A DNA stretch of 64,000 bases from the NCBI GenBank assembly GCA_023551395.1, contig GCA_023551395.1_3945.1, one strand, 5' to 3'. This stretch comes from a phage. Of the stretch, positions 1-64,000 are shown piece by piece (the first letter of the stretch is position 1; each line of letters opens with the position of its first letter). Below the pieces are notes generated by a model that worked only from the letters and a program-made list of their open reading frames with translations, was not told the DNA's origin and did no database searches. The position numbers and the translations under genes are program-made.

Positions 1-2
1 TT

Positions 3-484
<482 letters not shown>

Positions 485-486
485 TA

Positions 487-1674
487 ATGGCAGTAGGTGA
501 AATTCAAATTAGTGCCTTGCCTCAAGCAGCCTTACCAATTGACCTTAGTGATATCTTCCATCTTAAACAAGGTATTGAGGATAAGAGATGCACTCTTGAG
601 CAATTACTTGCTCCACACTCAAGCCTAAGAAATAACCCTCATGGTGTTACTAAAACACAAATTGGTTTAGATAACGTTATCAATGCTCTTCAGTTAGTTG
701 CTGCAAATAACTTATCAGACGTTACTAATGTAGCTCAGGCAAGAGCAAATCTACAGATTATGTCTTCAGAAGAGGTTAATAATCTTGTTCAACAGCATAT
801 TCAGGACAAGAGCAACCCACATAATACAACTAAGGCACAGGTAGGATTGAGTAATGTTCAGAACTGGACAACATCTAACCTTTATAACGAAGATGCAGAT
901 AAGTATGCTACAGCAAGAGCAGTAAATAACTTGTACAAGGCTGTTCAGGCTTCTTATCCAGTAGGTACTATCCATCTTTCCATGAACTCTGCAAACCCTT
1001 CTACGTATTTAATTTGTGGAGGAACTTGGGAGTTAGTTTCAAAAGGTAGAGCATTGGTTGGTTATGACTCTGACACAAGACCAGCAGGTTCTGTATTTGG
1101 TGCTTCAACTGTCACTTTGTCAGTTAATAACATGCCTCAACACTCTCACTCTGTGTCTCTTAGTGGTGGTGGTCATACTCATAATGCAACGGTGTCAATT
1201 TCAGCTTTTGACTATGGGACTAAGACTACCAACTCTTTTGACTATGGAACTAAGACCACTAACACAACTGGTAACCACAACCATGTTGGTAGTGGGTCAA
1301 CAAGTTCTGCTGGTGCTCATAACCACAGATTGACCTATGAATCAGGTGGTGGTTTATCGGAAAGACCTGCAATGGTTTGGTCTTCAAGGAATGACCAATC
1401 ATGGTACTCAGCAGATGCTGTCTGTGAAGTAGCTGGTGCACACACTCACTCTTTCAGTGTTACCACTAACACAACTGGTAACCACAACCATACGGTTGGT
1501 ATTGGTGCTCATAGCCACACAGTTGGTATTGGTTCGCATACACATAATGGTACTGTAACAGTTTCTTCTTCTGAACATACGCATAGCGGGAACACTAATA
1601 GTGTTGGTGGTGGACAAGCTTTCAATATTGAGCAGCCATCCTTCGTACTGTATGTATGGCAGAGAACGGCTTAA
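487..1674 (+). CDS. tail fibre / receptor-binding protein with His-x-His boxes
   Basis: C-terminal half is Gly/Ser/Thr-rich with repeated HxH boxes (HSHS, GGHTHN, GNHNH, GAHNH, GAHTHS, GAHSHT, GSHTHN, EHTHS) as in T4 gp37-type fibre tips; GGAG RBS; tandem duplications FDYGTKTTN x2 and HTVGIG x2. Confidence 0.7.
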   Translation: MAVGEIQISALPQAALPIDLSDIFHLKQGIEDKRCTLEQLLAPHSSLRNNPHGVTKTQIGLDNVINALQLVAANNLSDVTNVAQARANLQIMSSEEVNNLVQQHIQDKSNPHNTTKAQVGLSNVQNWTTSNLYNEDADKYATARAVNNLYKAVQASYPVGTIHLSMNSANPSTYLICGGTWELVSKGRALVGYDSDTRPAGSVFGASTVTLSVNNMPQHSHSVSLSGGGHTHNATVSISAFDYGTKTTNSFDYGTKTTNTTGNHNHVGSGSTSSAGAHNHRLTYESGGGLSERPAMVWSSRNDQSWYSADAVCEVAGAHTHSFSVTTNTTGNHNHTVGIGAHSHTVGIGSHTHNGTVTVSSSEHTHSGNTNSVGGGQAFNIEQPSFVLYVWQRTA

Positions 1675-1684
1675 TTTCTTTACA

Positions 1685-1704
1685 GGGGCTTTATAGCCCC
1701 TTTT
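1685..1704 (+). terminator. Rho-independent terminator
   Basis: GGGGCTTTATAGCCCC hairpin followed by TTTT, just after the stop of 487..1674. Confidence 0.5.
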
Positions 1705-1720
1705 AAGAGGAAAATTTATA

Positions 1721-4099
1721 ATGGCAGATTACAAGTTGAGTGAATTAAACTCAATCGATACAATCCGTTCAGATGACCTTCTTCATGTCAGAGTTAAAAA
1801 GAGACCTGAAATGCTGGGTGATGAAGACCGTCGAATGACCTATCAAGACTTCTTAGCATCTTTTAAACTCGAAAGATTTGTTCAGATTGCTGGTAGCACT
1901 ATGACGGGTGACTTAGGTATTGTCAAACTTCTTTATGGTGGTAAGGCAGTATTTGACCCAACAGGCTCTTCTGAGATTAATATTGGGGACGTTTTAAAGA
2001 CTTTTAAAATTAACTCAAACGGTCTTAAGCTAACTATTGCAGACGCTTCAAGGTCGGCAACTGTTTATCACACTCTGAATAAACCAAGTCCTAATGAACT
2101 TGGAATGAGAACTAATGAAGAGAATGATGCAAGATACTCAAGATTAGCTGCAAATAACATCTTTACCTTCCAACAGGTTATTCAAGCAAATGGCGAAGCT
2201 ATTAGACTAAAAAACTCTTCTGAGAACTCCCCGTTGTATATTAGAGGTCAGGATAGCACTGGTGCTAATAGGTGGTATGTAGGTAATGGTTCAGGGAATG
2301 ATGATGTTATTATCCACAACTACAAGACAGGTTGTGAAGTTAATCTGTCTAGTGTTGCTGCTATTAGCAAGACACTAAGAATCACTGGTCAAGTTCAACC
2401 ATCTGACTTCTCTAACTTAGATGCTAGATATTTTACTCAGACAGTAGCTAATCAGAGATTTGCACAGTTAAATGCTAGTAATGTTCTTTATGGTGCTAAT
2501 ACATTTAAAAAAGATGTTGTATTTAACTCAGATATCCCTGTCATTCTTAAGAGTCTAACAGCTAACAAACCATTATATATTCTAGGTAGAGATGACCAAA
2601 ACTCCAACTTGTGGTTTGTTGGTAAAGGTGGTTCGGGAACAGAGATTAAATTCTATAACTATGTGAGTGATACGGTTTTAGAGTTGTCTGAGACGGCAAG
2701 ATTTAATAAAACTTTGAAGATTACTGGTCAAGTTCAACCATCTGATTGGACTAACATTGACTCTAGATATATTCCAGCAGCAACTTTGAGTAATCTTGCT
2801 AAGATTAATGTGGCTAACACTTTTACAAATGTGCAGACTATTGTATCTAACAATGAAGGTCTAGTATTGAGGAACTTAACACAGGGTCAGCCACAATATA
2901 TCCGTGGTGTTGATACTGCGAATGTATCTAGGTGGTGGGTAGGTGTAGGTGGTACAAATTCTACTGATGTAGCCTTAAACAACAGCTCATCTGGGACTCA
3001 AATTACCCTTATGACTTCAGCGATTAAGGCTAATAAGAATCTAACCATTACTGGTCAAGTTCAACCTTCTGATTGGTCTAACTTAGATGCTAGATATTTT
3101 GTTAAAACTCAGTTATTAAACCAATCCTTAATGACTGTCTCTGTAGATAACCTTGAAAACCCTTCAGGTTTTAATCTTGGATATTCAGGTTTTGTCAGAA
3201 ACAATGCGGTTACTAGTGGACTGAAAGAATTGGCAATCCATGTTGCGCACTCTAATAAGACTGCTGCACATGCAAGAGGAATCTCTTTTGTGTATGGCTC
3301 AAATGGACTGGCAACATTTACCTATGCCTATGACAAAAATGGTGACTATGCCGGAGAAGCACAGATTTATACAACTGATTTTAAACCAACCCCTTCAGAT
3401 ATTGGTGCATACACTAAAGCTGAAACTGACCAGAAGATTGCACAAGCTGTAAGCGACTCCACAGACCTTAACAAAATCTATCCAGTGGGTATTGTAACGT
3501 GGTTTAACAGTAATGTTGACCCTAATACGGCACTTCCTGGTCTAACTTGGACGTACCTGAACAATGGTGTTGGTAGAACTATCAGAATTGCAGCAGCAAA
3601 CGGTTCAGATGTTGCTACAACTGGTGGTTCAGATTCTGTGACGTTAGCTGTTGGTAACTTACCATCACACACCCATAGTTTCTCTGCTACCACTTCATCT
3701 TTTGATTATGGTACGAAGAACACTAATAGCACTGGTGGTCATACTCACTCTGTAAGTGGTACAACAAGTGCTGCTGGTAACCACGCTCACCACTTAGGTC
3801 TGCTATTGGTTAATGGTGGTGATGCTCAGTACGGATATACCACTATTGGTAACAATAAGACAAGAACTCTTGACTGGCTTGACAGAACTGATAACAAATT
3901 CCCTAACACTAACACAACTGGTAACCATACACACACATGGTCTGGTACTACAAGTAACACTGGTGCTCACACCCACTCTGTAGGTATCGGTGCTCACACT
4001 CATACAGTTAGTGGTAACACTGGTGGTACAGGTTCTGGTTCAGCATTTAGTGTTACTAACCAGTTCTACAAGTTAATGGCTTGGGTAAGAACTGCTTAA
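1721..4099 (+). CDS. long tail fibre protein with three shaft repeats and HxH-box tip
   Basis: 792 aa; three ~105 aa internal repeats each ending ITGQVQPSD(F/W)(S/T)N(L/I)D(A/S)RY; C-terminus has HxH boxes; C-terminal end (LMAWVRTA) resembles that of the preceding gene (LYVWQRTA). Confidence 0.75.
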
Positions 4100-4178
4100 T
4101 CCCTTGTTGACTGATTGTTGAGATGGTGTTAATATTCTTTATTGGTATTCTCACCATCTTGGCTGATGAGGTGATTAA

Positions 4179-4376
4179 ATGCCTACAATCCTAGCAATTC
4201 TTCTAAAAAATCTAGGTAGCTTCTTCTGGAAACTCATTTTATCCCTTCTAAGTGAATACATGATTGAGAAAGTGTTCTTTAGGCTTGCAAGATACCTTGC
4301 GAGTAAAACAGACACACCTATTGATGATGAGTTCGTAGATAACTTAGAAAAAGCTTTTAAGGGGGAGAATAAATGA
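4179..4376 (+). CDS. small hydrophobic protein
   Basis: 65 aa, hydrophobic N-terminal half; stop overlaps next start. Confidence 0.4.
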   Translation: MPTILAILLKNLGSFFWKLILSLLSEYMIEKVFFRLARYLASKTDTPIDDEFVDNLEKAFKGENK

Positions 4377-4744
4377 AGTGGCTAGAGGAAGCTTTTAAAA
4401 ATAATATTGGTGCAATTGTTGTTGGTATTTTTAGTGTTATTGGGATGTATACCACTATGCAAGTTTCAAGTGGTAAGCAAGAAGTGTCTGTCACAACAAA
4501 GTTACAGCAGCTAGATAATTATTCCAAAAGTAACTATTCAGCTATTCGTGATTTACAGTCTGACATGAGACTGATTCAGCTAGGGATGGAGAACCAGAAA
4601 GTTCAGTTAGAGAACGTTAAGGGTGAGAATGCAAAACTTACCAAAACTCTTGATAAATTCTCTGACAGTGTGAATAATCTGGCTCAATCAGTATCAGCCT
4701 TGCAAGCTATTACTGAAAAGAACACAAAGAATACTGAAAAATAA
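4373..4744 (+). CDS. membrane-anchored coiled-coil protein
   Basis: N-terminal TM helix (IGAIVVGIFSVIGMY) then heptad-like helical region. Confidence 0.45.
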   Translation: MKWLEEAFKNNIGAIVVGIFSVIGMYTTMQVSSGKQEVSVTTKLQQLDNYSKSNYSAIRDLQSDMRLIQLGMENQKVQLENVKGENAKLTKTLDKFSDSVNNLAQSVSALQAITEKNTKNTEK

Positions 4745-4750
4745 AGTTTA

Positions 4751-4781
4751 AGGCTCCTTTTTACGGGAGCCTTTTTTGTTT
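4751..4781. terminator. Rho-independent terminator at convergent gene junction
   Basis: GGCTCC-TTTTTAC-GGGAGCC hairpin followed by TTTTTTGTTTT, between a plus-strand stop (4744) and a minus-strand stop (4781). Confidence 0.6.
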
Positions 4782-5680
4782 TACTTGCCTACTGACAGAG
4801 GTGCTTCAATCTTCCCTGCATGTTGGTAGTTGTTAATTCCACCAATAAAGTCACTTGCAGTAAGATGTTTTAAGTCACTTAAAGTGTTAAGCTGTACACC
4901 AATCTCAAAAGTAGGTGCATGGAACTCTTCATTGTTCATCAGTTCATAAACCTGCTTCATATGGTTCTGATAAATCTGAGTATCTCCAAAGACACCTATC
5001 AAGTACCGTGGAGTGTATCCAGTCATCTTGCAAAGAACTTCCAGAATAAAACCATAAGACGCAATATTAAATGGAAGTCCTAAAAAGGTGTCTACAGAAC
5101 GTTGATACCATTGTAAGTCAACTTCACCTTCATTAGTGATATAAATCTGAAACAGAACATGACAAGGTGCTAAAGCCATTGAGTTTGCTGCAATATCTGC
5201 TGCATTCCAAGCATTAACAAGCATGTAACGGTCTGTGATATCACCCTTCATCTTCGTTACTAAGGCCTCTAACTGGTCTACAACACAACCATTATGACCT
5301 TCGAAGTTTCTCCACTGAACCCCGTAGATTCTCCCACCTGCATCTTCTAACCAGTCTTGCTCAGAAGAATAGTTAGAGCTTAACCAACGTTTAAAATCAT
5401 CTGACCAGATGGTCCAACGTTCTCCATCATTTTCACCCCAAGTGCGATAACGGAGTTCACCAAGTTTATTCTCACCATTCAGGAACCATAAAGCTTCCCC
5501 AATAACTTGCCGTGTAAACACCTGTTTAGATGTTAAGAGTGGGAAACCAGTACGCATATCAAAACGAAACTGTGGTGGAGCAAATGCAGAGATAACATCT
5601 CCAGTTCGTGTAGTACGCAGTTCACCAACGGATAAAACATGGTTCAGGATATTTTTGTAACTTGAATCTGCTTGTGACAT
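4781..5680 (-). CDS. thyA: thymidylate synthase
   Basis: 299 aa; active-site Cys motif ALAPCH; ThyA-like overall features. Confidence 0.85.
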   Translation of the reverse strand: MSQADSSYKNILNHVLSVGELRTTRTGDVISAFAPPQFRFDMRTGFPLLTSKQVFTRQVIGEALWFLNGENKLGELRYRTWGENDGERWTIWSDDFKRWLSSNYSSEQDWLEDAGGRIYGVQWRNFEGHNGCVVDQLEALVTKMKGDITDRYMLVNAWNAADIAANSMALAPCHVLFQIYITNEGEVDLQWYQRSVDTFLGLPFNIASYGFILEVLCKMTGYTPRYLIGVFGDTQIYQNHMKQVYELMNNEEFHAPTFEIGVQLNTLSDLKHLTASDFIGGINNYQHAGKIEAPLSVGK

Positions 5681-5681
5681 A

Positions 5682-6227
5682 TCAAAAGTGTCCTTTTACT
5701 TGTGGAACATAAATTTCAAAAGTTGCTTTACCATCCTCTGATGGTTTTGACTGTACCTTTGTAAATACACGGTTATCATACAGCTTCTCAAAGAAGTTTT
5801 CAAAAGGTAAATGCACAGTAGCCTCTTCAGTAACTTTATGGAAGACTGTATGGAACACCACACCAGCATACGGTAAAGCATTGACAAGGACACCTGCACC
5901 ACCAATTACAAAGACATCTTCATCAATAGAGCTATCAAGATACTTCAAAAATGCTCCAAAGGATTCTTTGCTGGCCTTAGCATACATTACACCATCTTTG
6001 CCAAAATCTATACCTAAGTATGGTACAGAATTTGTTAAGATTAGGTTTGCACGTTCTGGTAGAGGTTTACTACCCAGAGTCTTAAAAGTCTCATTACCCA
6101 TGACTACTAAGTTATTTTTAGTGAGTCTCTTAAACTCTTGCATGTCCTGTTTATGTCGAGGCCACGGCATACCAGTTGGAGTACCAAATTCACCGTTTTC
6201 ACCACTTGCAAATATCAGCTTAATCAT
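5682..6227 (-). CDS. folA: dihydrofolate reductase
   Basis: 181 aa; N-terminal MIKLIFA...GMPWP...F and LPERANLILT match DHFR signatures; immediately upstream of thymidylate synthase. Confidence 0.8.
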   Translation of the reverse strand: MIKLIFASGENGEFGTPTGMPWPRHKQDMQEFKRLTKNNLVVMGNETFKTLGSKPLPERANLILTNSVPYLGIDFGKDGVMYAKASKESFGAFLKYLDSSIDEDVFVIGGAGVLVNALPYAGVVFHTVFHKVTEEATVHLPFENFFEKLYDNRVFTKVQSKPSEDGKATFEIYVPQVKGHF

Positions 6228-6484
6228 TTTGTAAACCCTTTCTTAATGAACCAGTTGATGACACTCTTCACAACTTTACTACGATGGTAGATAAAATGTG
6301 GAGAGGGTTGGTATGAACCATAAGCCCAGAAAGCGATAATTTCATTACACCCTGTGCATCGGGTACTTTCTTCAGCAATATGACCGTTGACTATTTCACT
6401 TACCTCACCTTGTAAGTCTGTACACCCGCAATGTGGACATCGGATAGGTGTTCCATCAGACTCATAGCAGTGTTCAATTTTCAT
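6224..6484 (-). CDS. small zinc-ribbon protein
   Basis: CPHCGC ... CTGC cysteine pairs. Confidence 0.4.
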   Translation of the reverse strand: MKIEHCYESDGTPIRCPHCGCTDLQGEVSEIVNGHIAEESTRCTGCNEIIAFWAYGSYQPSPHFIYHRSKVVKSVINWFIKKGFTK

Positions 6485-7000
6485 TTATTTAACCTCAAAA
6501 ACTGGTTCAAGAACCAATATAAAATCTACACAGTCATCTTCTTCATCCAGAATACCATCAAAGTTCTTAGGAACGAAGTCGAAGAGGCTCATAACAAAGC
6601 AGTCAGAAGTAACCCTGATAGTTCCTCCCATATTCTCTACAGTCAACACTGTACGACTTTCTTTTACCTCTCTCAGAAGATTACTCACAAAGTCATCTAA
6701 GAAGTACTTCATCAGTGACTTAAAGCCTTTAGGGTAATCTGTACCAGAGTATGTTTCAATTTGAGGTACAAGCTTAACATTTATACTGGTCTTTGTTAAG
6801 AATGTGCTAGAGAACATGCTATCAGGTAACTTACAAACAGTCTTTCCAGTACCTTCATGTTCAATCTCAACAAAACCAGCTTCGTCGCCACATGTAACTA
6901 TTTTAAAAGATGCTTCATTCTCATACTGTGAAGCCATAAACTTTTTAAGCATTTCCTTAAGGAAATCTGCATGAGCATCTTGTAAGTAGATATCAATCAT
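6485..7000 (-). CDS. hypothetical protein
   Basis: 171 aa ORF, tight packing with neighbours. Confidence 0.5.
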   Translation of the reverse strand: MIDIYLQDAHADFLKEMLKKFMASQYENEASFKIVTCGDEAGFVEIEHEGTGKTVCKLPDSMFSSTFLTKTSINVKLVPQIETYSGTDYPKGFKSLMKYFLDDFVSNLLREVKESRTVLTVENMGGTIRVTSDCFVMSLFDFVPKNFDGILDEEDDCVDFILVLEPVFEVK

Positions 7001-7013
7001 AGTTAATTACCTA

Positions 7014-7373
7014 TTATGGGAACAGACACTTGATGTCATCATTTTTGAAAACGAAACTTGTGTAGTTGTGACCGTCAACATCCAACCAAACAGCCTGAAC
7101 ATCTACACCATCAAGATTCTGGTAAAGCTCTTTGATGAAGTGGTCTTTCACAACCTGACTGCTAGTGGTTTCCAGCTTAATGTTTGAGATTGCTGAACCT
7201 ACAGCCATATAACCCATGACACGTTTCTTCTCAGTATGCTTAATCTTACCATCTTTGTAAGCCATAATGAGATTGGAAAGAATCTTCACACCATAATATT
7301 TTTCAAGGTGAGTAGGTACACCATAAAAGCCTAATGCGAAGTTTTCAGAGTGGATAATGTTTTCACGTTTCAT
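7014..7373 (-). CDS. hypothetical protein
   Basis: 119 aa ORF. Confidence 0.5.
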   Translation of the reverse strand: MKRENIIHSENFALGFYGVPTHLEKYYGVKILSNLIMAYKDGKIKHTEKKRVMGYMAVGSAISNIKLETTSSQVVKDHFIKELYQNLDGVDVQAVWLDVDGHNYTSFVFKNDDIKCLFP

Positions 7374-7374
7374 A

Positions 7375-7704
7375 TTAATCTGCCAGCCTTAAATTAAAAT
7401 TAACACCAAATTTTTCGCATACTTCCAACATATACTCAAGGGAGACATTACCAGTGAGGTGGATTATGTTGGATACACGAGCCTGAGAGATACCACAAAT
7501 TTTAGCAACTTGCTCTTGAGAAAGACCTCTGGATTTAATCTCTCTCTTAAAACGATGTGCAACGAAGTCTCTCATTTCGTCTACATCCATTGGACAAATA
7601 TAACTCTCCATTTCAGCCTCTCTATCAGCCTCCCAATCATCTTGTGGAGCATAAGGGTCAAAAACCTCATTCATCTTTCTTCTTCCGTTTACGTGAAGTA
7701 TCAA
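7375..7704 (-). CDS. helix-turn-helix (XRE-like) DNA-binding protein
   Basis: LSQEQVAKICGISQARVSNI is a typical HTH; true start may be the Met at 7674, which would overlap the upstream stop by a few nt. Confidence 0.55.
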   Translation of the reverse strand: MILHVNGRRKMNEVFDPYAPQDDWEADREAEMESYICPMDVDEMRDFVAHRFKREIKSRGLSQEQVAKICGISQARVSNIIHLTGNVSLEYMLEVCEKFGVNFNLRLAD

Positions 7705-7879
7705 TTAATGAGTCTATGTTTGTAGCTCTGACCTTTTCACGTTCATCATTAAGATAATCGTCAAGAGCCTTTTCAATCTGTGAATCATCCTGACAGATGA
7801 CTGTAAAGACTGTAAAGCCGTCTGTATCGTCAATTATCTTACCATAACCGCTTCTGGGATGTAACTTTTTAAGAGCCAT
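7667..7879 (-). CDS. hypothetical small protein with basic C-terminus
   Basis: 70 aa ORF overlapping the start of the HTH gene. Confidence 0.4.
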   Translation of the reverse strand: MALKKLHPRSGYGKIIDDTDGFTVFTVICQDDSQIEKALDDYLNDEREKVRATNIDSLIDTSRKRKKKDE

Positions 7880-7880
7880 A

Positions 7881-8264
7881 TCAAATACCTGTGCAGCTTC
7901 TGTTTTCTAAGAAATACTCAACACCATACATAGCTTTTTGCATCAAATCTTCTTTAAACTGGATACGATGATTGAGCATAGCCTGTACATCAATATCATC
8001 AGGGTGCTTCTCTTTAATATTTGCAGATTGCAGGAAATACTCTGCAAGAACACGATACTGATAGTCAGTTACCTTATCAGTCATCTCTGTTAAAGACTCT
8101 TCAGAGATTGGTTTAAGTAGTTCACCTTTAGATAGGGCAACACCTTTAACAATCTGGCAAGTGTCTTCTGGAACACCTGATAAGTCCACATTTGGAAGTT
8201 CTGTTGCATTGACTGGTAAATTCATTGCCATAACCATTGCAGCAGCTAATAAAATCTTTTTCAT
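7881..8264 (-). CDS. secreted / periplasmic protein
   Basis: N-terminal signal peptide MKKILLAAAMVMAMNLPVNA. Confidence 0.5.
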   Translation of the reverse strand: MKKILLAAAMVMAMNLPVNATELPNVDLSGVPEDTCQIVKGVALSKGELLKPISEESLTEMTDKVTDYQYRVLAEYFLQSANIKEKHPDDIDVQAMLNHRIQFKEDLMQKAMYGVEYFLENRSCTGI

Positions 8265-8371
8265 AATGACCTCAAAGTTATATTAAATTTTGTATTACAT
8301 TGAGTATAAAAATAAGCTATAACACCTGACTTGTCAACAGATTTTATAGCTTATTTGGCAGATTTTTTATA

Positions 8372-8641
8372 AGGCTACTGCCATCCTTCCATACCTTACC
8401 TTACCACACCTAACCATACCTAACCATACCTAACCAAACTACACCATACAATACCTTGTTAAAAGACCCTTTTAAAGACCTTTTAAAAAGGTAAGTCTCA
8501 TTTTAATGTAGCTGAGACTAACTACCCATACCAGACCCTACCTTACCAAACCAGACCTCACCCTACCCCACCATACCGTATACTACCTCATTAAAAGACC
8601 CTCTTAAAGACCTTTTAAAAAGGAGCCTCCGAAGAGGCTAC
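8372..8641. repeat. composite intergenic repeat block, copy 1
   Basis: Plus strand nearly G-free tandem CCATACC/TTACC units, then AAAGACCTTTTAAAAAGG palindrome and hairpin GTAAGTCTCA...TGAGACT; second sub-unit ends in GGAGCCTCCGAAGAGGCT hairpin. Shares long stretches with 9774-10075. Confidence 0.7.
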
Positions 8642-8650
8642 CTAGTCAAC

Positions 8651-9091
8651 TTAGAAAGGTTTTCTGCGTTGCTTGTTAATGTTAGCTTTCATAGCAACTA
8701 AGTGGTTTTGCTGTTCAATTAGTCGTGAACGTTCTTGGTGGCTAAGTGCCATAGTGTTCACATTCTCAATTGCTTGAGTAGCTTGCTTTAAAGCACGACC
8801 AATTTTACCAGACATTTTACGTTTTGCAATAGTTGCTTGATGTTTAGGCTCAACCACACGATAACCAACACCCATTGAAGCAACCAGATAAATCTTCTCT
8901 TCTTTAAGAAGCTTTTCAATAAACTTCTCAAGTCGGTTTAGTCGTGTAAGTGCATAAGCCTTCATTTCATCTTCGTACTTAACAATGTCACCTTGATAAG
9001 TTGGCTTCACAATACCTAAGAAGGTATCCATCTCAGAATGTGATACAGTGTCACCGTAACTAAACTTTGCTGCTAATGCTTTTGTATTCAT
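8651..9091 (-). CDS. hypothetical protein
   Basis: 146 aa ORF between the two repeat blocks. Confidence 0.5.
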   Translation of the reverse strand: MNTKALAAKFSYGDTVSHSEMDTFLGIVKPTYQGDIVKYEDEMKAYALTRLNRLEKFIEKLLKEEKIYLVASMGVGYRVVEPKHQATIAKRKMSGKIGRALKQATQAIENVNTMALSHQERSRLIEQQNHLVAMKANINKQRRKPF

Positions 9092-9093
9092 AA

Positions 9094-9699
<606 letters not shown>

Positions 9700-9773
9700 T
9701 TAGTTGATTGTTAAGTTGTTTGTAAAGAACCCTCAACAGAAGACTCTTTAGAAACTTGGTAGATTTTTAACGT

Positions 9774-10075
9774 GGCTACTACCATCCACCCATACCATAC
9801 CGAACCTTACCTTACCAAACCAGACCGCGCCTTACCAAACCAGACCAAACATTACTTTACCCTACCTCATTAAAAAACCCTCTTAAAGACCTTTTAAAAA
9901 GGTAAGTCTCATTTTAATGTAGATGAGACTAACTACCCATACTGTACCGCACCTGACCCGACCTGACCAGACCTAGCATTACCGTGCCACACCGTACCGA
10001 ACAGAACACTACCATACCTCACATCACTTAAAAACCCTCTTAGAAGACTCTTAAGTGATGCTGGTGAGTACCCGT
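9774..10075. repeat. composite intergenic repeat block, copy 2
   Basis: Same architecture as 8372-8641: GGCTACTACCATCC start, G-depleted CA/T-rich tracts, CCTCATTAAAA(G/A)ACCCTCTTAAAGACCTTTTAAAAAGGTAAGTCTCATTTTAATGTAG(C/A)TGAGACTAACTACCCATAC shared almost verbatim. Confidence 0.7.
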
Positions 10076-10275
10076 TGGTTTATGCTGCTCAGTATACTCA
10101 CCAAATTTTCTATGTCAACAACTTTTTATAAAAAAGTTCTGATAGCTATATGTGTCACGAAACAAAAGATTGTAAACAAGACACCCATTGCAAAAGATGT
10201 GTCCAAAAGCTTACTTGCAACGTATGACAATACAAAGACAACCAGTATAAACAGAATGACTGTACTGAACATAGT

Positions 10276-11376
10276 TTATTCATAATCCCTAATAACTAGC
10301 CCGACAGGGAACTGTAAAGAACCCTTACGAGTCATCTTCTGGAACTGTACCGTTAAAGGTTTCCCGATAAACTCTTCAGGATGCTCAGCAAGATACTGTT
10401 TCTTCTCATGAGTAGTCTTCCATGAGACATCTACAAAGACGTTAGGAAGAGTCTCTACAACGAACTTACCGTGGCCACGCTTATCAGTCTTTACACCAGT
10501 CACTTTAAACTCTTCAGTGTGCATCTTCTTGTGCTTAATCAAGAAGTATGAACGGTGACAACACTCATAGAATGAGTCTTCAGAGATTGAACGGTACATT
10601 GCACCTTCAAACTTAGCCTCAACCCACTTATCATGAGCTTCATCAAATTCTTCCCAAGAGTTCACACGGATAGTCTGTACAGGAACCACTCTACAGGTAT
10701 CACCAAGCTCAACAATGGGTGAATTATCAATAACTTCACGACGCTCAGGCCAAGATTTTGAATTGTCACAGATATCATACCAGTAGAATTTAAGAAGGTG
10801 GCGGTCTGGATTGTCAGCATTCTTAATCATAGAGACAATATCTTCTAAGTCCCAACCATGAGCATAAATCTCACCATCAAAGTCTTCAACTTGTGGATGT
10901 AATTTAAGCAACAAAAGCAAATCTGGAATTAGTTCTGCTGGAACGTTGTAAACAGTATTCTCACGAGAATAAGCCGTGAAGTTAACTAAATCAGCATCTC
11001 TTGAAATTCTACAACGGACACCATCAAGTTTTGGTTGAGCATCAGCAGGGAACTTCAGATACTTTGCATGACTAACCTTTGCAGCATCATGAGCAAGCTG
11101 TACACCTACCTTCTCAGTATTCTGTGCAGATTCTTTTGTGTAAGCATAACCTTTACGGTCAACTTGCTTTTTATACTTAGCAGCAACTTCAAAGAGAGCT
11201 TGCTGTTCAGCATTACGCTCATTCTTTTTACCGATGTTCTTAGGCTCTGCTGTGTACTCTTCAAACATCATCTTGCCATTTTCTTTGCCATAGGTTGTAA
11301 TAACTTTGTCACCTACAGCGACACATGACCAGACGTTAAAAGAGCCATCTTTATTTTGTTTGTATAGAATTGTCAT
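10276..11376 (-). CDS. ATP-dependent DNA ligase
   Basis: 366 aa; adenylation motif I KLDGVR; size and layout like T7-type ligases. Confidence 0.85.
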   Translation of the reverse strand: MTILYKQNKDGSFNVWSCVAVGDKVITTYGKENGKMMFEEYTAEPKNIGKKNERNAEQQALFEVAAKYKKQVDRKGYAYTKESAQNTEKVGVQLAHDAAKVSHAKYLKFPADAQPKLDGVRCRISRDADLVNFTAYSRENTVYNVPAELIPDLLLLLKLHPQVEDFDGEIYAHGWDLEDIVSMIKNADNPDRHLLKFYWYDICDNSKSWPERREVIDNSPIVELGDTCRVVPVQTIRVNSWEEFDEAHDKWVEAKFEGAMYRSISEDSFYECCHRSYFLIKHKKMHTEEFKVTGVKTDKRGHGKFVVETLPNVFVDVSWKTTHEKKQYLAEHPEEFIGKPLTVQFQKMTRKGSLQFPVGLVIRDYE

Positions 11377-11381
11377 TCAAA

Positions 11382-11939
11382 TTACCTTAGCATGTGTGAT
11401 TTTACTGGAATAAAGATACCAAATTGTGAGACTGCTAAATCAGATAGTGACATACACTGTTCAGGTAAGTACACAAAAACCCCTGTGTAGAAGTCTATAA
11501 AAGAACCATCATCTTGTTTGCAGGCTAGTTTTCCATAACCATAGTTGTACAACTTTAATGAACCATCATCATACTTTAAGTAGTTCTTGAACTGAACATT
11601 AAAAGCATATTCAGAGAACCTTGTGTACAGGTCATAAAGCAATCCAATACTGTCGTCGACTATTGCTACACCAAACTTTTTACAAACATCTACATAGTTT
11701 TTGTATAATTTATTATGATTTTCAGGTGTTGCAAAGTTTGTATACCAATGTTCTAAGATAGATAACTTAATTGGCTGATTTTTAGAATATTCTAATACCT
11801 TCATGTCATACCAAGATTTCCTAAGTCTGACATCATCTAGCCTTAAATTTTGAGACACTTCGCGGAAGTTTTTGATGATTATATTTCTGCGCCTATTGTC
11901 AATCATAATCAATCCTCTGAGTGATACCAAGTATTGCAA
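11382..11939 (-). CDS. hypothetical protein
   Basis: 185 aa ORF. Confidence 0.5.
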   Translation of the reverse strand: MQYLVSLRGLIMIDNRRRNIIIKNFREVSQNLRLDDVRLRKSWYDMKVLEYSKNQPIKLSILEHWYTNFATPENHNKLYKNYVDVCKKFGVAIVDDSIGLLYDLYTRFSEYAFNVQFKNYLKYDDGSLKLYNYGYGKLACKQDDGSFIDFYTGVFVYLPEQCMSLSDLAVSQFGIFIPVKSHMLR

Positions 11940-12100
11940 GCATTACATGCGTAAAGCTCTAAGTCATTTTTATCTGGTTTATGAAAACAGTTTGCTCCGC
12001 AGTGGCAACGAAACGGCTTTCCACCAACTGTCAGGATGAAGGATTGAACCTTTCCATCAGGAGTCCGTACAGCATTTTTATGCTTATCTTCTTTGTTCAT
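11909..12100 (-). CDS. small zinc-ribbon protein
   Basis: CHCGANC ... CNACN cysteine pairs. Confidence 0.4.
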   Translation of the reverse strand: MNKEDKHKNAVRTPDGKVQSFILTVGGKPFRCHCGANCFHKPDKNDLELYACNACNTWYHSED

Positions 12101-12402
12101 TTTCTCTTACCACCAATCTCTACGTCAATAACTTGAACATCACCAGCAACATCAAACTTATGAATGATGTTTTCCACAGTGTAAGTCCAACCCTCAATGC
12201 GAACCAATTCACCTTCTCGCGGTACGATTGGGTTACGTTGGGCCACGGTTGCAGTGGAATAAACAACATCGTAGCAGTAGATATAGTGTACTAAAACTTG
12301 CATATTAGTCTCATCCATCAATAACAGTAGTGTGTGATTGACCATTTTTGCCATATCTATAAGATGTTGTTGTTTGAGAGTTTGGGCATCTGACAACAAC
12401 AA
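12097..12402 (-). CDS. hypothetical protein (start uncertain)
   Basis: ORF overlaps the lipoprotein gene; an internal Met near 12303 would avoid the overlap. Confidence 0.4.
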   Translation of the reverse strand: MLLSDAQTLKQQHLIDMAKMVNHTLLLLMDETNMQVLVHYIYCYDVVYSTATVAQRNPIVPREGELVRIEGWTYTVENIIHKFDVAGDVQVIDVEIGGKRK

Positions 12403-12571
12403 TATCCCTGCTTATAGCATCCCCATTGAGTTTGTAGATTTTGCAGTCTTGCATCTCTGGAGGGAGGCTGTAAGAGGCATCTTTGTTTTCATAAGATGGG
12501 TTACAGCCAGCCAGAAAAATTACTACAAGTGCAACCATTGCTTTCACACAACTCTTAACCTTATTGTTCAC
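12311..12571 (-). CDS. small lipoprotein
   Basis: Signal peptide with lipobox VIFLAGC followed by a short mature domain. Confidence 0.5.
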   Translation of the reverse strand: MNNKVKSCVKAMVALVVIFLAGCNPSYENKDASYSLPPEMQDCKIYKLNGDAISRDIVVVRCPNSQTTTSYRYGKNGQSHTTVIDG

Positions 12572-12703
12572 GATAATCTACCTCTCTGTATGTTTTTAAA
12601 TAGTGAGTGATGAGTTCTGGTAATTCACTACGTTTAACGTTTGAACGAAGAAGTGTCCAGTCAAAACCTTTACCAACCCTCCCCCAGAGACTGTACATTT
12701 TCT

Positions 12704-12937
12704 TCATAGCAACTCCAGAATATCAATACGTTCACCTTTGAGTACTCCAGTACGGTCTTTTGCAATCTTACCTTCAACAATAAGAATGTGTGCAGACCTT
12801 AAAGTGTCACTGTTAAAGGTTTTTACGAACCTACTAGGCATGACTACAATGCACATCTCCTGAATCAGCTCTGGAGTATAGCAGTTATCATGAAGTTGCT
12901 GAATAACGTCTGCAAGTGTCATTTTTGATGTCTCCAA
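12704..12937 (-). CDS. hypothetical protein
   Basis: 77 aa ORF. Confidence 0.4.
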   Translation of the reverse strand: METSKMTLADVIQQLHDNCYTPELIQEMCIVVMPSRFVKTFNSDTLRSAHILIVEGKIAKDRTGVLKGERIDILELL

Positions 12938-13128
12938 TATTCAATGTCTATAAGCTCTTGTGCAATGCTTTTCAGATTACCTTTCAAGAAAACCTTCTCA
13001 GAACCTGAAAGAGATGAATTGTCAATTAACCTGTTCATTCTCTCAAACAACTTCTGCTTACGATTTTTGATAGTTTCCTTTGAAGCACCTTTCATCATCG
13101 CTGCATGGGTTCTTCCACGATGGCTCAT
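12919..13128 (-). CDS. hypothetical basic protein
   Basis: 69 aa ORF. Confidence 0.4.
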   Translation of the reverse strand: MSHRGRTHAAMMKGASKETIKNRKQKLFERMNRLIDNSSLSGSEKVFLKGNLKSIAQELIDIEYWRHQK

Positions 13129-13189
13129 AAGCCCTCCTATATAAGATATAGTATAAGGTACTCTTCCATGAGCACCTTGTCAACACTAA

Positions 13190-15889
13190 TTAGTGAACCT
13201 CAAGCCAGCTTTTACCAACCTTACCAGTACCTGTAACAAGCGTTTCTTTCTTAAGACCTAAGTTCTTAGAAGCTTGTCCATAATACCAGTCAGTAACTGC
13301 TTTCACTTCTGCCGTCATACTTTCTGGACATTCCCAACTCGTCTCGTCGTGATATGCGCAGAGTAAACGAGCACCAATAGCTGGTTTACGCCCATTTAAC
13401 TTCATTAAGCCTTCGTCAATCATACGACGGCAAGCAAGGTTAATTGCCTCATTTTGAATCTGAGCCTCTGAACCCATGAGCAAATAATTCAATAGCTTAT
13501 GCGGAGATTTACACCACAACCAAGCTCCAGCAACCTTTACAAAACCCCCTTTAGAGATTGCAGCAGTCTTACCAAACACCTCTTCAAGTGCCTTTTTAGT
13601 TGCTTTGTAGTCAGCTTCCAAGTCATCTAACAGCTTCTTAATTTTAGGCAAACGTATAAAGTAAGTCTGTTTAGTCAGCGCACCTTCCTGAGTAGTCGCA
13701 GCTTTAATCGTCTTAGCAAACTTCTCATCACCTGCACCGAACAGCAGTGCATAGATACCATTCTTAGCTTTCTTACGACCTTTGCTAATCTCATGAAGAA
13801 GATTCTCATCCTGAGTAGCTCGACAAGTCAAGATGTCCTGCTCATCATTCAAGCTAAAGTAAATACTGTTCAGTGTATGTGCATCAGTCCCTGAATAGAC
13901 AACGTACAGGTCATTCTCAGAGTCATAGCGAAGGTACTTATCAATCTCTGGGTTGAGGTACTCATCAAAGTGTTTGCAGTAATAGCGTCCATCTTCTTGA
14001 CGAATGAACTCAATTTCTTCTTTACCTTGCGTTACCGCTTTGGTGAAGTCTTTATCACCCATAAAGTTACAAAGTAGAACTAGCTGGGCTGAGTTCATAT
14101 CTACAGAGACAACGTTAGTACCTTCCTCACAAATCCACACTGCCCTCATTGGTTCCCCATAGACAGCAGCACCAGACGGTACGTTTACAATACCATATTG
14201 TGTCATACGTCCAGTTGAAGTACCAAACACCATTGCACCAGCACTAAGGCGACCATCAGGACGAATCTGGTTCAACCAACCTTTTTCATCATCCTTTGAG
14301 TTCTCAATAGTTCTGCGTCGGTGCATCAAAGTATAGTACTTAGCAATCTTCTGTCCAAGCTCACCTTCAATCGTATCATAAGATGATTCAGTAAGTTTTG
14401 GTGAAGTACGGATTAAGCAAGGCTCAAGCAAATCTGTGTACTTCTTCACAGACCAGTTATGCTCAATGTACTGTACACCTTCATGTTCAACATAGCTCAA
14501 ACCACACCGCTCAACCATTTCCTGCCACTTAGGATGTTTTGTAATCATCTTTTTATTGTCTTTGAAACGACAAACTTTGACAGGGCGACCGTCTGAGTCT
14601 TTCTTGTAGTTCCAGTCATCTGGAATCCAACCAACTGATTTCAAGTAGTCTTTTACAACTGCTACCTGAGTCATACGAGAAACTTCAAACTCAATTGGTG
14701 TATATGGTGCATCAATCAATCCTGTGTAGCGACTTGACTCAAGTTCAAAGTGGTTAACAACGTGGCTGTTATAGTACTTCACAGTTTTGACTGTTTTTAC
14801 TGGCTTCCAGTCTTTGCATTTCTTACCAATCTTTGCATTCAACTCATTGCAAATTGCACGAGCATCCTTCATTGCTACAAAGCCTTCCTTGTACTCTTCA
14901 CCAGTTACAGAGTTGGTTGGTGTATAGCAATTTCTCTTTTCAATGTTAAAAATCTTTGTAGTTGGCTTACCAAATGGTTTGATTTCATAAGTCTGCATCT
15001 CACCATTACGCACCTGCTGACGATACTTCGTCTTAGGGTACTTGGTAATTCTTTTCAGTCCATCTGCATGACCAAATGCTTCAACATACTCATTCCAAGC
15101 TTTTGCAAACTCTTCTCCAGTGACTTTACCTTTGGTCTTAATAGTTGGAGGTAGATGTGGTTCAACCTCTGAAGCAAGCTCATTAGTCAACTTGTCAAGT
15201 TCCTTTACATGGAACTCCATAAGCTCTTTATCAGCTTTCCAACCATTGATAGCTTGCTGGCTCATCCAGAAAGATGTTTCTTTAGCTCGCATGTAGGTTT
15301 CATAAGTATCTATGCCACACTTCTTAAGCTTGAGATACTCATTATCAAGTGCCCGTTTAGTTTTGGCGTTAATACGGATATCTTCTACAACACGAGTGAA
15401 GATTTCTGCATTCCACACACCCCAATGTTCAATCTCTGGTTTACGAACACCAACACGAGCACCCCATGCAGCCAAACCATGAGCACCTTTATAGCCCTTT
15501 GGAGTTGGTCTATCCATCCACTGAACACGAGACTGGATAAGAGAATCCTGAAAGAAATTACTCCACGGTTTACACTTTGGATTATCAAAGTTCCATAAAT
15601 CAGGTGCAATGTGATTGAAAACCCACCAGTCATAACCGAGACCATTATGGATGCAAAGACGTTTTGCCTTTAACGCAAACTCAATACCTTCACGTAAACC
15701 ACCCTTAATGTACTTGGTATACTTGTGACCGAGGATAGGTTCATCTGTAAAGACCCATACAGGTGGCTCTTCATCGTCAGATTTATAGTCTGCGAAAGCC
15801 ATTACGTGCACTTTAGTGAACTCAAGGAGTAAACCATCAGTTTCTGTATCACCAACTAAATGTAAGTTTTTAAAATCTACGTTTTCCAT
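13190..15889 (-). CDS. DNA polymerase, family A, with 3'-5' exonuclease domain
   Basis: Exo I motif DTETDGL; Pol A motif B KKAKNGIYALLFGAG; motif C YHDE. Start placed at MENVDF (15889) because a GAGGGAG RBS precedes it; the ORF track extends to 15919. Confidence 0.9.
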   Translation of the reverse strand: MENVDFKNLHLVGDTETDGLLLEFTKVHVMAFADYKSDDEEPPVWVFTDEPILGHKYTKYIKGGLREGIEFALKAKRLCIHNGLGYDWWVFNHIAPDLWNFDNPKCKPWSNFFQDSLIQSRVQWMDRPTPKGYKGAHGLAAWGARVGVRKPEIEHWGVWNAEIFTRVVEDIRINAKTKRALDNEYLKLKKCGIDTYETYMRAKETSFWMSQQAINGWKADKELMEFHVKELDKLTNELASEVEPHLPPTIKTKGKVTGEEFAKAWNEYVEAFGHADGLKRITKYPKTKYRQQVRNGEMQTYEIKPFGKPTTKIFNIEKRNCYTPTNSVTGEEYKEGFVAMKDARAICNELNAKIGKKCKDWKPVKTVKTVKYYNSHVVNHFELESSRYTGLIDAPYTPIEFEVSRMTQVAVVKDYLKSVGWIPDDWNYKKDSDGRPVKVCRFKDNKKMITKHPKWQEMVERCGLSYVEHEGVQYIEHNWSVKKYTDLLEPCLIRTSPKLTESSYDTIEGELGQKIAKYYTLMHRRRTIENSKDDEKGWLNQIRPDGRLSAGAMVFGTSTGRMTQYGIVNVPSGAAVYGEPMRAVWICEEGTNVVSVDMNSAQLVLLCNFMGDKDFTKAVTQGKEEIEFIRQEDGRYYCKHFDEYLNPEIDKYLRYDSENDLYVVYSGTDAHTLNSIYFSLNDEQDILTCRATQDENLLHEISKGRKKAKNGIYALLFGAGDEKFAKTIKAATTQEGALTKQTYFIRLPKIKKLLDDLEADYKATKKALEEVFGKTAAISKGGFVKVAGAWLWCKSPHKLLNYLLMGSEAQIQNEAINLACRRMIDEGLMKLNGRKPAIGARLLCAYHDETSWECPESMTAEVKAVTDWYYGQASKNLGLKKETLVTGTGKVGKSWLEVH

Positions 15890-15949
15890 TTTTACTCCCT
15901 CTAAAATCATTAACCTCATACATTACTGCAAAAAATTATAAAAAGCAAG

Positions 15950-15990
15950 TTGACAATGCACTTGACAAGGTGTTAATCTTTGCGAAGTGG
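15950..15990 (+). promoter_or_regulatory. promoter-like element with conserved CTTGACAAGGTG motif
   Basis: Two overlapping TTGACA hexamers in an AT-rich divergent region; the 12-mer CTTGACAAGGTG recurs at 31220 and 61448. Confidence 0.4.
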
Positions 15991-16147
15991 GTTTTTTACT
16001 TAAAAGGTTACTTAACAGTTTAACTATACAGATACTTTAAAACTCTTAAAAGATTATTTAATAGCTTTTAAAAAGCTTTAAAGTATAACGTATAGAATAC
16101 GTTAAGATAAAAGATTAAAACTTAATAGTTACTTAAAAGAGGCTTAC

Positions 16148-16570
16148 ATGCAGAAAATGTTTGTTCACCCAGACATAGCTGACTTTGTTAGAGCTTTGCA
16201 GAAGTTGGAAGAACTTGACATTGCTGCTCAACGGGAATATGCTCACCATCACAGGAGGATGGTTGATATACAACATGAAATAGAGTTGTCTGAAAACTAT
16301 GAAGATGACTTAAAATGCTCTGTATTTGAGCATATGAAAGATGTTGCTACAGCGAGACGTAAAGCTAAAGACACAGTTGCTTTACTAGATTCTCTTAAAA
16401 AGAGGTTGCAAAGTGGTACAGACCTGTGTAATCTAGCGTCACTGATTAACGATGTTGAAACTTCTTGGGATAGGCACTATTATCCACGTTCTGAAAAGAC
16501 ACTTGACTTTTCTTCATCCGAAAACTTAAAATGTTCTAGAAAGAAACTTAACCAACTGAGAGAGAAATAA
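16148..16570 (+). CDS. hypothetical protein
   Basis: 140 aa ORF, first gene after the divergent promoter region. Confidence 0.5.
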   Translation: MQKMFVHPDIADFVRALQKLEELDIAAQREYAHHHRRMVDIQHEIELSENYEDDLKCSVFEHMKDVATARRKAKDTVALLDSLKKRLQSGTDLCNLASLINDVETSWDRHYYPRSEKTLDFSSSENLKCSRKKLNQLREK

Positions 16571-16571
16571 T

Positions 16572-17372
16572 ATGAATATCAATGTAGAAAAGATGCTTGA
16601 AGAGAAAGGTGTTGATGAAGCATTCTTAATCAATGCCGTAGAAAGCATGGCTATGATTCTTCGTGGTAATAACTACACAGAACAGTTTATGCCTGCAAGC
16701 TATAACTTGCCTGAAGACAAGTCTGATAACGGTGCTTTTGCAGAACAGGTTAATATGATGTTGACAGACACTACACTTGCTCTGGCATCTATTGCGGTTG
16801 GTGTTGATGCACTTGCTGAGTTCATTTTTTATGAAATGCAAAAGAATGACTATATCAGGATGTCAGACGAAGATAAGGAACTGTTGCTGACTAAGGACAC
16901 TGATTTCATTATTGATACGCTTATCTCATCAACGAGTGCTGTTATGGCTGTTCTTGAGAAGCGTATGGAAGAGAAACTTTCACGATATGAAAAACTTGAT
17001 TGGGGCGTAGAAGAATTAAACCCACGAATCAAAGAGATTATACAGCAAACTAAAGAGTCTTTGGAAGAAGCTGTTGAAAATGACTCTGTAGCTGATATAG
17101 AACCACTTCAGGTGAAAGTTGCACTGATGATTCCAGCTATCTCCACGATGATGAATATCGTTGCACTAATCCAACTTTCACAGATGATGGGTGTGAGTAT
17201 TGAGTTCATTGAGGAGATGACTGGTGGCGTTAGTATGCAAGCAATCAATGATGTTTTGGTGAACATTGGTGCTTCAATCATTGAAGAGAAACTACGCATT
17301 AACTTCGGTGATGATTTTGTGAAGCAAATCTCAGCTATGGCTGAAAAAGAGTCTGCTGAGCAAATGCACTAA
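16572..17372 (+). CDS. hypothetical acidic protein
   Basis: 266 aa ORF, translationally coupled to upstream gene. Confidence 0.5.
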   Translation: MNINVEKMLEEKGVDEAFLINAVESMAMILRGNNYTEQFMPASYNLPEDKSDNGAFAEQVNMMLTDTTLALASIAVGVDALAEFIFYEMQKNDYIRMSDEDKELLLTKDTDFIIDTLISSTSAVMAVLEKRMEEKLSRYEKLDWGVEELNPRIKEIIQQTKESLEEAVENDSVADIEPLQVKVALMIPAISTMMNIVALIQLSQMMGVSIEFIEEMTGGVSMQAINDVLVNIGASIIEEKLRINFGDDFVKQISAMAEKESAEQMH

Positions 17373-17390
17373 GTCTTTATAAATCTTACA

Positions 17391-17414
17391 AGCCTCCTTA
17401 GTTGGGGGCTTTTT
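17391..17414 (+). terminator. Rho-independent terminator
   Basis: AGCCTCC-TTAGTT-GGGGGCT hairpin plus TTTTT. Confidence 0.45.
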
Positions 17415-17433
17415 AGTAATTAAGGGAGATAAA

Positions 17434-18177
17434 ATGAGTAATATTATCGCATTTACTGGAAAGGCACGTTCTGGAAAAGACACCTCATGTTCTATTGTGA
17501 AGAACATCTTAGAGGATGAGTATGGCTACAATGTTGCTGTAATGGCCTTTGCAGACAACCTTAAACTGTCTGCATCAAAGATATTTGACCTGACTTGGAA
17601 TGACCTGTATGGTGAAACTAAAGAGACTCCACAGGTTTTTGACTTATCATATCCTGAACTGATGTTTAAAGTTACGGAAGCTATGGAGTTCACCTTCAGA
17701 GATGAACGTTACCATATGGACTTCAAGCTTATATCAGAGTTAACCGGACGATTAATCATGGAGCTTAAGAATGTTGCTAAACCGACTCTATTGACACGTC
17801 TGGGGTTTAGTAAAAAGTATAAATTCTCATCAAGACAAATTCAACAGATTTGGGGTACTGAAGTTGTCCGTAAAGTAATGGGCGACAAGTTCTGGTCTAA
17901 AGACCTTGAAAAAAGAATGGTTAGATTCCATGAAATGTGCTCACTTAGAAACCAATATGGTTTTGTCTTAATCAGTGATTTAAGATTTGACTCTGAAGCT
18001 GAATGGCTGAGTAGATTTGCACACCAAACTATTGAAGTAAAAAGAGACAATGTGGACAAAGTTTCATCACATGTTTCAGAAAATGGGATTTCTACAAAAT
18101 ATGAGCGTGACATTATTCATAATAATGGTACTCTTGCAGACCTTGAGAACAAGCTAAGAGCCATCATTAAAGTTTAA
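17434..18177 (+). CDS. P-loop kinase, probably deoxynucleoside monophosphate kinase
   Basis: N-terminal Walker A FTGKARSGKDT; resemblance to phage dNMP kinase N-termini is from memory. Confidence 0.5.
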   Translation: MSNIIAFTGKARSGKDTSCSIVKNILEDEYGYNVAVMAFADNLKLSASKIFDLTWNDLYGETKETPQVFDLSYPELMFKVTEAMEFTFRDERYHMDFKLISELTGRLIMELKNVAKPTLLTRLGFSKKYKFSSRQIQQIWGTEVVRKVMGDKFWSKDLEKRMVRFHEMCSLRNQYGFVLISDLRFDSEAEWLSRFAHQTIEVKRDNVDKVSSHVSENGISTKYERDIIHNNGTLADLENKLRAIIKV

Positions 18178-18185
18178 AAGAGAGA

Positions 18186-18386
18186 ATGAAGATGAGAGTA
18201 AAAGACAATTTTAAAGTTATTGACCACCGTTTAGTGGAACTCTCATCTCTTTCCAATGAGGTAATGATTGAACGTCTTAAGAGAGTTGAATCACGAAGGA
18301 AAGAGATTGCAGATGAAATTCATGAACTGGACAAGATTGAAAATGGATTGAAGGAAGAACTACAACGAAGAGGTGCTAATGTCTAA
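18186..18386 (+). CDS. small coiled-coil protein
   Basis: 66 aa ORF. Confidence 0.4.
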   Translation: MKMRVKDNFKVIDHRLVELSSLSNEVMIERLKRVESRRKEIADEIHELDKIENGLKEELQRRGANV

Positions 18387-20364
18387 AGGTCGTAAATTGA
18401 AAGAGGCTGGTCAGTTTGTTGGTCATTGCGCATGTCCACGTTGTGGTTCATCAGATGCTGGTTCAATCTATCATCATGACGATGGTTCTTATTCAATGAC
18501 TTGCTTTAGTTGTAACAAAGGTTTCCCAGAGTGGGATTTTGATAAAGGACAAATCGTGAGCACTTATTCTACTGGTTCAGACAATAAAAACCGTACTTTC
18601 CGTGGAATGGATTTAGACGATGTGAAAGAAAACCTTGAAGCGATGGACTTGAAAGACAGGAAGATTCCTGCAAAAGTTCTTGAGCGTTTGGGTATCAAGG
18701 TTGACATTGACAGTGATGGTGAAATTGACGCGCATTTCTACCCAACTTACAAACGCAATGAAGATGGCAAGCTAGAGCATGTTGGATACCGTGTTCGTCA
18801 CCGTTACCCAGAAGACCATCCAAAAGAGCACCTACGAGGTAAGTTAAAAGACTTTTCTGGTGGTGTTGGAGACATTAAAGGTGAACTGGCAATGTTCGGT
18901 TCATGGATTGCTCCAGAAGGTGGTAACCGTCTATTCATCTGGGAAGGTGAGATGGAATGTGCGACAGCAATCTATATGACTTCTCTTGCGATTAAGGACA
19001 AGTCTCGTCGTAAGAATTACTGTCACGTATCTGTTCCATCAGGTGCAAACATTAAGTCTATCAAAGACAACTATCAGTACATCACATCATTTGATGAGAT
19101 TTACTTGTGCTTTGATAACGATGAAGCAGGTGCTAAAGCTACCAAAGAGGCTGCTGGTATCCTACCTATTGAGAAGGTTCGCTTATTCCAGTATCCAGAA
19201 GGTGTAAAAGACCTTAACGAGTGGTGGACAAAGTTCTATAAAGAGAAAGATACAGTTCTGGAAGGATTTAAGCAGCGTATCTACAATGCACCTCGTTACT
19301 GTCCTGCTGGTATCAAGAACTTCGCAGATGGTTTTGAGGCAATGAAGAATCGTGGTCAGATTCCATTGATTCCTTTCCCAGAATCTTTCGGAGATTTGAA
19401 CAGACTGACTTATGGTGGTTACGGTTTAGGTGAGATTACAACTCTGGCAGCACCATCTTCAGTGGGTAAATCTGCATACACTCGTGAAATGATTTATACT
19501 GCTTGGAAAGATACCGATTACAATATTGGTGTAATTCCTGTAGAAGATACCTATGAAGAGTTGATGGAGATGCTCTGTGCAATCCACCTCAGCAAGCAGA
19601 TTTCTGAGATTCCTTATGACGAACGTGATTGGGATGAATTGAAGGAAGCACACGCAGAACTATCTAAAGGTCGTCGTATCCACATCGTAGACCATCAAGG
19701 GGCAATTGACCAAGATAACTTGCTGGAGTTTGTTGATTATCTTGTTAATAGCTTAGACTGTAAGATTATTATTCTTGACCCTATTACATTGGCTCTGTCA
19801 CGTTCCGATACGGATGAAGAAGAAGTCTTGTCTGAGTTATTGCGTCGTTGCAAGCGCTACCAGTATGCACAGGTGAACGTCTGTCACGTTCGTAAGAGCG
19901 CAGGGGGTCAGAAAGCCAACTCTGAAGGTGGAGATATCTCTGAAGAGGATATCAAAGGCTCTGGTGCGTATTTCCAGATTTCTATGAACAACATTCTGTT
20001 AATGCGTAACAAGGTTGACCCAGACCCTGTTAAGAAAAACTTGACAAAAATCAAGTTAACTAAGTGCCGTCGGCATGGTAAGTCAACTGGTATTGCTGGT
20101 CATACTTGGTACAATCCAGATACAGGACGTCTCATCAAAGCATCTGGTTGTGGAGTTGACATTGATGGTGCAGCAGAAAACATTCGCCAGCAGTTTGGTA
20201 TTGGTGAAGCTGAAGACCATTACGATGACTCTTTGCCACATTATGAGGATGAAGTGTTTGACCGTGAGACTGGTGAAGTCTATACTGAAGAGCAGCGTCA
20301 AAGCTCAACGATTCCCCCTGTATTAAGTGAGGATGTAGATGACTGCCCGTTCGAAACTGAGTGA
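18373..20364 (+). CDS. bifunctional primase-helicase (T7 gp4-like)
   Basis: N-terminal zinc ribbon CACPRCG...CFSCN; TOPRIM region EGEMECATA ... FDNDEAG; helicase Walker A APSSVGKSAYT and Walker B IIILDPI. Confidence 0.9.
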   Translation: MLMSKGRKLKEAGQFVGHCACPRCGSSDAGSIYHHDDGSYSMTCFSCNKGFPEWDFDKGQIVSTYSTGSDNKNRTFRGMDLDDVKENLEAMDLKDRKIPAKVLERLGIKVDIDSDGEIDAHFYPTYKRNEDGKLEHVGYRVRHRYPEDHPKEHLRGKLKDFSGGVGDIKGELAMFGSWIAPEGGNRLFIWEGEMECATAIYMTSLAIKDKSRRKNYCHVSVPSGANIKSIKDNYQYITSFDEIYLCFDNDEAGAKATKEAAGILPIEKVRLFQYPEGVKDLNEWWTKFYKEKDTVLEGFKQRIYNAPRYCPAGIKNFADGFEAMKNRGQIPLIPFPESFGDLNRLTYGGYGLGEITTLAAPSSVGKSAYTREMIYTAWKDTDYNIGVIPVEDTYEELMEMLCAIHLSKQISEIPYDERDWDELKEAHAELSKGRRIHIVDHQGAIDQDNLLEFVDYLVNSLDCKIIILDPITLALSRSDTDEEEVLSELLRRCKRYQYAQVNVCHVRKSAGGQKANSEGGDISEEDIKGSGAYFQISMNNILLMRNKVDPDPVKKNLTKIKLTKCRRHGKSTGIAGHTWYNPDTGRLIKASGCGVDIDGAAENIRQQFGIGEAEDHYDDSLPHYEDEVFDRETGEVYTEEQRQSSTIPPVLSEDVDDCPFETE

Positions 20365-20616
20365 TAGCTATAAAAGAGAGGGGTTCATACCCTTCTTTGA
20401 AGAAAAAAGTTTAAATAAATTTCAGGAAGAGTGTTTGACAAAGATTGATAGGTTCTATAGAATGCTCTACATGAAATGTGATGGAGGCGTTGAGGTAGAA
20501 GAAAACTTCCATCACAGTATTATTACAGTCACTATTACTATACCTCAGCATAATATTGGTTGGCTGTTTATAATGAAAGAAAATGTGTTTGAATATCAAG
20601 TATATCGGAGAATATC

Positions 20617-20766
20617 ATGAAACACTCTAAAGCATTTGAAAAAATTTTTGGGGATTCCTTAAAAGCCACTGCTGGAAAACCAGCAAAATACTATGAAGAA
20701 AAACGTGTAAGAACTGGAAAAACTGCACGTAAAGCAGCTTCTAAAGATAAGCACAACTTCCAGTAA
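20617..20766 (+). CDS. small basic protein (below the ORF-track size cutoff)
   Basis: 49 codons MKHSKAFEKIFGDSLKATAGKPAKYYEEKRVRTGKTARKAASKDKHNFQ with a GGAG RBS 6 nt upstream. Confidence 0.3.
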   Translation: MKHSKAFEKIFGDSLKATAGKPAKYYEEKRVRTGKTARKAASKDKHNFQ

Positions 20767-20838
20767 TTAGTATTTGACAATAGAGTATCAACAAACTAGA
20801 ATTGGTACTCTTCATAAATTGAGATAGAGGTTTAAATA

Positions 20839-21696
20839 ATGTCTAAAGTTGTTAAAATGAAAGCTCCGGTAGAGAAGTACAACGGTACTGAACGCCAAAC
20901 TCTGCGTTACCTGCTGAAAGATGTCTGGTTTTATTACCTGAACACTTCACCACGTCCGGGAAAAGGTAAGTCTATTGATAAGAAATTCCCAGGCAAAGAC
21001 TGTAACTACAGCGTATCAATTCTGGCAGAAGACGGTAACAAACTGTTTAAAGAGTTTACTAAGTCTAAGAAGAACCCAGAAGGTTGGGATAAAGTTACTA
21101 CTGAAGCAGTTGATGCAGATGACTTCGAAGAGAAGTTTGGTTGCAAACCACCATTTGAAGCAGACACTTACTACATCTTGAAAGTAAGTCGTGCAGCAGC
21201 TTATAAAGATGGTGCTGTGTGGACAGCTAAACAGTCATTCCCTGTAATGCTGATTGAAGAAGTAAATGGTAAGCGTGTAGCTGTTAAGCAGCCGATGAAG
21301 AAAATCAAAGCTCAAGCATCTGATAAACATGAAGATGACAAGAACTATGACGTAATTCATCCAGATATCGCAGTTGGTAACGGTTCTTTTGGTAGTGTGA
21401 TTCTTTCTACTCACTTCTACACTTTTGAGAACAATGTTCTGACAAAACCTATTCAGGAACAGTTTATCATTGATACTCTTGTACCTTACACTGGTGGTAA
21501 CGGTGCTAATGGTGAACCTGAACTGGATGAAGATGAACTGGCTATGCTTGGTCTTGATGGTGTTGAAGATAACGGTGAAATCACTGAAGAAGACGCAACA
21601 GACCATAAACCTTCGAATGATTCTGATGATGGTGATGATGAAGACTTGCCAGACCCAGATGACGAAGAAGATGAAGACTTCGATACAGAAGATTAA
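20839..21696 (+). CDS. single-stranded DNA-binding protein (candidate)
   Basis: Strongly acidic C-terminal tail (DDGDDEDLPDPDDEEDEDFDTED) as in phage SSBs; sits between helicase and exonuclease. Confidence 0.45.
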   Translation: MSKVVKMKAPVEKYNGTERQTLRYLLKDVWFYYLNTSPRPGKGKSIDKKFPGKDCNYSVSILAEDGNKLFKEFTKSKKNPEGWDKVTTEAVDADDFEEKFGCKPPFEADTYYILKVSRAAAYKDGAVWTAKQSFPVMLIEEVNGKRVAVKQPMKKIKAQASDKHEDDKNYDVIHPDIAVGNGSFGSVILSTHFYTFENNVLTKPIQEQFIIDTLVPYTGGNGANGEPELDEDELAMLGLDGVEDNGEITEEDATDHKPSNDSDDGDDEDLPDPDDEEDEDFDTED

Positions 21697-21713
21697 TCTC
21701 TAAAAGTTACTTT

Positions 21714-21744
21714 AAAGCCCTGTACTTAGTATGGGGCTTTTTCA
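21714..21744 (+). terminator. Rho-independent terminator (candidate)
   Basis: AAGCCC...GGGGCTT hairpin followed by TTTT after the SSB-like gene. Confidence 0.4.
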
Positions 21745-21758
21745 TATGGAGAGCCATA

Positions 21759-22799
21759 ATGGAGAAGTACACATTAACAAAACTTCCCGATTCAGTTACA
21801 CATGTTTTTATTGACTCTGACAGTATTGCCTATAAAGGTGCTTGTGTAGTTGAGAAAGCAAAATATAAATACATCAATAAACTCACAGCAGAAGAATCTG
21901 AGCCATTTGATAATGCGAAAGATGCTGCAAGATGGTTAGCAGACCAGAGAATCCTTGTGGAAGAGCTTGGCCTGACATTTGATGAAGATGAATGGGAAAG
22001 ACAGACTTGGAAAGAAGCTAAGAGTGAAAAAGAAGCTATCATGGCTACTCAACAGGTGCTTCAGGAATGGCTTAAGATTGTTGGTAAAGAGAGAACTTGG
22101 GTAGGTTATTTAACAGAGAAAGGTGTACATAAACATAAAGACATTAAAGGTCTTGAGCACCAATATCAAGGTAACCGTAAAGATGCTGTCACACCAACAC
22201 ACTTAGTTGCTTGTCGTGAGTATCTTCTGTCAAGACCAGAGTTCAAACTCTTAAAGGGTGGCTTCGAAGCCGATTCAATCGTAATTGCTAAAGCTGAAAA
22301 GATGGGTAAGAAAGCTGCTCTTATGAGTATTGACAAAGACCTTCGACAAGCTGAAGGAACTTATTGTATTGATATGACCTATGAAAAATCACCACTAATT
22401 TTTATTGCTGATAATAATGTTGGTGATATCTGGGATTGTCCTATCAAATCAAAACCAAAAGCTTCAAAAACAGTTGGTGTAGGTTTTAAATTCTTGTGTT
22501 ATCAGGCTGTTGCTGGAGATAATGCAGACAACTACTTTGGCCTTAAAGGTGCTGGTAAAGTAGCTGTGATGAATGCTTTAGACGGTAAAGAGACCTACAA
22601 AGAGTGTCTTGATGCTATCTATGAACTTTATGCTAAAAAAGACTCTTATACCTATGTGTCATGGGATGGACAGACTGTTACAAAGACACCGTTAGAGTTA
22701 ATGGAACAGCATTTCTGGATAGCATATCAAGAGAGAAATCCAAAAGACAATTTCTCTTTCAAGAAATATAATTGGGAGCCGTGTATGAATGAAGATTAA
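21759..22799 (+). CDS. 5'-3' exonuclease / flap endonuclease
   Basis: N-terminal VFIDSDSIAYKGA matches the FEN N-terminal Mg site; GDNADNYFGLKGAGKVAVMNAL matches the H3TH motif. Confidence 0.7.
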   Translation: MEKYTLTKLPDSVTHVFIDSDSIAYKGACVVEKAKYKYINKLTAEESEPFDNAKDAARWLADQRILVEELGLTFDEDEWERQTWKEAKSEKEAIMATQQVLQEWLKIVGKERTWVGYLTEKGVHKHKDIKGLEHQYQGNRKDAVTPTHLVACREYLLSRPEFKLLKGGFEADSIVIAKAEKMGKKAALMSIDKDLRQAEGTYCIDMTYEKSPLIFIADNNVGDIWDCPIKSKPKASKTVGVGFKFLCYQAVAGDNADNYFGLKGAGKVAVMNALDGKETYKECLDAIYELYAKKDSYTYVSWDGQTVTKTPLELMEQHFWIAYQERNPKDNFSFKKYNWEPCMNED

Positions 22800-23286
22800 A
22801 GGATTTGGCAATTGCCCCACCTATGGTCATTGGGTATCTTTATGTGGGGAAGTTGACCCCACTAAACATTTTGGCTTTGTCTATTTAGTACACTGTAAGA
22901 AGACTGGACAATATTATATCGGAAAGAAACAGCTTAATAGTGTGACTAAAAGAAAAGTTGCTGGCAAGACTCGGAAGAAGGTAGTCACTAAGGAGAGTGA
23001 TTGGATGACTTATGAGACTTCTTCTGAGTATATTAAAAAAGATATTGAGAGCTTTGGAAAAGAATTTTTTGACTTTTACATTATTCAGACCTACTACACA
23101 AAAGGTGGCCTAGTCTATGGTGAAGCAAACCTTCAACATAAATTCGATGTAATGACAAAAAGGATTGACTCGAAGCTCAGACTCTTCTACAATGCCAATA
23201 TTGCAGCAATTAAGTTTATTACTAAAGAAACTTATGAAGATGCTGAAAAAAGAATCCATAAGGTAATGAAAGCAAATTGTGCTTGA
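22789..23286 (+). CDS. GIY-YIG-like nuclease domain protein
   Basis: FGFVYLVHCKKTGQYYIGKK resembles a GIY-YIG motif. Confidence 0.4.
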   Translation: MKIKGFGNCPTYGHWVSLCGEVDPTKHFGFVYLVHCKKTGQYYIGKKQLNSVTKRKVAGKTRKKVVTKESDWMTYETSSEYIKKDIESFGKEFFDFYIIQTYYTKGGLVYGEANLQHKFDVMTKRIDSKLRLFYNANIAAIKFITKETYEDAEKRIHKVMKANCA

Positions 23287-23292
23287 TAACTA

Positions 23293-23556
23293 TTGAGAGA
23301 GAATAAAATGTTTAACAAAAGCAAAGCTGTGAGTCATGTAGCAAAAGTTGACAGCAAGATTGAAGAACTTGAGCGCATCCTTGCAAATGCTAGAGAGTCA
23401 ATAATCAAAGAAGTTGAAGCTGTTGAATCTCAAATGCAGCACCTAATGCTTAAACGTCAAGAGCTACGTGAGCATCTAGAATATATTGAAACACGAGAGC
23501 TAAAAGTTAACAGATATTTTAAGGAGTCCGAATGTTTAACTCAAGAGAATCAGTAA
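23293..23556 (+). CDS. small coiled-coil protein
   Basis: 87 aa ORF. Confidence 0.4.
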   Translation: MRENKMFNKSKAVSHVAKVDSKIEELERILANARESIIKEVEAVESQMQHLMLKRQELREHLEYIETRELKVNRYFKESECLTQENQ

Positions 23557-24287
23557 AAAACTGGAACCTTCGTTGTGGAAACACTCAAAAGCAACCTTAC
23601 AGTAATGAGTATTGGGAATCTTTAAAATCTCAATCTCTGTGTATGCTTGAAGAAGCAAAAGAGCTTGTAAAAGCAATTGAAGAGAAAGACCCCATTGAGA
23701 CACTGGATGCTCAGGCAGATTTACAATATGTTCTTGACGGTTTGATTTACCTGTCACAACATGACCATAACGGTGCTATGGAAGCTGTTTGCCATAATAA
23801 TGACCTGAAGTACACAGATGACTATGAAGAAGCTTTAAAACGTCTTGCAGACATTGAAAAGCGTACTGGTCAAGAGTGTATTATTCGAATGTCAGTGGTT
23901 GATGGTAAAGAGTGGTATGCGATTGTCCGTGCAGCCGATGGGAAGATTATGAAGCAATCAAATCTCCCTAAAGTACAGCTTGGTGAATACATTGTAGAGC
24001 TTGAAAGCCAAGAACTTTTTGTGGTAGTATCTGAGACATGCGTTATCTGCAAAGGTATTGTAGGTAGCTTAAAGGATTTGGGTGTAGATGGTTTTGTAGA
24101 AGTTAATCCAATTACCTCTAAAGCAGATAAAGACTTCTGTAAAGAGAATGGACTATGGATTGCAGATATTGTCTACTATGATGGTGAGCAGTTCCATGTA
24201 ACCTCATACCCGAAACTGAATTATGATGCTAATAACCTGAAGTGCTGGTTAAAAGGGGTTGGTTATAATGGATTCACAGAACATTAA
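23532..24287 (+). CDS. hypothetical protein
   Basis: 251 aa ORF. Confidence 0.5.
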   Translation: MFNSRESVKNWNLRCGNTQKQPYSNEYWESLKSQSLCMLEEAKELVKAIEEKDPIETLDAQADLQYVLDGLIYLSQHDHNGAMEAVCHNNDLKYTDDYEEALKRLADIEKRTGQECIIRMSVVDGKEWYAIVRAADGKIMKQSNLPKVQLGEYIVELESQELFVVVSETCVICKGIVGSLKDLGVDGFVEVNPITSKADKDFCKENGLWIADIVYYDGEQFHVTSYPKLNYDANNLKCWLKGVGYNGFTEH

Positions 24288-24591
24288 TAAAGAGGGTGTG
24301 GCTCAGAAGAGCCACTTCTCAAACTACAATATTTCTATGACGGTGTTTATGAATGACCCGTTACTTGAAAAGTATGGTGAGACTCCAGATACACTTCTGG
24401 ATAATGAACAAGTTTTAAAAGCAGTCCTGTACAAATACGGGATTGACATTGAGAAAGAGTATTCTTTTGAAATCTGCCAACACAGGAATACTTTTGGTAA
24501 AGTTGTGATGGCTCCACTTTTTATGGGTGTAGAAAGGACTGACTACGGTTGGTTATATCTAAAAAGAAACTTGGAGAAATACCGTGTTTAA
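24259..24591 (+). CDS. hypothetical protein
   Basis: 110 aa ORF. Confidence 0.4.
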   Translation: MVIMDSQNINKEGVAQKSHFSNYNISMTVFMNDPLLEKYGETPDTLLDNEQVLKAVLYKYGIDIEKEYSFEICQHRNTFGKVVMAPLFMGVERTDYGWLYLKRNLEKYRV

Positions 24592-24919
24592 AGCAAAGAA
24601 GTTAGATTACGATGCCATTATCTCTGGTGCTAAATTAGGTGTTGACAGTCTCGGACGGGACGTTAAACACGGAGACACAGTTATGTACTGTGATGACCGA
24701 AGAGGAAGAAGTGCAATCTTGTTTGGAAAAGTTGTATGTAAAATACGCGGTAATTATGTTGTTTCAGATATGGATGGCAACGTCGCACAAAAGCTCAAAA
24801 TAATCATGGATAGCAAGACTCCATCATGGCTCTTAAATTGTATGCACGCTTCGTCTATCACAAAAGTAAGTGATAAGTTTTACGATATGTGGCAGAATGA
24901 GCAAATTTTCAAGATTTAA
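24584..24919 (+). CDS. hypothetical protein
   Basis: 111 aa ORF. Confidence 0.4.
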   Translation: MFKAKKLDYDAIISGAKLGVDSLGRDVKHGDTVMYCDDRRGRSAILFGKVVCKIRGNYVVSDMDGNVAQKLKIIMDSKTPSWLLNCMHASSITKVSDKFYDMWQNEQIFKI

Positions 24920-24925
24920 ACTAGG

Positions 24926-24947
24926 GAGCCTCTTCGGAGGCTCTTTT
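24926..24947 (+). terminator. Rho-independent terminator
   Basis: GAGCCTC-TTCG-GAGGCTC hairpin plus TTTT. Confidence 0.55.
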
Positions 24948-24965
24948 CATCTGTAGGATTCGAAA

Positions 24966-27200
24966 ATGATTAAGACAATTAAAAAATCAAATGGTACAGT
25001 AGTAAGCTTTGACCCAGAAAGACTGAATAAGTGGGCATCATGGGCAGATAAACGTGGAATTATCTGGTCAGAAGTCACTATGGAAGCTATGAAACGTGTC
25101 TATGAGGGTTGCACTACAAAAGAGATGCACCAAGCCATGATTGATGTTTGTGTTGATAAACAAACTCAAGAGTACTCAGATATGGCTGGACGACTGCTTT
25201 TGGGTATTATCTACAAAGAAGCCTTTGGAGGCTTTACTAAGGTTCCTACGCTGATTACCTTCGTTAAAAATATGGAGAGAGCAGGACTTTGGGAGAAGAT
25301 GGATTATTCACAGGAAGAGCTTGAATACCTGCAAGGTTACATCGTGCACTCAAAAGATATCTCTTACGGTTATGCAGTCTTGAAACAGTTCAGAGACAAG
25401 TATGGTATCCGTGATATTAAAACGGGGAGACTGTTTGAGTCACCACAATTTATGTTTATGGGTATGGCTATGAAAGCCTTTGAGAAGCAACCAAAGCACC
25501 GTAGGCTGCAAGATGTTATCAAGCTGTACACTTATCTATCTGACCTGAAGATTAACGCTCCTACGCCTTATTTAAATGGTTTAAGAGCAACTAAATCCGG
25601 TTATGCGTCATGCTGTTTGATTAAGGCAAATGATACTGCTGAGTCTCTCGGTATTGCTGCAAAGGTTGCTTATGATATGACCACAAAGCAAGCTGGTATT
25701 GGTATGCTGATGGAGACACGTACTATTGGTGATGGTATCCGTCAAAATACGATTGAGCACATGGGTAAACTACCTTATTACAAGCTTGTACGTTCATCTG
25801 TAGAGGCAAACAAACAGAAGAGCCGTGGTGGTTCAGCTAACAACTTCTACACTGCTCTAGACCCACAGATTGAGGACTTACTGCGTTTGAAGCACCCTAC
25901 AACGGTTCCTTCTAAACGTATTAATGAGATGGACTACTCATTCGGCACAAACGATTATTTCTGGCAGTGTGTTCAGTATGATACGGATTGGTTGCTATTC
26001 TCTTACAAAGATGCACCAAAACTCTATGACATGTTCTACACAGCATCTGCTGATGAGTTTGCTATGGCAGTTGGTCACGCAGTACATTCAGGAGTTAAGC
26101 ACAGACGAGTAAAGGCTCGTGAAATTGCCAAGCTGTTTATTCAACAGCGTTATGCTACAGGTCGTGTGTATCCATTCTTCACTAACAATGCGAACACACA
26201 TACACCATTTAAAGAACCATTGAAGATGTCAAATCTTTGTATGGAAATTGTGTTGCCAGTGTATGGTTTTGAGAAAGAGACAGACCTTTACAGAGACGAT
26301 GCTGTGAAAGAGGATGGTGAGGTGGCTCTTTGCTTCCTAGCTAGTTTGGTTGCAGGGAGAATTTCAGAAGATGAATACGCTGACGTTGCTTATTATGCTC
26401 TTGCAATGGTTGACTCCGTTATTGACCTTATGGATTATCCGTATCCGTCGATGCGTAACCATGTTCAGAAGCGTCGTTCTGTTGGGATTGGCCTTACAAA
26501 TGTGGCTCATTACCTTGCGAAGAACTACGTGAACTACTCTTCACGAGCAGGTAAAACGAAACTTCATGAACTTGCAGAGATGCACTCTTACTATCTGCAT
26601 GAAGCCTCGCTGAGACTTGCTAAAGAGCGTGGCGTTCCAGAATACATGAAGTTCACTAAGTATCCCGAAGGCTGGGTTCCTCCAAAGACAGCTAACAAGA
26701 AGATTGATGAAAAGCATGATGCAAAACTACGATATGATTGGGATGACTTAGCACAACGTATCAAAGAAAATGGTGGAATCCGAAACTCTGTATTAGAAGC
26801 TTACATGCCTAATGAGAGTTCTTCACTGGCAACCAATACGACAAATGGCTTGTATCCAATTCGTGACTTTATTTTAACTAAAAAGTCTGCAACTGGTAAC
26901 GTACTGTTTATTGTTCCAGATTATGAAGAGTTGAAGTATGTATATGAAATTGCTTGGGGTATTGACACCTTTGACCTGATTGATTGTTATGCAATTGTTC
27001 AAAAGTTCACTGGTCAAGCTATCTCTTCAGATTTCTATGTTGACTACGCAAAAGCTAAGAAGGTATCATTGGCTCAAGCTTTGAAGTACATGATTTATGC
27101 CAACTCGGTAGGTATGAAAACCATGTACTACCTTAACAGTCGCATTGGTGTAGGTAAATCTGCACTGCAAGATGCTTATTGCGAGGGTTGTGGTGTTTAG
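24966..27200 (+). CDS. nrdA: ribonucleotide reductase class Ia, alpha subunit
   Basis: 744 aa; N-terminal ATP-cone-like segment; active-site NLCMEI; C-terminal Cys pair CEGCGV. Confidence 0.9.
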   Translation: MIKTIKKSNGTVVSFDPERLNKWASWADKRGIIWSEVTMEAMKRVYEGCTTKEMHQAMIDVCVDKQTQEYSDMAGRLLLGIIYKEAFGGFTKVPTLITFVKNMERAGLWEKMDYSQEELEYLQGYIVHSKDISYGYAVLKQFRDKYGIRDIKTGRLFESPQFMFMGMAMKAFEKQPKHRRLQDVIKLYTYLSDLKINAPTPYLNGLRATKSGYASCCLIKANDTAESLGIAAKVAYDMTTKQAGIGMLMETRTIGDGIRQNTIEHMGKLPYYKLVRSSVEANKQKSRGGSANNFYTALDPQIEDLLRLKHPTTVPSKRINEMDYSFGTNDYFWQCVQYDTDWLLFSYKDAPKLYDMFYTASADEFAMAVGHAVHSGVKHRRVKAREIAKLFIQQRYATGRVYPFFTNNANTHTPFKEPLKMSNLCMEIVLPVYGFEKETDLYRDDAVKEDGEVALCFLASLVAGRISEDEYADVAYYALAMVDSVIDLMDYPYPSMRNHVQKRRSVGIGLTNVAHYLAKNYVNYSSRAGKTKLHELAEMHSYYLHEASLRLAKERGVPEYMKFTKYPEGWVPPKTANKKIDEKHDAKLRYDWDDLAQRIKENGGIRNSVLEAYMPNESSSLATNTTNGLYPIRDFILTKKSATGNVLFIVPDYEELKYVYEIAWGIDTFDLIDCYAIVQKFTGQAISSDFYVDYAKAKKVSLAQALKYMIYANSVGMKTMYYLNSRIGVGKSALQDAYCEGCGV

Positions 27201-27255
27201 TTTTAACAATTATGAGGGTCGTAAAAGACCCTCTAAAAATAACTTTGGAGAGACC

Positions 27256-27513
27256 ATGAAAGATTTAATAGAAAAACATGAGCGACCAATATACTTGCTC
27301 TACAAACCCCGCAAAACATTGTACTATGTGAGCAGCACAGGTATCATGATAAAGCAGAATGATGACTTATGGGTCACTGGAGCCTCTTATATCTCTACAG
27401 CAGATGGTAAAATTTACGCAAGACCTTATGAGATGTTTAACAAAGAAAATTGGGAAGTTTTAGACAGAAAACAAGCCTTAGAAATGATAAAGAAAGGAGA
27501 AATCACGCTATGA
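27256..27513 (+). CDS. small protein between nrdA and nrdB
   Basis: ORF 27172..27513 starts inside nrdA; the internal Met at 27256 gives a non-overlapping 85 aa gene. Confidence 0.3.
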   Translation: MKDLIEKHERPIYLLYKPRKTLYYVSSTGIMIKQNDDLWVTGASYISTADGKIYARPYEMFNKENWEVLDRKQALEMIKKGEITL

Positions 27514-28583
27514 TTAACCAGCACCCAATCTTTTTAGGTGGTGAGAGAAAAACTTTTGACTCACTTAATAAGCACTACCCAAAAATCTTTGAACTTTATA
27601 AACAACAAAAAGCACAAGACTGGTCAGAAGATGAGTTCCCTTTTGAACAATCACGTCTTGATTTTGAGAGTGTTCCAGCATCAATGTCAGGTGTAATGCT
27701 TGAGATTCTTAAGTGGCAATGGGAAGCAGACACTCAAGTTGCTAAGAGCTTGGCATTTGCCTTTGCACCCTTTATCTCTGATGACATCTATGCAACTGCA
27801 ATTATGAAGCAGTCTGAGATTGAAAACCTACATGCTCTTACTTACTCAGAGATTGTAAGACAATGTATTAAAAACCCTGAAACAATCTTAGATGAGATTA
27901 ACCAGAATGTTGCTGTGCAAGACCGATTAAAAACTGTGAATCGTGTTCTTGAAGAATTACTGGATGAAGGTATAAACTATCGCCTGAGTTATGTGCGTGA
28001 TTCGCTTCTGGACAAAGACCCTTTACACTTCCATAAAGTGATTCTAAAAGGTCTATTTGCAGTGACTGCACTGGAAGGTATATCTTTTATGGCATCCTTT
28101 GCATGTACTTTTGCACTTGATGCTCAAGATAAATTTCAGGGTATTGCTCAAGCTGTGCAGAAGATTATGCTTGATGAAATCCTTCACACTAAAATTGATA
28201 TTGAAGTTTTAAAAGAAACTTTAAGAGATGATGAGTGGCAGAAAGCTTTTCAACAAATTCTTCCAGAGATTAAAGTAATCTTAGATGAAGTAGTTGAAAG
28301 TGAAGAGAAATGGTCGTATTATATCTTCTCCGAAGGACGTGCTGTAGTTGGCTTAAATACAAAGCTTCTTCATGAGTGGGTTTACTATAATGCTGCCCCA
28401 CTGTATGATATGTTTGGCATTCCCAGAGATTTTGTAGCTCCTAAAGAACCACCTTTGAAGTATATGATTAAGAAGATGGAAATTGATAAAGAGCAGAATG
28501 CTAATCAGGAGCAACAGAACGGTGCGTACCTGTTGAATACTATTGTAGATGATTTGAATAGTGGATTTTTAGAGGTTCCTTAA
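27510..28583 (+). CDS. nrdB: ribonucleotide reductase class Ia, beta subunit
   Basis: Follows nrdA; start placed at MINQHPIF (AAGGAG RBS upstream) rather than the track start at 27450; helical di-iron protein size; acidic C-terminus. Confidence 0.8.
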   Translation: MINQHPIFLGGERKTFDSLNKHYPKIFELYKQQKAQDWSEDEFPFEQSRLDFESVPASMSGVMLEILKWQWEADTQVAKSLAFAFAPFISDDIYATAIMKQSEIENLHALTYSEIVRQCIKNPETILDEINQNVAVQDRLKTVNRVLEELLDEGINYRLSYVRDSLLDKDPLHFHKVILKGLFAVTALEGISFMASFACTFALDAQDKFQGIAQAVQKIMLDEILHTKIDIEVLKETLRDDEWQKAFQQILPEIKVILDEVVESEEKWSYYIFSEGRAVVGLNTKLLHEWVYYNAAPLYDMFGIPRDFVAPKEPPLKYMIKKMEIDKEQNANQEQQNGAYLLNTIVDDLNSGFLEVP

Positions 28584-28825
28584 TGACTTATGTGATTTAC
28601 TCCAAAACTGGATGCCCTCAGTGTGAGACTGCAAAGAATTTTGCAAAAGCTCGTGGTATTGACCATGTTGTGAGAATGTTAGGGCAGGATTATGAACTGT
28701 CAGACCTGATGGATATTGCACAGATGCCAGTTCGTCAGATGCCGTTCATCATGAAAACTGATGGACAAAACCTAAAACCTGTTGGAACGCTACAGAATTT
28801 TATGGCAGAGGTGAATAATGCTTAA
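28583..28825 (+). CDS. glutaredoxin-like (NrdH-type) redoxin
   Basis: 80 aa with N-terminal CPQC active site, directly after nrdB. Confidence 0.6.
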   Translation: MTYVIYSKTGCPQCETAKNFAKARGIDHVVRMLGQDYELSDLMDIAQMPVRQMPFIMKTDGQNLKPVGTLQNFMAEVNNA

Positions 28826-29024
28826 ACGCCTTTGGGAAGGTTTGGTTGTTGATGCACCAGCTATTGTGATTGGTATGCTTATTGTTAACCTATTTACTGA
28901 CTTTGAACAAGGTTCATTGTTTGGAGCCATGTTACTATGGGTTATCTTCGAAATATTAGAGATACAGCTAGGCATCACTGAAAAACTGAGAAAACTCGTT
29001 TCTAAGTTTTCTAAAAAGATTTAA
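28818..29024 (+). CDS. small membrane protein
   Basis: 68 aa, two hydrophobic segments. Confidence 0.35.
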   Translation: MLKRLWEGLVVDAPAIVIGMLIVNLFTDFEQGSLFGAMLLWVIFEILEIQLGITEKLRKLVSKFSKKI

Positions 29025-29032
29025 AATGAAAG

Positions 29033-29053
29033 GGTCTCTTCGGAGACCTTTTT
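29033..29053 (+). terminator. Rho-independent terminator
   Basis: GGTCTC-TTCG-GAGACC hairpin plus TTTTT. Confidence 0.55.
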
Positions 29054-29072
29054 AGCATGTAAAGGGGCAATA

Positions 29073-31217
29073 ATGAACAAAGTACAGATTATTAAAAAGA
29101 ACGGCTCACTTGAAGAACCCGATATCAAAAAAGTTTTAGCAGCAGTAGCTAAGTCAGCTAACAGGGTTGGATATAAAGAACTTCCACCAGATGTTACCCA
29201 AGCTCTTGAGTCAGCATTCATGAGGATTTTGGTAAAGTCCACTAAGCAGAATAATTTGCTTATCTCGGTAAATGATATTCACAGTATTGTTGAAGGTGCT
29301 TTGGCAGAGGTCAATCACGAGATTTATGAGTCTTACTCAACATACAGAAATTACCGTAAAGAGGTTGCTCAAAATTGGGACGAACTCTACCAGAAGACTA
29401 AAGATACACTCTTCTTAGGTGACCGTGAAAATGCTAACTTTGACAGCAGTTTAATTTCTACGAAAGGTTCAATTATCCGTGGTTACCTGACTAAAGAAAT
29501 ATTTAAACAGTATCATCTAACACCAGAGGAACTTGAAGCCATTGAGAAAGGCTTTATCTATATCCACGATTTGAGAGACCTGATTTTTGGTGGTATTAAC
29601 TGTTGCCTGTTTGACATTGGTAAAGTACTAAAAGGTGGCTTTGAAATGTCCGGCATTGAGTACTGTGAACCTAAATCTGTACTGTCAGCGTTGCAGGTTA
29701 TTGGTGACGTAGTACTTTCAGCAACTGCACAGCAATTTGGTGGTTTTACTTTAGCAGAGATTGATAAGGTACTTGTACCGTATGCTAAGAAGTCTCTACG
29801 CTATCATGCTGAGAAAGCATCATCTTATGGTATTCCTAAAGAGCATTACCACAATTATGTAATGGAGCAGCTACAGATTGAACTAACTCAAGGTTTCCAG
29901 TCACTTGAAATGAAACTAAATACCGTACCTTGTAGCCGTGGGGATTTTGCATTTACAACTTTGACATTCGGGTTACTTGACTCAGATATGTCTAATGAAG
30001 ATAACCGACTGCAATATATGATTGCAAGTACTCTCCTAGATGTTCGTATGAATGGACAAGGTAAGAGCAAGAAACCTGTTGTATTCCCTAAACTGGTTTA
30101 TATTTATGACCAGAAGAGACACGATGAGAATATCTGTCAAGGCCAACTGTACAGCAAAGCTATTGAGTGTTGCTCTAAAGCGATGTATCCAGATTTCTTA
30201 AGTGTATCTGGTCATGGTGCTGTAGCAGAAGCTTTTGAGCGTTCTGGCAAGGTAATTTCACCGATGGGTTGCAGAGCTTTCTTATCCCCATATCTTAACG
30301 AGAATGGAGAAGAGTTCTACGTTGGTCGTGCTAATATTGGTGCTGCATCTTTGAACTTACCAATGATTTACCAGTATTCTAAAGAGAATGGTTTAGATTT
30401 CTGGAAAGAGCTTGATAAGTACCTAGAAATGATTCGCAGCTTCCATAAGAAACGTTACGAAATGATTGCCAATATGCCAGCAAGTTCTAACCCTCTTGCA
30501 TTCACACAAGGTGGTCTGTATAAAGGGACTAAGAAGCCTACTGACAAGGTTGGTTGGGATATTGTGAAATCCTTCACAGCTTCTTTTGGGGTTACTGCTC
30601 TTGATGAGTTATCTGTTCTTGCTGAAGGTAAACGACTTCATGAAGTTGGAAGTTCTAGTTTTGCATACGATGTTCTGGCATACATTAACATGAAAACTGA
30701 AGAGTTTAAGAATGAAGATGGCTTCCTGTATGCAGTATATGGCACTCCAGCAGAGTCATTGTGTGGAACTCAGCTAAAACAGTTCAGAGATATGTTTGGT
30801 GTTATTAAAGGCGTTTCTGACAAGGAATACTTTACAAACAGTTTCCATATGAATGTTGCAGCAAACATCTCACCATTTGAGAAGCAGGACTTAGAAGAGC
30901 CATTCTTCCATATCTGTAGAGGTGGCAGAATCCAGTATGTAAGGGTAGCTAACCCAGAAAACTTACCAGCACTTAAAAGTTGTATTACCAGAGGGATGTT
31001 GAAGGGTTTTTATCAGGGACTTAACTTTGACTTAGCAATCTGTGAACATTGTGGTAACAGACCAAAGGCTGATGTTGAAGAATGTGAGGTTTGCCATTCA
31101 CATGATATCTCTGTGATTAACAGGGTGTGCGGATATCTGGGATGGACTAAGATTAAAGGTGAATCCCGAATGAACGATGCAAAAATCGCTGAGATTCGTG
31201 ACAGGATTTCTATGTAA
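29073..31217 (+). CDS. nrdD: anaerobic ribonucleoside-triphosphate reductase (class III)
   Basis: 714 aa; C-terminal glycyl-radical motif RVCGYLG and zinc ribbon CEHCG...CEVCHS. Confidence 0.9.
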   Translation: MNKVQIIKKNGSLEEPDIKKVLAAVAKSANRVGYKELPPDVTQALESAFMRILVKSTKQNNLLISVNDIHSIVEGALAEVNHEIYESYSTYRNYRKEVAQNWDELYQKTKDTLFLGDRENANFDSSLISTKGSIIRGYLTKEIFKQYHLTPEELEAIEKGFIYIHDLRDLIFGGINCCLFDIGKVLKGGFEMSGIEYCEPKSVLSALQVIGDVVLSATAQQFGGFTLAEIDKVLVPYAKKSLRYHAEKASSYGIPKEHYHNYVMEQLQIELTQGFQSLEMKLNTVPCSRGDFAFTTLTFGLLDSDMSNEDNRLQYMIASTLLDVRMNGQGKSKKPVVFPKLVYIYDQKRHDENICQGQLYSKAIECCSKAMYPDFLSVSGHGAVAEAFERSGKVISPMGCRAFLSPYLNENGEEFYVGRANIGAASLNLPMIYQYSKENGLDFWKELDKYLEMIRSFHKKRYEMIANMPASSNPLAFTQGGLYKGTKKPTDKVGWDIVKSFTASFGVTALDELSVLAEGKRLHEVGSSSFAYDVLAYINMKTEEFKNEDGFLYAVYGTPAESLCGTQLKQFRDMFGVIKGVSDKEYFTNSFHMNVAANISPFEKQDLEEPFFHICRGGRIQYVRVANPENLPALKSCITRGMLKGFYQGLNFDLAICEHCGNRPKADVEECEVCHSHDISVINRVCGYLGWTKIKGESRMNDAKIAEIRDRISM

Positions 31218-31219
31218 AA

Positions 31220-31250
31220 CTTGACAAGGTGGTGTGGGTCTTGATAGGCT
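31220..31250 (+). promoter_or_regulatory. promoter-like element with CTTGACAAGGTG motif
   Basis: AACTTGACAAGGTGG immediately after nrdD stop. Confidence 0.35.
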
Positions 31251-31370
31251 TGCATCACCTTTTTATTGGATGTTAGATATGGCAGAGAGTATTATTGGGT
31301 TGTTCATAGGTTCTGTCTTACTAGGGTTCTTTTTAGGACTCTCTTATTGTGAATTGAGAGATAAGTTAAA

Positions 31371-31571
31371 ATGTTTAAGATATCAAAAACGATGATATAC
31401 ATACTCCACATTCTAATCTTCTTCTTTGGGGTTAGTGTTATGGTATGGGGTTTTTCAGACCCACAATGGGGTTTCTCATATCATGGTCAGATGGATTTAT
31501 GGTCATGCTTCAAACCATTTTTAGGGTTAGCTATAGCATTCAGTGCATTACCAACTAAGGTGAAATTATGA
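31371..31571 (+). CDS. small membrane protein
   Basis: 66 aa, two hydrophobic helices. Confidence 0.4.
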   Translation: MFKISKTMIYILHILIFFFGVSVMVWGFSDPQWGFSYHGQMDLWSCFKPFLGLAIAFSALPTKVKL

Positions 31572-31963
31572 TTAAGTTAAACCAAAAACAGTTAGAGTGG
31601 CTTAAAGATTACGCCTCAGAGTGTGGCTCTTGCGAAAAGAATCACGTAAAATACTCAACATTCCATACGACATTCACATTGTATATCAGCGACAACGTTC
31701 TAAGCGATTCCGTAGAAGATGGTGTAGCATTGCCTAATGAATTGCTTGATAAATTAGCTGTAGTCACTGGAACGTGGAGTGAAGAAGATGGTCACGAGCT
31801 ATCTGACGATGTTGTCTTCTACAGTCTTGAAAATATTATGAATCCAGAGTACATTATGCTAATGACTTGTGCACAAGACTGTGTGCCACTACAAAACTTC
31901 ATTAAAGAGCACTGTGAAGAGTTTATTACTAAACAGGTTCCTTGTCAGGTGGTGTTTGAATGA
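31568..31963 (+). CDS. hypothetical protein
   Basis: 131 aa ORF. Confidence 0.45.
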   Translation: MIKLNQKQLEWLKDYASECGSCEKNHVKYSTFHTTFTLYISDNVLSDSVEDGVALPNELLDKLAVVTGTWSEEDGHELSDDVVFYSLENIMNPEYIMLMTCAQDCVPLQNFIKEHCEEFITKQVPCQVVFE

Positions 31964-32022
31964 GCAAAACAATTCGAAGAAAAGGTTTAAAGAACGCTTA
32001 TATGTATTGGTGAGGTAACTAG

Positions 32023-32508
32023 ATGAATTACATGGAGATTAGACCATTTGACACAGCTAATGGTGAAGGGGTTCGTGTAAGCCTCTTCGTAGCTGGTTGT
32101 AAGCATCACTGTGAAGGCTGCTTTAACAGGGAGTCTTGGAAGTTTAATGCTGGTAAAGCATTTACTTATGCAAACCTCTACGGCATCATTAAGTTAATGG
32201 ATGATGAGGCCATCAGTGGGTTGTCAATACTTGGTGGAGAACCTCTGGATGATAGAAATATTCAAGAGGTTACCAACATATGCAAACGTATTAAAACTGT
32301 TTACCCAGAGAAGTCTATCTGGCTATGGACAGGTTTTCAGTTACACGAAAAAATTCACCTAGATGTAATGAAATATGTTGACGTGGTGATTGATGGTAAG
32401 TATGATTCATCTAAACCAACAGTTAAACCATATCGTGGTTCTGATAACCAAAACCTCTGGAGAAAAGAGTATGGGTGGCAAGGCGATTGTCAATGGAGAG
32501 CCGAGTAA
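32023..32508 (+). CDS. nrdG: anaerobic RNR activating protein (radical SAM)
   Basis: 161 aa; CKHHCEGC radical-SAM cysteine cluster near N-terminus. Confidence 0.8.
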   Translation: MNYMEIRPFDTANGEGVRVSLFVAGCKHHCEGCFNRESWKFNAGKAFTYANLYGIIKLMDDEAISGLSILGGEPLDDRNIQEVTNICKRIKTVYPEKSIWLWTGFQLHEKIHLDVMKYVDVVIDGKYDSSKPTVKPYRGSDNQNLWRKEYGWQGDCQWRAE

Positions 32509-32632
32509 GTCTCGTCGTAAAGTAGGTTATCGGTAAAGGGCACTTTACAATGTTCTACAGAACAAACTTAACCGTTTGTGTCACTGAAAAAGAACTTAAA
32601 ACATTTTGTGAAAAGATTGAGAGAGATATGAA

Positions 32633-32890
32633 ATGGGACTCTGGAATAGTTTTAAATCAAAAGTAAAAGCAGCACTAGCTTCATTAGGCATGCTCACTGG
32701 TGTTGATGTGACTCATCTTATGCAGAACTTTAAGATGGATGAGAAGCTGGCTAATGAGATTATGAAAAGTATCTATGTAGGCCGTGGCAAAGGTGGTAAG
32801 AAACAAGCCCACCGTCCGTCTGGTGCAGCAGCTATTAAACGAGCAGCTAAGAAAGCTCGTAACCGTAAACGTAATAAGAAGGCTAAATAA
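32633..32890 (+). CDS. small protein with Lys/Arg-rich C-terminus
   Basis: 85 aa ORF. Confidence 0.4.
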   Translation: MGLWNSFKSKVKAALASLGMLTGVDVTHLMQNFKMDEKLANEIMKSIYVGRGKGGKKQAHRPSGAAAIKRAAKKARNRKRNKKAK

Positions 32891-32892
32891 TC

Positions 32893-33213
32893 ATGAGCAA
32901 AGTTTATAACACTCGTAAATTACAGATTTTCGTACTGTGCCAGTTTATGGCTAAAGAATATAACTTCTACTATTGTGGCACAGGATTCATTAGTGACGAT
33001 GATGGCTCGTATCTACCATTCAAAGAGGCTGTAAAACTCTTCAATGAAGAGAAAAGCTCTAAGAAAGATATTGAAAAGGTTAAGCTAACCTACAGCAAGA
33101 AAGATAAGAAGATTATCTGCCTAGATAACTTTGTAAAAGTTACTGGAGAAGCAAAAGAGTTTATGGATGAGAGTGAGATTTCATTCACAAGCATCTTGAA
33201 AGTAGCTCAGTAA
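32893..33213 (+). CDS. hypothetical protein
   Basis: 106 aa ORF. Confidence 0.4.
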   Translation: MSKVYNTRKLQIFVLCQFMAKEYNFYYCGTGFISDDDGSYLPFKEAVKLFNEEKSSKKDIEKVKLTYSKKDKKIICLDNFVKVTGEAKEFMDESEISFTSILKVAQ

Positions 33214-33226
33214 ATAGATACTATAA

Positions 33227-33251
33227 GGGAACTGTAAAGGTTCCCTTTTTA
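33227..33251 (+). terminator. Rho-independent terminator
   Basis: GGGAAC-TGTAAAG-GTTCCC hairpin plus TTTTT. Confidence 0.5.
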
Positions 33252-33264
33252 TTTTGGAGATGAT

Positions 33265-33780
33265 ATGTATCTGTCAAACCTAAAACGTTCTGCTGCAATG
33301 TCAGTGTTAAGACTCAGCTTTGAGGAACGTCAAGAGTTCATTGACTCCCACCAATACGACCCCTCAAACTCCAATCACATGATTCTCTGGAATCGTGAGA
33401 GTACTCGTGAAAGAGCATTATTCCGATATTACCCACACTACACCATAGATAACCTGTATGAATGTTTTGTTGTGAAGAACACCATTACAGTGCTCAATAA
33501 ACTCTGTAGATACACAGGCAGTCAATCCTTCACATTAGGCCATCACAAACCTGTTACAAAGGGTGGTGAGCATCACTGTGCAAACTGGTTTATTCAGACT
33601 AAACTTGATAACCAGAAGCAAGGGGATAACCTTCTAAGCACCCCTAAGATGACCTACGAAGAGCAAGAGAAATATATCAAAAATAATATGCCAGATGTGC
33701 TTGACAACAACTATACAGATTTGGCAATATCTCTCCTGTTGAAGTTCGAGACAGTTTATAGGGCAACTTACAATGGCTAA
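33265..33780 (+). CDS. HNH endonuclease (candidate homing endonuclease)
   Basis: CRYTGSQSFTLGHHKPVTKGGEHHCANW contains the HNH pattern. Confidence 0.5.
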   Translation: MYLSNLKRSAAMSVLRLSFEERQEFIDSHQYDPSNSNHMILWNRESTRERALFRYYPHYTIDNLYECFVVKNTITVLNKLCRYTGSQSFTLGHHKPVTKGGEHHCANWFIQTKLDNQKQGDNLLSTPKMTYEEQEKYIKNNMPDVLDNNYTDLAISLLLKFETVYRATYNG

Positions 33781-34051
33781 AGAAAAGTGGGAGATTTTAC
33801 CATTAGTCAGTGAAGGTGGTAATGGTTGTGAGATGTACATGATACGTGGTCATGTTCCAGAACCAATTGCGCTTGAGATGGTAAACAACTTTACAGATGG
33901 TTCTTACAAAGACTTAGGAGAGCCAACTATAAAGCATCAATGGGTAAAACCTGTACCAGACAGCACAGGTAACTGTAGTGTACTTTACCACGTTGTAGAC
34001 CCTGTAAAATGCAAATCTGCAATGGCAGTAACAAACGTAACCTTTGATTGA
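33773..34051 (+). CDS. hypothetical protein
   Basis: 92 aa ORF. Confidence 0.4.
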   Translation: MAKEKWEILPLVSEGGNGCEMYMIRGHVPEPIALEMVNNFTDGSYKDLGEPTIKHQWVKPVPDSTGNCSVLYHVVDPVKCKSAMAVTNVTFD

Positions 34052-34944
34052 GAGACAAAACTATGAAAACTGTTATTGAAGCCGTCGTCACCGCACAAGA
34101 GAAATTCTTCCACACAGAAAAATTTAATATCATTCAATTCCCATCTGGAGAAATTGGTGGAAACTTCTCTGAAGATTTTGTTAAGTTTACTGAGCGTAAT
34201 GCTGGTAAGATTGATAATGTTATACTTACTGTACAGGGATATGACAAAGATACACTGTTTGCATTGGCTTTGGCTAAGGATGCCGTTGACAGTCTTGTTC
34301 CCCAGAAATCAGCGATGAAAACCGTTGTTTTCGGGTTCTTACCAAATGCTCGATATGACCGCCACATGTTCAAAGGTGATGCAGCAGCACTGAAAGTCTT
34401 TGCCAACCTAGTTAATGCAATGGGCTTTGATGCAGTATGTGCTCTTGACCCTCACAGCAATGTTGCAGAAAACCTATTTAAGTGCTTTCAGAGCATGAAG
34501 CAAAAAGATGTGGCAGTACACTTTGCAAGTGACCCACGCATTGATTTCTTGGTAGCCCCAGATGCAGGTGCAGCTAAGAAGACTGAAGATGCCGCTAAAG
34601 AGGTGGATAAACCATATATCACAATGACTAAGGTGCGAAACCTTAAGACTGGAGAAATCACTGGTATGCGAATCCTTGACGATGTTGATTTAACCGATAA
34701 AACCGTCATGATTCTTGATGATATCTGTGATGGTGGTCGAACTTTCGTAGAGGCAGCTAAACACCTACGTGAAGCAGGTGCAAAACGTGTGGAACTCTAT
34801 GTAACTCATGGTATTTTCTCTAAAGGTGTTGAAAACTTACTTGACAATGGTATTGACCATATCTACACTACAAACACTTTAGGTGAAGCTAAAGACCGTG
34901 GCTTAACACATTATAGTCAAGTTACTGTAGCAACCATTGATTGA
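34048..34944 (+). CDS. ribose-phosphate pyrophosphokinase-like enzyme (Prs family; possibly ADP-ribose pyrophosphokinase)
   Basis: 298 aa; type I PRTase/PRPP-binding loop VMILDDICDGGRT; directly upstream of the NAMPT-like gene. Confidence 0.7.
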   Translation: MRDKTMKTVIEAVVTAQEKFFHTEKFNIIQFPSGEIGGNFSEDFVKFTERNAGKIDNVILTVQGYDKDTLFALALAKDAVDSLVPQKSAMKTVVFGFLPNARYDRHMFKGDAAALKVFANLVNAMGFDAVCALDPHSNVAENLFKCFQSMKQKDVAVHFASDPRIDFLVAPDAGAAKKTEDAAKEVDKPYITMTKVRNLKTGEITGMRILDDVDLTDKTVMILDDICDGGRTFVEAAKHLREAGAKRVELYVTHGIFSKGVENLLDNGIDHIYTTNTLGEAKDRGLTHYSQVTVATID

Positions 34945-34991
34945 AACTTTATAGGGGCTTGAAAGACCCATTTTGAGAGAGAGATTAAAAG

Positions 34992-36773
34992 ATGACTAAA
35001 TCACTTTATGCAGTACCAGCAGGTTTAAACGCGGATGCTTACAAATCTGGCCATGTTTACCAGTACCCTAGTGCAACAGAATACTTGATGTTCAACCTGA
35101 CACCACGTAGTGACAAATGGTTTAACAGCCCCTTAGCAATTGATGGTGTAGTAGCTTTTGGTATTCAACGTTTCGTTAAAGATTACTTGATAGACCACTG
35201 GAACGCCACTTTCTTTGAACGTGATAAAAAAGAAGCCATTGATGAAATCTTAGAAGTCATGAATGGTGTTCTGGGTAAAGATGCTATCGGTCGAGAGCAT
35301 TGGGAAGCACTTCACGACTTAGGCTATCTACCAGTTGAAGTATACGCTGTAGAAGAAGGTACAGTTGTTCCTATGCGTGTCCCAATGATTGTCTTCCAGA
35401 ATACTGTTTCAGGCTTCCATTGGGTAGCGGGATATCTGGAAGATGCTTTCTCTGCTGAGATTTGGAAGGCTTGTACCATTGCAACTATTGCATTGCATTA
35501 TAAACGCATCTGTAAGAAGTGGGCTGACCTTACTTGTGACAATGACTTGCATTTACCTTACCAGTGCCATGACTTTGCTATGCGCGGTATGTCCGGCTTT
35601 ACTGATGACGCATTTAACGCTGTAGGTCACTTAACCAGCTTTAAAGGAACTGATAGTTTCCCTGCTGTTTATACAGCTAAACGTATCTATGGACAGTCCT
35701 ACCCAATCTCTGATATTGGTAGCTCTGTACCAGCCACTGAACACTCTGTAATGTGTGCAAACATTGCTTGGGAAGGCGGTAATGAATTGATTGAAGAAGA
35801 AAGACGCTTTAAAGGTGAGTTACAAACCTTCCGCCGTTTCTTAACAGAAACTTACCCAACTGGTATTGCAAGCATTGTTTCAGATACTTATAACTTCTGG
35901 AGAACTGTGTCAGAAATCTTACCAGCACTCCGCAAAGAAATTATGGAACGTGACGGCAAACTGGTAATTCGTCCTGACTCTGGAGACCCTGTACATATTG
36001 TCACAGGTTATAAAGCAATCCACTTAGAGTGTGCTAAGAAGGCTTATTACGAACACCTAAGCAAGCTGGAAGCCAGCGACACAATGTTGAATGCTGTCCT
36101 GAACATGAAGCTTGAGAACATCAACTATGGTATTGCTGGATGGCTACTGTCAGAAGGCTACGAAATGGTTGTTGACAGAGAAGATTTTGAAGCTGCTGAT
36201 ACGGTGCTATTGAAGAATACTTATATGGTTGGCTCTGCAAACGTTGTAACACGTCCTGTAGCGGAGATTGATGGAGCTATTAAGACACTGTATAACATCT
36301 TTGGAGGAACTATTAACTCTAAGGGTTTTAAGGTACTGGATGAACACATTGGCCTTATTTATGGTGACTCTATCACACTGGAACGTGCAAACGAAATCCT
36401 GAAGCGTCTGTATGAAATGGGTTTTGCAAGCTCTAACGTAGTGTTTGGCGTAGGCTCTTACACTTACCAGTACATGACTCGTGACACCTTTGCATTTGCT
36501 GTTAAAGCAACTCTTGCAAGCATTGGTGGTAAAGAGATTATGCTTGCAAAAGACCCTAAAACAGATAGTGGTGTTAAGAAGTCTGCTTTTGGTGGTGTAG
36601 CACCTATGTGGGATGGTGATAAGTTGAAAGCTGTAGATGGCTATGGATTCCAGAGCTTTGCAGATGTACTTGAACATCCAGCTTGTGCTCTACGTTTAGT
36701 CTTTAGTGACTCTGAGCAGTACGGTTACACATCTCTTGGTGATATTCGAAATAATATTGACAAGCAGCTTTAA
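34992..36773 (+). CDS. nicotinamide phosphoribosyltransferase-like enzyme
   Basis: 593 aa; assigned from overall resemblance to NAMPT-family proteins, no specific motif checked; paired with the Prs-like gene. Confidence 0.7.
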   Translation: MTKSLYAVPAGLNADAYKSGHVYQYPSATEYLMFNLTPRSDKWFNSPLAIDGVVAFGIQRFVKDYLIDHWNATFFERDKKEAIDEILEVMNGVLGKDAIGREHWEALHDLGYLPVEVYAVEEGTVVPMRVPMIVFQNTVSGFHWVAGYLEDAFSAEIWKACTIATIALHYKRICKKWADLTCDNDLHLPYQCHDFAMRGMSGFTDDAFNAVGHLTSFKGTDSFPAVYTAKRIYGQSYPISDIGSSVPATEHSVMCANIAWEGGNELIEEERRFKGELQTFRRFLTETYPTGIASIVSDTYNFWRTVSEILPALRKEIMERDGKLVIRPDSGDPVHIVTGYKAIHLECAKKAYYEHLSKLEASDTMLNAVLNMKLENINYGIAGWLLSEGYEMVVDREDFEAADTVLLKNTYMVGSANVVTRPVAEIDGAIKTLYNIFGGTINSKGFKVLDEHIGLIYGDSITLERANEILKRLYEMGFASSNVVFGVGSYTYQYMTRDTFAFAVKATLASIGGKEIMLAKDPKTDSGVKKSAFGGVAPMWDGDKLKAVDGYGFQSFADVLEHPACALRLVFSDSEQYGYTSLGDIRNNIDKQL

Positions 36774-36788
36774 AAGTATATGATAAGA

Positions 36789-36809
36789 GGCTCCTACGGG
36801 AGCCTTTTT
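36789..36809 (+). terminator. Rho-independent terminator
   Basis: GGCTCC-TACG-GGAGCC hairpin plus TTTTT. Confidence 0.55.
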
Positions 36810-36826
36810 AATTTCTGGAGAAGACT

Positions 36827-37162
36827 ATGAAAATCAAAGAAATGAACATCAACATTGTCTTAGAAGAACGTTGGGAGAACATCAAGAAGCCTGAAGATGG
36901 CCATAAGTTTCTTAACAAAATTTTAGTAGCAGCTAAAGAAGAACTAACTGGCAAGGTCGCAGCAGCAATTACAATAAAGGTCTGTGTAAAAGGTCTTCCA
37001 GATAATCACCAATTTGCACTTGACGAGTTTAAAGAAAGCTTCTACAATCCAAACAAACAGATGCTTGAAAGTAACTTTGCAGTGTCTACAAGTATCGTCC
37101 ATGACAGAAGCTTTATCCTTTACAAGAATATGAGAGGTGAGTCATGCAAGCATATTGGATAG
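36827..37162 (+). CDS. hypothetical protein
   Basis: 111 aa ORF. Confidence 0.45.
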   Translation: MKIKEMNINIVLEERWENIKKPEDGHKFLNKILVAAKEELTGKVAAAITIKVCVKGLPDNHQFALDEFKESFYNPNKQMLESNFAVSTSIVHDRSFILYKNMRGESCKHIG

Positions 37163-37320
37163 AAATTTTACTGTCACTTGGTAGTGTAGCAGTATTTGTC
37201 TACCTCCTTTGTAAGTACTTTGCAGAGCACAAAAAATGTGACTACTGTAATGGAGAGGGGTACATAAGGGCAGGTTGTTGCCCTATGTGTGGTGGTTCTG
37301 GTAAAATGTTTAATAAGTAA
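37144..37320 (+). CDS. small membrane protein with DnaJ-type zinc finger (below track cutoff)
   Basis: 58 codons; hydrophobic N-terminus then CDYCNGEGY and CPMCGGSGK (CxxCxGxG x2). Confidence 0.35.
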   Translation: MQAYWIEILLSLGSVAVFVYLLCKYFAEHKKCDYCNGEGYIRAGCCPMCGGSGKMFNK

Positions 37321-37348
37321 TTTAACAGTAAACTAAGAGGAAAGTATT

Positions 37349-39715
37349 ATGCGCATGGTAAACGACCACGCAGAAGTGATTAAGAGTTCAACTTCTTTAG
37401 AGACGTCTCAAGCACAGATTACAATGACACCTGAAATGTTCAGCCTTTTGAGTTCCGGTGTATACACATTTAAAGAAAGGGCAGTGATTCGTGAACTGTC
37501 ATGTAACGCAGTAGATGCTCAAAAAGAATCTGGAAAAGAGAACATCCCGTTCCATGTGCATTTACCTACTCGATTTGAGCCTTACTTTGAAGTCCGTGAC
37601 TTTGGAACTGGTTTAACCCATGACAAAGTAATGAGTTTGTATCTGAACTATGGGGCTTCTACGAAGAATGACTCTAATGACTACATTGGTGCAATGGGTA
37701 TCGGCTCAAAGTCACCGTTTGCGATTGCTCAGTCATTCACAGTGTCTAGTTATGTTGATGGTGTTGTTAATAAGTACTCTGTTTACCTTGAGAATGGTAT
37801 TCCTCAAGTAACTAAGCTTACTACTAACCAAACAAATGAACCTAATGGTTTAGCTGTACGTGTGGCAGTTGCTGACCACCGTATTTCAAAGTTCTTTGAA
37901 GAGGCTGGTAATGTATACTCATACTTTGCTGTAAAACCAGAGAGTAATGTGGAGTATAATGATATATTAGCAGATATGGATGTGATTGCTCGTGAAGAAG
38001 GTGTCTATGATGCCATGACTCATAAGCATAGCTGGCGTTCAAGCAGCAATAGAACAGAGTTTAACGTGGTTATGGGTAATATTGCCTACCCAGTTAATAT
38101 GGAGGCATTACTTGGTGATGATTTCTTCAAAGTATTACCAGAATTTTTCCGCAGGAGCATAGACCTTGTAAACATCTACATGCCTATTGGTTCAGTTGCT
38201 ATTGCAGCTTCTCGTGAAGCATTGCAGATGAATGACACGACAAAAAATGTTATCATCGAGGCTACTAAAAAGATAACTGAAGCAATTACAAAGGATGTTA
38301 TCAAGAAAGTTAATAGTCAACCTACACTCATGGATGCTGCACAGGCTTATGCTGAGTTACGCTTGAACTCACGAGAGATGTTTAATGCTGTGTGTCCAAA
38401 GCTAGAGTGGGGAGGCGTTAAGCTTGATTCTCTGGAAGAAGAATTGTTAAACATTCGTCGTGGAATTATCTACGCAGAAGACGGCTCAGTCATTTATGAA
38501 CGTGACGGTAAAGGCAATATTAAGGTTGATAGGAACGGGAACAATATCCCTAAAGTAGATTATCTTTATGACCCAGTTGCTTATGTCAAGTTCAACTCTT
38601 TAGAGAGTAAGATTCGTGCAACAGCACTTTCCTACACTCAAGAGGCAAGCATGTTCAATATCTTTGGTGCAATGCGTAAAAGCCAAATTGAACAGTTTTT
38701 GTTCGTGATTAATGACCGTCGCAATAAAAACGGTACTGAGAAGACTGTAGGACGCAATCAAATTTTGCGTGGTGCATGTCGAGACTACGCCAGTGAGTCA
38801 AATCTGTTTCACAGATACAATGGTATTGTCTTTGTATTCTCTACAGAGAAAGAGCTAGATGACTTAATCAATCTGCACAAACTTGATAAAAGCTTGTTAA
38901 AGATTGTGAAAATGTCTGATAAGGAACACCATTACCAACGTAAAGAAGCTGTAAGAGGTGTTGTAAAACTCTGGAAAGCTGTTCCAGCAGAAGGTGTAGC
39001 CTCCTACAAAGAGGTGTCAGAGGACTTAGACACAATTGAAGAACCTCAGCTTTACATTAAGGCAATTGGTGACACAGTTGATGGTGAATGTTTTTGCTCA
39101 TCTCCAGAAGATGTAGCTAAGTCAGTTGCTAATGTTACAGGTAAGACAGTCTATGTTTTCCGAAAAGCAAATTGGAAAAAGATACCAGAAGATTGGATTG
39201 AAGTAGATGAGAAACTCTTGAACGACAGCTTAACTGATGTTCACTGGATTAACCATAACAGATATATGACGCGTATCTATATGAATGGTGTCCTTGACCT
39301 TACAAGCAGTTGGATTATTGCCAGAAACTTTACGTTTAATAACAGGAAGATTTCTCGCGGGTATTGTTATTCAAGGGATACAAACAAAACTATCTTCCTA
39401 GAAGGAAATGAAGAGGCTGTAGAGGCAATGTTCGGTAAAATCCAATACGTTGCTGCACCATTTGCATACACTTATACCATTAGTGTATTGAAAACTTTGA
39501 AAGACTGTCTTGACAACGATACAAAGCTTTACAAGAAAATTAAGAAAGCTGGTGACCGTATGGTTATTAAGGTGACAAACTATCTTTCAAAAAGAAAACA
39601 AGAAAACTTCTTGCTTTCTCATTTGGATTGGAATAAAGTGTCACCCATCGAAGTGAGTAAGTTCTTAGGCTTTGATGTAAAATGTGTTCCAGAAGGGACT
39701 ACAATTTACGATTAA
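37349..39715 (+). CDS. rIIA: GHKL-type ATPase domain protein, rIIA-like
   Basis: 788 aa; Bergerat-fold boxes: N-box ELSCNAVDA, G1 VRDFGTGL, G2 GAMGIGSKS; size similar to rIIA proteins. Confidence 0.5.
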   Translation: MRMVNDHAEVIKSSTSLETSQAQITMTPEMFSLLSSGVYTFKERAVIRELSCNAVDAQKESGKENIPFHVHLPTRFEPYFEVRDFGTGLTHDKVMSLYLNYGASTKNDSNDYIGAMGIGSKSPFAIAQSFTVSSYVDGVVNKYSVYLENGIPQVTKLTTNQTNEPNGLAVRVAVADHRISKFFEEAGNVYSYFAVKPESNVEYNDILADMDVIAREEGVYDAMTHKHSWRSSSNRTEFNVVMGNIAYPVNMEALLGDDFFKVLPEFFRRSIDLVNIYMPIGSVAIAASREALQMNDTTKNVIIEATKKITEAITKDVIKKVNSQPTLMDAAQAYAELRLNSREMFNAVCPKLEWGGVKLDSLEEELLNIRRGIIYAEDGSVIYERDGKGNIKVDRNGNNIPKVDYLYDPVAYVKFNSLESKIRATALSYTQEASMFNIFGAMRKSQIEQFLFVINDRRNKNGTEKTVGRNQILRGACRDYASESNLFHRYNGIVFVFSTEKELDDLINLHKLDKSLLKIVKMSDKEHHYQRKEAVRGVVKLWKAVPAEGVASYKEVSEDLDTIEEPQLYIKAIGDTVDGECFCSSPEDVAKSVANVTGKTVYVFRKANWKKIPEDWIEVDEKLLNDSLTDVHWINHNRYMTRIYMNGVLDLTSSWIIARNFTFNNRKISRGYCYSRDTNKTIFLEGNEEAVEAMFGKIQYVAAPFAYTYTISVLKTLKDCLDNDTKLYKKIKKAGDRMVIKVTNYLSKRKQENFLLSHLDWNKVSPIEVSKFLGFDVKCVPEGTTIYD

Positions 39716-39721
39716 AGTGTT

Positions 39722-39755
39722 TGACAAGGGGCTTCAAAGCCCCTTAAAATGGCAT
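39722..39755 (+). promoter_or_regulatory. TTGACAAGG promoter-like element with hairpin
   Basis: TTGACAAGGGGCTTCAAAGCCCC between rIIA-like gene and next gene. Confidence 0.3.
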
Positions 39756-39794
39756 CACAAAATGATTTATTAACTAACAAGAGAGAGTAATAAG

Positions 39795-40904
39795 ATGACT
39801 ACTAAAACTAAAGCACAGATTGACGCAGAAATTTACAAACTGGTTAAAGAGGGCAAGCTGACTAAAACCGCTATTGCACAGAAATTTAACACCTCAACCC
39901 GTTCAGTCGGTCGTGCTGTAGAGCGTCATGAAGCAACCTTAAAAGGGAATAAGAAGGTGACTTCTACACCAGCTACGAAGACTTTGAAGCAAGTTGCTAA
40001 GACCTTTAAAAAGAAAGCTGACAAACCAGTTGAAAAGGTTGTTAAAGATGCTGTACAGAAAGCTCCAGTAAATAAACTGCATGAAGCTATGCAGAAAGAT
40101 GACAAGATTGAGTACATGATTACTGGTGACTCTGTAATTATGACTTACGGTTCAGAGTCTGAAATTGTTGAATCTACTCATCCGAACTATCAAGAGATTG
40201 TAGTTCATGTTGTGAAAGGTGAGTTTAAGAAAGCCTTTGAACTGATGAACATTCGTAAGTCTATCGAAAACTTCACTCAGGGTGCTATCACAATCAAAGG
40301 CGACAAACTATTCTACGGTGCTGTTGAGATGCGTTCTACTCTGGTTGACCGTATTCTCCACATGATGAAGACTGGAGATAAAGGTTTCGAACGCCTTGTG
40401 ATGTTCTTCGAAAAACTGATGGAAAACCCATCTAAAGATTCCGTAGAACAACTTTGGGGCTTCGTATCTCACCTTGATGTTGAAATTGATGAAGAAGGCT
40501 ACATCATTGGTTGGAAGAAAGTATCTACTCGTGAAGGCAAGCTGGTTGACTCCCACACCTACAGAGTACCTAATGATTTGGGTAACATTGTAGAAATGCC
40601 ACGTTGGATGGTTGATAATAACCGTAACGTGACTTGCTCTCAAGGTCTTCATGTTGGTGCTTGGGATTATGTTCGTTGTTTCTCAGGTGATACAATTCTG
40701 AAGGTTCGTGTCCATCCACGAGACGTTGTATCCGTACCAACTGATTACAACGATATGAAGATGCGCTCGTCTCGTTATGAAGTTGCAGCAATCGTTGATA
40801 ATCAACGTAAAGTGCTGAAAGCATGGGATGGCAAGACTGAAGCTTTACATGTCATCGTTGGTACTGCTGGAGAACTTATCTCCCAACGTAAACGTGAAAT
40901 CTAA
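39795..40904 (+). CDS. hypothetical protein, possibly rIIB-like (synteny only)
   Basis: 369 aa ORF directly after the rIIA-like gene; no motif recognised. Confidence 0.3.
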   Translation: MTTKTKAQIDAEIYKLVKEGKLTKTAIAQKFNTSTRSVGRAVERHEATLKGNKKVTSTPATKTLKQVAKTFKKKADKPVEKVVKDAVQKAPVNKLHEAMQKDDKIEYMITGDSVIMTYGSESEIVESTHPNYQEIVVHVVKGEFKKAFELMNIRKSIENFTQGAITIKGDKLFYGAVEMRSTLVDRILHMMKTGDKGFERLVMFFEKLMENPSKDSVEQLWGFVSHLDVEIDEEGYIIGWKKVSTREGKLVDSHTYRVPNDLGNIVEMPRWMVDNNRNVTCSQGLHVGAWDYVRCFSGDTILKVRVHPRDVVSVPTDYNDMKMRSSRYEVAAIVDNQRKVLKAWDGKTEALHVIVGTAGELISQRKREI

Positions 40905-40920
40905 TAAGTAATTTCTTAAA

Positions 40921-40945
40921 AGGCTGCTTCGGCGGCCTTTTTTAT
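40921..40945 (+). terminator. Rho-independent terminator
   Basis: GGCTGC-TTCG-GCGGCC hairpin plus TTTTTT; a TATAAT box follows at about 40965. Confidence 0.5.
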
Positions 40946-41004
40946 TTGTATTTTGTGCAGAGTGCTGTATAATTGTTGTCACGATAAACTAAACAGGAGA
41001 ACCA

Positions 41005-41553
41005 ATGAAGAAATTGATTCTAGGTTTGTGCTTAATGTTTACAGCACACTTATCTTATGCAGTTGACTGCCCAGAGCTATCAATTAGCCAAAAAGTAAAC
41101 ATGTTAAAAGCTTACCAGTATGGTGAGAATAACATGGGTAAAGGTTGGGGTATCACTCTAGCTGCTATAGCCTTACAAGAGTCAGAGTTAGGTCTGAAGG
41201 TAGAGAATAAAAAGACACATGATTATGGTATTTTCCAGAATCACTTGAAGACTGTTGTAAAGCGTAACAAAATTAGTCCTAATGTGGCTAAAAAGAAACT
41301 CTTAAGAGACTTTGACTATGCTGCAAAGGAAACGCACAAAGAACTTGAATTTTGGACAAAGGTGCATGGTCAGCCAAAGTCAAAGAAAACTTTACAAAAA
41401 GTTTTAGCATCATATAATGCTGGGTATTCGTACAGAATCCCTAAAGCTAAAAAATATTCTCAAGATGTCTATAACAACATGAAAGTTATCGCTCAATGTG
41501 AATTTGCAACAAACATTTCTAAGGTAAATCATGAAAAAATTAAGAAAGTCTGA
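41005..41553 (+). CDS. lytic transglycosylase (SLT-like) with signal peptide
   Basis: Signal peptide MKKLILGLCLMFTAHLSYA; catalytic-Glu region ALQESELG; AYNAGYS motif. Confidence 0.55.
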   Translation: MKKLILGLCLMFTAHLSYAVDCPELSISQKVNMLKAYQYGENNMGKGWGITLAAIALQESELGLKVENKKTHDYGIFQNHLKTVVKRNKISPNVAKKKLLRDFDYAAKETHKELEFWTKVHGQPKSKKTLQKVLASYNAGYSYRIPKAKKYSQDVYNNMKVIAQCEFATNISKVNHEKIKKV

Positions 41554-42226
41554 TGAAGTACTGTGTCATGCTTATGACTTACATCCTCATGAGTTAGGTC
41601 TTGATTCCTGTGTATGGACTCCAGAACAGTGTAGGGATTTTGAAGACACTGCAAGAGAAGTTGTATGTTCACTTGAAGAGTTTCACACATCAGAGCCAAT
41701 TGTGAATGTTGTAGATAAAGAGACTGGACAAACTATAGGGGTAAGTCGTGATAGTTTAGTCATAGTCAATAAAGACCTTGTAGAAAAAGGTAACCTCATC
41801 TTAGCAGATATTGATGGTGTTCTTACAAATTTTAATCACGAAGATTGCTCAACGGAATTGACTGATGGGTCATTCTCACAGTACACTAATCTTCTTGACT
41901 CTGTAAGAGCAAAACCAACGTATGTTTTTAGTATTATTGATGCAATTGCTAATCATGCTGCCATTGGACTCTTGACAGCGAGAGGTGAATCTCAGAGAAT
42001 ACCTACTGAGATGTTTTTAAGGCATAACATAGAGCATGACTACATGCTTTTTATGCGTGGTTTTGGAACTAACTCTATAAGTGCAGAAAGTTTGAAAGTG
42101 AGGATGATTCAGTCTTGCATCCTGCCTTACTTTAATATAGTATGTTTTATAGAAGACACAGAGAAGAATGTGCAGAAGGTGAACAGAATCCTTCCACACA
42201 TTAAAACCATGTTAGTTAAACATTGA
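41531..42226 (+). CDS. putative 5'(3')-deoxyribonucleotidase-like HAD protein
   Basis: LILADIDGVLTNFN resembles the DxDGVL nucleophile motif, but it lies about 95 aa from the N-terminus, so the call is weak. Confidence 0.35.
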   Translation: MKKLRKSDEVLCHAYDLHPHELGLDSCVWTPEQCRDFEDTAREVVCSLEEFHTSEPIVNVVDKETGQTIGVSRDSLVIVNKDLVEKGNLILADIDGVLTNFNHEDCSTELTDGSFSQYTNLLDSVRAKPTYVFSIIDAIANHAAIGLLTARGESQRIPTEMFLRHNIEHDYMLFMRGFGTNSISAESLKVRMIQSCILPYFNIVCFIEDTEKNVQKVNRILPHIKTMLVKH

Positions 42227-42236
42227 GAGAAAACTT

Positions 42237-42701
42237 ATGAACAATATCATTACGGTAGCACTGGACGATACGGTAAACAAATCCGCAGTAGTTCGTAAAA
42301 TGATTCAAGGTAACTTTGAAGGTAAAATTTTTCGTGCTGTTAATGTAAAAGCTGATGGCAGCATTCGTGAATATCGTGCATTGTTGAACGTTAAGAAGCA
42401 CGTAAAAGGTGTTGGTTCAACGACTGCACACAAAGAAAACCTGATGACTATCTATGATATGGGTAAGGCTTCAGAGTTAGGTGCTGAAGGTATCGTTAAA
42501 GAAGGTGCTCCGTATCGCTCTTTCAATCTGGAAACTACTCTTATGCTTTCCTTTACAAGTGGTTCCAAAACAATCACTTATCTCTTTACTGATGCTGCAA
42601 CGGTATCTGCTATTAAGGATAGCACTGTCAAAGCTGGCGTAGTTGCTGCTGCAAAAGCTTCTTCGATGGCTGCGAATATCCTTGCTAAAGTCCTCGGTTA
42701 A
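42237..42701 (+). CDS. hypothetical protein
   Basis: 154 aa ORF with good RBS. Confidence 0.5.
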   Translation: MNNIITVALDDTVNKSAVVRKMIQGNFEGKIFRAVNVKADGSIREYRALLNVKKHVKGVGSTTAHKENLMTIYDMGKASELGAEGIVKEGAPYRSFNLETTLMLSFTSGSKTITYLFTDAATVSAIKDSTVKAGVVAAAKASSMAANILAKVLG

Positions 42702-42713
42702 GGTTAAGATACA

Positions 42714-42734
42714 GGCTCCTTCGGGAGCCTTTTT
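42714..42734 (+). terminator. Rho-independent terminator
   Basis: GGCTCC-TTCG-GGAGCC hairpin plus TTTTT. Confidence 0.6.
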
Positions 42735-42753
42735 CATTTCAGGAGATTGTTAA

Positions 42754-43101
42754 ATGACATTTAAAGAGTTCTGTCAAGCTACTTTCATAATTGTTTTCTT
42801 AGTTGGGGCGGGTGTCTGGGGAGGGTACTCTTACAGAGACTACCAAGTTGCTGAAACTGAGCTAAACAATCAAAAGCTCATAAGTGTTGCTAAAGATGCT
42901 TATCAGGAAGGATTAGTTACACTGAGCGCCAATTACAAAAATGATTTGAAAGATGTGCTTGCTAAGAATAAGCACACAAAAGAGGTACTAACATATGAAA
43001 AAACTAAGCCAGAGTTTTATAATGTTTGTGTTACTGATAATTATGTCAGGGTGTTCAACGAACAAAGTGAACAGTACATTCAAAAACTCCCAAGTAAGTG
43101 A
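42754..43101 (+). CDS. membrane-anchored periplasmic protein (i-spanin-like candidate)
   Basis: N-terminal TM (FIIVFLVGAGVWGG) then helical domain. Confidence 0.35.
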   Translation: MTFKEFCQATFIIVFLVGAGVWGGYSYRDYQVAETELNNQKLISVAKDAYQEGLVTLSANYKNDLKDVLAKNKHTKEVLTYEKTKPEFYNVCVTDNYVRVFNEQSEQYIQKLPSK

Positions 43102-43264
43102 GAGTGATAAGTACACTCAAGAAGAATCACGGTATATCATCAAAGGCAACACAGGCAGTGATGTAGCAGCAGCACTTGAGTTCTACCGTGACGGCTTTTA
43201 CCAGTGTACAATTAAAGCTAATAACCTTATTGACATGATTTTATTAGGGAATAAGCAGCAATGA
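42995..43264 (+). CDS. lipoprotein encoded out of frame across the 3' end of the preceding gene (o-spanin-like candidate)
   Basis: Signal peptide with lipobox IIMSGCS; overlaps 42754..43101 by about 100 nt in another frame; not proline-rich, so spanin identity is uncertain. Confidence 0.4.
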   Translation: MKKLSQSFIMFVLLIIMSGCSTNKVNSTFKNSQVSESDKYTQEESRYIIKGNTGSDVAAALEFYRDGFYQCTIKANNLIDMILLGNKQQ

Positions 43265-43530
43265 CAGAGAATCAAGACACTTTCTATGTAGAAGGTTACT
43301 TACTGTTGCCACGACCAAAAGAAACTTATATGCGAATCGATTTCTTACCAACCATTATGGATAATGTGATGTGTCATATCTTTATGCAAGGTGTCACAGC
43401 ACAGCTTAAGCATGTTGGTAAAGATTGCAAAATAAAGGTTGACACTCATCCAGAAATCAAAGAGAATCACTACACATGGTTCTTACCAGATTCTAAAGAA
43501 ATCTTAGCAGTTCTTAAAACGAGGAAGTAA
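43261..43530 (+). CDS. hypothetical protein
   Basis: 89 aa ORF. Confidence 0.4.
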   Translation: MTENQDTFYVEGYLLLPRPKETYMRIDFLPTIMDNVMCHIFMQGVTAQLKHVGKDCKIKVDTHPEIKENHYTWFLPDSKEILAVLKTRK

Positions 43531-43532
43531 CT

Positions 43533-43859
43533 ATGCAGATTAATGGAAGAGACTTTGTAGCCGTTTACTACGAGAAAGATAAAGAAGTTGGCGTAGCACA
43601 AGTAACTTACGGCAATGGTAAGTGGCTATATGGAACAATTGCAGTGGTCGGAACAAGAAGTGACACAAAAACTTTTAAAGATTGTGTTGACCTTCTTGAA
43701 GAATCCATTCAGAATCATTGGTGTCTGATATGGATGACTGACAACGAAGTGATAGAACGCTTCAAAAAGATTGATATCAACATTGATAGTATTGAGCATG
43801 TTGATTTATATGAGCTAACTGAGAAGGTAAACTATGAAAGTAATACTAGCCAGAGATAA
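43533..43859 (+). CDS. hypothetical protein
   Basis: 108 aa ORF. Confidence 0.4.
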   Translation: MQINGRDFVAVYYEKDKEVGVAQVTYGNGKWLYGTIAVVGTRSDTKTFKDCVDLLEESIQNHWCLIWMTDNEVIERFKKIDINIDSIEHVDLYELTEKVNYESNTSQR

Positions 43860-44061
43860 AAAGACACGAAAGCTTATCAGGTCAGCAGTGTTCATTGGAC
43901 GAAATGAGGTCATCCCATTTACAGCAAATGATGTGATAGCTTACAGGAAGAACTTAGTATTCACTGACTGCTTACGTGGCTTCATCTCTGAACCATTGGA
44001 AGACTTTAAAAGTCGTTGTGGTAAAGGTATCATCATTCAAGAGGCAATTATTCATGGCTGA
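43834..44061 (+). CDS. hypothetical protein
   Basis: 75 aa ORF with GAGAAGG RBS. Confidence 0.4.
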   Translation: MKVILARDKKTRKLIRSAVFIGRNEVIPFTANDVIAYRKNLVFTDCLRGFISEPLEDFKSRCGKGIIIQEAIIHG

Positions 44062-44254
44062 CTTCTGTAAAGATTGTTCTATCGAAATGTTCGGACGTGA
44101 TACAGGTGACTTAAAAGGTCTTATCACTGAAGATGACTTTAAAGCTGGCTACGCAATGCCAGTAATCTGTGAAGGTTGTGGGTGCATCTGGGTAGACCAC
44201 GAAGGGCAACGTGTAAAACCTTCAGAAGATAAAGAATCTTGGGAGAGATGTTAA
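44054..44254 (+). CDS. small zinc-ribbon protein
   Basis: Start placed at MADFCKDCS (AGAGG RBS upstream); CKDC ... CEGCGC cysteine pairs. Confidence 0.4.
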   Translation: MADFCKDCSIEMFGRDTGDLKGLITEDDFKAGYAMPVICEGCGCIWVDHEGQRVKPSEDKESWERC

Positions 44255-45040
44255 ATGGGTATTGTAAAAATCATCAATGGCGATATCTTTGCAGCATTTG
44301 ATAAAGGTAAGTTTGACATCATTGGTCACGGTTGCAACTGTATGAATTTAATGGGTGCAGGTATCGCTGACAAGATTTCTAAACTTTACCCAAAAGCATA
44401 TGAGACCGATACAGAAGTTTACCTCTATGCAGGTGGTATAGTTCACAAACCCTGTGAAAATCTACTGGGTAATTTCTCTGTAGCACGTTTAGAACAAGGC
44501 CGTATAGCTAACCTTTACACTCAGCTTAAGACTGGTAAAGATGCCCGATACAGTGCTTTAGAGTCATCTTTGAAACAACTTAACAGATACTGTGAAGTCA
44601 ATCAGTTGAAGAAAGTTGGGTTACCTATGATTGGTGCAGGTATCGGTGGACTAGACCCTCAAGCCGTCACAGTTATCATTAATCAGGTGATGAAGAGTGT
44701 AGATGTGTATCTTTATGTCTACGAAGGAGAGATGTACCACAAGTTACGCTCAGGTTGGAAGAACTACTGTGAACCAGAATACTTTGCAGGTGTAGCAGTG
44801 TTCACAGATAACGCAGTTACCCTCTTCAGACGAAGAAAAGGTAAGATACATCAAAGTAACCCTCCGGTTGAAAAGATGTCTCTAAGTAACGCTCTAGTTA
44901 CCCACCTGTCGAAGAGCAATCACAGGATTGCAGTAACATTTGGCAGTGATGCAGATACTTATATCTATGCAAGAACTGATGAGGATATCGAGACAGTTTT
45001 CTCTTCACCAGAAGTTACCTTCTTAGACGCAAAGAACTAA
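44255..45040 (+). CDS. macro-domain (ADP-ribose-binding/processing) protein
   Basis: N-terminal IINGDIF...IIGHGCNCMNLMGAGIADKI and later GLPMIGAGIGGLDP match the macro-domain glycine-rich loops. Confidence 0.5.
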   Translation: MGIVKIINGDIFAAFDKGKFDIIGHGCNCMNLMGAGIADKISKLYPKAYETDTEVYLYAGGIVHKPCENLLGNFSVARLEQGRIANLYTQLKTGKDARYSALESSLKQLNRYCEVNQLKKVGLPMIGAGIGGLDPQAVTVIINQVMKSVDVYLYVYEGEMYHKLRSGWKNYCEPEYFAGVAVFTDNAVTLFRRRKGKIHQSNPPVEKMSLSNALVTHLSKSNHRIAVTFGSDADTYIYARTDEDIETVFSSPEVTFLDAKN

Positions 45041-45106
45041 GAAACTCTGTAGGATATTCACAATAGCCTAAGCCTTTCTTATCTGGTAAATTTTTCAGGT
45101 AAGGAG

Positions 45107-45405
45107 GGCTTTTTCATTTCAGAATTGTGCAGGTAGAGTTCTGTAGAGAAATCTGTAGAGAGAATTTTGAACTCCAAAGAGAAAATTCATTTTCAAACTG
45201 TGCAGATAATCTCCAAAGAGCTTTTTCATTTTCAAAACGTGCAGACCACACTCAGGTCGGGCAAGAAAAATCATTTTAGATTTGTGCAGGTAGGTTTTTA
45301 TAGAGAGCCAGACCAACCCCTCTCCCCCTCTTACTCCCCCTCTCCCCAAAAGTCAAGAGAAAAATTTGTAGCGGATTGAAAAATAATTCTTGATTTGTGT
45401 TCTGT
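45107..45405 (+). repeat. array of about 5 direct repeats, consensus TTTTCATTTTCAAAACGTGCAG
   Basis: Copies near 45107, 45177, 45219, 45262 and a degenerate one near 45375; ORFs drawn here by the track are probably spurious. Confidence 0.6.
45314..45348 (-). other. G-quadruplex-capable tract (G-rich on minus strand)
   Basis: Plus strand CCCCTCTCCCCCTCTTACTCCCCCTCTCCCC gives four G-runs of 4 or more on the minus strand. Confidence 0.4.
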
Positions 45406-45469
45406 TTTGTGGTAGTCGTGTGCGCCCGTTTCATTACAGTTTTGCCAAAAATATTTTTAAAATTTTTTC

Positions 45470-45529
45470 TTGACTCTTTGAACGTGGTTATCTAGTATTT
45501 GCATCAACGGGGAGGGAATGACCTTCCCC
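45470..45529 (+). promoter_or_regulatory. sigma70-like promoter plus conserved leader hairpin (type A module)
   Basis: TTGACT-17 nt-TAGTAT, then ATCAACGG and hairpin GGGGAGGG-AATGA-CCTTCCCC, then ACTAAATAAAGTCCTAAACTGGAGATTCAAAAATG. Confidence 0.6.
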
Positions 45530-45561
45530 ACTAAATAAAGTCCTAAACTGGAGATTCAAAA

Positions 45562-45945
45562 ATGGCATATCGTGCACCTAAATTCATCAACAAAGACAAC
45601 TTTCGCAACGCACTGGAGAAGTCACTTGATGAGAATTTTAAAGGTAACATTATCGTTGTTCACGCATTCAATTTTAAGTATGATGTAAACGGGAATAGAA
45701 TCAACCATTACACGGCAACCATGTTAGATGGTACACTTTCAAGTGAAAAAGCCGTACTAAATGCACTGGCAGGACGTGGAAAGGTATTAGTAAGATGTGA
45801 TAAGAGACGTTATCAGGGCGGCGCATATGGTTATGATGATGCTGTTTACCATCTTGAAAATATGGGCTATCAAGTAGAAAAAGCTGGAGCATCACAAATC
45901 ATCGGCAGCGATGGTTATGTAACTATCTTCAAAATTAACAAATAA
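45562..45945 (+). CDS. hypothetical small protein (cluster gene 1)
   Basis: 127 aa; type A leader upstream. Confidence 0.5.
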   Translation: MAYRAPKFINKDNFRNALEKSLDENFKGNIIVVHAFNFKYDVNGNRINHYTATMLDGTLSSEKAVLNALAGRGKVLVRCDKRRYQGGAYGYDDAVYHLENMGYQVEKAGASQIIGSDGYVTIFKINK

Positions 45946-46031
45946 AGTACTTTACAAGGGGCTTATAGTTCGATAAAGTAAGCCCCAGATAAAGAGCTTT
46001 ACCACTCAATCCTAAATTGGAGAACTTAAAA

Positions 46032-46325
46032 ATGGCTATTATCAAAAACGTTGTAATTACTGCAAAGACTCGTGATGACGCTCGCGTTATGGCTAAAAAG
46101 TTATGCGGGAAAGTGGTTGACAACGGAAAACAATCTGCTGTAAGGTGGGGCGTGAAGGTTGATAAACAGTTGAAGTTAAAAAATTCACCGATAAACCTTT
46201 TTACATGTGTAAACACTATCGGGAAGACAAATGTATACACGAAAAAGGCATACATTAGACGCGTAGCATTAACATCCCCCATTCGTACAATGAGAAGTTA
46301 TGCAAAGCTGAAAATTAACAAATAA
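46032..46325 (+). CDS. hypothetical small protein (cluster gene 2)
   Basis: Start at ATG 46032 after GGAG RBS (track ORF starts earlier, in the leader); type B leader; ends KLKINK. Confidence 0.5.
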   Translation: MAIIKNVVITAKTRDDARVMAKKLCGKVVDNGKQSAVRWGVKVDKQLKLKNSPINLFTCVNTIGKTNVYTKKAYIRRVALTSPIRTMRSYAKLKINK

Positions 46326-46410
46326 AGTACTTTACAGGGGGCTTAAAAGCTGATATCTTAAGCCCCAGATAAAGAGCTTTACCACTAAATCCTAAACTGG
46401 AGATTCTAAA

Positions 46411-46923
46411 ATGAAAACTGTAGACGCTACCTTTGAAGTTGTAAAAGAAAAATTTTCCATCATTTACGAAGCAGTTAATTGCTTTGAAGCAAGCCATAAT
46501 CTTGATAATTGGGAATTTACAGATGACCATCAAGGCGGTGTGACGATTAAAAATCCTAGCTGTCAGCGTAATGAATTTAAATATGCAATCCCTTTACATT
46601 ACAGCCTTAAACAGCTTTCAAGTGACTATGCAAAACAAGGCCGGGAAAACCCATCAAAAGAGGCTTACATCAGCTTACAGAAAGAACTAGAAAGAGATTT
46701 AGAGGCTTCAGAATATAACATCGCCGCGAAAGTTGTAGATGCAAACGGTAGCACGGTTTTAGAGAGTTTTTATATTGGTTATGCTTTCGATTGGTGCTAT
46801 CATGACGGCGATGATTTAGAGGATAGACTAAAAGAAGAGGTGAACAACGCAGACGCAGAATCTGAAGTATTAGAACGTTTGGAATCGTTGAAAGACTCAG
46901 TGATGAATATCTTTAAGAACTAA
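46411..46923 (+). CDS. hypothetical acidic protein (cluster gene 3)
   Basis: 170 aa, Asp/Glu-rich; type B leader. Confidence 0.5.
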   Translation: MKTVDATFEVVKEKFSIIYEAVNCFEASHNLDNWEFTDDHQGGVTIKNPSCQRNEFKYAIPLHYSLKQLSSDYAKQGRENPSKEAYISLQKELERDLEASEYNIAAKVVDANGSTVLESFYIGYAFDWCYHDGDDLEDRLKEEVNNADAESEVLERLESLKDSVMNIFKN

Positions 46924-47015
46924 ATAGATTTCTTTACACGGGGTTATCAGACTGATAAGATAGCCCCAGATAAAGAGCTTTATTCAAATCAACCCTTAAA
47001 CTAGGAGATTCTAAA

Positions 47016-47312
47016 ATGAAATTATCAAATCAAGTGCGTGAGAATCTGAGCAAATTACTCAACAAAATTGATTTCATTGAAACATCAAGGAATAGTCATG
47101 ATGTTATGGAATGGTTACACGGCAAAATAAAAGGCCGTCGTGTAGTGATTTGCTTATGGAACAGTTGCAGGGAGTATAAAAAACCTGTATTGCAAGTCAA
47201 TATCTATGATGATACTTTTAAAAGCCCTGTAAAGTCTAAAAACGACTTATTAGAATCCTATGAGATAACTGTAAGTGGCAAAGTATCACGTAAAGAGGAA
47301 ACACCATGTTAA
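47016..47312 (+). CDS. hypothetical small protein (cluster gene 4)
   Basis: 98 aa; type B-like leader. Confidence 0.5.
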   Translation: MKLSNQVRENLSKLLNKIDFIETSRNSHDVMEWLHGKIKGRRVVICLWNSCREYKKPVLQVNIYDDTFKSPVKSKNDLLESYEITVSGKVSRKEETPC

Positions 47313-47638
47313 TGACTGGTATCACTGCAATCATTGCCATTTTCGCGCTATATAAGGCATATAAAGCCTATAATCTAGCAAATAAGGCAATCACACAGCA
47401 GGTTAGAAATAACCTTGTAGAGAGCTTTCTAGGGCGTCTCAGTGATGAGCAAATAAAGCGGCTAGAGATGAGCTTCAGATACAAAGCGAAAACCTATCAG
47501 ATAAGTGACATCTTCAAAGATAATTTTCAGTTAGTTGATGATTATAATTCTCTGATAAATGCTTTAAATGTCAGTGACTTAAAAGACTACTACGCTGTAA
47601 TTGTTCAAGAGTTGAGCAAACGAAAACAAAACTGTTGA
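47306..47638 (+). CDS. small membrane protein (cluster gene 5)
   Basis: 110 aa; N-terminal TM helix. Confidence 0.45.
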   Translation: MLMTGITAIIAIFALYKAYKAYNLANKAITQQVRNNLVESFLGRLSDEQIKRLEMSFRYKAKTYQISDIFKDNFQLVDDYNSLINALNVSDLKDYYAVIVQELSKRKQNC

Positions 47639-47695
47639 CACTGGTTTTTAGATAGATTAAATTACACATCAACGGGGAGGGAATGACCTTCCCCA
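47635..47695 (+). promoter_or_regulatory. sigma70-like promoter plus type A leader hairpin
   Basis: TTGACA-17 nt-TAAATT, then ACACATCAACGGGGAGGGAATGACCTTCCCC. Confidence 0.6.
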
Positions 47696-47727
47696 CTAAA
47701 TAAAGTCCTAAACTGGAGATTCTGAAA

Positions 47728-48000
47728 ATGTATACTACTAACAACGGTCGCACCTTAAATGTCACCTTGCGTCACTATGTAGACGGTGTGATGTGCTTTG
47801 AAGATTTACGGGCTGAGCAACACATCTTAAATTGGCAAGTTGCAGGACTCCAAAAAACTGCTACAGGATACGGGAAAAAGATTCCAACCAGTTGGAAAGT
47901 ACACTACGAAGGACGTTTGCGCAGAATTTATCAGGATGTGCAAAGCAATAGCGCATCGAGTTACATTATAGTAAAAGGCAAAAAACTGCATTTAATGTAA
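47728..48000 (+). CDS. hypothetical small protein (cluster gene 6)
   Basis: 90 aa; type A leader. Confidence 0.5.
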   Translation: MYTTNNGRTLNVTLRHYVDGVMCFEDLRAEQHILNWQVAGLQKTATGYGKKIPTSWKVHYEGRLRRIYQDVQSNSASSYIIVKGKKLHLM

Positions 48001-48086
48001 AGTACTTTACAAGGGGCTTATAGTTCGATAAAGTAAGCCCCAGATAAAGAGCTTTACCACTAAATCCTAAATTGGAGAACTTAAAA

Positions 48087-48491
48087 ATGGCTATTAATAA
48101 CCGTGAATTATCAATTTTAAAAGCACGTTTGACCGTTAACCGGATTAATGTTATCACGTCATCAGCACCAGATGAAACACTGCAAAACATTATTGGGAAG
48201 ATTCAAAGTGTTATCTTAGACGTTGAAAGCGTAAAAAACTCATTGACTGACGTTGCAGCAGGTATCACGCTAGACGGTGCACAACATGAAATGGCCGACA
48301 TGTTAGGCAAATCTAAGGTAATGAATAAAGAGTTAGATTTGAAAATGTTCCGATTTGCTGTTAAAGTGTGGTTATCTGTCGAGTATGATGCTAACTTTGC
48401 AATCGCTGACTTTTTCGCCACTTGGTTGCAGCGTAATTTGACTAATCATGACTTCCGTAATATCTGTGATGCAATCTATGCAGAACTTTAA
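48087..48491 (+). CDS. hypothetical small protein (cluster gene 7)
   Basis: Start at ATG 48087 after GGAG; type B leader. Confidence 0.5.
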   Translation: MAINNRELSILKARLTVNRINVITSSAPDETLQNIIGKIQSVILDVESVKNSLTDVAAGITLDGAQHEMADMLGKSKVMNKELDLKMFRFAVKVWLSVEYDANFAIADFFATWLQRNLTNHDFRNICDAIYAEL

Positions 48492-48500
48492 AAAATTTTG

Positions 48501-48560
48501 TTGACACTGGTTTTTAGATAGATTAAATTACACATCAACGGGGAGGGAATGACCTTCCAC
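48501..48560 (+). promoter_or_regulatory. sigma70-like promoter plus type A leader hairpin
   Basis: TTGACA-17 nt-TAAATT then conserved leader (near-identical copy of 47635-47695, hairpin has one change). Confidence 0.6.
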
Positions 48561-48592
48561 ACTAAATAAAGTCCTAAACTGGAGATTCAAAA

Positions 48593-48796
48593 ATGGCTAT
48601 TATTAATGGTTTAACCATTGAAACTACACACATCAAAGATATCAAAGTTGGTGATATAGTCCTTTCCCACGGCGTAGAAAAAACTGTCACTGCAAAGGAT
48701 ATCAAAGAGGATTCTTTCATGGGTAGGACTCTCTTCGGTGATTCTTATTGCTTAGGCTATCTTGCAGTTTTAAAAGTTGTCAAAAATAACAAATAA
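48593..48796 (+). CDS. hypothetical small protein (cluster gene 8)
   Basis: 67 aa; type A leader. Confidence 0.5.
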   Translation: MAIINGLTIETTHIKDIKVGDIVLSHGVEKTVTAKDIKEDSFMGRTLFGDSYCLGYLAVLKVVKNNK

Positions 48797-48881
48797 AGCA
48801 CTTTACAAGGGGCTTATAGTTCGATAAAGTAAGCCCCAGATAAAGAGCTTTACTACTCAATCCTAAACTGGAGATTCAAAA

Positions 48882-49424
48882 ATGAAATGTTATCACGGAA
48901 CTACTCAAGAAAATTTCCTCAACCTGATTAATAACGGTGATAAACCATCAGGCGCATGGAATTGTTCGGATATGGACGGCAATTTTTACGTGTATCCAGA
49001 AAATAAAATCTATGGCGACGATGATGAAGAGATAACATCGGAGGGCATTCAGCAAGCTCTAGGGAACGCCACTATTACGGCGGCCTTCCAGATGAAAACC
49101 CAAAATATTGTTATCTTAGAACTCGATATTCCAGATGATGAGCTAAATGATGATTATTCTTGTGATAATATGTCGAGTGTAGCAAGTTTTACAGAGTACT
49201 TTGATGTAAACTGGATTAAAAAGGTCTATACAACAGAGTTTAACGCTATGTATTCGCCTTTTTGTCTTCCTTCACTGGATAACCCAAATATGAACTATCT
49301 TGATGAGACATTAGAACTACTTGCTAAAAGTGTTCAACAGTCGGACAGTATTCAGGTTTTTTGTGACATCATGGATACACTGACAGGAAACATCGCAGAA
49401 GAGGATTTAAAGAGCTTTTTCTAA
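48882..49424 (+). CDS. hypothetical highly acidic protein (cluster gene 9)
   Basis: 180 aa, many Asp/Glu; type B leader. Confidence 0.5.
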   Translation: MKCYHGTTQENFLNLINNGDKPSGAWNCSDMDGNFYVYPENKIYGDDDEEITSEGIQQALGNATITAAFQMKTQNIVILELDIPDDELNDDYSCDNMSSVASFTEYFDVNWIKKVYTTEFNAMYSPFCLPSLDNPNMNYLDETLELLAKSVQQSDSIQVFCDIMDTLTGNIAEEDLKSFF

Positions 49425-49490
49425 AAACCTATGCAATCACCTTATAAACACTATTTAGCCCCTTACAGGGGCTTTTGGGAGGCTTAAATC

Positions 49491-49724
49491 ATGCTTACAA
49501 CCGTTTACCTCATCCTTTCTATTTGTAACGGTCATTCATGCGATTTTAAAGGGCTTGAAGAGTTTACAGGAAGTAAAGAAAATGCTATTCAAGTTTGCCA
49601 GATAGCAAGGAAAGACTATCCCGCTAGTGATGATATACAATGTTACTTTAAGACAGAAGATGACGACGGAATCTATTTCGACAGCGTAGATGGTCAGTAT
49701 GAAATTATCATTGAAAAAGACTAG
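49491..49724 (+). CDS. small secreted-type protein (cluster gene 10)
   Basis: 77 aa; hydrophobic N-terminus. Confidence 0.45.
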   Translation: MLTTVYLILSICNGHSCDFKGLEEFTGSKENAIQVCQIARKDYPASDDIQCYFKTEDDDGIYFDSVDGQYEIIIEKD

Positions 49725-49780
49725 ACAAGCCTGATAAAAATCTGTAAATTGTCAATCAACGGGGAGGGAATGACATCCCC
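49722..49780 (+). promoter_or_regulatory. promoter plus type A leader hairpin
   Basis: TAGACA-17 nt-TAAATT, then GTCAATCAACGGGGAGGGAATGACATCCCCC. Confidence 0.5.
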
Positions 49781-49815
49781 CACTAAGTACAATCCTTAAA
49801 CTAGGAGATTCAAAA

Positions 49816-50157
49816 ATGGCTTATGTAACCGTAATTACCGATAAAGAAAATTCATCTTGGTCAACTCAAGTAAGTGATAAGATGTCACCTATGCAGTGCC
49901 TAAAATACTTTGAACAGTGGAACAAAGGCGAGGACACAAGCCCCTTTCAAGTGATGCAGATTATCCATGTAGACAACGAAGGGAATAAAACGACCTTGAA
50001 CAGTGAATACTACGCAAGCCGTTTTGAAACGAGAAGTAAAACAATGAAGCTTTTACGTGAATCCGGTTATGCCCATATCGCCGCGTTAATCTGGGATGAC
50101 CTGCTAAAAAGTCAGCGTATCAGCTATGTAAAGCCTGAAAAAATATTCATCAGTTAA
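49816..50157 (+). CDS. hypothetical small protein (cluster gene 11)
   Basis: 113 aa; type A leader. Confidence 0.5.
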   Translation: MAYVTVITDKENSSWSTQVSDKMSPMQCLKYFEQWNKGEDTSPFQVMQIIHVDNEGNKTTLNSEYYASRFETRSKTMKLLRESGYAHIAALIWDDLLKSQRISYVKPEKIFIS

Positions 50158-50377
50158 TCAATAACTTACAAAAAACTTTTAAAAAAGTGTTGACAATACC
50201 CCTTGACATTGGTAACTTTGTTCGAGGGGGTTTATCTAAAAGGGATTCACTTAAAAGATTCTTTATAGATAAGCTCAAAAAATTACTTGCAATCAACTAT
50301 CAAAACAAGTAAATTACTAATCAACGGGAAGGCAATAGCCTCCCCACTAAATAAAGTCCTAAACTGGAGATTCTAAA

Positions 50378-50908
50378 ATGAACAAATTTCAAGCTATCAA
50401 CTTCATTCGTTCAAATGCTGTAATGTCTAAGCCTGTAAAAGATACATACGAATTCCGTTGTAATGGGGTACATTTCGCAACAATCACCAAATCAGAAAAC
50501 GGGGCTTATTACGTTCATCGTCGTAATGTTGCAACCGTTGTAGTCTCTCACTTTATGCAAGCTGTAGCGGAATTATTACCGTTATTCTTAGAGATTTACT
50601 TAGATGAGTGTAAAAACGTTCACAACCACGTTAAAAGCCTTTTAAACGGTTATAAAATGGCTTATGAACGCTCTATCAAGTCCTTAAACAAGTTTTACAA
50701 TGCACCTGCAAATACTGTTTCAATGGCTTATGATGTAAATGGTGAGTTAGTTAGTCTCTTTAAAGTGGAAGAAATTAAACTGTATAATTTACGTCCTAGT
50801 GGTTACTCTAAGACTCTTGGTGAAGGTTTAACATTCAATATCAAGAACTTAGAAAAAACTTTAAAAGATATTGAAAAAGATATTGACGAGACAATCAAAA
50901 GTCTGTAA
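50378..50908 (+). CDS. hypothetical protein (cluster gene 12)
   Basis: 176 aa; type A leader with covarying hairpin GGGAAGGC-AATA-GCCTCCCC. Confidence 0.5.
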   Translation: MNKFQAINFIRSNAVMSKPVKDTYEFRCNGVHFATITKSENGAYYVHRRNVATVVVSHFMQAVAELLPLFLEIYLDECKNVHNHVKSLLNGYKMAYERSIKSLNKFYNAPANTVSMAYDVNGELVSLFKVEEIKLYNLRPSGYSKTLGEGLTFNIKNLEKTLKDIEKDIDETIKSL

Positions 50909-50974
50909 ATTGTCAATCAACGGGGAGGGAATGACCTTCCCCACTAAATAAAATCCTAAACTGGAGTTATCAAG

Positions 50975-51238
50975 ATGGAAAACGTAGAATTAACCACACT
51001 TTTACAAATTGCAACCGACAAAGAAGATGTAGCATTATTTCACCGTATCGAAAGTGATTTGTTCAATGGTGAAATCATCAAAGAATCTTACGAAGTTGTT
51101 GGATTCAAAGATGGTAAAGCGTTTGGCTTTTTTGACCTCGATAAAGGCAACGCTGTTACAAAGTATGATGTTGTATCTTGTGAGATTCTTACAAAATACA
51201 ACGAAAAAAGGCTTGCAACATACGCCAATATGCAGTAA
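50975..51238 (+). CDS. hypothetical small protein (cluster gene 13)
   Basis: 87 aa; TTGACG-17 nt-TAAATT promoter and type A leader. Confidence 0.5.
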   Translation: MENVELTTLLQIATDKEDVALFHRIESDLFNGEIIKESYEVVGFKDGKAFGFFDLDKGNAVTKYDVVSCEILTKYNEKRLATYANMQ

Positions 51239-51304
51239 ATTACTAATCAACGGGAGGCGATAACCTCCCCACTAAATAAAACCCTTAAACTAGGAGATTC
51301 AAAA

Positions 51305-51553
51305 ATGGCAACTATCCGCGCTACTGTTAACGAGTTCGGTTTTTCCTCTCTGGATGTTAAATTTGACATTACAGGCACTGATAACGCCTTTGAAATGGTG
51401 AAAGGTCTTATCAGTCAGACCATCAAAGATTATAATCCTTCGGATGAGTTCTGGGAGGAAACAAAACAAGAAGTTATCAAGGATGGTTATACTTATCACT
51501 ATTGGGGAGAAAAAATCGTCTCCCTGTACTACAACAAACAAGATTATAACTAA
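51305..51553 (+). CDS. hypothetical small protein (cluster gene 14)
   Basis: 82 aa; type A leader with variant hairpin GGGAGG-CGATAA-CCTCCC. Confidence 0.5.
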   Translation: MATIRATVNEFGFSSLDVKFDITGTDNAFEMVKGLISQTIKDYNPSDEFWEETKQEVIKDGYTYHYWGEKIVSLYYNKQDYN

Positions 51554-51589
51554 TCGACGCAGCGGGGCTAAATAGCCCCAGATACCTGA

Positions 51590-51616
51590 AAAGCTCCTTC
51601 TCATAGGGGCTTTTTT
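51590..51616 (+). terminator. Rho-independent terminator ending the small-gene cluster
   Basis: Hairpin followed by TTTTTT at 51607-51616. Confidence 0.45.
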
Positions 51617-51619
51617 ACG

Positions 51620-53180
51620 TCTATTGAATCATTATACAATCCCTTTCCCTCACCTTTCCAGAATCTTATCAGACCTTAAAAGCAATAACTCTATAGTCTA
51701 CTCTATAACCTTTTATCAAATCAACTTAAATAAAAGCCAATAACCCCAGAAAGGGGATGGCCCATTTAAACGCTCTATAAAGCTCTATAACAGCCTTATC
51801 AACCTAACTTAAGGGATTGCATTAACCAACCTTAAAAAGCTCTTTACAGGGCTTTATAGAGGCTTAAAAGAATCTTATAAGGTTATAAGCTTTATTATCT
51901 CGTTAGCTATCTTGTGAACTACTAAAAAGGGCTTGTTATTGTCTTAAAAGTATGTTATATGGGCTTTAAAGTTACTTTGAAGTAGCTTAAAAGTTACGTA
52001 AATGCTAGCCCCCTTAACATTTTCTTAACAATTTCTTAACAAACCCTACATAGTTATGCTTTTAAGGCACTTGTTAGCAACTTGTTAGTCCCTTGTTAAA
52101 TCTCTGTTAAGACCACGTAAAAGCCTTGTAAGAGTCTTTGACATAGCCTTTAAAGCCCCTGTAAAGCCCTATAAAGAGGTATCTGTACAGTTGGGGGGTA
52201 GATACTAGGAAGAGACTTAAAAGAGCTTACAAGGAGCTATAGAGAGCTTTTAAGAGGTATGTTTAAAGAATCACTAAGAAAGGAAAGGGAACGATAAGAA
52301 AAGAGATAGTGACCATGTTAATAGCTTGTTAAAAAGATTAAACACTTGTTAGAGACTTGTTAATTATCTTAACAAAATAACTCTTAAAAATTAACTTGTT
52401 AGCTCTTGTTAGCCATCTGTTAAGACTCTGTAAAGCCTATGTATCAACTGTTAAGAAACTGTTACGCTCTTGTTAGTTCTGTTGAGAATCTGTTAAGACC
52501 TTTGAAGAGATGTTAAGGAGATGTGAGAACTGTTAAGAGATTGTTAAGGATATTTTAAAATTTTGCAAAGTACTTGTAAGGGAGCTGTTAAGGGCTACCA
52601 AGCAGATATACATCTTCTACAGATATTTTTCAGTTCCTTCAAAGACCCTAAAAAATGACTTGATAGTCCTATTTTATAAAAATTTTAAAAATCTGAATAA
52701 TTACCTATACAGTCTTTCTAAAATACAGGTAATAACAGGCTTATAAGATACCTTGTTAGTACCGTGTTAGACCTTGTGAGATAAGGTCTGTAAAGATATT
52801 CCTGTTAAGTTTGTTAAAACAGTCTATATAGAGGCTTAGTAATACCTAGTGAACACCTATAGAGAGTGTCATAGCTAACCTAGAGATTAAGAGGTGTATA
52901 GGAGCTTCTAAGAGGGTATAGAAAGATGGTTAAGGTGATTGTATAGGTTGTTAAGAAGGCTTGTTAGAGGGCTTGTTAGAAGGGTTATACAGAGGGCTAT
53001 TAAGACCACTAGATAGATACTAAGATACTATATAGTACTATATAACTATATATAGAGAGTAAGCTTAAGAAGGTTGTTAAGAAGGGTAGATATTTTGTTC
53101 ACATATGATGGTGACCCAGAGGTTGGGACAACCGATAAAAATTTTATAAAAATTAAAAAGCCCCCAATTAAGGAGGCTCT
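51620..53180. repeat. 1.5 kb ORF-free region with dense short direct repeats
   Basis: More than 25 copies of (C)TTGTTAG / CTGTTAAGA / TGTTAAG at 9-12 bp spacing (densest 52040-52120, 52320-52560, 52740-52800, 52920-52990), plus repeated CTATAAAG/CTTTATAGA motifs; lies between convergent gene blocks. Confidence 0.7.
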
Positions 53181-53189
53181 TAAGATATT

Positions 53190-53813
53190 TTAAATCAGTG
53201 TTTCCAGAACTGTTTTTAATGATGACTTGGTTGTCTGATAAAAATGAGTAAAGCCATTGTTGTTATCAAATACCTGCATCATGATATCATCTCCCTTGAT
53301 TGGGTACACTCGGATATCATAGTGAAAACCATTAAAGACACAAGAGCCATTACAGAATGCACTAAAGTCATCAACTGAGATATACTCTTCATGTCCTGTG
53401 ATTTTTATACAAACACCTTTACTCGGTCTCTTAGGGTTGATATCTTCCATCACAGACATACTCTGTCCACCAAGAGATACCATAGTGACCACTTTACGGT
53501 TCTTCTGTCTAAAGTACATTTTAACTTTCTGCAAAGTGTCTTCATAGAACGGATAAGACCTTTCTACAAAGATTCCTTCAAGTGGCTCTTTACCATTTTC
53601 AACTTCTCTGTTATGCCGTACTGCAAAGATAATTTGTTCGAACCAGTCAAGATTTTCTTCGGAGAGTGCTTCCCGAACATCCTTCCAGTCAAGTACTAAG
53701 TAGTTACCTTCAACTTCTTTTAAGTTATCTTTTTCCATATCTATCACACCATTATCGTAAAACTTGATATTCTGGTACTGCGAATTTATTACTATTGTTC
53801 TTGATGAGGTCAT
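53190..53813 (-). CDS. hypothetical protein
   Basis: 207 aa; start may be the internal Met near 53738. Confidence 0.45.
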   Translation of the reverse strand: MTSSRTIVINSQYQNIKFYDNGVIDMEKDNLKEVEGNYLVLDWKDVREALSEENLDWFEQIIFAVRHNREVENGKEPLEGIFVERSYPFYEDTLQKVKMYFRQKNRKVVTMVSLGGQSMSVMEDINPKRPSKGVCIKITGHEEYISVDDFSAFCNGSCVFNGFHYDIRVYPIKGDDIMMQVFDNNNGFTHFYQTTKSSLKTVLETLI

Positions 53814-54216
53814 CCTCTGAAACTAAAAATGTAATACCACATAAGTGTCTGTAACGACTATCATACTCGAATATCTTAAACAGATATTTACCATCATGAT
53901 AAACCTGTTGCACTTCACCTTCTGCAACAATCTCACCTGTAATAAAATTTTTTAGTTTATACACATTACCAACTTTAGGTACTGTTTTCATCTCAGGCTC
54001 TTTTAGTGCTACACCTATTTTTGCATCACCGAGTAAATGAGAACTCTCAAAAGCTACGTGTTTCATATAGGCTTCTGAGCATTCCCAAATAAAACAATGT
54101 ACAAGAACCTTAGCAGCATGTCTTGAGCAGTTCAACTTATCACAAATTTCTGTGTACATCTCATCTTTAGTAGAATTGTCAAGCATTGCTCTTTGCACTA
54201 CTTCTTTAATTTTCAT
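53752..54216 (-). CDS. hypothetical protein
   Basis: 154 aa ORF. Confidence 0.45.
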   Translation of the reverse strand: MKIKEVVQRAMLDNSTKDEMYTEICDKLNCSRHAAKVLVHCFIWECSEAYMKHVAFESSHLLGDAKIGVALKEPEMKTVPKVGNVYKLKNFITGEIVAEGEVQQVYHDGKYLFKIFEYDSRYRHLCGITFLVSEDDLIKNNSNKFAVPEYQVLR

Positions 54217-54628
54217 AAGCTCTCCGAATAACCCTATTAAGCATCTCTAAAGTCAGCTTTCCAGATTCTAAATGCGGCATAACAAGCTTTAAAGCTTTTT
54301 CAACATCATGCACAATATCAATTATACCTTCTTCATAGGCTTCTACGAGGATATCTTTTACACAGATATAGCCTTCATTGATAAGGATTTGCATATCAAA
54401 ATCTTTTGATTGCTTGTTTAACTTACCTCTCCAATACCCATCAGCATTAAAAGATATCACTTCACACTCTTTAAAATCCATATCATCTGCATTGAATGGA
54501 GTAATTATTGTGCATTGGATTGGGTACTCTACACCAGTGGTGTCAACATCAAAAACCTTCACAGAAGTGAGTGGTTTCTTTGTTTTAGAGCAGTAAACTG
54601 TCAATCTTTTACCAATAAGCTCTTTCAT
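54206..54628 (-). CDS. hypothetical protein
   Basis: 140 aa ORF. Confidence 0.45.
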   Translation of the reverse strand: MKELIGKRLTVYCSKTKKPLTSVKVFDVDTTGVEYPIQCTIITPFNADDMDFKECEVISFNADGYWRGKLNKQSKDFDMQILINEGYICVKDILVEAYEEGIIDIVHDVEKALKLVMPHLESGKLTLEMLNRVIRRAYEN

Positions 54629-54680
54629 TTCGCTACCTTCTAAGTTTCTACAAAGGGGCTATCAAGTAACCCCTAAGTTA

Positions 54681-54905
54681 TTACTCAGACTTTTCAGTCT
54701 TCTTATCGGATTTCTTACTAGTCTTCTTCTCAGCTTTCTGTTCAGGTTCCTTCTCAGAAGTTGCCTTGATAACCATATCAAGAAGCTCTGATAAGTCACT
54801 CTTCAGCAAAGTAACAGGCTGCTCATTGTAGAAGTTTTTGTCAAGATAAACTTTAAACTCTTCTATAGAAGGAAATCCAAAAATTGGTACAGGTGTCTTA
54901 ATCAT
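54681..54905 (-). CDS. small protein with Lys-rich C-terminal tail
   Basis: 74 aa ORF. Confidence 0.4.
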   Translation of the reverse strand: MIKTPVPIFGFPSIEEFKVYLDKNFYNEQPVTLLKSDLSELLDMVIKATSEKEPEQKAEKKTSKKSDKKTEKSE

Positions 54906-54981
54906 TACTTAGTCTCTCCATAGGCATCTTTTAAGATTGCCTTGTTAATCATTTCAGCGATTGCAAAACGAACACATACAG

Positions 54982-55515
54982 CTATAATTGTAGGTTGCAT
55001 TCTTTACTTACCTCTTCAAGTTTAACCTCAGAATCCTTAAGTCGTTTCTTATGAACTCTGAACCTCATTAGTGAGATGATGATACCAGCTAAAGGAACAA
55101 CATACAAGTACCAGACATCATGCAACTTTGCAGTAATCTGTGTAATGGTCAAGTCTTGAGCTATGTAGCTGATTGCTGATACAGCTAGTAATGTTGCTAA
55201 GAAGAAAACCAGTATCATAACAATATTCAGACAACCTCTGGCATGGTATTCATGCTTAATGCACTTATTCTTCTCTTCAACAACCCTGTTGTAGTCATTT
55301 GTAAAGTCTCTGTAGAAAGCTTTTAAGTATTCTTGAGTGTAGCCTTCAAAGCAACCTGTACCGTACCAATAATCACCACCAAAATGTGCTATGATACCAG
55401 TATCCCCATTTGGTTTGGTTACTCTTAGTGAAGTATGATGACCAGTCTTCTGATAATCTATCTTGTATCTTTCTTCGTAAATCATTTCCCAACCCCTCTC
55501 AATCGTTTGTTCCAC
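54982..55515 (-). CDS. membrane protein
   Basis: 177 aa; two hydrophobic helices in the C-terminal half. Confidence 0.45.
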   Translation of the reverse strand: MEQTIERGWEMIYEERYKIDYQKTGHHTSLRVTKPNGDTGIIAHFGGDYWYGTGCFEGYTQEYLKAFYRDFTNDYNRVVEEKNKCIKHEYHARGCLNIVMILVFFLATLLAVSAISYIAQDLTITQITAKLHDVWYLYVVPLAGIIISLMRFRVHKKRLKDSEVKLEEVSKECNLQL

Positions 55516-55700
55516 TCAAGGTCAACAAGTCTTTGCAGGACTTTCCCTCTAGGTGTTACACCTTTTAAATCTGCATCGTAGCAACGGTAAAAGTCACCTT
55601 CAGCGTGTTTACCGTAGCATTTTCTGATATTCTGGCTCCTACGATACTGCTCTAACAGGGACAGTTTGTAGTAGTCTTCAACTGTAGTTAGTTTTTTCAT
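55482..55700 (-). CDS. hypothetical small protein
   Basis: 72 aa ORF. Confidence 0.4.
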   Translation of the reverse strand: MKKLTTVEDYYKLSLLEQYRRSQNIRKCYGKHAEGDFYRCYDADLKGVTPRGKVLQRLVDLEWNKRLRGVGK

Positions 55701-56242
55701 TCTTTCACCATAGCGTTTCTGAACTGGCGTTGTGTTTCTCTTGTAATTTCGTTTGGAGTAAACCCTGCTTTTAGCATATCTCTGAAAAGAACTTCTAAAT
55801 GGTTCCTCTCAATGATGTAAATAGCATTCTGAATAGCTGTTTTGCGCTCCTTCAGGTCACTACTAATCTCTTCGCACTTACTGGTAAGTTCTGTATCAAC
55901 TTTCTTATAGACTGGCATAACATGTGCGTAGCAACCTTTATTAGTCTCCATGAAAAATTTAAAAGATTCTTCAGAGTCCTTTAGAGCAATCCCTATAAAG
56001 TTTTTGTAAGCACCTGTGAAAGATAAGGAATCAATCTCAGCAGTTGAGTATACAGTCCCTGCACACAGTCTTGCAGAAGTACTGAATGTGTGATTTGGTG
56101 TTGTGTCAAAGTCTAAATTCTTCAGTGGTCGGAAATAAACTGTACCATTGTGTGAGATGTGTGTTACAACAGCCTCAACACTCTTTGAAGGGTTCTGTTT
56201 AACATACAAAATAATTTTATCGTGCTCTTTCACTTTAGCCAT
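55697..56242 (-). CDS. hypothetical protein
   Basis: 181 aa ORF. Confidence 0.45.
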   Translation of the reverse strand: MAKVKEHDKIILYVKQNPSKSVEAVVTHISHNGTVYFRPLKNLDFDTTPNHTFSTSARLCAGTVYSTAEIDSLSFTGAYKNFIGIALKDSEESFKFFMETNKGCYAHVMPVYKKVDTELTSKCEEISSDLKERKTAIQNAIYIIERNHLEVLFRDMLKAGFTPNEITRETQRQFRNAMVKE

Positions 56243-56314
56243 AACTATTCTCCAGAAACTAAAAAGGGAACTACCTCTCGATAGCTCCCATCATAGTCAA
56301 TATTGTATACTCGG

Positions 56315-56896
56315 TCAAGAGTATTTTTTAGGCAGTAATGCACTGCGCTTGTTACTCTCTTCACTCAATAGTGCAATGAAATCATCACTTTTACCTTTCC
56401 ACGGGCTGAATGAAGGGATATGCTCACGAATGGCTTCAATCACCGTTTTCAGTGCTGTATTTTTCATCCACCAATCAGAATCTGCTGATGCTACCACGTA
56501 GTATCCACCGTCATCAGTTAAAATTGGCTCTGAAATACATGGTGAAATCAAAGTGGTGATGATTGAACCGTTGTTCATGTAGTATGTGCGCTTCATAACC
56601 TTTTCAAGAAGCTTGTGAAGGTCACCAAACAGTGTTACAAGCTCTTTGTGGTCAATGTCTTTTTCGAGATTTGCACGATACTTCAACAAAGCTGCATCAA
56701 CTTCTCTATCATTGAACTTGAAGTATTGAACTTCTTCAACAAGGCAAACACTAATGTTGTTAACATTCATAGTCAACTTACAAACTTTTACAGGAGAGTT
56801 GATGTTTGGTTGAAAAAGTGCAATACACCCTTCAATATTTCCAAAATGTTGTACCAATGTTACTTGTGGAGTGATATTCTGTTGCTCTTCGGACAT
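56315..56896 (-). CDS. hypothetical protein
   Basis: 193 aa ORF. Confidence 0.45.
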   Translation of the reverse strand: MSEEQQNITPQVTLVQHFGNIEGCIALFQPNINSPVKVCKLTMNVNNISVCLVEEVQYFKFNDREVDAALLKYRANLEKDIDHKELVTLFGDLHKLLEKVMKRTYYMNNGSIITTLISPCISEPILTDDGGYYVVASADSDWWMKNTALKTVIEAIREHIPSFSPWKGKSDDFIALLSEESNKRSALLPKKYS

Positions 56897-57240
56897 TACA
56901 GTTTCCTCATTAAATACTTTTTAAGTTGTGTGTTAGGTTTCTCAAAAACTTCTATAGAAGATATCTTGACAGATTCACCACGCATACCAGTATGTTTGAA
57001 TATATAGTACTCTAACATCCCTATGTACTTTGCTGGCAAGTCATACTTGACATACACCGTTACAGAATCTTCAAATTCAACAACCTTCGTACCATCTTTG
57101 TAGTTAAACTCTTTAGGATGGTTGTAGTTGTCTATGTCATACATTAAAAAGAGTCTTTTACGTTGTAAATCAAGCTTATTTGTTAAAGACTCTTTGATAT
57201 CTGAGAAGTTTTTGTACACTGTGACATGGAGCTTACTCAT
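56896..57240 (-). CDS. hypothetical protein
   Basis: 114 aa ORF. Confidence 0.45.
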   Translation of the reverse strand: MSKLHVTVYKNFSDIKESLTNKLDLQRKRLFLMYDIDNYNHPKEFNYKDGTKVVEFEDSVTVYVKYDLPAKYIGMLEYYIFKHTGMRGESVKISSIEVFEKPNTQLKKYLMRKL

Positions 57241-57526
57241 CGTTAAACTCTCTGACGAAGAAATAGTTGACTTTGTTATTACCTACCATAAGGTCAAAGC
57301 AGGTATTTTCAAAAGGTTTGTTGCAGGCATCATATGAAGTGTATGTATCAGCTACTTGCTTAGTAGTGAGCTTTTTACTTGATGGATTTAAGAGGCCACC
57401 ATACAGTTTCTTGATAGCCTCTTCTACAACAGACCAGATGATTTCGTCAGTAATCTCTTCGTACAGGTCAAGTTCACGCTCTAGTGAGAAGTCACAAATA
57501 GGGAAAATAACCTGCACTTTACTCAT
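57233..57526 (-). CDS. hypothetical protein
   Basis: 97 aa ORF. Confidence 0.45.
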   Translation of the reverse strand: MSKVQVIFPICDFSLERELDLYEEITDEIIWSVVEEAIKKLYGGLLNPSSKKLTTKQVADTYTSYDACNKPFENTCFDLMVGNNKVNYFFVREFNDE

Positions 57527-57921
57527 TAACGAATCACCTGTGAGACTTGAATTGCTTCAGTTACTGACAAGTCACCTACTTTCTCTTCTTTGATAAAAGT
57601 GAAGGTGAGTTCAACAGGTTCTTCTTCTTGCTCAACTGGAACACCATTAAGCTCATCAAAGATTGATTGGGTTGTCCAGTCTTCACCACCATCTGGGTAG
57701 TGGATTGCGTAAAGAGGGAACTCTATATCAAACCAACCAAATACAGGACAACCATCTTCATCATCTCGTACTCGATGAAGTGTGCTTCCAGACCCTGTAA
57801 ACTGAAGGAATAAATCTCCGTTGCACTTGTATATTACTGCATCGGCAAAACCTATATCTTCTCGACCATCATGACCAAACGTGTCAACTTTTACTTGGAT
57901 ATCTCTAACATCTTTATTCAT
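57526..57921 (-). CDS. hypothetical acidic protein
   Basis: 131 aa ORF. Confidence 0.45.
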   Translation of the reverse strand: MNKDVRDIQVKVDTFGHDGREDIGFADAVIYKCNGDLFLQFTGSGSTLHRVRDDEDGCPVFGWFDIEFPLYAIHYPDGGEDWTTQSIFDELNGVPVEQEEEPVELTFTFIKEEKVGDLSVTEAIQVSQVIR

Positions 57922-58312
57922 AAAAACCTCTCTCTGCTTGTTCGATTTTTGCTCTTAAAGTTTCGCAATGATGTAGGTGGTAGTTAGCTTCTTGTTCATG
58001 TGTTGCTAACTGCCTTTCCAGAACAGTTTTATAGTAACCTGCAAGTTGCTCTTTTGTCAATGGGTGCTCTGAAATAATATCAAGTCCACTTTCGCCAAGA
58101 GGGTTGAATTGTCCATACTCATTGACATTGTAAGTCTCAAACTTGAATAGACCATTGTTCACAGACTCAATAGGTGACAGTTCAACAAGCTCTACAGTAA
58201 ACCGTGTATACACCTTGTCACCTCTTGAAACTACATTGTTTCCAACAATGCGTACAAGCGAGCCATTACGAGTGTACTTAAAAGTCCCAAAGTCACTAGC
58301 CCAAAGTTTCAT
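57914..58312 (-). CDS. hypothetical protein
   Basis: 132 aa ORF. Confidence 0.45.
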   Translation of the reverse strand: MKLWASDFGTFKYTRNGSLVRIVGNNVVSRGDKVYTRFTVELVELSPIESVNNGLFKFETYNVNEYGQFNPLGESGLDIISEHPLTKEQLAGYYKTVLERQLATHEQEANYHLHHCETLRAKIEQAERGFYE

Positions 58313-58330
58313 AGTTTTCTCCTTAGAAAA

Positions 58331-58352
58331 TAAAAAAGGCTCCCGAAGGAGC
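58331..58352 (-). terminator. Rho-independent terminator (minus strand)
   Basis: Reverse complement reads GGCTCC-TTCG-GGAGCC followed by TTTTTT, downstream of the lysozyme gene. Confidence 0.55.
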
Positions 58353-58363
58353 CTATGAAGATA

Positions 58364-58828
58364 TTACTTTGGGTATACACTGTCAAGATAAATGTCAGCT
58401 TCCATTCTACGTCTGTTTTTCAGGCCGTTTGAAGTGACCTTCTGACCTTTGACTGTAACCTTGTTCCACCACTGCATAGCTTCTGCACAACCTACCTTAT
58501 TACCAGCGTTGTGGCGCTTGATAAATGTAGAGTCCTGCATAGCTGTGATACCAATGTTGTATGTTTCACTTACAAGTGCATCAAACTCGTTCTGAGAAGT
58601 TGGAACCTTGATGGCTTTGTTCACTGCTGCAACGAATTTCTCAACATCTGCAAGAAGATACTGTTCAGCTTGTTCAGCAGTAATCTTCATACCCATCTTA
58701 ACAGGCTTCCCACCAATACGAATTGTCCCATACCCAATTGTGGGGATTCCAGCAGAATCTTCGTAAGCCTCAAGCTTAAGACCTTCAAAGAACTTAATAG
58801 CTTCTAAACCTTTTCTTGAGAGTTGCAT
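58364..58828 (-). CDS. T4-type lysozyme (endolysin)
   Basis: N-terminal FEGLKLEAYEDSAGIPTIGYG matches the T4 lysozyme catalytic region (Glu, Asp, TIGxG). Confidence 0.8.
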   Translation of the reverse strand: MQLSRKGLEAIKFFEGLKLEAYEDSAGIPTIGYGTIRIGGKPVKMGMKITAEQAEQYLLADVEKFVAAVNKAIKVPTSQNEFDALVSETYNIGITAMQDSTFIKRHNAGNKVGCAEAMQWWNKVTVKGQKVTSNGLKNRRRMEADIYLDSVYPK

Positions 58829-59961
58829 TATGCCTCCCCTGCTGGGTTAACTGTAACTGTTGCTGCATTAGATGTTACAGAGCCACCTGCACCAGTAACT
58901 ACACAAGTGTAGCTTCCTGCATCAGCAGTGGTTGCACCTTCTTTGGTGTAAGTTGCAGCAGTTGCATCGAGGATGTCTTCCTCACCTTTCTTCCACTGGT
59001 AACCTGTTGCACCTGTTGCCACAACATTCAGTGTTAAAGTCTCACCTTCAGTGATTTCTTGATTGGTTGGCTGTTGAGTGATTACCGGAAGTGCGTTAAC
59101 AATAATCGTTGCAGGGCTAGAAGTGACAGAACCACCTGCACCTGTTACAACGCAAGCGTATGAACCTGCATCTGCTGGCAGAGCACCAGACTTGCTATAG
59201 GTAGCATTTGTCGCTGAAGGAATGTCAGAGCCATCTTTCTTCCATTGGTAACCGGTTGCACCAGTTGCAGTAACTGCTAAGTTGATGTTTCCACCTTCAT
59301 TAATAGTCTGGTTAGAAGGTTGCTTGGTAATCACAGGTAGTGCGTTCACAGTCACTGTTGCTGCATCTGAGGTAACACTTGTTCCACCCTCTCCAGATAC
59401 AACACAAGTGTATGAACCAGCGTCAGAAGGTGCTACTGACTGTTTTGTGTAAGTTGCAGAATTGGCACTAGGGATATCCTCACCATCCTTCTTCCACTGA
59501 TATCCAGTGGCGTTAGTTGCTAGAATGCTTAGAGTAAGTGTGCCACCCTCATTGACTGTTTGACCTGTTGGTTGCTGAGTAATTGCTGGTGGCTTAATAG
59601 CATCCTTCAACTTAGCATTCAACATTGAGAACGGCTTAACTCTTGCCAACCATTCACAATACACTGTGTCAATGTCTTTACCATTGATGATTGCATACTG
59701 TAAATCCATGAAGAAATCAGCAGTCCTCATCTGTGCACCAACACTGTAAAGGAGTTCATCACTAAAAGGAACTTTGTAGTCTGGTTTGTAGTCAAACTTC
59801 GCAACCTCTGCAATATCAGCTTCAGGCCAATATGAGCTATAGGTTAGCGGTAAAATAGCTTCTTGATATGTTCTAAAATCATATCTCTTACCAGCCTTTA
59901 CATTTGCAACGAAACCTTTTACAAATTCTTTGAAGTCTGGGTAAGTCTTTGCTTTAATCAT
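58828..59961 (-). CDS. protein with three tandem Ig-like repeats
   Basis: Three ~95 aa repeats each with TGYQWKK(D/G)xxDIxxAxxATY(T/S)K...ADAGSY(T/A)CVV(T/S)G; N-terminal domain is paralogous to 59958..60329. Confidence 0.6.
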   Translation of the reverse strand: MIKAKTYPDFKEFVKGFVANVKAGKRYDFRTYQEAILPLTYSSYWPEADIAEVAKFDYKPDYKVPFSDELLYSVGAQMRTADFFMDLQYAIINGKDIDTVYCEWLARVKPFSMLNAKLKDAIKPPAITQQPTGQTVNEGGTLTLSILATNATGYQWKKDGEDIPSANSATYTKQSVAPSDAGSYTCVVSGEGGTSVTSDAATVTVNALPVITKQPSNQTINEGGNINLAVTATGATGYQWKKDGSDIPSATNATYSKSGALPADAGSYACVVTGAGGSVTSSPATIIVNALPVITQQPTNQEITEGETLTLNVVATGATGYQWKKGEEDILDATAATYTKEGATTADAGSYTCVVTGAGGSVTSNAATVTVNPAGEA

Positions 59962-60329
59962 TTCTTTTTAGCCTCTAAACGTGCGTTTAATCTAAAATAG
60001 CCTTTATGTTGTGGAGACACATCACTAACAACAATACCTTCAACTTTATAGCCCTTACCAATTACATACTGGATATCCATAAGAAACGTACCAAGCCCAA
60101 CAATGTGGAACATTGGGTATAGTAACTTATCTGAATCTGGGAGTTTAATTTCTGGTTTATAGGTAGGTTGTTCGGCAGTTGGTGTAATATCTTCTTCAGG
60201 CCATTTGCTAAGTCTCCATGTTAAAGGTGATGCAATAACATCGTTAAGATTATATCTCTCACCTTTCTCCACGGAATTAATATAGGATTGTAGGAAGCAA
60301 TAAAAGTCTTTTGCACTCTTAGCCTTCAT
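59958..60329 (-). CDS. hypothetical protein, paralog of the N-terminal domain of the Ig-repeat protein
   Basis: Shared motifs (KxxxDFxxFxxxxxxxVxxGxRYxxxxxxxxxLxxxxSxWPExDI ... LLY ... FxMDxQYxIxxG). Confidence 0.5.
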   Translation of the reverse strand: MKAKSAKDFYCFLQSYINSVEKGERYNLNDVIASPLTWRLSKWPEEDITPTAEQPTYKPEIKLPDSDKLLYPMFHIVGLGTFLMDIQYVIGKGYKVEGIVVSDVSPQHKGYFRLNARLEAKKK

Positions 60330-60376
60330 TAAATATCCTTATAAATAGATAAAGGGGCATTAGCCCCTGTTTATAC

Positions 60377-60967
60377 TTAAGCTTTGGTCTTAAGTAGGTT
60401 CTTAAGTTTTTTGAGATTCATGCTCTCGTCAAACTTAAAACCAAATCCATTGACATAATCAATGAACTCGGATTTCTTACTAAGTGATAGTGCGTAACTC
60501 ATATCAAAGTTATTACTTGTTTCTGCGTCTGGACTAGAGTTCACATCAAATGAAATTTCTGTAGGCTCTTGTTTACTTTTTCTCATATTATCAACCAACA
60601 AACATGTATAGTTTGCTGGATAGAAGTTTACACTACCATCAACGTAGCTGTACTTATTATTATGGATAAGGTTTGAAAATACCTTAAGAAATGTTTCTGA
60701 GTCGTGACAAACAAGTTTGAATTGGCTGCTCTCTCCAAGCGCAACTAATGAGTACGGACTTTCACTATCAAAGTCATAATTTGGATTCGATGCCGTCACT
60801 GTTACACGCATCAAGTTATTAGCAATAGTCTTCTGTTTAAAAGAATTTTGAACATAGTGAAGACCTCTATCACACTGATTGACTAGCTCTTTAAGTAGGT
60901 CATTTGCATATGGTGAATTAATTGATACAGAGCCATCACTATTGTAATTAAAACTTACTGTTAACAT
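60377..60967 (-). CDS. hypothetical protein
   Basis: 196 aa ORF. Confidence 0.45.
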   Translation of the reverse strand: MLTVSFNYNSDGSVSINSPYANDLLKELVNQCDRGLHYVQNSFKQKTIANNLMRVTVTASNPNYDFDSESPYSLVALGESSQFKLVCHDSETFLKVFSNLIHNNKYSYVDGSVNFYPANYTCLLVDNMRKSKQEPTEISFDVNSSPDAETSNNFDMSYALSLSKKSEFIDYVNGFGFKFDESMNLKKLKNLLKTKA

Positions 60968-61194
60968 TTTTCAGTTCTCCTGCGATTTATAATTTTGCTG
61001 CAATAGAGAAACGAAGTAAACTCACTGGAAGAAACCATTAAGTGTTGTTCACTAGATTGAGCCATTGCCCTGAAATACATTCCAGTCAAAGCATCATAGT
61101 GACTATTCTTTCCAATTGAGGTTATATAGCCATGACTCTTTGCAGTTTGATATAAATCTATAATATCTGCGATTTCTAATTGGGAACTACACAT
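60961..61194 (-). CDS. hypothetical small protein
   Basis: 77 aa ORF. Confidence 0.4.
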   Translation of the reverse strand: MCSSQLEIADIIDLYQTAKSHGYITSIGKNSHYDALTGMYFRAMAQSSEQHLMVSSSEFTSFLYCSKIINRRRTEKC

Positions 61195-61358
61195 AGATAA
61201 TCCTCTTGTCTTCTGTAATTTTGAAAGAACAGGTACAGACCAATTTCAGAGGATGAATAGTAGATTAACTCTACCCTTTTTGATTCCTTACAGTGATTGG
61301 TATTCTTACCTTTCTTCGGTTTATTTGATTTTCTCATTAAGTCTCCTTTGTAGAACAA
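61176..61358 (-). CDS. small basic protein
   Basis: 60 aa ORF, Lys-rich N-terminus. Confidence 0.35.
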   Translation of the reverse strand: MFYKGDLMRKSNKPKKGKNTNHCKESKRVELIYYSSSEIGLYLFFQNYRRQEDYLCVVPN

Positions 61359-61436
61359 GGCAGACCTACAGCTTTAAGTAAGATGGTACAGTAATCCATA
61401 CAACAAGTCAAGAACTATTGCAAGTTAAAAAAGTTG

Positions 61437-61477
61437 TTGACAAAGTACTTGACAAGGTGTAGGCTTATAAATACTTA
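61437..61477 (+). promoter_or_regulatory. promoter-like element with CTTGACAAGGTG motif
   Basis: TTGACAAAGTACTTGACAAGGTGTAGGCTTATAAAT in divergent intergenic region. Confidence 0.4.
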
Positions 61478-61586
61478 GAAGATAACTTAAAAGGTTCCTC
61501 TAAAAAGGCTATTTAAACAGATATCTTTCTGGATATCTATCTTTTATCTTAAAAGCCTTTTAAGAGGTCTTATAAGAGGCATACCA

Positions 61587-61958
61587 ATGAAAAACAGAAC
61601 AAACAAAGGCCAGTTTAAAAAAGGCCAATCTGGAAACCCATCTGGAAGACCAAAAGGCTCTCGCAACAAAAGCTCACTTGTAAAAGCTCAACTGACCATT
61701 GATAATTCTGCTGAGTTTGCTGCAAAGTTGTTTGAGGCGATTGTTACAAGGGACGCTGCTAAGCTTGCAGAGTTCGGGTTAAACACAGATGATGTAACCA
61801 TCAAGAGTATGATTGAGGTCGGTAAAACTATCTTTACTCACTCAGCAGGTGAGATGAAAGCACTTGCAGCAGACACTAAGAAGACTCCTGATAATGGTGG
61901 TCAACCACAGACAGATAACAAACCAACGTTCTCTGCTGTAGCGACTCTTAAAAAATAA
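61587..61958 (+). CDS. hypothetical protein with Gly/Pro/basic N-terminal motif
   Basis: N-terminal KGQFKKGQSGNPSGRPKGSRNK. Confidence 0.45.
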   Translation: MKNRTNKGQFKKGQSGNPSGRPKGSRNKSSLVKAQLTIDNSAEFAAKLFEAIVTRDAAKLAEFGLNTDDVTIKSMIEVGKTIFTHSAGEMKALAADTKKTPDNGGQPQTDNKPTFSAVATLKK

Positions 61959-62039
61959 TTTTAAAAGGTGTTGACAGACTCTATAAAGTTGCTCTAAAGT
62001 CTGTCACATCAAACAACAAATGAGAGAAGAGAGTAAAAT

Positions 62040-63455
62040 ATGAGCGAATTATTTAAACATGCGCACCTTCATGCAGGTCGAACTGAAAATGGTGCTGTAA
62101 ACCATACTTCATCAATGTCTGCTCTTGTAGACTTTTACAAAGCTGCTGGTTCTAGCCGTAGCAATGTAGAAATCTTACCAGACTTGTTCTACAAAGCTTT
62201 GCATGAGGATGTTGATGTTGCAGTTCGTATTTTACTGCATATGCGAGATGTACGAGAAGGTATGGGTGAGCGTAAAGCTTTCCGAACTGTTTTACTTCAA
62301 GCGATTGAAGATAAAGTTTTAGAGCCTACGCAGGTTCTTCGCATTATGGATAAGATTGCAGAGCTTGGTCGCTTTGATGACTTCAAAATCTTTGTAGGTA
62401 CTCGTTTCGAGACAGATGCCTTCAAACATTTAGAAGCAGCTTTACTAGACCCTGCAACAGCAGGTTTGGCGGCTAAGTGGTTACCACGAGTCAAACCACG
62501 TCATAAGCAGTTTGTAAAACGTTTCTGCAAGTTTGCAAACTTGAGTGAGAAAGAGTACCGCACACTGCTGTCTGCACTATCTGATACAGTTGAACAAAAA
62601 ATCTCTGCTAATGAGTTTGGTAATATTGACTACAGTAAGATTCCTTCACTTGCTGCTGCACGTTACCAAAAACTGTTTAACCGTAAAGATGGAGAGCGTT
62701 ACAAAGCTTACATCGAGTCCTTATCAAAAGGTGAGACTAAGATTAATGCTGGTGCTGTTTATCCATACGATGTGATTAAATCTCTCAAGTATGGTAATGC
62801 AGATGTTGCTAATGAGCAGTGGAAAGCACTACCAAACTGGATGGCAGAAGGTGAAAACATCCTATGTATGACTGATGTTTCAAGCTCAATGTCTTGGGTG
62901 AATTTTGGTTCAATCACTGCACTTGATATTGGTGTATCACTTGCCTTGTATGTAGCAGAACGCAATACAGGTTGCTTTAAGGATGAGTTGATGGTTTATT
63001 CAACAAACCCTCACTTCATCGAACTGAGTGGTGATTTACGAAACCGTCATCGTCAGGTGATGCGACACGTTGAATATGGCTCAACTAACTTACAAGCAGC
63101 TTTTGACCGCATTCTTGAGACAGGTAAAAGAAATAACTTGACTCAGAAAGATATGCCAAGTAAGCTTATCATCTTCTCCGATATGGAGTTCAATCAGGTT
63201 GATGGAGCTAACGGTCGTACAAACTTTGAAGCAATTCAGAGTAAGTACAAAAAAGCTGGATATGAGATGCCACAACTGGTATTCTGGTACTTAGCAAACC
63301 GTAATGGCACTTGCGAAGTATCTGTTAAGGATAACGGTGTAGCAATGGTATCTGGTTTCTCTCCAGCCACTTTAAAAGCTCTGCTTGGTGGTGAGAAGTT
63401 TGACCCAATTAGTGTAATGCTCAAAGCAGTAATGATTGACCGTTATATCTGGTAA
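62040..63455 (+). CDS. von Willebrand factor A (vWA) domain protein with helical N-terminal domain
   Basis: MIDAS-type DxSxS motif in ILCMTDVSSSMSW, later LIIFSDMEF; N-terminal ~250 aa helical. Confidence 0.5.
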   Translation: MSELFKHAHLHAGRTENGAVNHTSSMSALVDFYKAAGSSRSNVEILPDLFYKALHEDVDVAVRILLHMRDVREGMGERKAFRTVLLQAIEDKVLEPTQVLRIMDKIAELGRFDDFKIFVGTRFETDAFKHLEAALLDPATAGLAAKWLPRVKPRHKQFVKRFCKFANLSEKEYRTLLSALSDTVEQKISANEFGNIDYSKIPSLAAARYQKLFNRKDGERYKAYIESLSKGETKINAGAVYPYDVIKSLKYGNADVANEQWKALPNWMAEGENILCMTDVSSSMSWVNFGSITALDIGVSLALYVAERNTGCFKDELMVYSTNPHFIELSGDLRNRHRQVMRHVEYGSTNLQAAFDRILETGKRNNLTQKDMPSKLIIFSDMEFNQVDGANGRTNFEAIQSKYKKAGYEMPQLVFWYLANRNGTCEVSVKDNGVAMVSGFSPATLKALLGGEKFDPISVMLKAVMIDRYIW

Positions 63456-63473
63456 AAAGTTTTAAAAAGGGTA

Positions 63474-63502
63474 TTGACAATGTGTTTAATACCCTTTAAT
63501 AT
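63474..63502 (+). promoter_or_regulatory. sigma70 consensus-like promoter
   Basis: TTGACA - 17 nt - TAATAT. Confidence 0.6.
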
Positions 63503-63564
63503 GTTCTACATAGAAACGAAATGAGAGCTTTTCTAAGATACTGAAAAATATTTTAAAAAAGTTC

Positions 63565-63594
63565 TTGACAACCACTAAAAAATAATGTTAAAGT
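63565..63594 (+). promoter_or_regulatory. sigma70-like promoter upstream of tRNA cluster
   Basis: TTGACA then 17-18 nt then TTAAAGT about 25 nt before first tRNA. Confidence 0.45.
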
Positions 63595-63620
63595 GGTTAC
63601 ATAGAGTTTGAAAAGTTTAT

Positions 63621-63697
63621 CTCTGTTTAGCTCAGCTTGGTAGAGCGTTCCGTTTGGGGCGGTAAGGCCGGAGGTTCAAGTCCTCCAACAGAGACCA
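63621..63697 (+). tRNA. tRNA-Pro (anticodon UGG)
   Basis: Hand-folded cloverleaf: 7 bp acceptor CTCTGTT/AACAGAG, D-arm GCTCAGCTTGGTAGAGC, anticodon loop TTTGGGG, T-arm GGAGGTTCAAGTCCTCC, encoded CCA. One U-U mismatch in anticodon stem. Confidence 0.65.
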
Positions 63698-63704
63698 AAT
63701 TAAT

Positions 63705-63782
63705 GTTCCAGTAGACAAAACGGTAAAGTCACCACTCTTTCAAAGTGGATATTTGAGGGTTCAAATCCCTTCTGGAACGCCA
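63705..63782 (+). tRNA. tRNA-Glu (anticodon UUC)
   Basis: Acceptor GTTCCAG/CTGGAAC, perfect anticodon stem CCACT/AGTGG with loop CTTTCAA, T-loop TTCAAAT, encoded CCA. Confidence 0.6.
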
Positions 63783-63873
63783 GTTTTGACAGAAGACCAA
63801 TTACAGCAAACTTAATCTTATTCATCTGAAGGTAAATCGGACAAAGAAGAGATTTGGTCTGGTCATTAAGAAT

Positions 63874-63950
63874 TGCGGGTATAGAGAAAGGGCGTCTCAC
63901 ATGTCTCATTAGCATGGTATCGGCAGGTTCGACTCCTGCACCCGCCTCCA
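63874..63950 (+). tRNA. tRNA with CAU anticodon (Met or Ile2)
   Basis: T-arm GCAGGTTCGACTCCTGC, anticodon stem CATGT/GCATG with loop CTCATTA, encoded CCA; unpaired 1-72 position and one extra nt before the D-stem. Confidence 0.45.
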
Positions 63951-64000
63951 ATTTTGCAGAAGACCGTTTACAGCAACAAAATACTTTTTGCGGATAAAAG

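What the first reader, a model, noticed from the sequence alone, without database searches (positions are those of the whole stretch)
62040..63960. vWA-domain protein next to a tRNA cluster with conserved trailers
ORF 62040..63455 has a helical N-terminal domain and a C-terminal vWA domain with a MIDAS-type DxSxS motif (DVSSSM). That layout resembles Ro60-family RNA-binding proteins, which pair with structured tRNA-like RNAs. Immediately downstream are three tRNA genes and a ~70 nt segment between the second and third (63790-63865) that can form a stem (GACCAA...TTGGTC) but is not a tRNA. Two tRNAs are followed by a near-identical trailer (TTTTG(A)CAGAAGACC..TTACAGCAA). The Ro60 link is speculative.
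Basis: partly seen in the sequence, partly recalled or inferred. Interest (0 to 1): 0.5.

Follow-up and report, generated by a model that had tools for sequence, protein, structure and literature searches.

The report
Phage Ro60-like protein with Y-like RNAs
This Felix O1-type E. coli phage encodes a ring-shaped, Ro60-like RNA-binding protein, and the odd non-tRNA stretches in the adjacent tRNA cluster belong to a conserved small-RNA family that sits beside this protein's gene in very diverse phages, which points to an undescribed branch of the Ro60/Y-RNA system.

Summary

**RNA.** The 91-nt gap 63783-63873 is not a tRNA. The two "trailers" are the 5' halves of two copies of one element: outer helix, AGA bulge, 7-bp stem, UU-ACAGCAA, a variable apical part, the 3' stem, then G. 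The second copy is cut by the window end.

**Distribution.**
- Felix O1-like genomes carry four copies in the first kb of the tRNA array.
- The fourth copy holds a circularly permuted tRNA-like module, as in bacterial YrlA.
- The same element lies next to DUF2828 genes on the same strand in two independent sets of about 80 loci each. It is also present in Listeria, Campylobacter and Mycobacterium phages, with free covariation in the stem and whether or not tRNAs are nearby.
- A model trained only on distant phages picks 63790-63864 as the best window hit (E 1.7e-4).

**Status.** No Rfam family matches, and no paper I could search describes it. Binding and function are inferred, not shown. Verdict: a new variant of the Ro60-Y RNA kind.

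The parts
61971..62000 (+). sigma-70-like promoter upstream of the Ro60-like gene
   Evidence: TTGACA-18-TAAAGT, 10 of 12 matches. The equivalent site is annotated as a promoter in MZ726792. This is a consensus match only.
62040..63455 (+). Ro60-like protein gene (DUF2828 + DUF7788), 471 aa
62040..62834 (+). N-terminal all-helical domain (about residues 1-265), TROVE/HEAT-ring-like
62847..63452 (+). C-terminal vWA domain with complete MIDAS (DxSxS at 62874-62888, T349, D381)
63474..63502 (+). promoter-like site after the gene
   Evidence: TTGACA-17-TAATAT, 10 of 12 matches.
63565..63594 (+). promoter-like site in front of the tRNA/Y-like RNA array
   Evidence: TTGACA-18-TAAAGT with TG, 10 of 12 matches.
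63621..63697 (+). tRNA-Pro (UGG), CCA encoded
   Evidence: ARAGORN. Rfam tRNA model 57.7 bits.
63705..63782 (+). tRNA-Glu (UUC), CCA encoded
   Evidence: ARAGORN. Rfam tRNA model 60.6 bits.
63783..63873 (+). Y-like RNA element E1 (short class). Sub-parts: outer helix 63787-63790/63862-63865; AGA bulge 63791-63793; conserved stem 63794-63800/63854-63860; UU 63801-63802; ACAGCAA 63803-63809; apical hairpins 63810-63853; unpaired G 63861.
   Evidence: MFE and centroid folds. RNAalifold on 6 orthologues keeps all 11 basal pairs, with G-U changes that fit only the + strand RNA, and shows compensatory changes in the apical stems. It is the only perfect element in the window. Model R2, trained on distant phages only, hits 63790-63864 at 28.9 bits, E 1.7e-4, the best hit in the window. 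E1 is conserved in 234 phage records.
63874..63950 (+). tRNA-Met (CAU), atypical, lying between E1 and E2
   Evidence: ARAGORN and tRNAscan-SE in MZ726792 both call it. The Rfam tRNA model does not reach E<=1. An orthologue is present in Yersinia phage P778.
63951..64000 (+). 5' half of Y-like RNA element E2, cut by the window end. Sub-parts: outer helix strand 63954-63957; AGA 63958-63960; stem strand AGACCGT 63961-63967; UU; ACAGCAA 63970-63976.
   Evidence: Sequence. In orthologous genomes the partner ACGGTCT-G-GCAA/GTAA follows 31-37 nt after the motif. R1 and R2 give partial hits.

Best explanation
**What it is.** ORF 62040-63455 encodes a divergent phage member of the Ro60 kind: a TROVE-like helical ring fused to a vWA/MIDAS domain (Pfam DUF2828+DUF7788). 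The non-tRNA segments that follow tRNA-Glu and tRNA-Met are genes for its small-RNA partners, the functional analogues of Y RNAs.

**RNA anatomy.** Each RNA closes its 5' and 3' ends into a conserved helix (5'-A-AGRNUNN ... NNANYCU-G-3'). In Felix-like phages this helix is extended by an AGA bulge and a covarying outer helix. The nearly invariant single-stranded N-U-WCAGCAA follows directly after the 5' strand. The apex is variable: a plain hairpin in the short class (E1-E3, like YrlB), or a permuted tRNA-like module with variable arm, T arm, closed acceptor stem and D arm in the long class (E4, like YrlA).

**Inferred mechanism.**
- In Felix O1-like phages the RNAs are transcribed with the tRNA operon from promoters at 63474 and 63565.
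- They are released by the tRNA-processing machinery. RNase P cutting at the 5' end of the next tRNA makes their 3' end, and 3' processing of the preceding tRNA makes their 5' end.
- The protein binds the basal helix plus the CAGCAA module, as Ro60 binds the conserved Y-RNA helix mainly through its 5' strand.
- The variable apex recruits or gates another factor, such as a host exoribonuclease like PNPase or a tRNA-handling or repair enzyme.
- The resulting RNP then acts on structured RNAs, most plausibly tRNAs, during infection.

**Shown here.** The protein fold, the RNA structure and its covariation, and the genetic linkage.

**Not shown.** Binding, processing and the downstream function are all inferred.
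For: **Protein.**
- Pfam DUF2828/DUF7788.
- The AF2 model is confident.
- The Foldseek top 10 are all Ro60/TROVE over the full length, E 1e-8 to 1e-6.
- The MIDAS residues are invariant.
- Cluster L mycobacteriophage homologues (33% identity) are annotated 'Ro-like RNA binding protein'.

**RNA family.**
- The motif occurs 4 times in the array against 0.03 expected.
- The folds agree with one another, and the outer helices covary among paralogues: UGAC/GUCA, UUGC/GCAA, UUAC/GUAA, GAGC/GCUC.

**Linkage, test not circular.**
- In 78 non-redundant IMG/VR loci, WCAGCAA sites within 1 kb of the gene number 122 on the gene strand and 27 on the other strand.
- 70 of the 122 have a perfect 7-bp Watson-Crick partner within 230 nt, against 1 of the 27 on the other strand. 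None of the 57 sites inside the gene has one. Chance is about 1.3%.
- An independent set of 80 bacterial and MAG contigs replicates this: 86 of 166 on the gene strand against 1 of 19 on the other.
- 25 of 46 loci without any tRNA within 6 kb still carry the element, so it goes with the gene and not with tRNAs.
- Six of the 7 stem pairs use 3-5 pair types.
- The element is present beside the gene in Mycobacterium phage Rumpelstiltskin, Listeria phage LMTA-34 and Campylobacter phage CPX.

**Model-based detection.**
- Model R2, trained only on distant phages, finds E1 in the window at E 1.7e-4.
- In a complete 88.5-kb Felixounavirus genome it hits only the array copies at E<=0.005.

**Long class.**
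- After circular permutation, ARAGORN calls the long elements tRNAs with an 'intron' at the anticodon loop, and that intron is the conserved stem plus ACAGCAA.
- The acceptor-like stem covaries completely between Felix-like phages, Moogle and Sf13.
- The order V-T-AS-D matches YrlA.

**Precedent.** Y RNAs are encoded within 4 kb of Ro60 on the same strand in bacteria and 22 phages. Phage phiLo Ro60 binds two adjacent Y-like RNAs and, together with them, forms complexes with host PNPase in gel-shift assays.
Against: - No sequence-level similarity to TROVE/Ro60 was detectable: no Pfam TROVE hit at E<=0.1 and no PDB hit by phmmer or by profile.
- The conserved RNA motif WCAGCAA is not the known Ro-binding motif (GNCGAAN0-1G in bacteria, GGUCCGA in vertebrates). 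Recognition may therefore differ, or the RNA may have another partner.
- About 20 of 78 loci show no element within 1.5 kb, even with relaxed rules.
- No expression, processing or binding data exist for these RNAs.
- No RNA ligase or RtcB is annotated in the Felix-like genome. Only a polynucleotide kinase, a phosphatase and a DNA ligase are annotated.
- No protein neighbour is shared widely; the best cluster is in 17 of 80 loci. The downstream function is therefore weakly constrained.
Confidence: 0.72

Rival explanations
1. The elements are cis-regulatory structures of the DUF2828 mRNA or operon, such as autoregulatory leader or trailer sites, attenuators or stabilisers. On this view they are not free-standing small RNAs that form an RNP.
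For: In many loci the copies lie within 20-400 nt upstream of the start codon or just after the stop codon, on the gene strand. Examples are the Listeria and Campylobacter phages and most bacterial contigs. That layout is also how RNA leaders bound by their own gene product look.
Against: - In Felix-like phages the copies are separated from the gene by two promoter-like sites and two tRNAs, and each is flanked by tRNAs, so it would be excised from the precursor.
- There are 2-5 tandem copies with different apical modules.
- One class carries a complete tRNA-like module, as in the free-standing YrlA.
- Genuine Y RNAs are also encoded directly upstream or downstream of Ro60 genes.
Confidence: 0.12
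2. The RNA family is real and linked to the gene, but the protein is not its direct binding partner. On this view the RNAs work with another factor, for instance as tRNA mimics or decoys for host tRNA-targeting nucleases or tRNA enzymes. The DUF2828 protein acts on another ligand through its vWA/MIDAS site.
For: The conserved motif differs from known Ro-binding motifs. The role of the Ro60 MIDAS is unknown even in canonical Ro60. The long class looks like a tRNA.
Against: Gene and RNA are co-located and co-oriented across phages of Proteobacteria, Firmicutes, Actinobacteria, Campylobacterota and others, with no other shared neighbour. This is the pattern expected for direct partners. The short class has no tRNA features but keeps the conserved module.
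Confidence: 0.1
3. The segments are spacers of the tRNA operon, either processing signals or decayed tRNA genes, and have no relation to the upstream protein.
For: They sit between tRNAs, begin 4-5 nt after an encoded CCA and end just before the next tRNA. One copy contains T-arm and D-arm sequences, and tRNAscan-SE even mis-called part of it as a 129-nt tRNA-Thr.
Against: - The same element occurs beside the gene in 25 of 46 loci that have no tRNA within 6 kb.
- The stem, the CAGCAA motif and the 3' G are conserved across phyla.
- There is no tRNA or Rfam match for E1.
- The tRNA-like copy has a closed acceptor stem and its parts in permuted order, so it is not a decayed tRNA.
Confidence: 0.04
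4. The repeats are DNA-level elements, such as recombination or homing-endonuclease target sites or miniature mobile repeats, and not RNAs.
For: They are multi-copy within a region where HNH endonuclease genes come and go, for example between tRNA-Pro and tRNA-Glu in phage Meda.
Against: - The strand bias is strong: 70 of 122 on the gene strand against 1 of 27 on the other.
- G-U pairs are tolerated only on the + strand transcript.
- Compensatory changes keep pairing while the sequence drifts.
- The position next to one gene family is fixed across unrelated phages.
Confidence: 0.02

Closest known systems
Bacterial Ro60 (Rsr) with YrlA/YrlB Y RNAs (Salmonella Typhimurium, M. smegmatis; Chen et al. 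2014, PMC4201824; Wang et al. 2018, bioRxiv 10.1101/312249)
   Same: - The protein is a ring-shaped TROVE domain plus a vWA/MIDAS domain.
- One or more small RNAs are encoded within a few kb on the same strand.
- The RNA's 5' and 3' ends pair into a basal helix, with a conserved motif at the 5' strand.
- One RNA class has a tRNA-like module in the order V, T, closed acceptor stem, D. A shorter class (YrlB) lacks it.
   Different: - The protein is undetectable as TROVE by sequence; Pfam files it under DUF2828/DUF7788.
- The conserved RNA motif is N-U-WCAGCAA placed after the stem, not GNCGAAN0-1G.
- There are up to four or five copies.
- In Felix-like phages the RNAs are embedded in a tRNA operon, not in an rsr-rtcBA operon.
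- The host is a virulent phage.
Thermus phage phiLo Ro60 with Yrl1/Yrl2 (PMC12135203; PDB 9KOP, 9L5Y)
   Different: phiLo Ro60 is a canonical TROVE-domain protein, and its RNAs carry the CGAA motif. It shares only 14-17% identity with the window protein in structural alignments. No tRNA array is involved.
Mycobacteriophage (e.g. ET08) and other phage TROVE proteins with YrlA-like RNAs (22 phages in Chen et al. 2014)
   Same: It sets the precedent that phages carry Ro60 together with tRNA-like Y RNAs.
   Different: Those phages were chosen because GenBank annotated a TROVE domain. The DUF2828 clade found here covers 710 phage records, including cluster L mycobacteriophages. It is a different, larger branch with its own RNA consensus.
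Vertebrate Ro60 with Y RNAs (PDB 1YVP)
   Different: It shares 12-13% identity. The helix sequence is different (GGUCCGA). Y RNAs are Pol III transcripts with La-binding tails.

Membership tests
Pfam DUF2828 / DUF7788 protein family | Scores above the gathering thresholds of both models | tested here: met
   DUF7788 scores 148.1 bits (cut-off 27.1) and DUF2828 scores 102.4 bits (cut-off 29). PHROG 850 covers the full length at 1.2e-183.
Ro60 / TROVE family | Sequence match to the TROVE domain or to solved Ro60 proteins | tested here: not met
   There is no Pfam TROVE hit at E<=0.1. phmmer and a 40-sequence profile against the PDB give no Ro60 hit at E<=10. NCBIfam gives no hit.
Ro60 / TROVE family | Fold: N-terminal helical (HEAT-like) ring domain followed by a vWA domain | tested here: met
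Ro60 / TROVE family | MIDAS motif in the vWA domain (DxSxS, T, D) | tested here: met
   D279, S281, S283, T349 and D381 are invariant in 40 homologues.
Ro60 / TROVE family | Physically binds Y RNA on the ring surface and misfolded RNA ends in the cavity | not testable with these tools
   This needs RIP/CLIP, EMSA or a structure.
Y RNA / YrlA-YrlB family | Encoded within about 4 kb of the Ro60-type gene on the same strand | tested here: met
   E1 starts 328 nt after the stop codon, on the + strand. The same holds in 53 of 78 IMG/VR loci (element within 1 kb) and in 46 of 80 bacterial contigs.
Y RNA / YrlA-YrlB family | Basal helix formed by the 5' and 3' ends, supported by covariation | tested here: met
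   See the folds, the pair types, the enrichment of perfect partners and the outer-helix covariation among paralogues.
Y RNA / YrlA-YrlB family | Conserved Ro-binding motif GNCGAAN0-1G (bacteria) or GGUCCGA (animals) in the 5' strand | tested here: not met
   The conserved motif is N-U-WCAGCAA after the 5' strand. CGAA occurs only in a non-conserved apical loop of some E1 alleles.
Y RNA / YrlA-YrlB family | tRNA-like effector module (V, T, closed AS, D), which defines YrlA | tested here: met
   This is met for the long class: E4 at L001 9926-10075 (outside the window), Moogle E4 and the Rumpelstiltskin copy 2. It is not present in E1, which is of the short, YrlB-like class.
tRNA | Cloverleaf recognised by tRNA finders, for the segment 63783-63873 | tested here: not met
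   There is no ARAGORN call and no Rfam tRNA hit at E<=1.
Any Rfam 15 family | Covariance-model match to E1-E4 or to the Listeria, Campylobacter or Mycobacterium phage copies | tested here: not met
   cmscan at E<=1 finds nothing on these elements.

The most novel reading that the evidence does not exclude
The DUF2828 proteins, found in hundreds of phage genera (2,549 homologues detected; 710 phage records), together with the stem-plus-WCAGCAA RNAs, form a previously undescribed and very widespread branch of the Ro60-Y RNA system. This branch has its own RNA recognition code. In tRNA-rich virulent phages such as Felix O1, the RNP would be made from the tRNA operon itself. It would act as a phage tRNA surveillance or repair device, or as a nuclease-tethering device that counters host tRNA-targeting defences.
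Probability: 0.3. Interest if true: 0.85.

Novelty: new variant of a known kind. Interest (0 to 1): 0.68.

Why it matters
- **Open question.** Ro60 and Y RNAs are conserved from bacteria to humans, and Ro60 is a major lupus and Sjogren autoantigen. Their function in bacteria and phages is still poorly understood.
- **Wider reach.** A sequence-divergent Ro60-like clade, so far filed as DUF2828, 'vWFA protein' or a generic 'RNA-binding protein', has its own conserved partner RNA family across phages of many phyla. That would greatly enlarge the known reach of the system.
- **Tractable model.** Felix O1-type phages of E. coli and Salmonella are a genetically tractable virulent-phage model. They carry four Y-like RNAs, one of them a tRNA mimic.
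- **Annotation.** The finding explains unannotated gaps and a mis-called 129-nt 'tRNA-Thr' in Felixounavirus tRNA arrays.
- **Testable motif.** The short invariant WCAGCAA next to a covarying helix is a directly testable recognition element.
- **Possible link.** The result may connect phage tRNA arrays with RNA quality control or anti-defence.

Tried and rejected
- **Sequence-level link to Ro60.** Pfam, NCBIfam, and phmmer and profile searches against the PDB gave nothing. Only fold comparison shows the relationship.
- **Rfam.** No family covers the elements in the window, the Felix array, or the Mycobacterium, Listeria and Campylobacter phage loci.
- **Model R1.** This covariance model was built from trimmed pseudo-sequences (5' part joined to 3' part). 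It could not span the real 30-200 nt interiors and picked false nearby partners, so I abandoned it. It was replaced by R2, built from full short-class elements of distant phages.
- **Window hit at 17029-17066.** It scores E about 0.15 but lies inside a 266-aa ORF and needs two G-U pairs and a 7-nt interior. I judged it chance.
- **Shared protein neighbours.** Clustering 1,160 neighbouring ORFs gave no cluster in more than 17 of 80 loci. The members I read looked like generic phage genes such as ClpP-like, DnaJ-like and RNase HII-like, by eye and not scanned. The DUF5681 neighbour is confined to the Felix-like lineage.
- **RNA repair genes in a Felix-like genome.** Only a polynucleotide kinase, a phosphatase and a DNA ligase are annotated. 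There is no RtcB or RNA ligase.
- **Relaxed motif search.** In the 25 IMG/VR loci without an element, it recovered only a few more.
- **Literature.** Searches for DUF2828, YrlA, Ro60 with phage, and Felixounavirus found no description of these RNAs. Four reviews or analyses could not be read, and the supplementary phage table of Chen et al. 2014 is not held. Prior description therefore cannot be fully excluded.
- **Caveat.** The 100% pairing in that count is by construction, because the elements were selected for pairing. I use it only for pair-type diversity.
Full report
**Source of the window.** The region 61500-64000 matches 253 phage records by megablast. Nearly all are Felix O1-like myoviruses of Escherichia, Salmonella, Shigella and Citrobacter. 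The best match is Enterobacteria phage XTG1 at 99.0%. In these genomes the ORF sits immediately upstream of a roughly 5-kb array of about 25 tRNA genes, all on the same strand. The window ends inside the start of that array.

**Check of the observation.**
- ORF 62040-63455 (+, 471 aa) is present.
- ARAGORN finds tRNA-Pro 63621-63697, tRNA-Glu 63705-63782 and tRNA-Met 63874-63950. The Rfam tRNA model confirms the first two only.
- Neither tool calls anything in the 91-nt gap 63783-63873.
AGACCAA (63794-63800) pairs with TTGGTCT (63854-63860). It is flanked by an outer helix TGAC/GTCA (63787-63790/63862-63865), with an AGA bulge on the 5' side and a single G on the 3' side.
- The two 'trailers' are at 63783-63809 and 63951-63976.

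**The protein.**
- Pfam assigns DUF2828 to the N-terminal part and DUF7788 to residues 275-455. PHROG 850, labelled 'RNA-binding protein', covers the full length. NCBIfam has no model.
- Neither the single sequence nor a 40-sequence profile matches any PDB sequence. Pfam TROVE is not hit.
- An AlphaFold2 model built on 40 homologues at 43-89% identity is confident, with pLDDT 89.3 and pTM 0.89. It has an all-helical N-terminal half and an alpha/beta C-terminal domain.
- The ten best Foldseek matches in the PDB are all Ro60/TROVE structures aligned over the whole length, E 1e-8 to 1.5e-6. They include Xenopus and human Ro60, D. radiodurans Rsr and the Ro60 of Thermus phage phiLo. vWA-only proteins follow from E 1e-3.
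- The MIDAS residues D279, S281, S283, T349 and D381 are invariant. So is a basic signature in the helical domain: R69-D-x-R-x-G-x-G-E-R78, R40, R111 and K146-W147.
The protein is Ro60-like at fold level and unrecognisable as such by sequence.
- The family is large. 2,549 proteins were detected. 710 phage records hold a homologue, including phages of Vibrio, Aeromonas, Campylobacter, Listeria, Staphylococcus, Enterococcus, Bacillus and cyanobacteria. It also includes cluster L mycobacteriophages, where the gene is annotated 'Ro-like RNA binding protein'.

**The RNA elements in Felix-like phages.**
- In the orthologous array (L001 = MZ726792), CAGAAGACC-NN-T(T/A)(A/T)CAGCAA occurs four times against 0.03 expected.
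- Each copy is followed 31-103 nt later by the exact complement of its own stem. AGACCAA pairs with TTGGTCT, and AGACCGT pairs with ACGGTCT.
- All four fold the same way: a 4-bp outer helix, an AGA bulge, a 7-bp stem, an internal loop that begins UU-ACAGCAA, and an apical hairpin.
- The outer helix differs between paralogues and alleles but always pairs: UGAC/GUCA, UUGC/GCAA or UUAC/GUAA, GAGC/GCUC or GAGC/GUUC, and UUAC/GUAA.
- Substitutions within the stem among Felixounavirus and Mooglevirus genomes are G-U-compatible only on the + strand RNA: AGGCCAA, AGACCGA, AGACTGT. The apical hairpins of E1 show compensatory changes such as AUUUC/GAAAU against UUUUC/GAAAA.
- E1 is conserved in 234 phage records at 77-100% identity.
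- The window holds E1 in full and only the first 50 nt of E2.

**The fourth copy.** E4 (L001 9926-10075) lies outside the window.
- Between the conserved stem halves it carries a hairpin, a T arm (GAAGGUUCGAUUCCUUC), a 7-bp stem closed by a 4-nt loop (ACUCGGC-AGAU-GUCGAGU) and a D arm (GGUGUAAUGGUAGCAC).
- That closed stem changes completely but stays complementary in Moogle (ACCCUUC/GAAGGGU) and Sf13 (ACACG/CGUGU).
- I opened the closed stem and joined the basal stem. ARAGORN then called Felix E4, Moogle E4 and the middle copy of Mycobacterium phage Rumpelstiltskin as tRNAs. Each had an 'intron' at the anticodon loop, and that intron is the conserved stem plus ACAGCAA.
- The order variable arm, T arm, closed acceptor stem, D arm, with the protein-binding stem in place of the anticodon arm, is the published architecture of YrlA. 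YrlA is the tRNA-like Y RNA bound by bacterial Ro60.
- In MZ726792, tRNAscan-SE mis-called part of E3-E4 as a 129-nt tRNA-Thr.

**Linkage to the protein family.**
- *First data set.* I fetched 80 IMG/VR loci encoding DUF2828 relatives, most at 39-48% identity to the window protein. I scanned them for WCAGCAA preceded by a 7-nt segment whose complement lies within 230 nt downstream.
- *Non-circular count, 78 non-redundant loci.* On the gene strand there are 77 motif sites within 1 kb downstream and 45 within 1 kb upstream. Of these, 44 and 26 have a perfect Watson-Crick 7-bp partner. On the opposite strand the numbers are 17 and 10 sites with 0 and 1 partners. Inside the gene there are 57 sites with none. 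Chance expectation is about 1.3%.
- *Consensus.* 5'-A-[A G R N U N N]-N U-W C A G C A A ... [N N A N Y C U]-G. The second pair is always G:C in the 80-element alignment A2 and nearly so among all 99 elements. Pair 3 switches between G:C and A:U, and the remaining pairs use 3-5 pair types each.
- *Size classes.* Interiors of about 30-45 nt hold a plain hairpin, or in one lineage repeated AGCAA motifs. Interiors of about 65-110 nt often contain a T-loop motif (17 of 99 elements).
- *Relation to tRNAs.* 53 of 78 loci have an element within 1 kb. This includes 25 of the 46 loci with no tRNA within 6 kb, so the element travels with the gene and not with tRNAs. Where tRNAs are present (32 loci, 279 tRNAs), all are on the gene strand.
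- *Replication.* In 80 contigs from bacterial genomes and MAGs, 86 of 166 gene-strand sites near the gene have a perfect partner, against 1 of 19 on the other strand.
- *Named phages.* The element is present beside the gene in Yersinia phage P778 (three copies in its tRNA array; stems GGACUGU/ACAGUCC and others). It is also in Mycobacterium phage Rumpelstiltskin (three copies downstream), Listeria phage LMTA-34 (three upstream) and Campylobacter phage CPX (two upstream).
- *Model-based test.* A covariance model built only from short-class elements of distant phages, with no Felix-like, Moogle or Yersinia sequences, finds 63790-63864 as the best hit in the window at 28.9 bits, E 1.7e-4. It also finds the untrained Campylobacter copies. 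In a complete 88.5-kb Felixounavirus genome, its only hits at E<=0.005 are E1-E3 in the array, on the gene strand.

**How it most likely works.**

*Shown:*
- the protein has a Ro60-like predicted fold;
- a structured RNA family with strong covariation exists;
- gene and RNA are linked on the same strand across very distant phages.

*Inferred:*
- The protein binds the basal helix plus the CAGCAA module. This would parallel Ro60, which binds the conserved Y-RNA helix mainly through its 5' strand.
- The variable apex, a hairpin or a tRNA mimic, recruits or gates another factor.
- In Felix-like phages the RNAs are transcribed from the promoter-like sites at 63474 and 63565 as part of the tRNA precursor. 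Each element starts 4-5 nt after an encoded CCA and ends about 8-10 nt before the next tRNA. RNase P and tRNA 3'-end processing would therefore release it.

*Weakly supported function:*
- Known Ro60-Y RNA complexes tether PNPase for degradation of structured RNA. Phage phiLo Ro60 and its Y-like RNAs form complexes with host PNPase in gel-shift assays.
- In Salmonella, rsr and yrlA are in the RtcB RNA-repair operon.
- Here the frequent tRNA neighbourhood suggests a role in tRNA surveillance, repair or turnover. An RtcB gene lies 1.3 kb downstream in the Listeria phage, and a polynucleotide kinase is encoded in the Felix-like genome. No protein neighbour is widely shared.

**Comparison with what is known.**
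- Chen et al. 2014 found YrlA-like RNAs near proteins annotated as TROVE in 254 bacteria and 22 phages, for example mycobacteriophage ET08. The motif there is GNCGAAN0-1G.
- The 2025 phiLo study added a canonical phage Ro60 with two CGAA-containing Y-like RNAs.
- A jumbo-phage survey mentions TROVE proteins 'with a tRNA-like partner' in a small subset of phages.
- The system here has the same design but differs in several respects:
  - the protein clade is filed as DUF2828;
  - the conserved RNA motif is different;
  - the RNAs are multi-copy;
  - in Felix-like phages they are embedded in the tRNA operon.
- No Rfam 15 family matches, and no paper I could search mentions these RNAs, or Ro60 in connection with Felix O1-like phages.
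- Some reviews and one supplementary table could not be read. Prior description cannot be wholly excluded.

**Verdict.**
- The finding is best filed as a new variant of the Ro60-Y RNA kind.
- It works like a Ro60-Y RNA module, but it fails the sequence-level membership tests for TROVE and for the canonical Y-RNA motif.
- Direct binding, processing and biological role remain to be tested.

Noticed in passing
L003 5382-6130 (Citrobacter phage Moogle); L001 10389-10694 (about 1.4-1.7 kb beyond the window end): ARAGORN calls a permuted tmRNA with tag peptide ANDNVFLAVA** inside the tRNA array. Rfam gives sub-threshold tmRNA_permuted (29.2 bits) and tmRNA hits at the orthologous place in L001. The reading frame GCAAACGACAATGTTTTTCTGGCAGTAGCTTGATAG is visible in L001. 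This is a possible phage-encoded tmRNA-like RNA.
   Followed up: no
window 63874-63950: The tRNA-Met(CAU) between E1 and E2 is atypical. ARAGORN and tRNAscan-SE call it, but the Rfam tRNA model does not reach E<=1. Its D arm is unusual (GAGA-AAGGGCG-UCUC). With ARAGORN's borders, the first acceptor pair is a U-C mismatch before an encoded UCCA end. It is conserved in Yersinia phage P778.
   Followed up: partly
L001 9884-10012 (MZ726792 27251-27379): The annotated 129-nt 'tRNA-Thr-GGT' spans the 3' part of E3 and the T arm and acceptor strand of E4. It appears to be a tRNAscan-SE artefact caused by the permuted tRNA-like module.
   Followed up: partly
L085 1428-1979 and 5808-7019 (Listeria phage LMTA-34): A ROOL RNA match (88.5 bits, just under the gathering score of 99.1) lies 1 kb upstream of the Ro60-like gene. 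An RtcB 'tRNA splicing ligase' and an HD phosphohydrolase lie 0.6-1.3 kb downstream.
   Followed up: no
L017 7418-7470, L018 7418-7473, L028 7407-7460, L074 5845-5895: In one lineage of short elements the interior is not an obvious hairpin. It carries two further AGCAA repeats: ACAGCAA...AAGCAA...UAGCAA. These may be extra copies of the recognition motif.
   Followed up: no
window 61587-61958: The upstream neighbour is a 123-aa DUF5681 protein with a very basic N-terminus (GNPSGRPKG). It is conserved next to the Ro60-like gene only in the Felix-like lineage: L001, Yersinia phage P778 and L009.
   Followed up: partly
L089 1068-1424 (Salmonella phage Meda): An HNH endonuclease gene is annotated after tRNA-Pro, and no tRNA-Glu is annotated there. 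Array content therefore varies between close relatives. A mid-array gap of about 570 nt in L001 contains an unannotated tRNA-like hit at L001 10696-10774 (31.7 bits).
   Followed up: no
window 58828-59961 (- strand): A 377-aa 'tail protein' carries three tandem Ig-like repeats of about 90 aa (GATGYQWKK...AGSY.CVV), next to the endolysin at 58364-58828.
   Followed up: no
window 17029-17066 (+): Both RNA models give a weak match here (about 17 bits, E about 0.15). It lies inside a 266-aa ORF and needs G-U pairs and a 7-nt interior. I judged it chance.
   Followed up: yes
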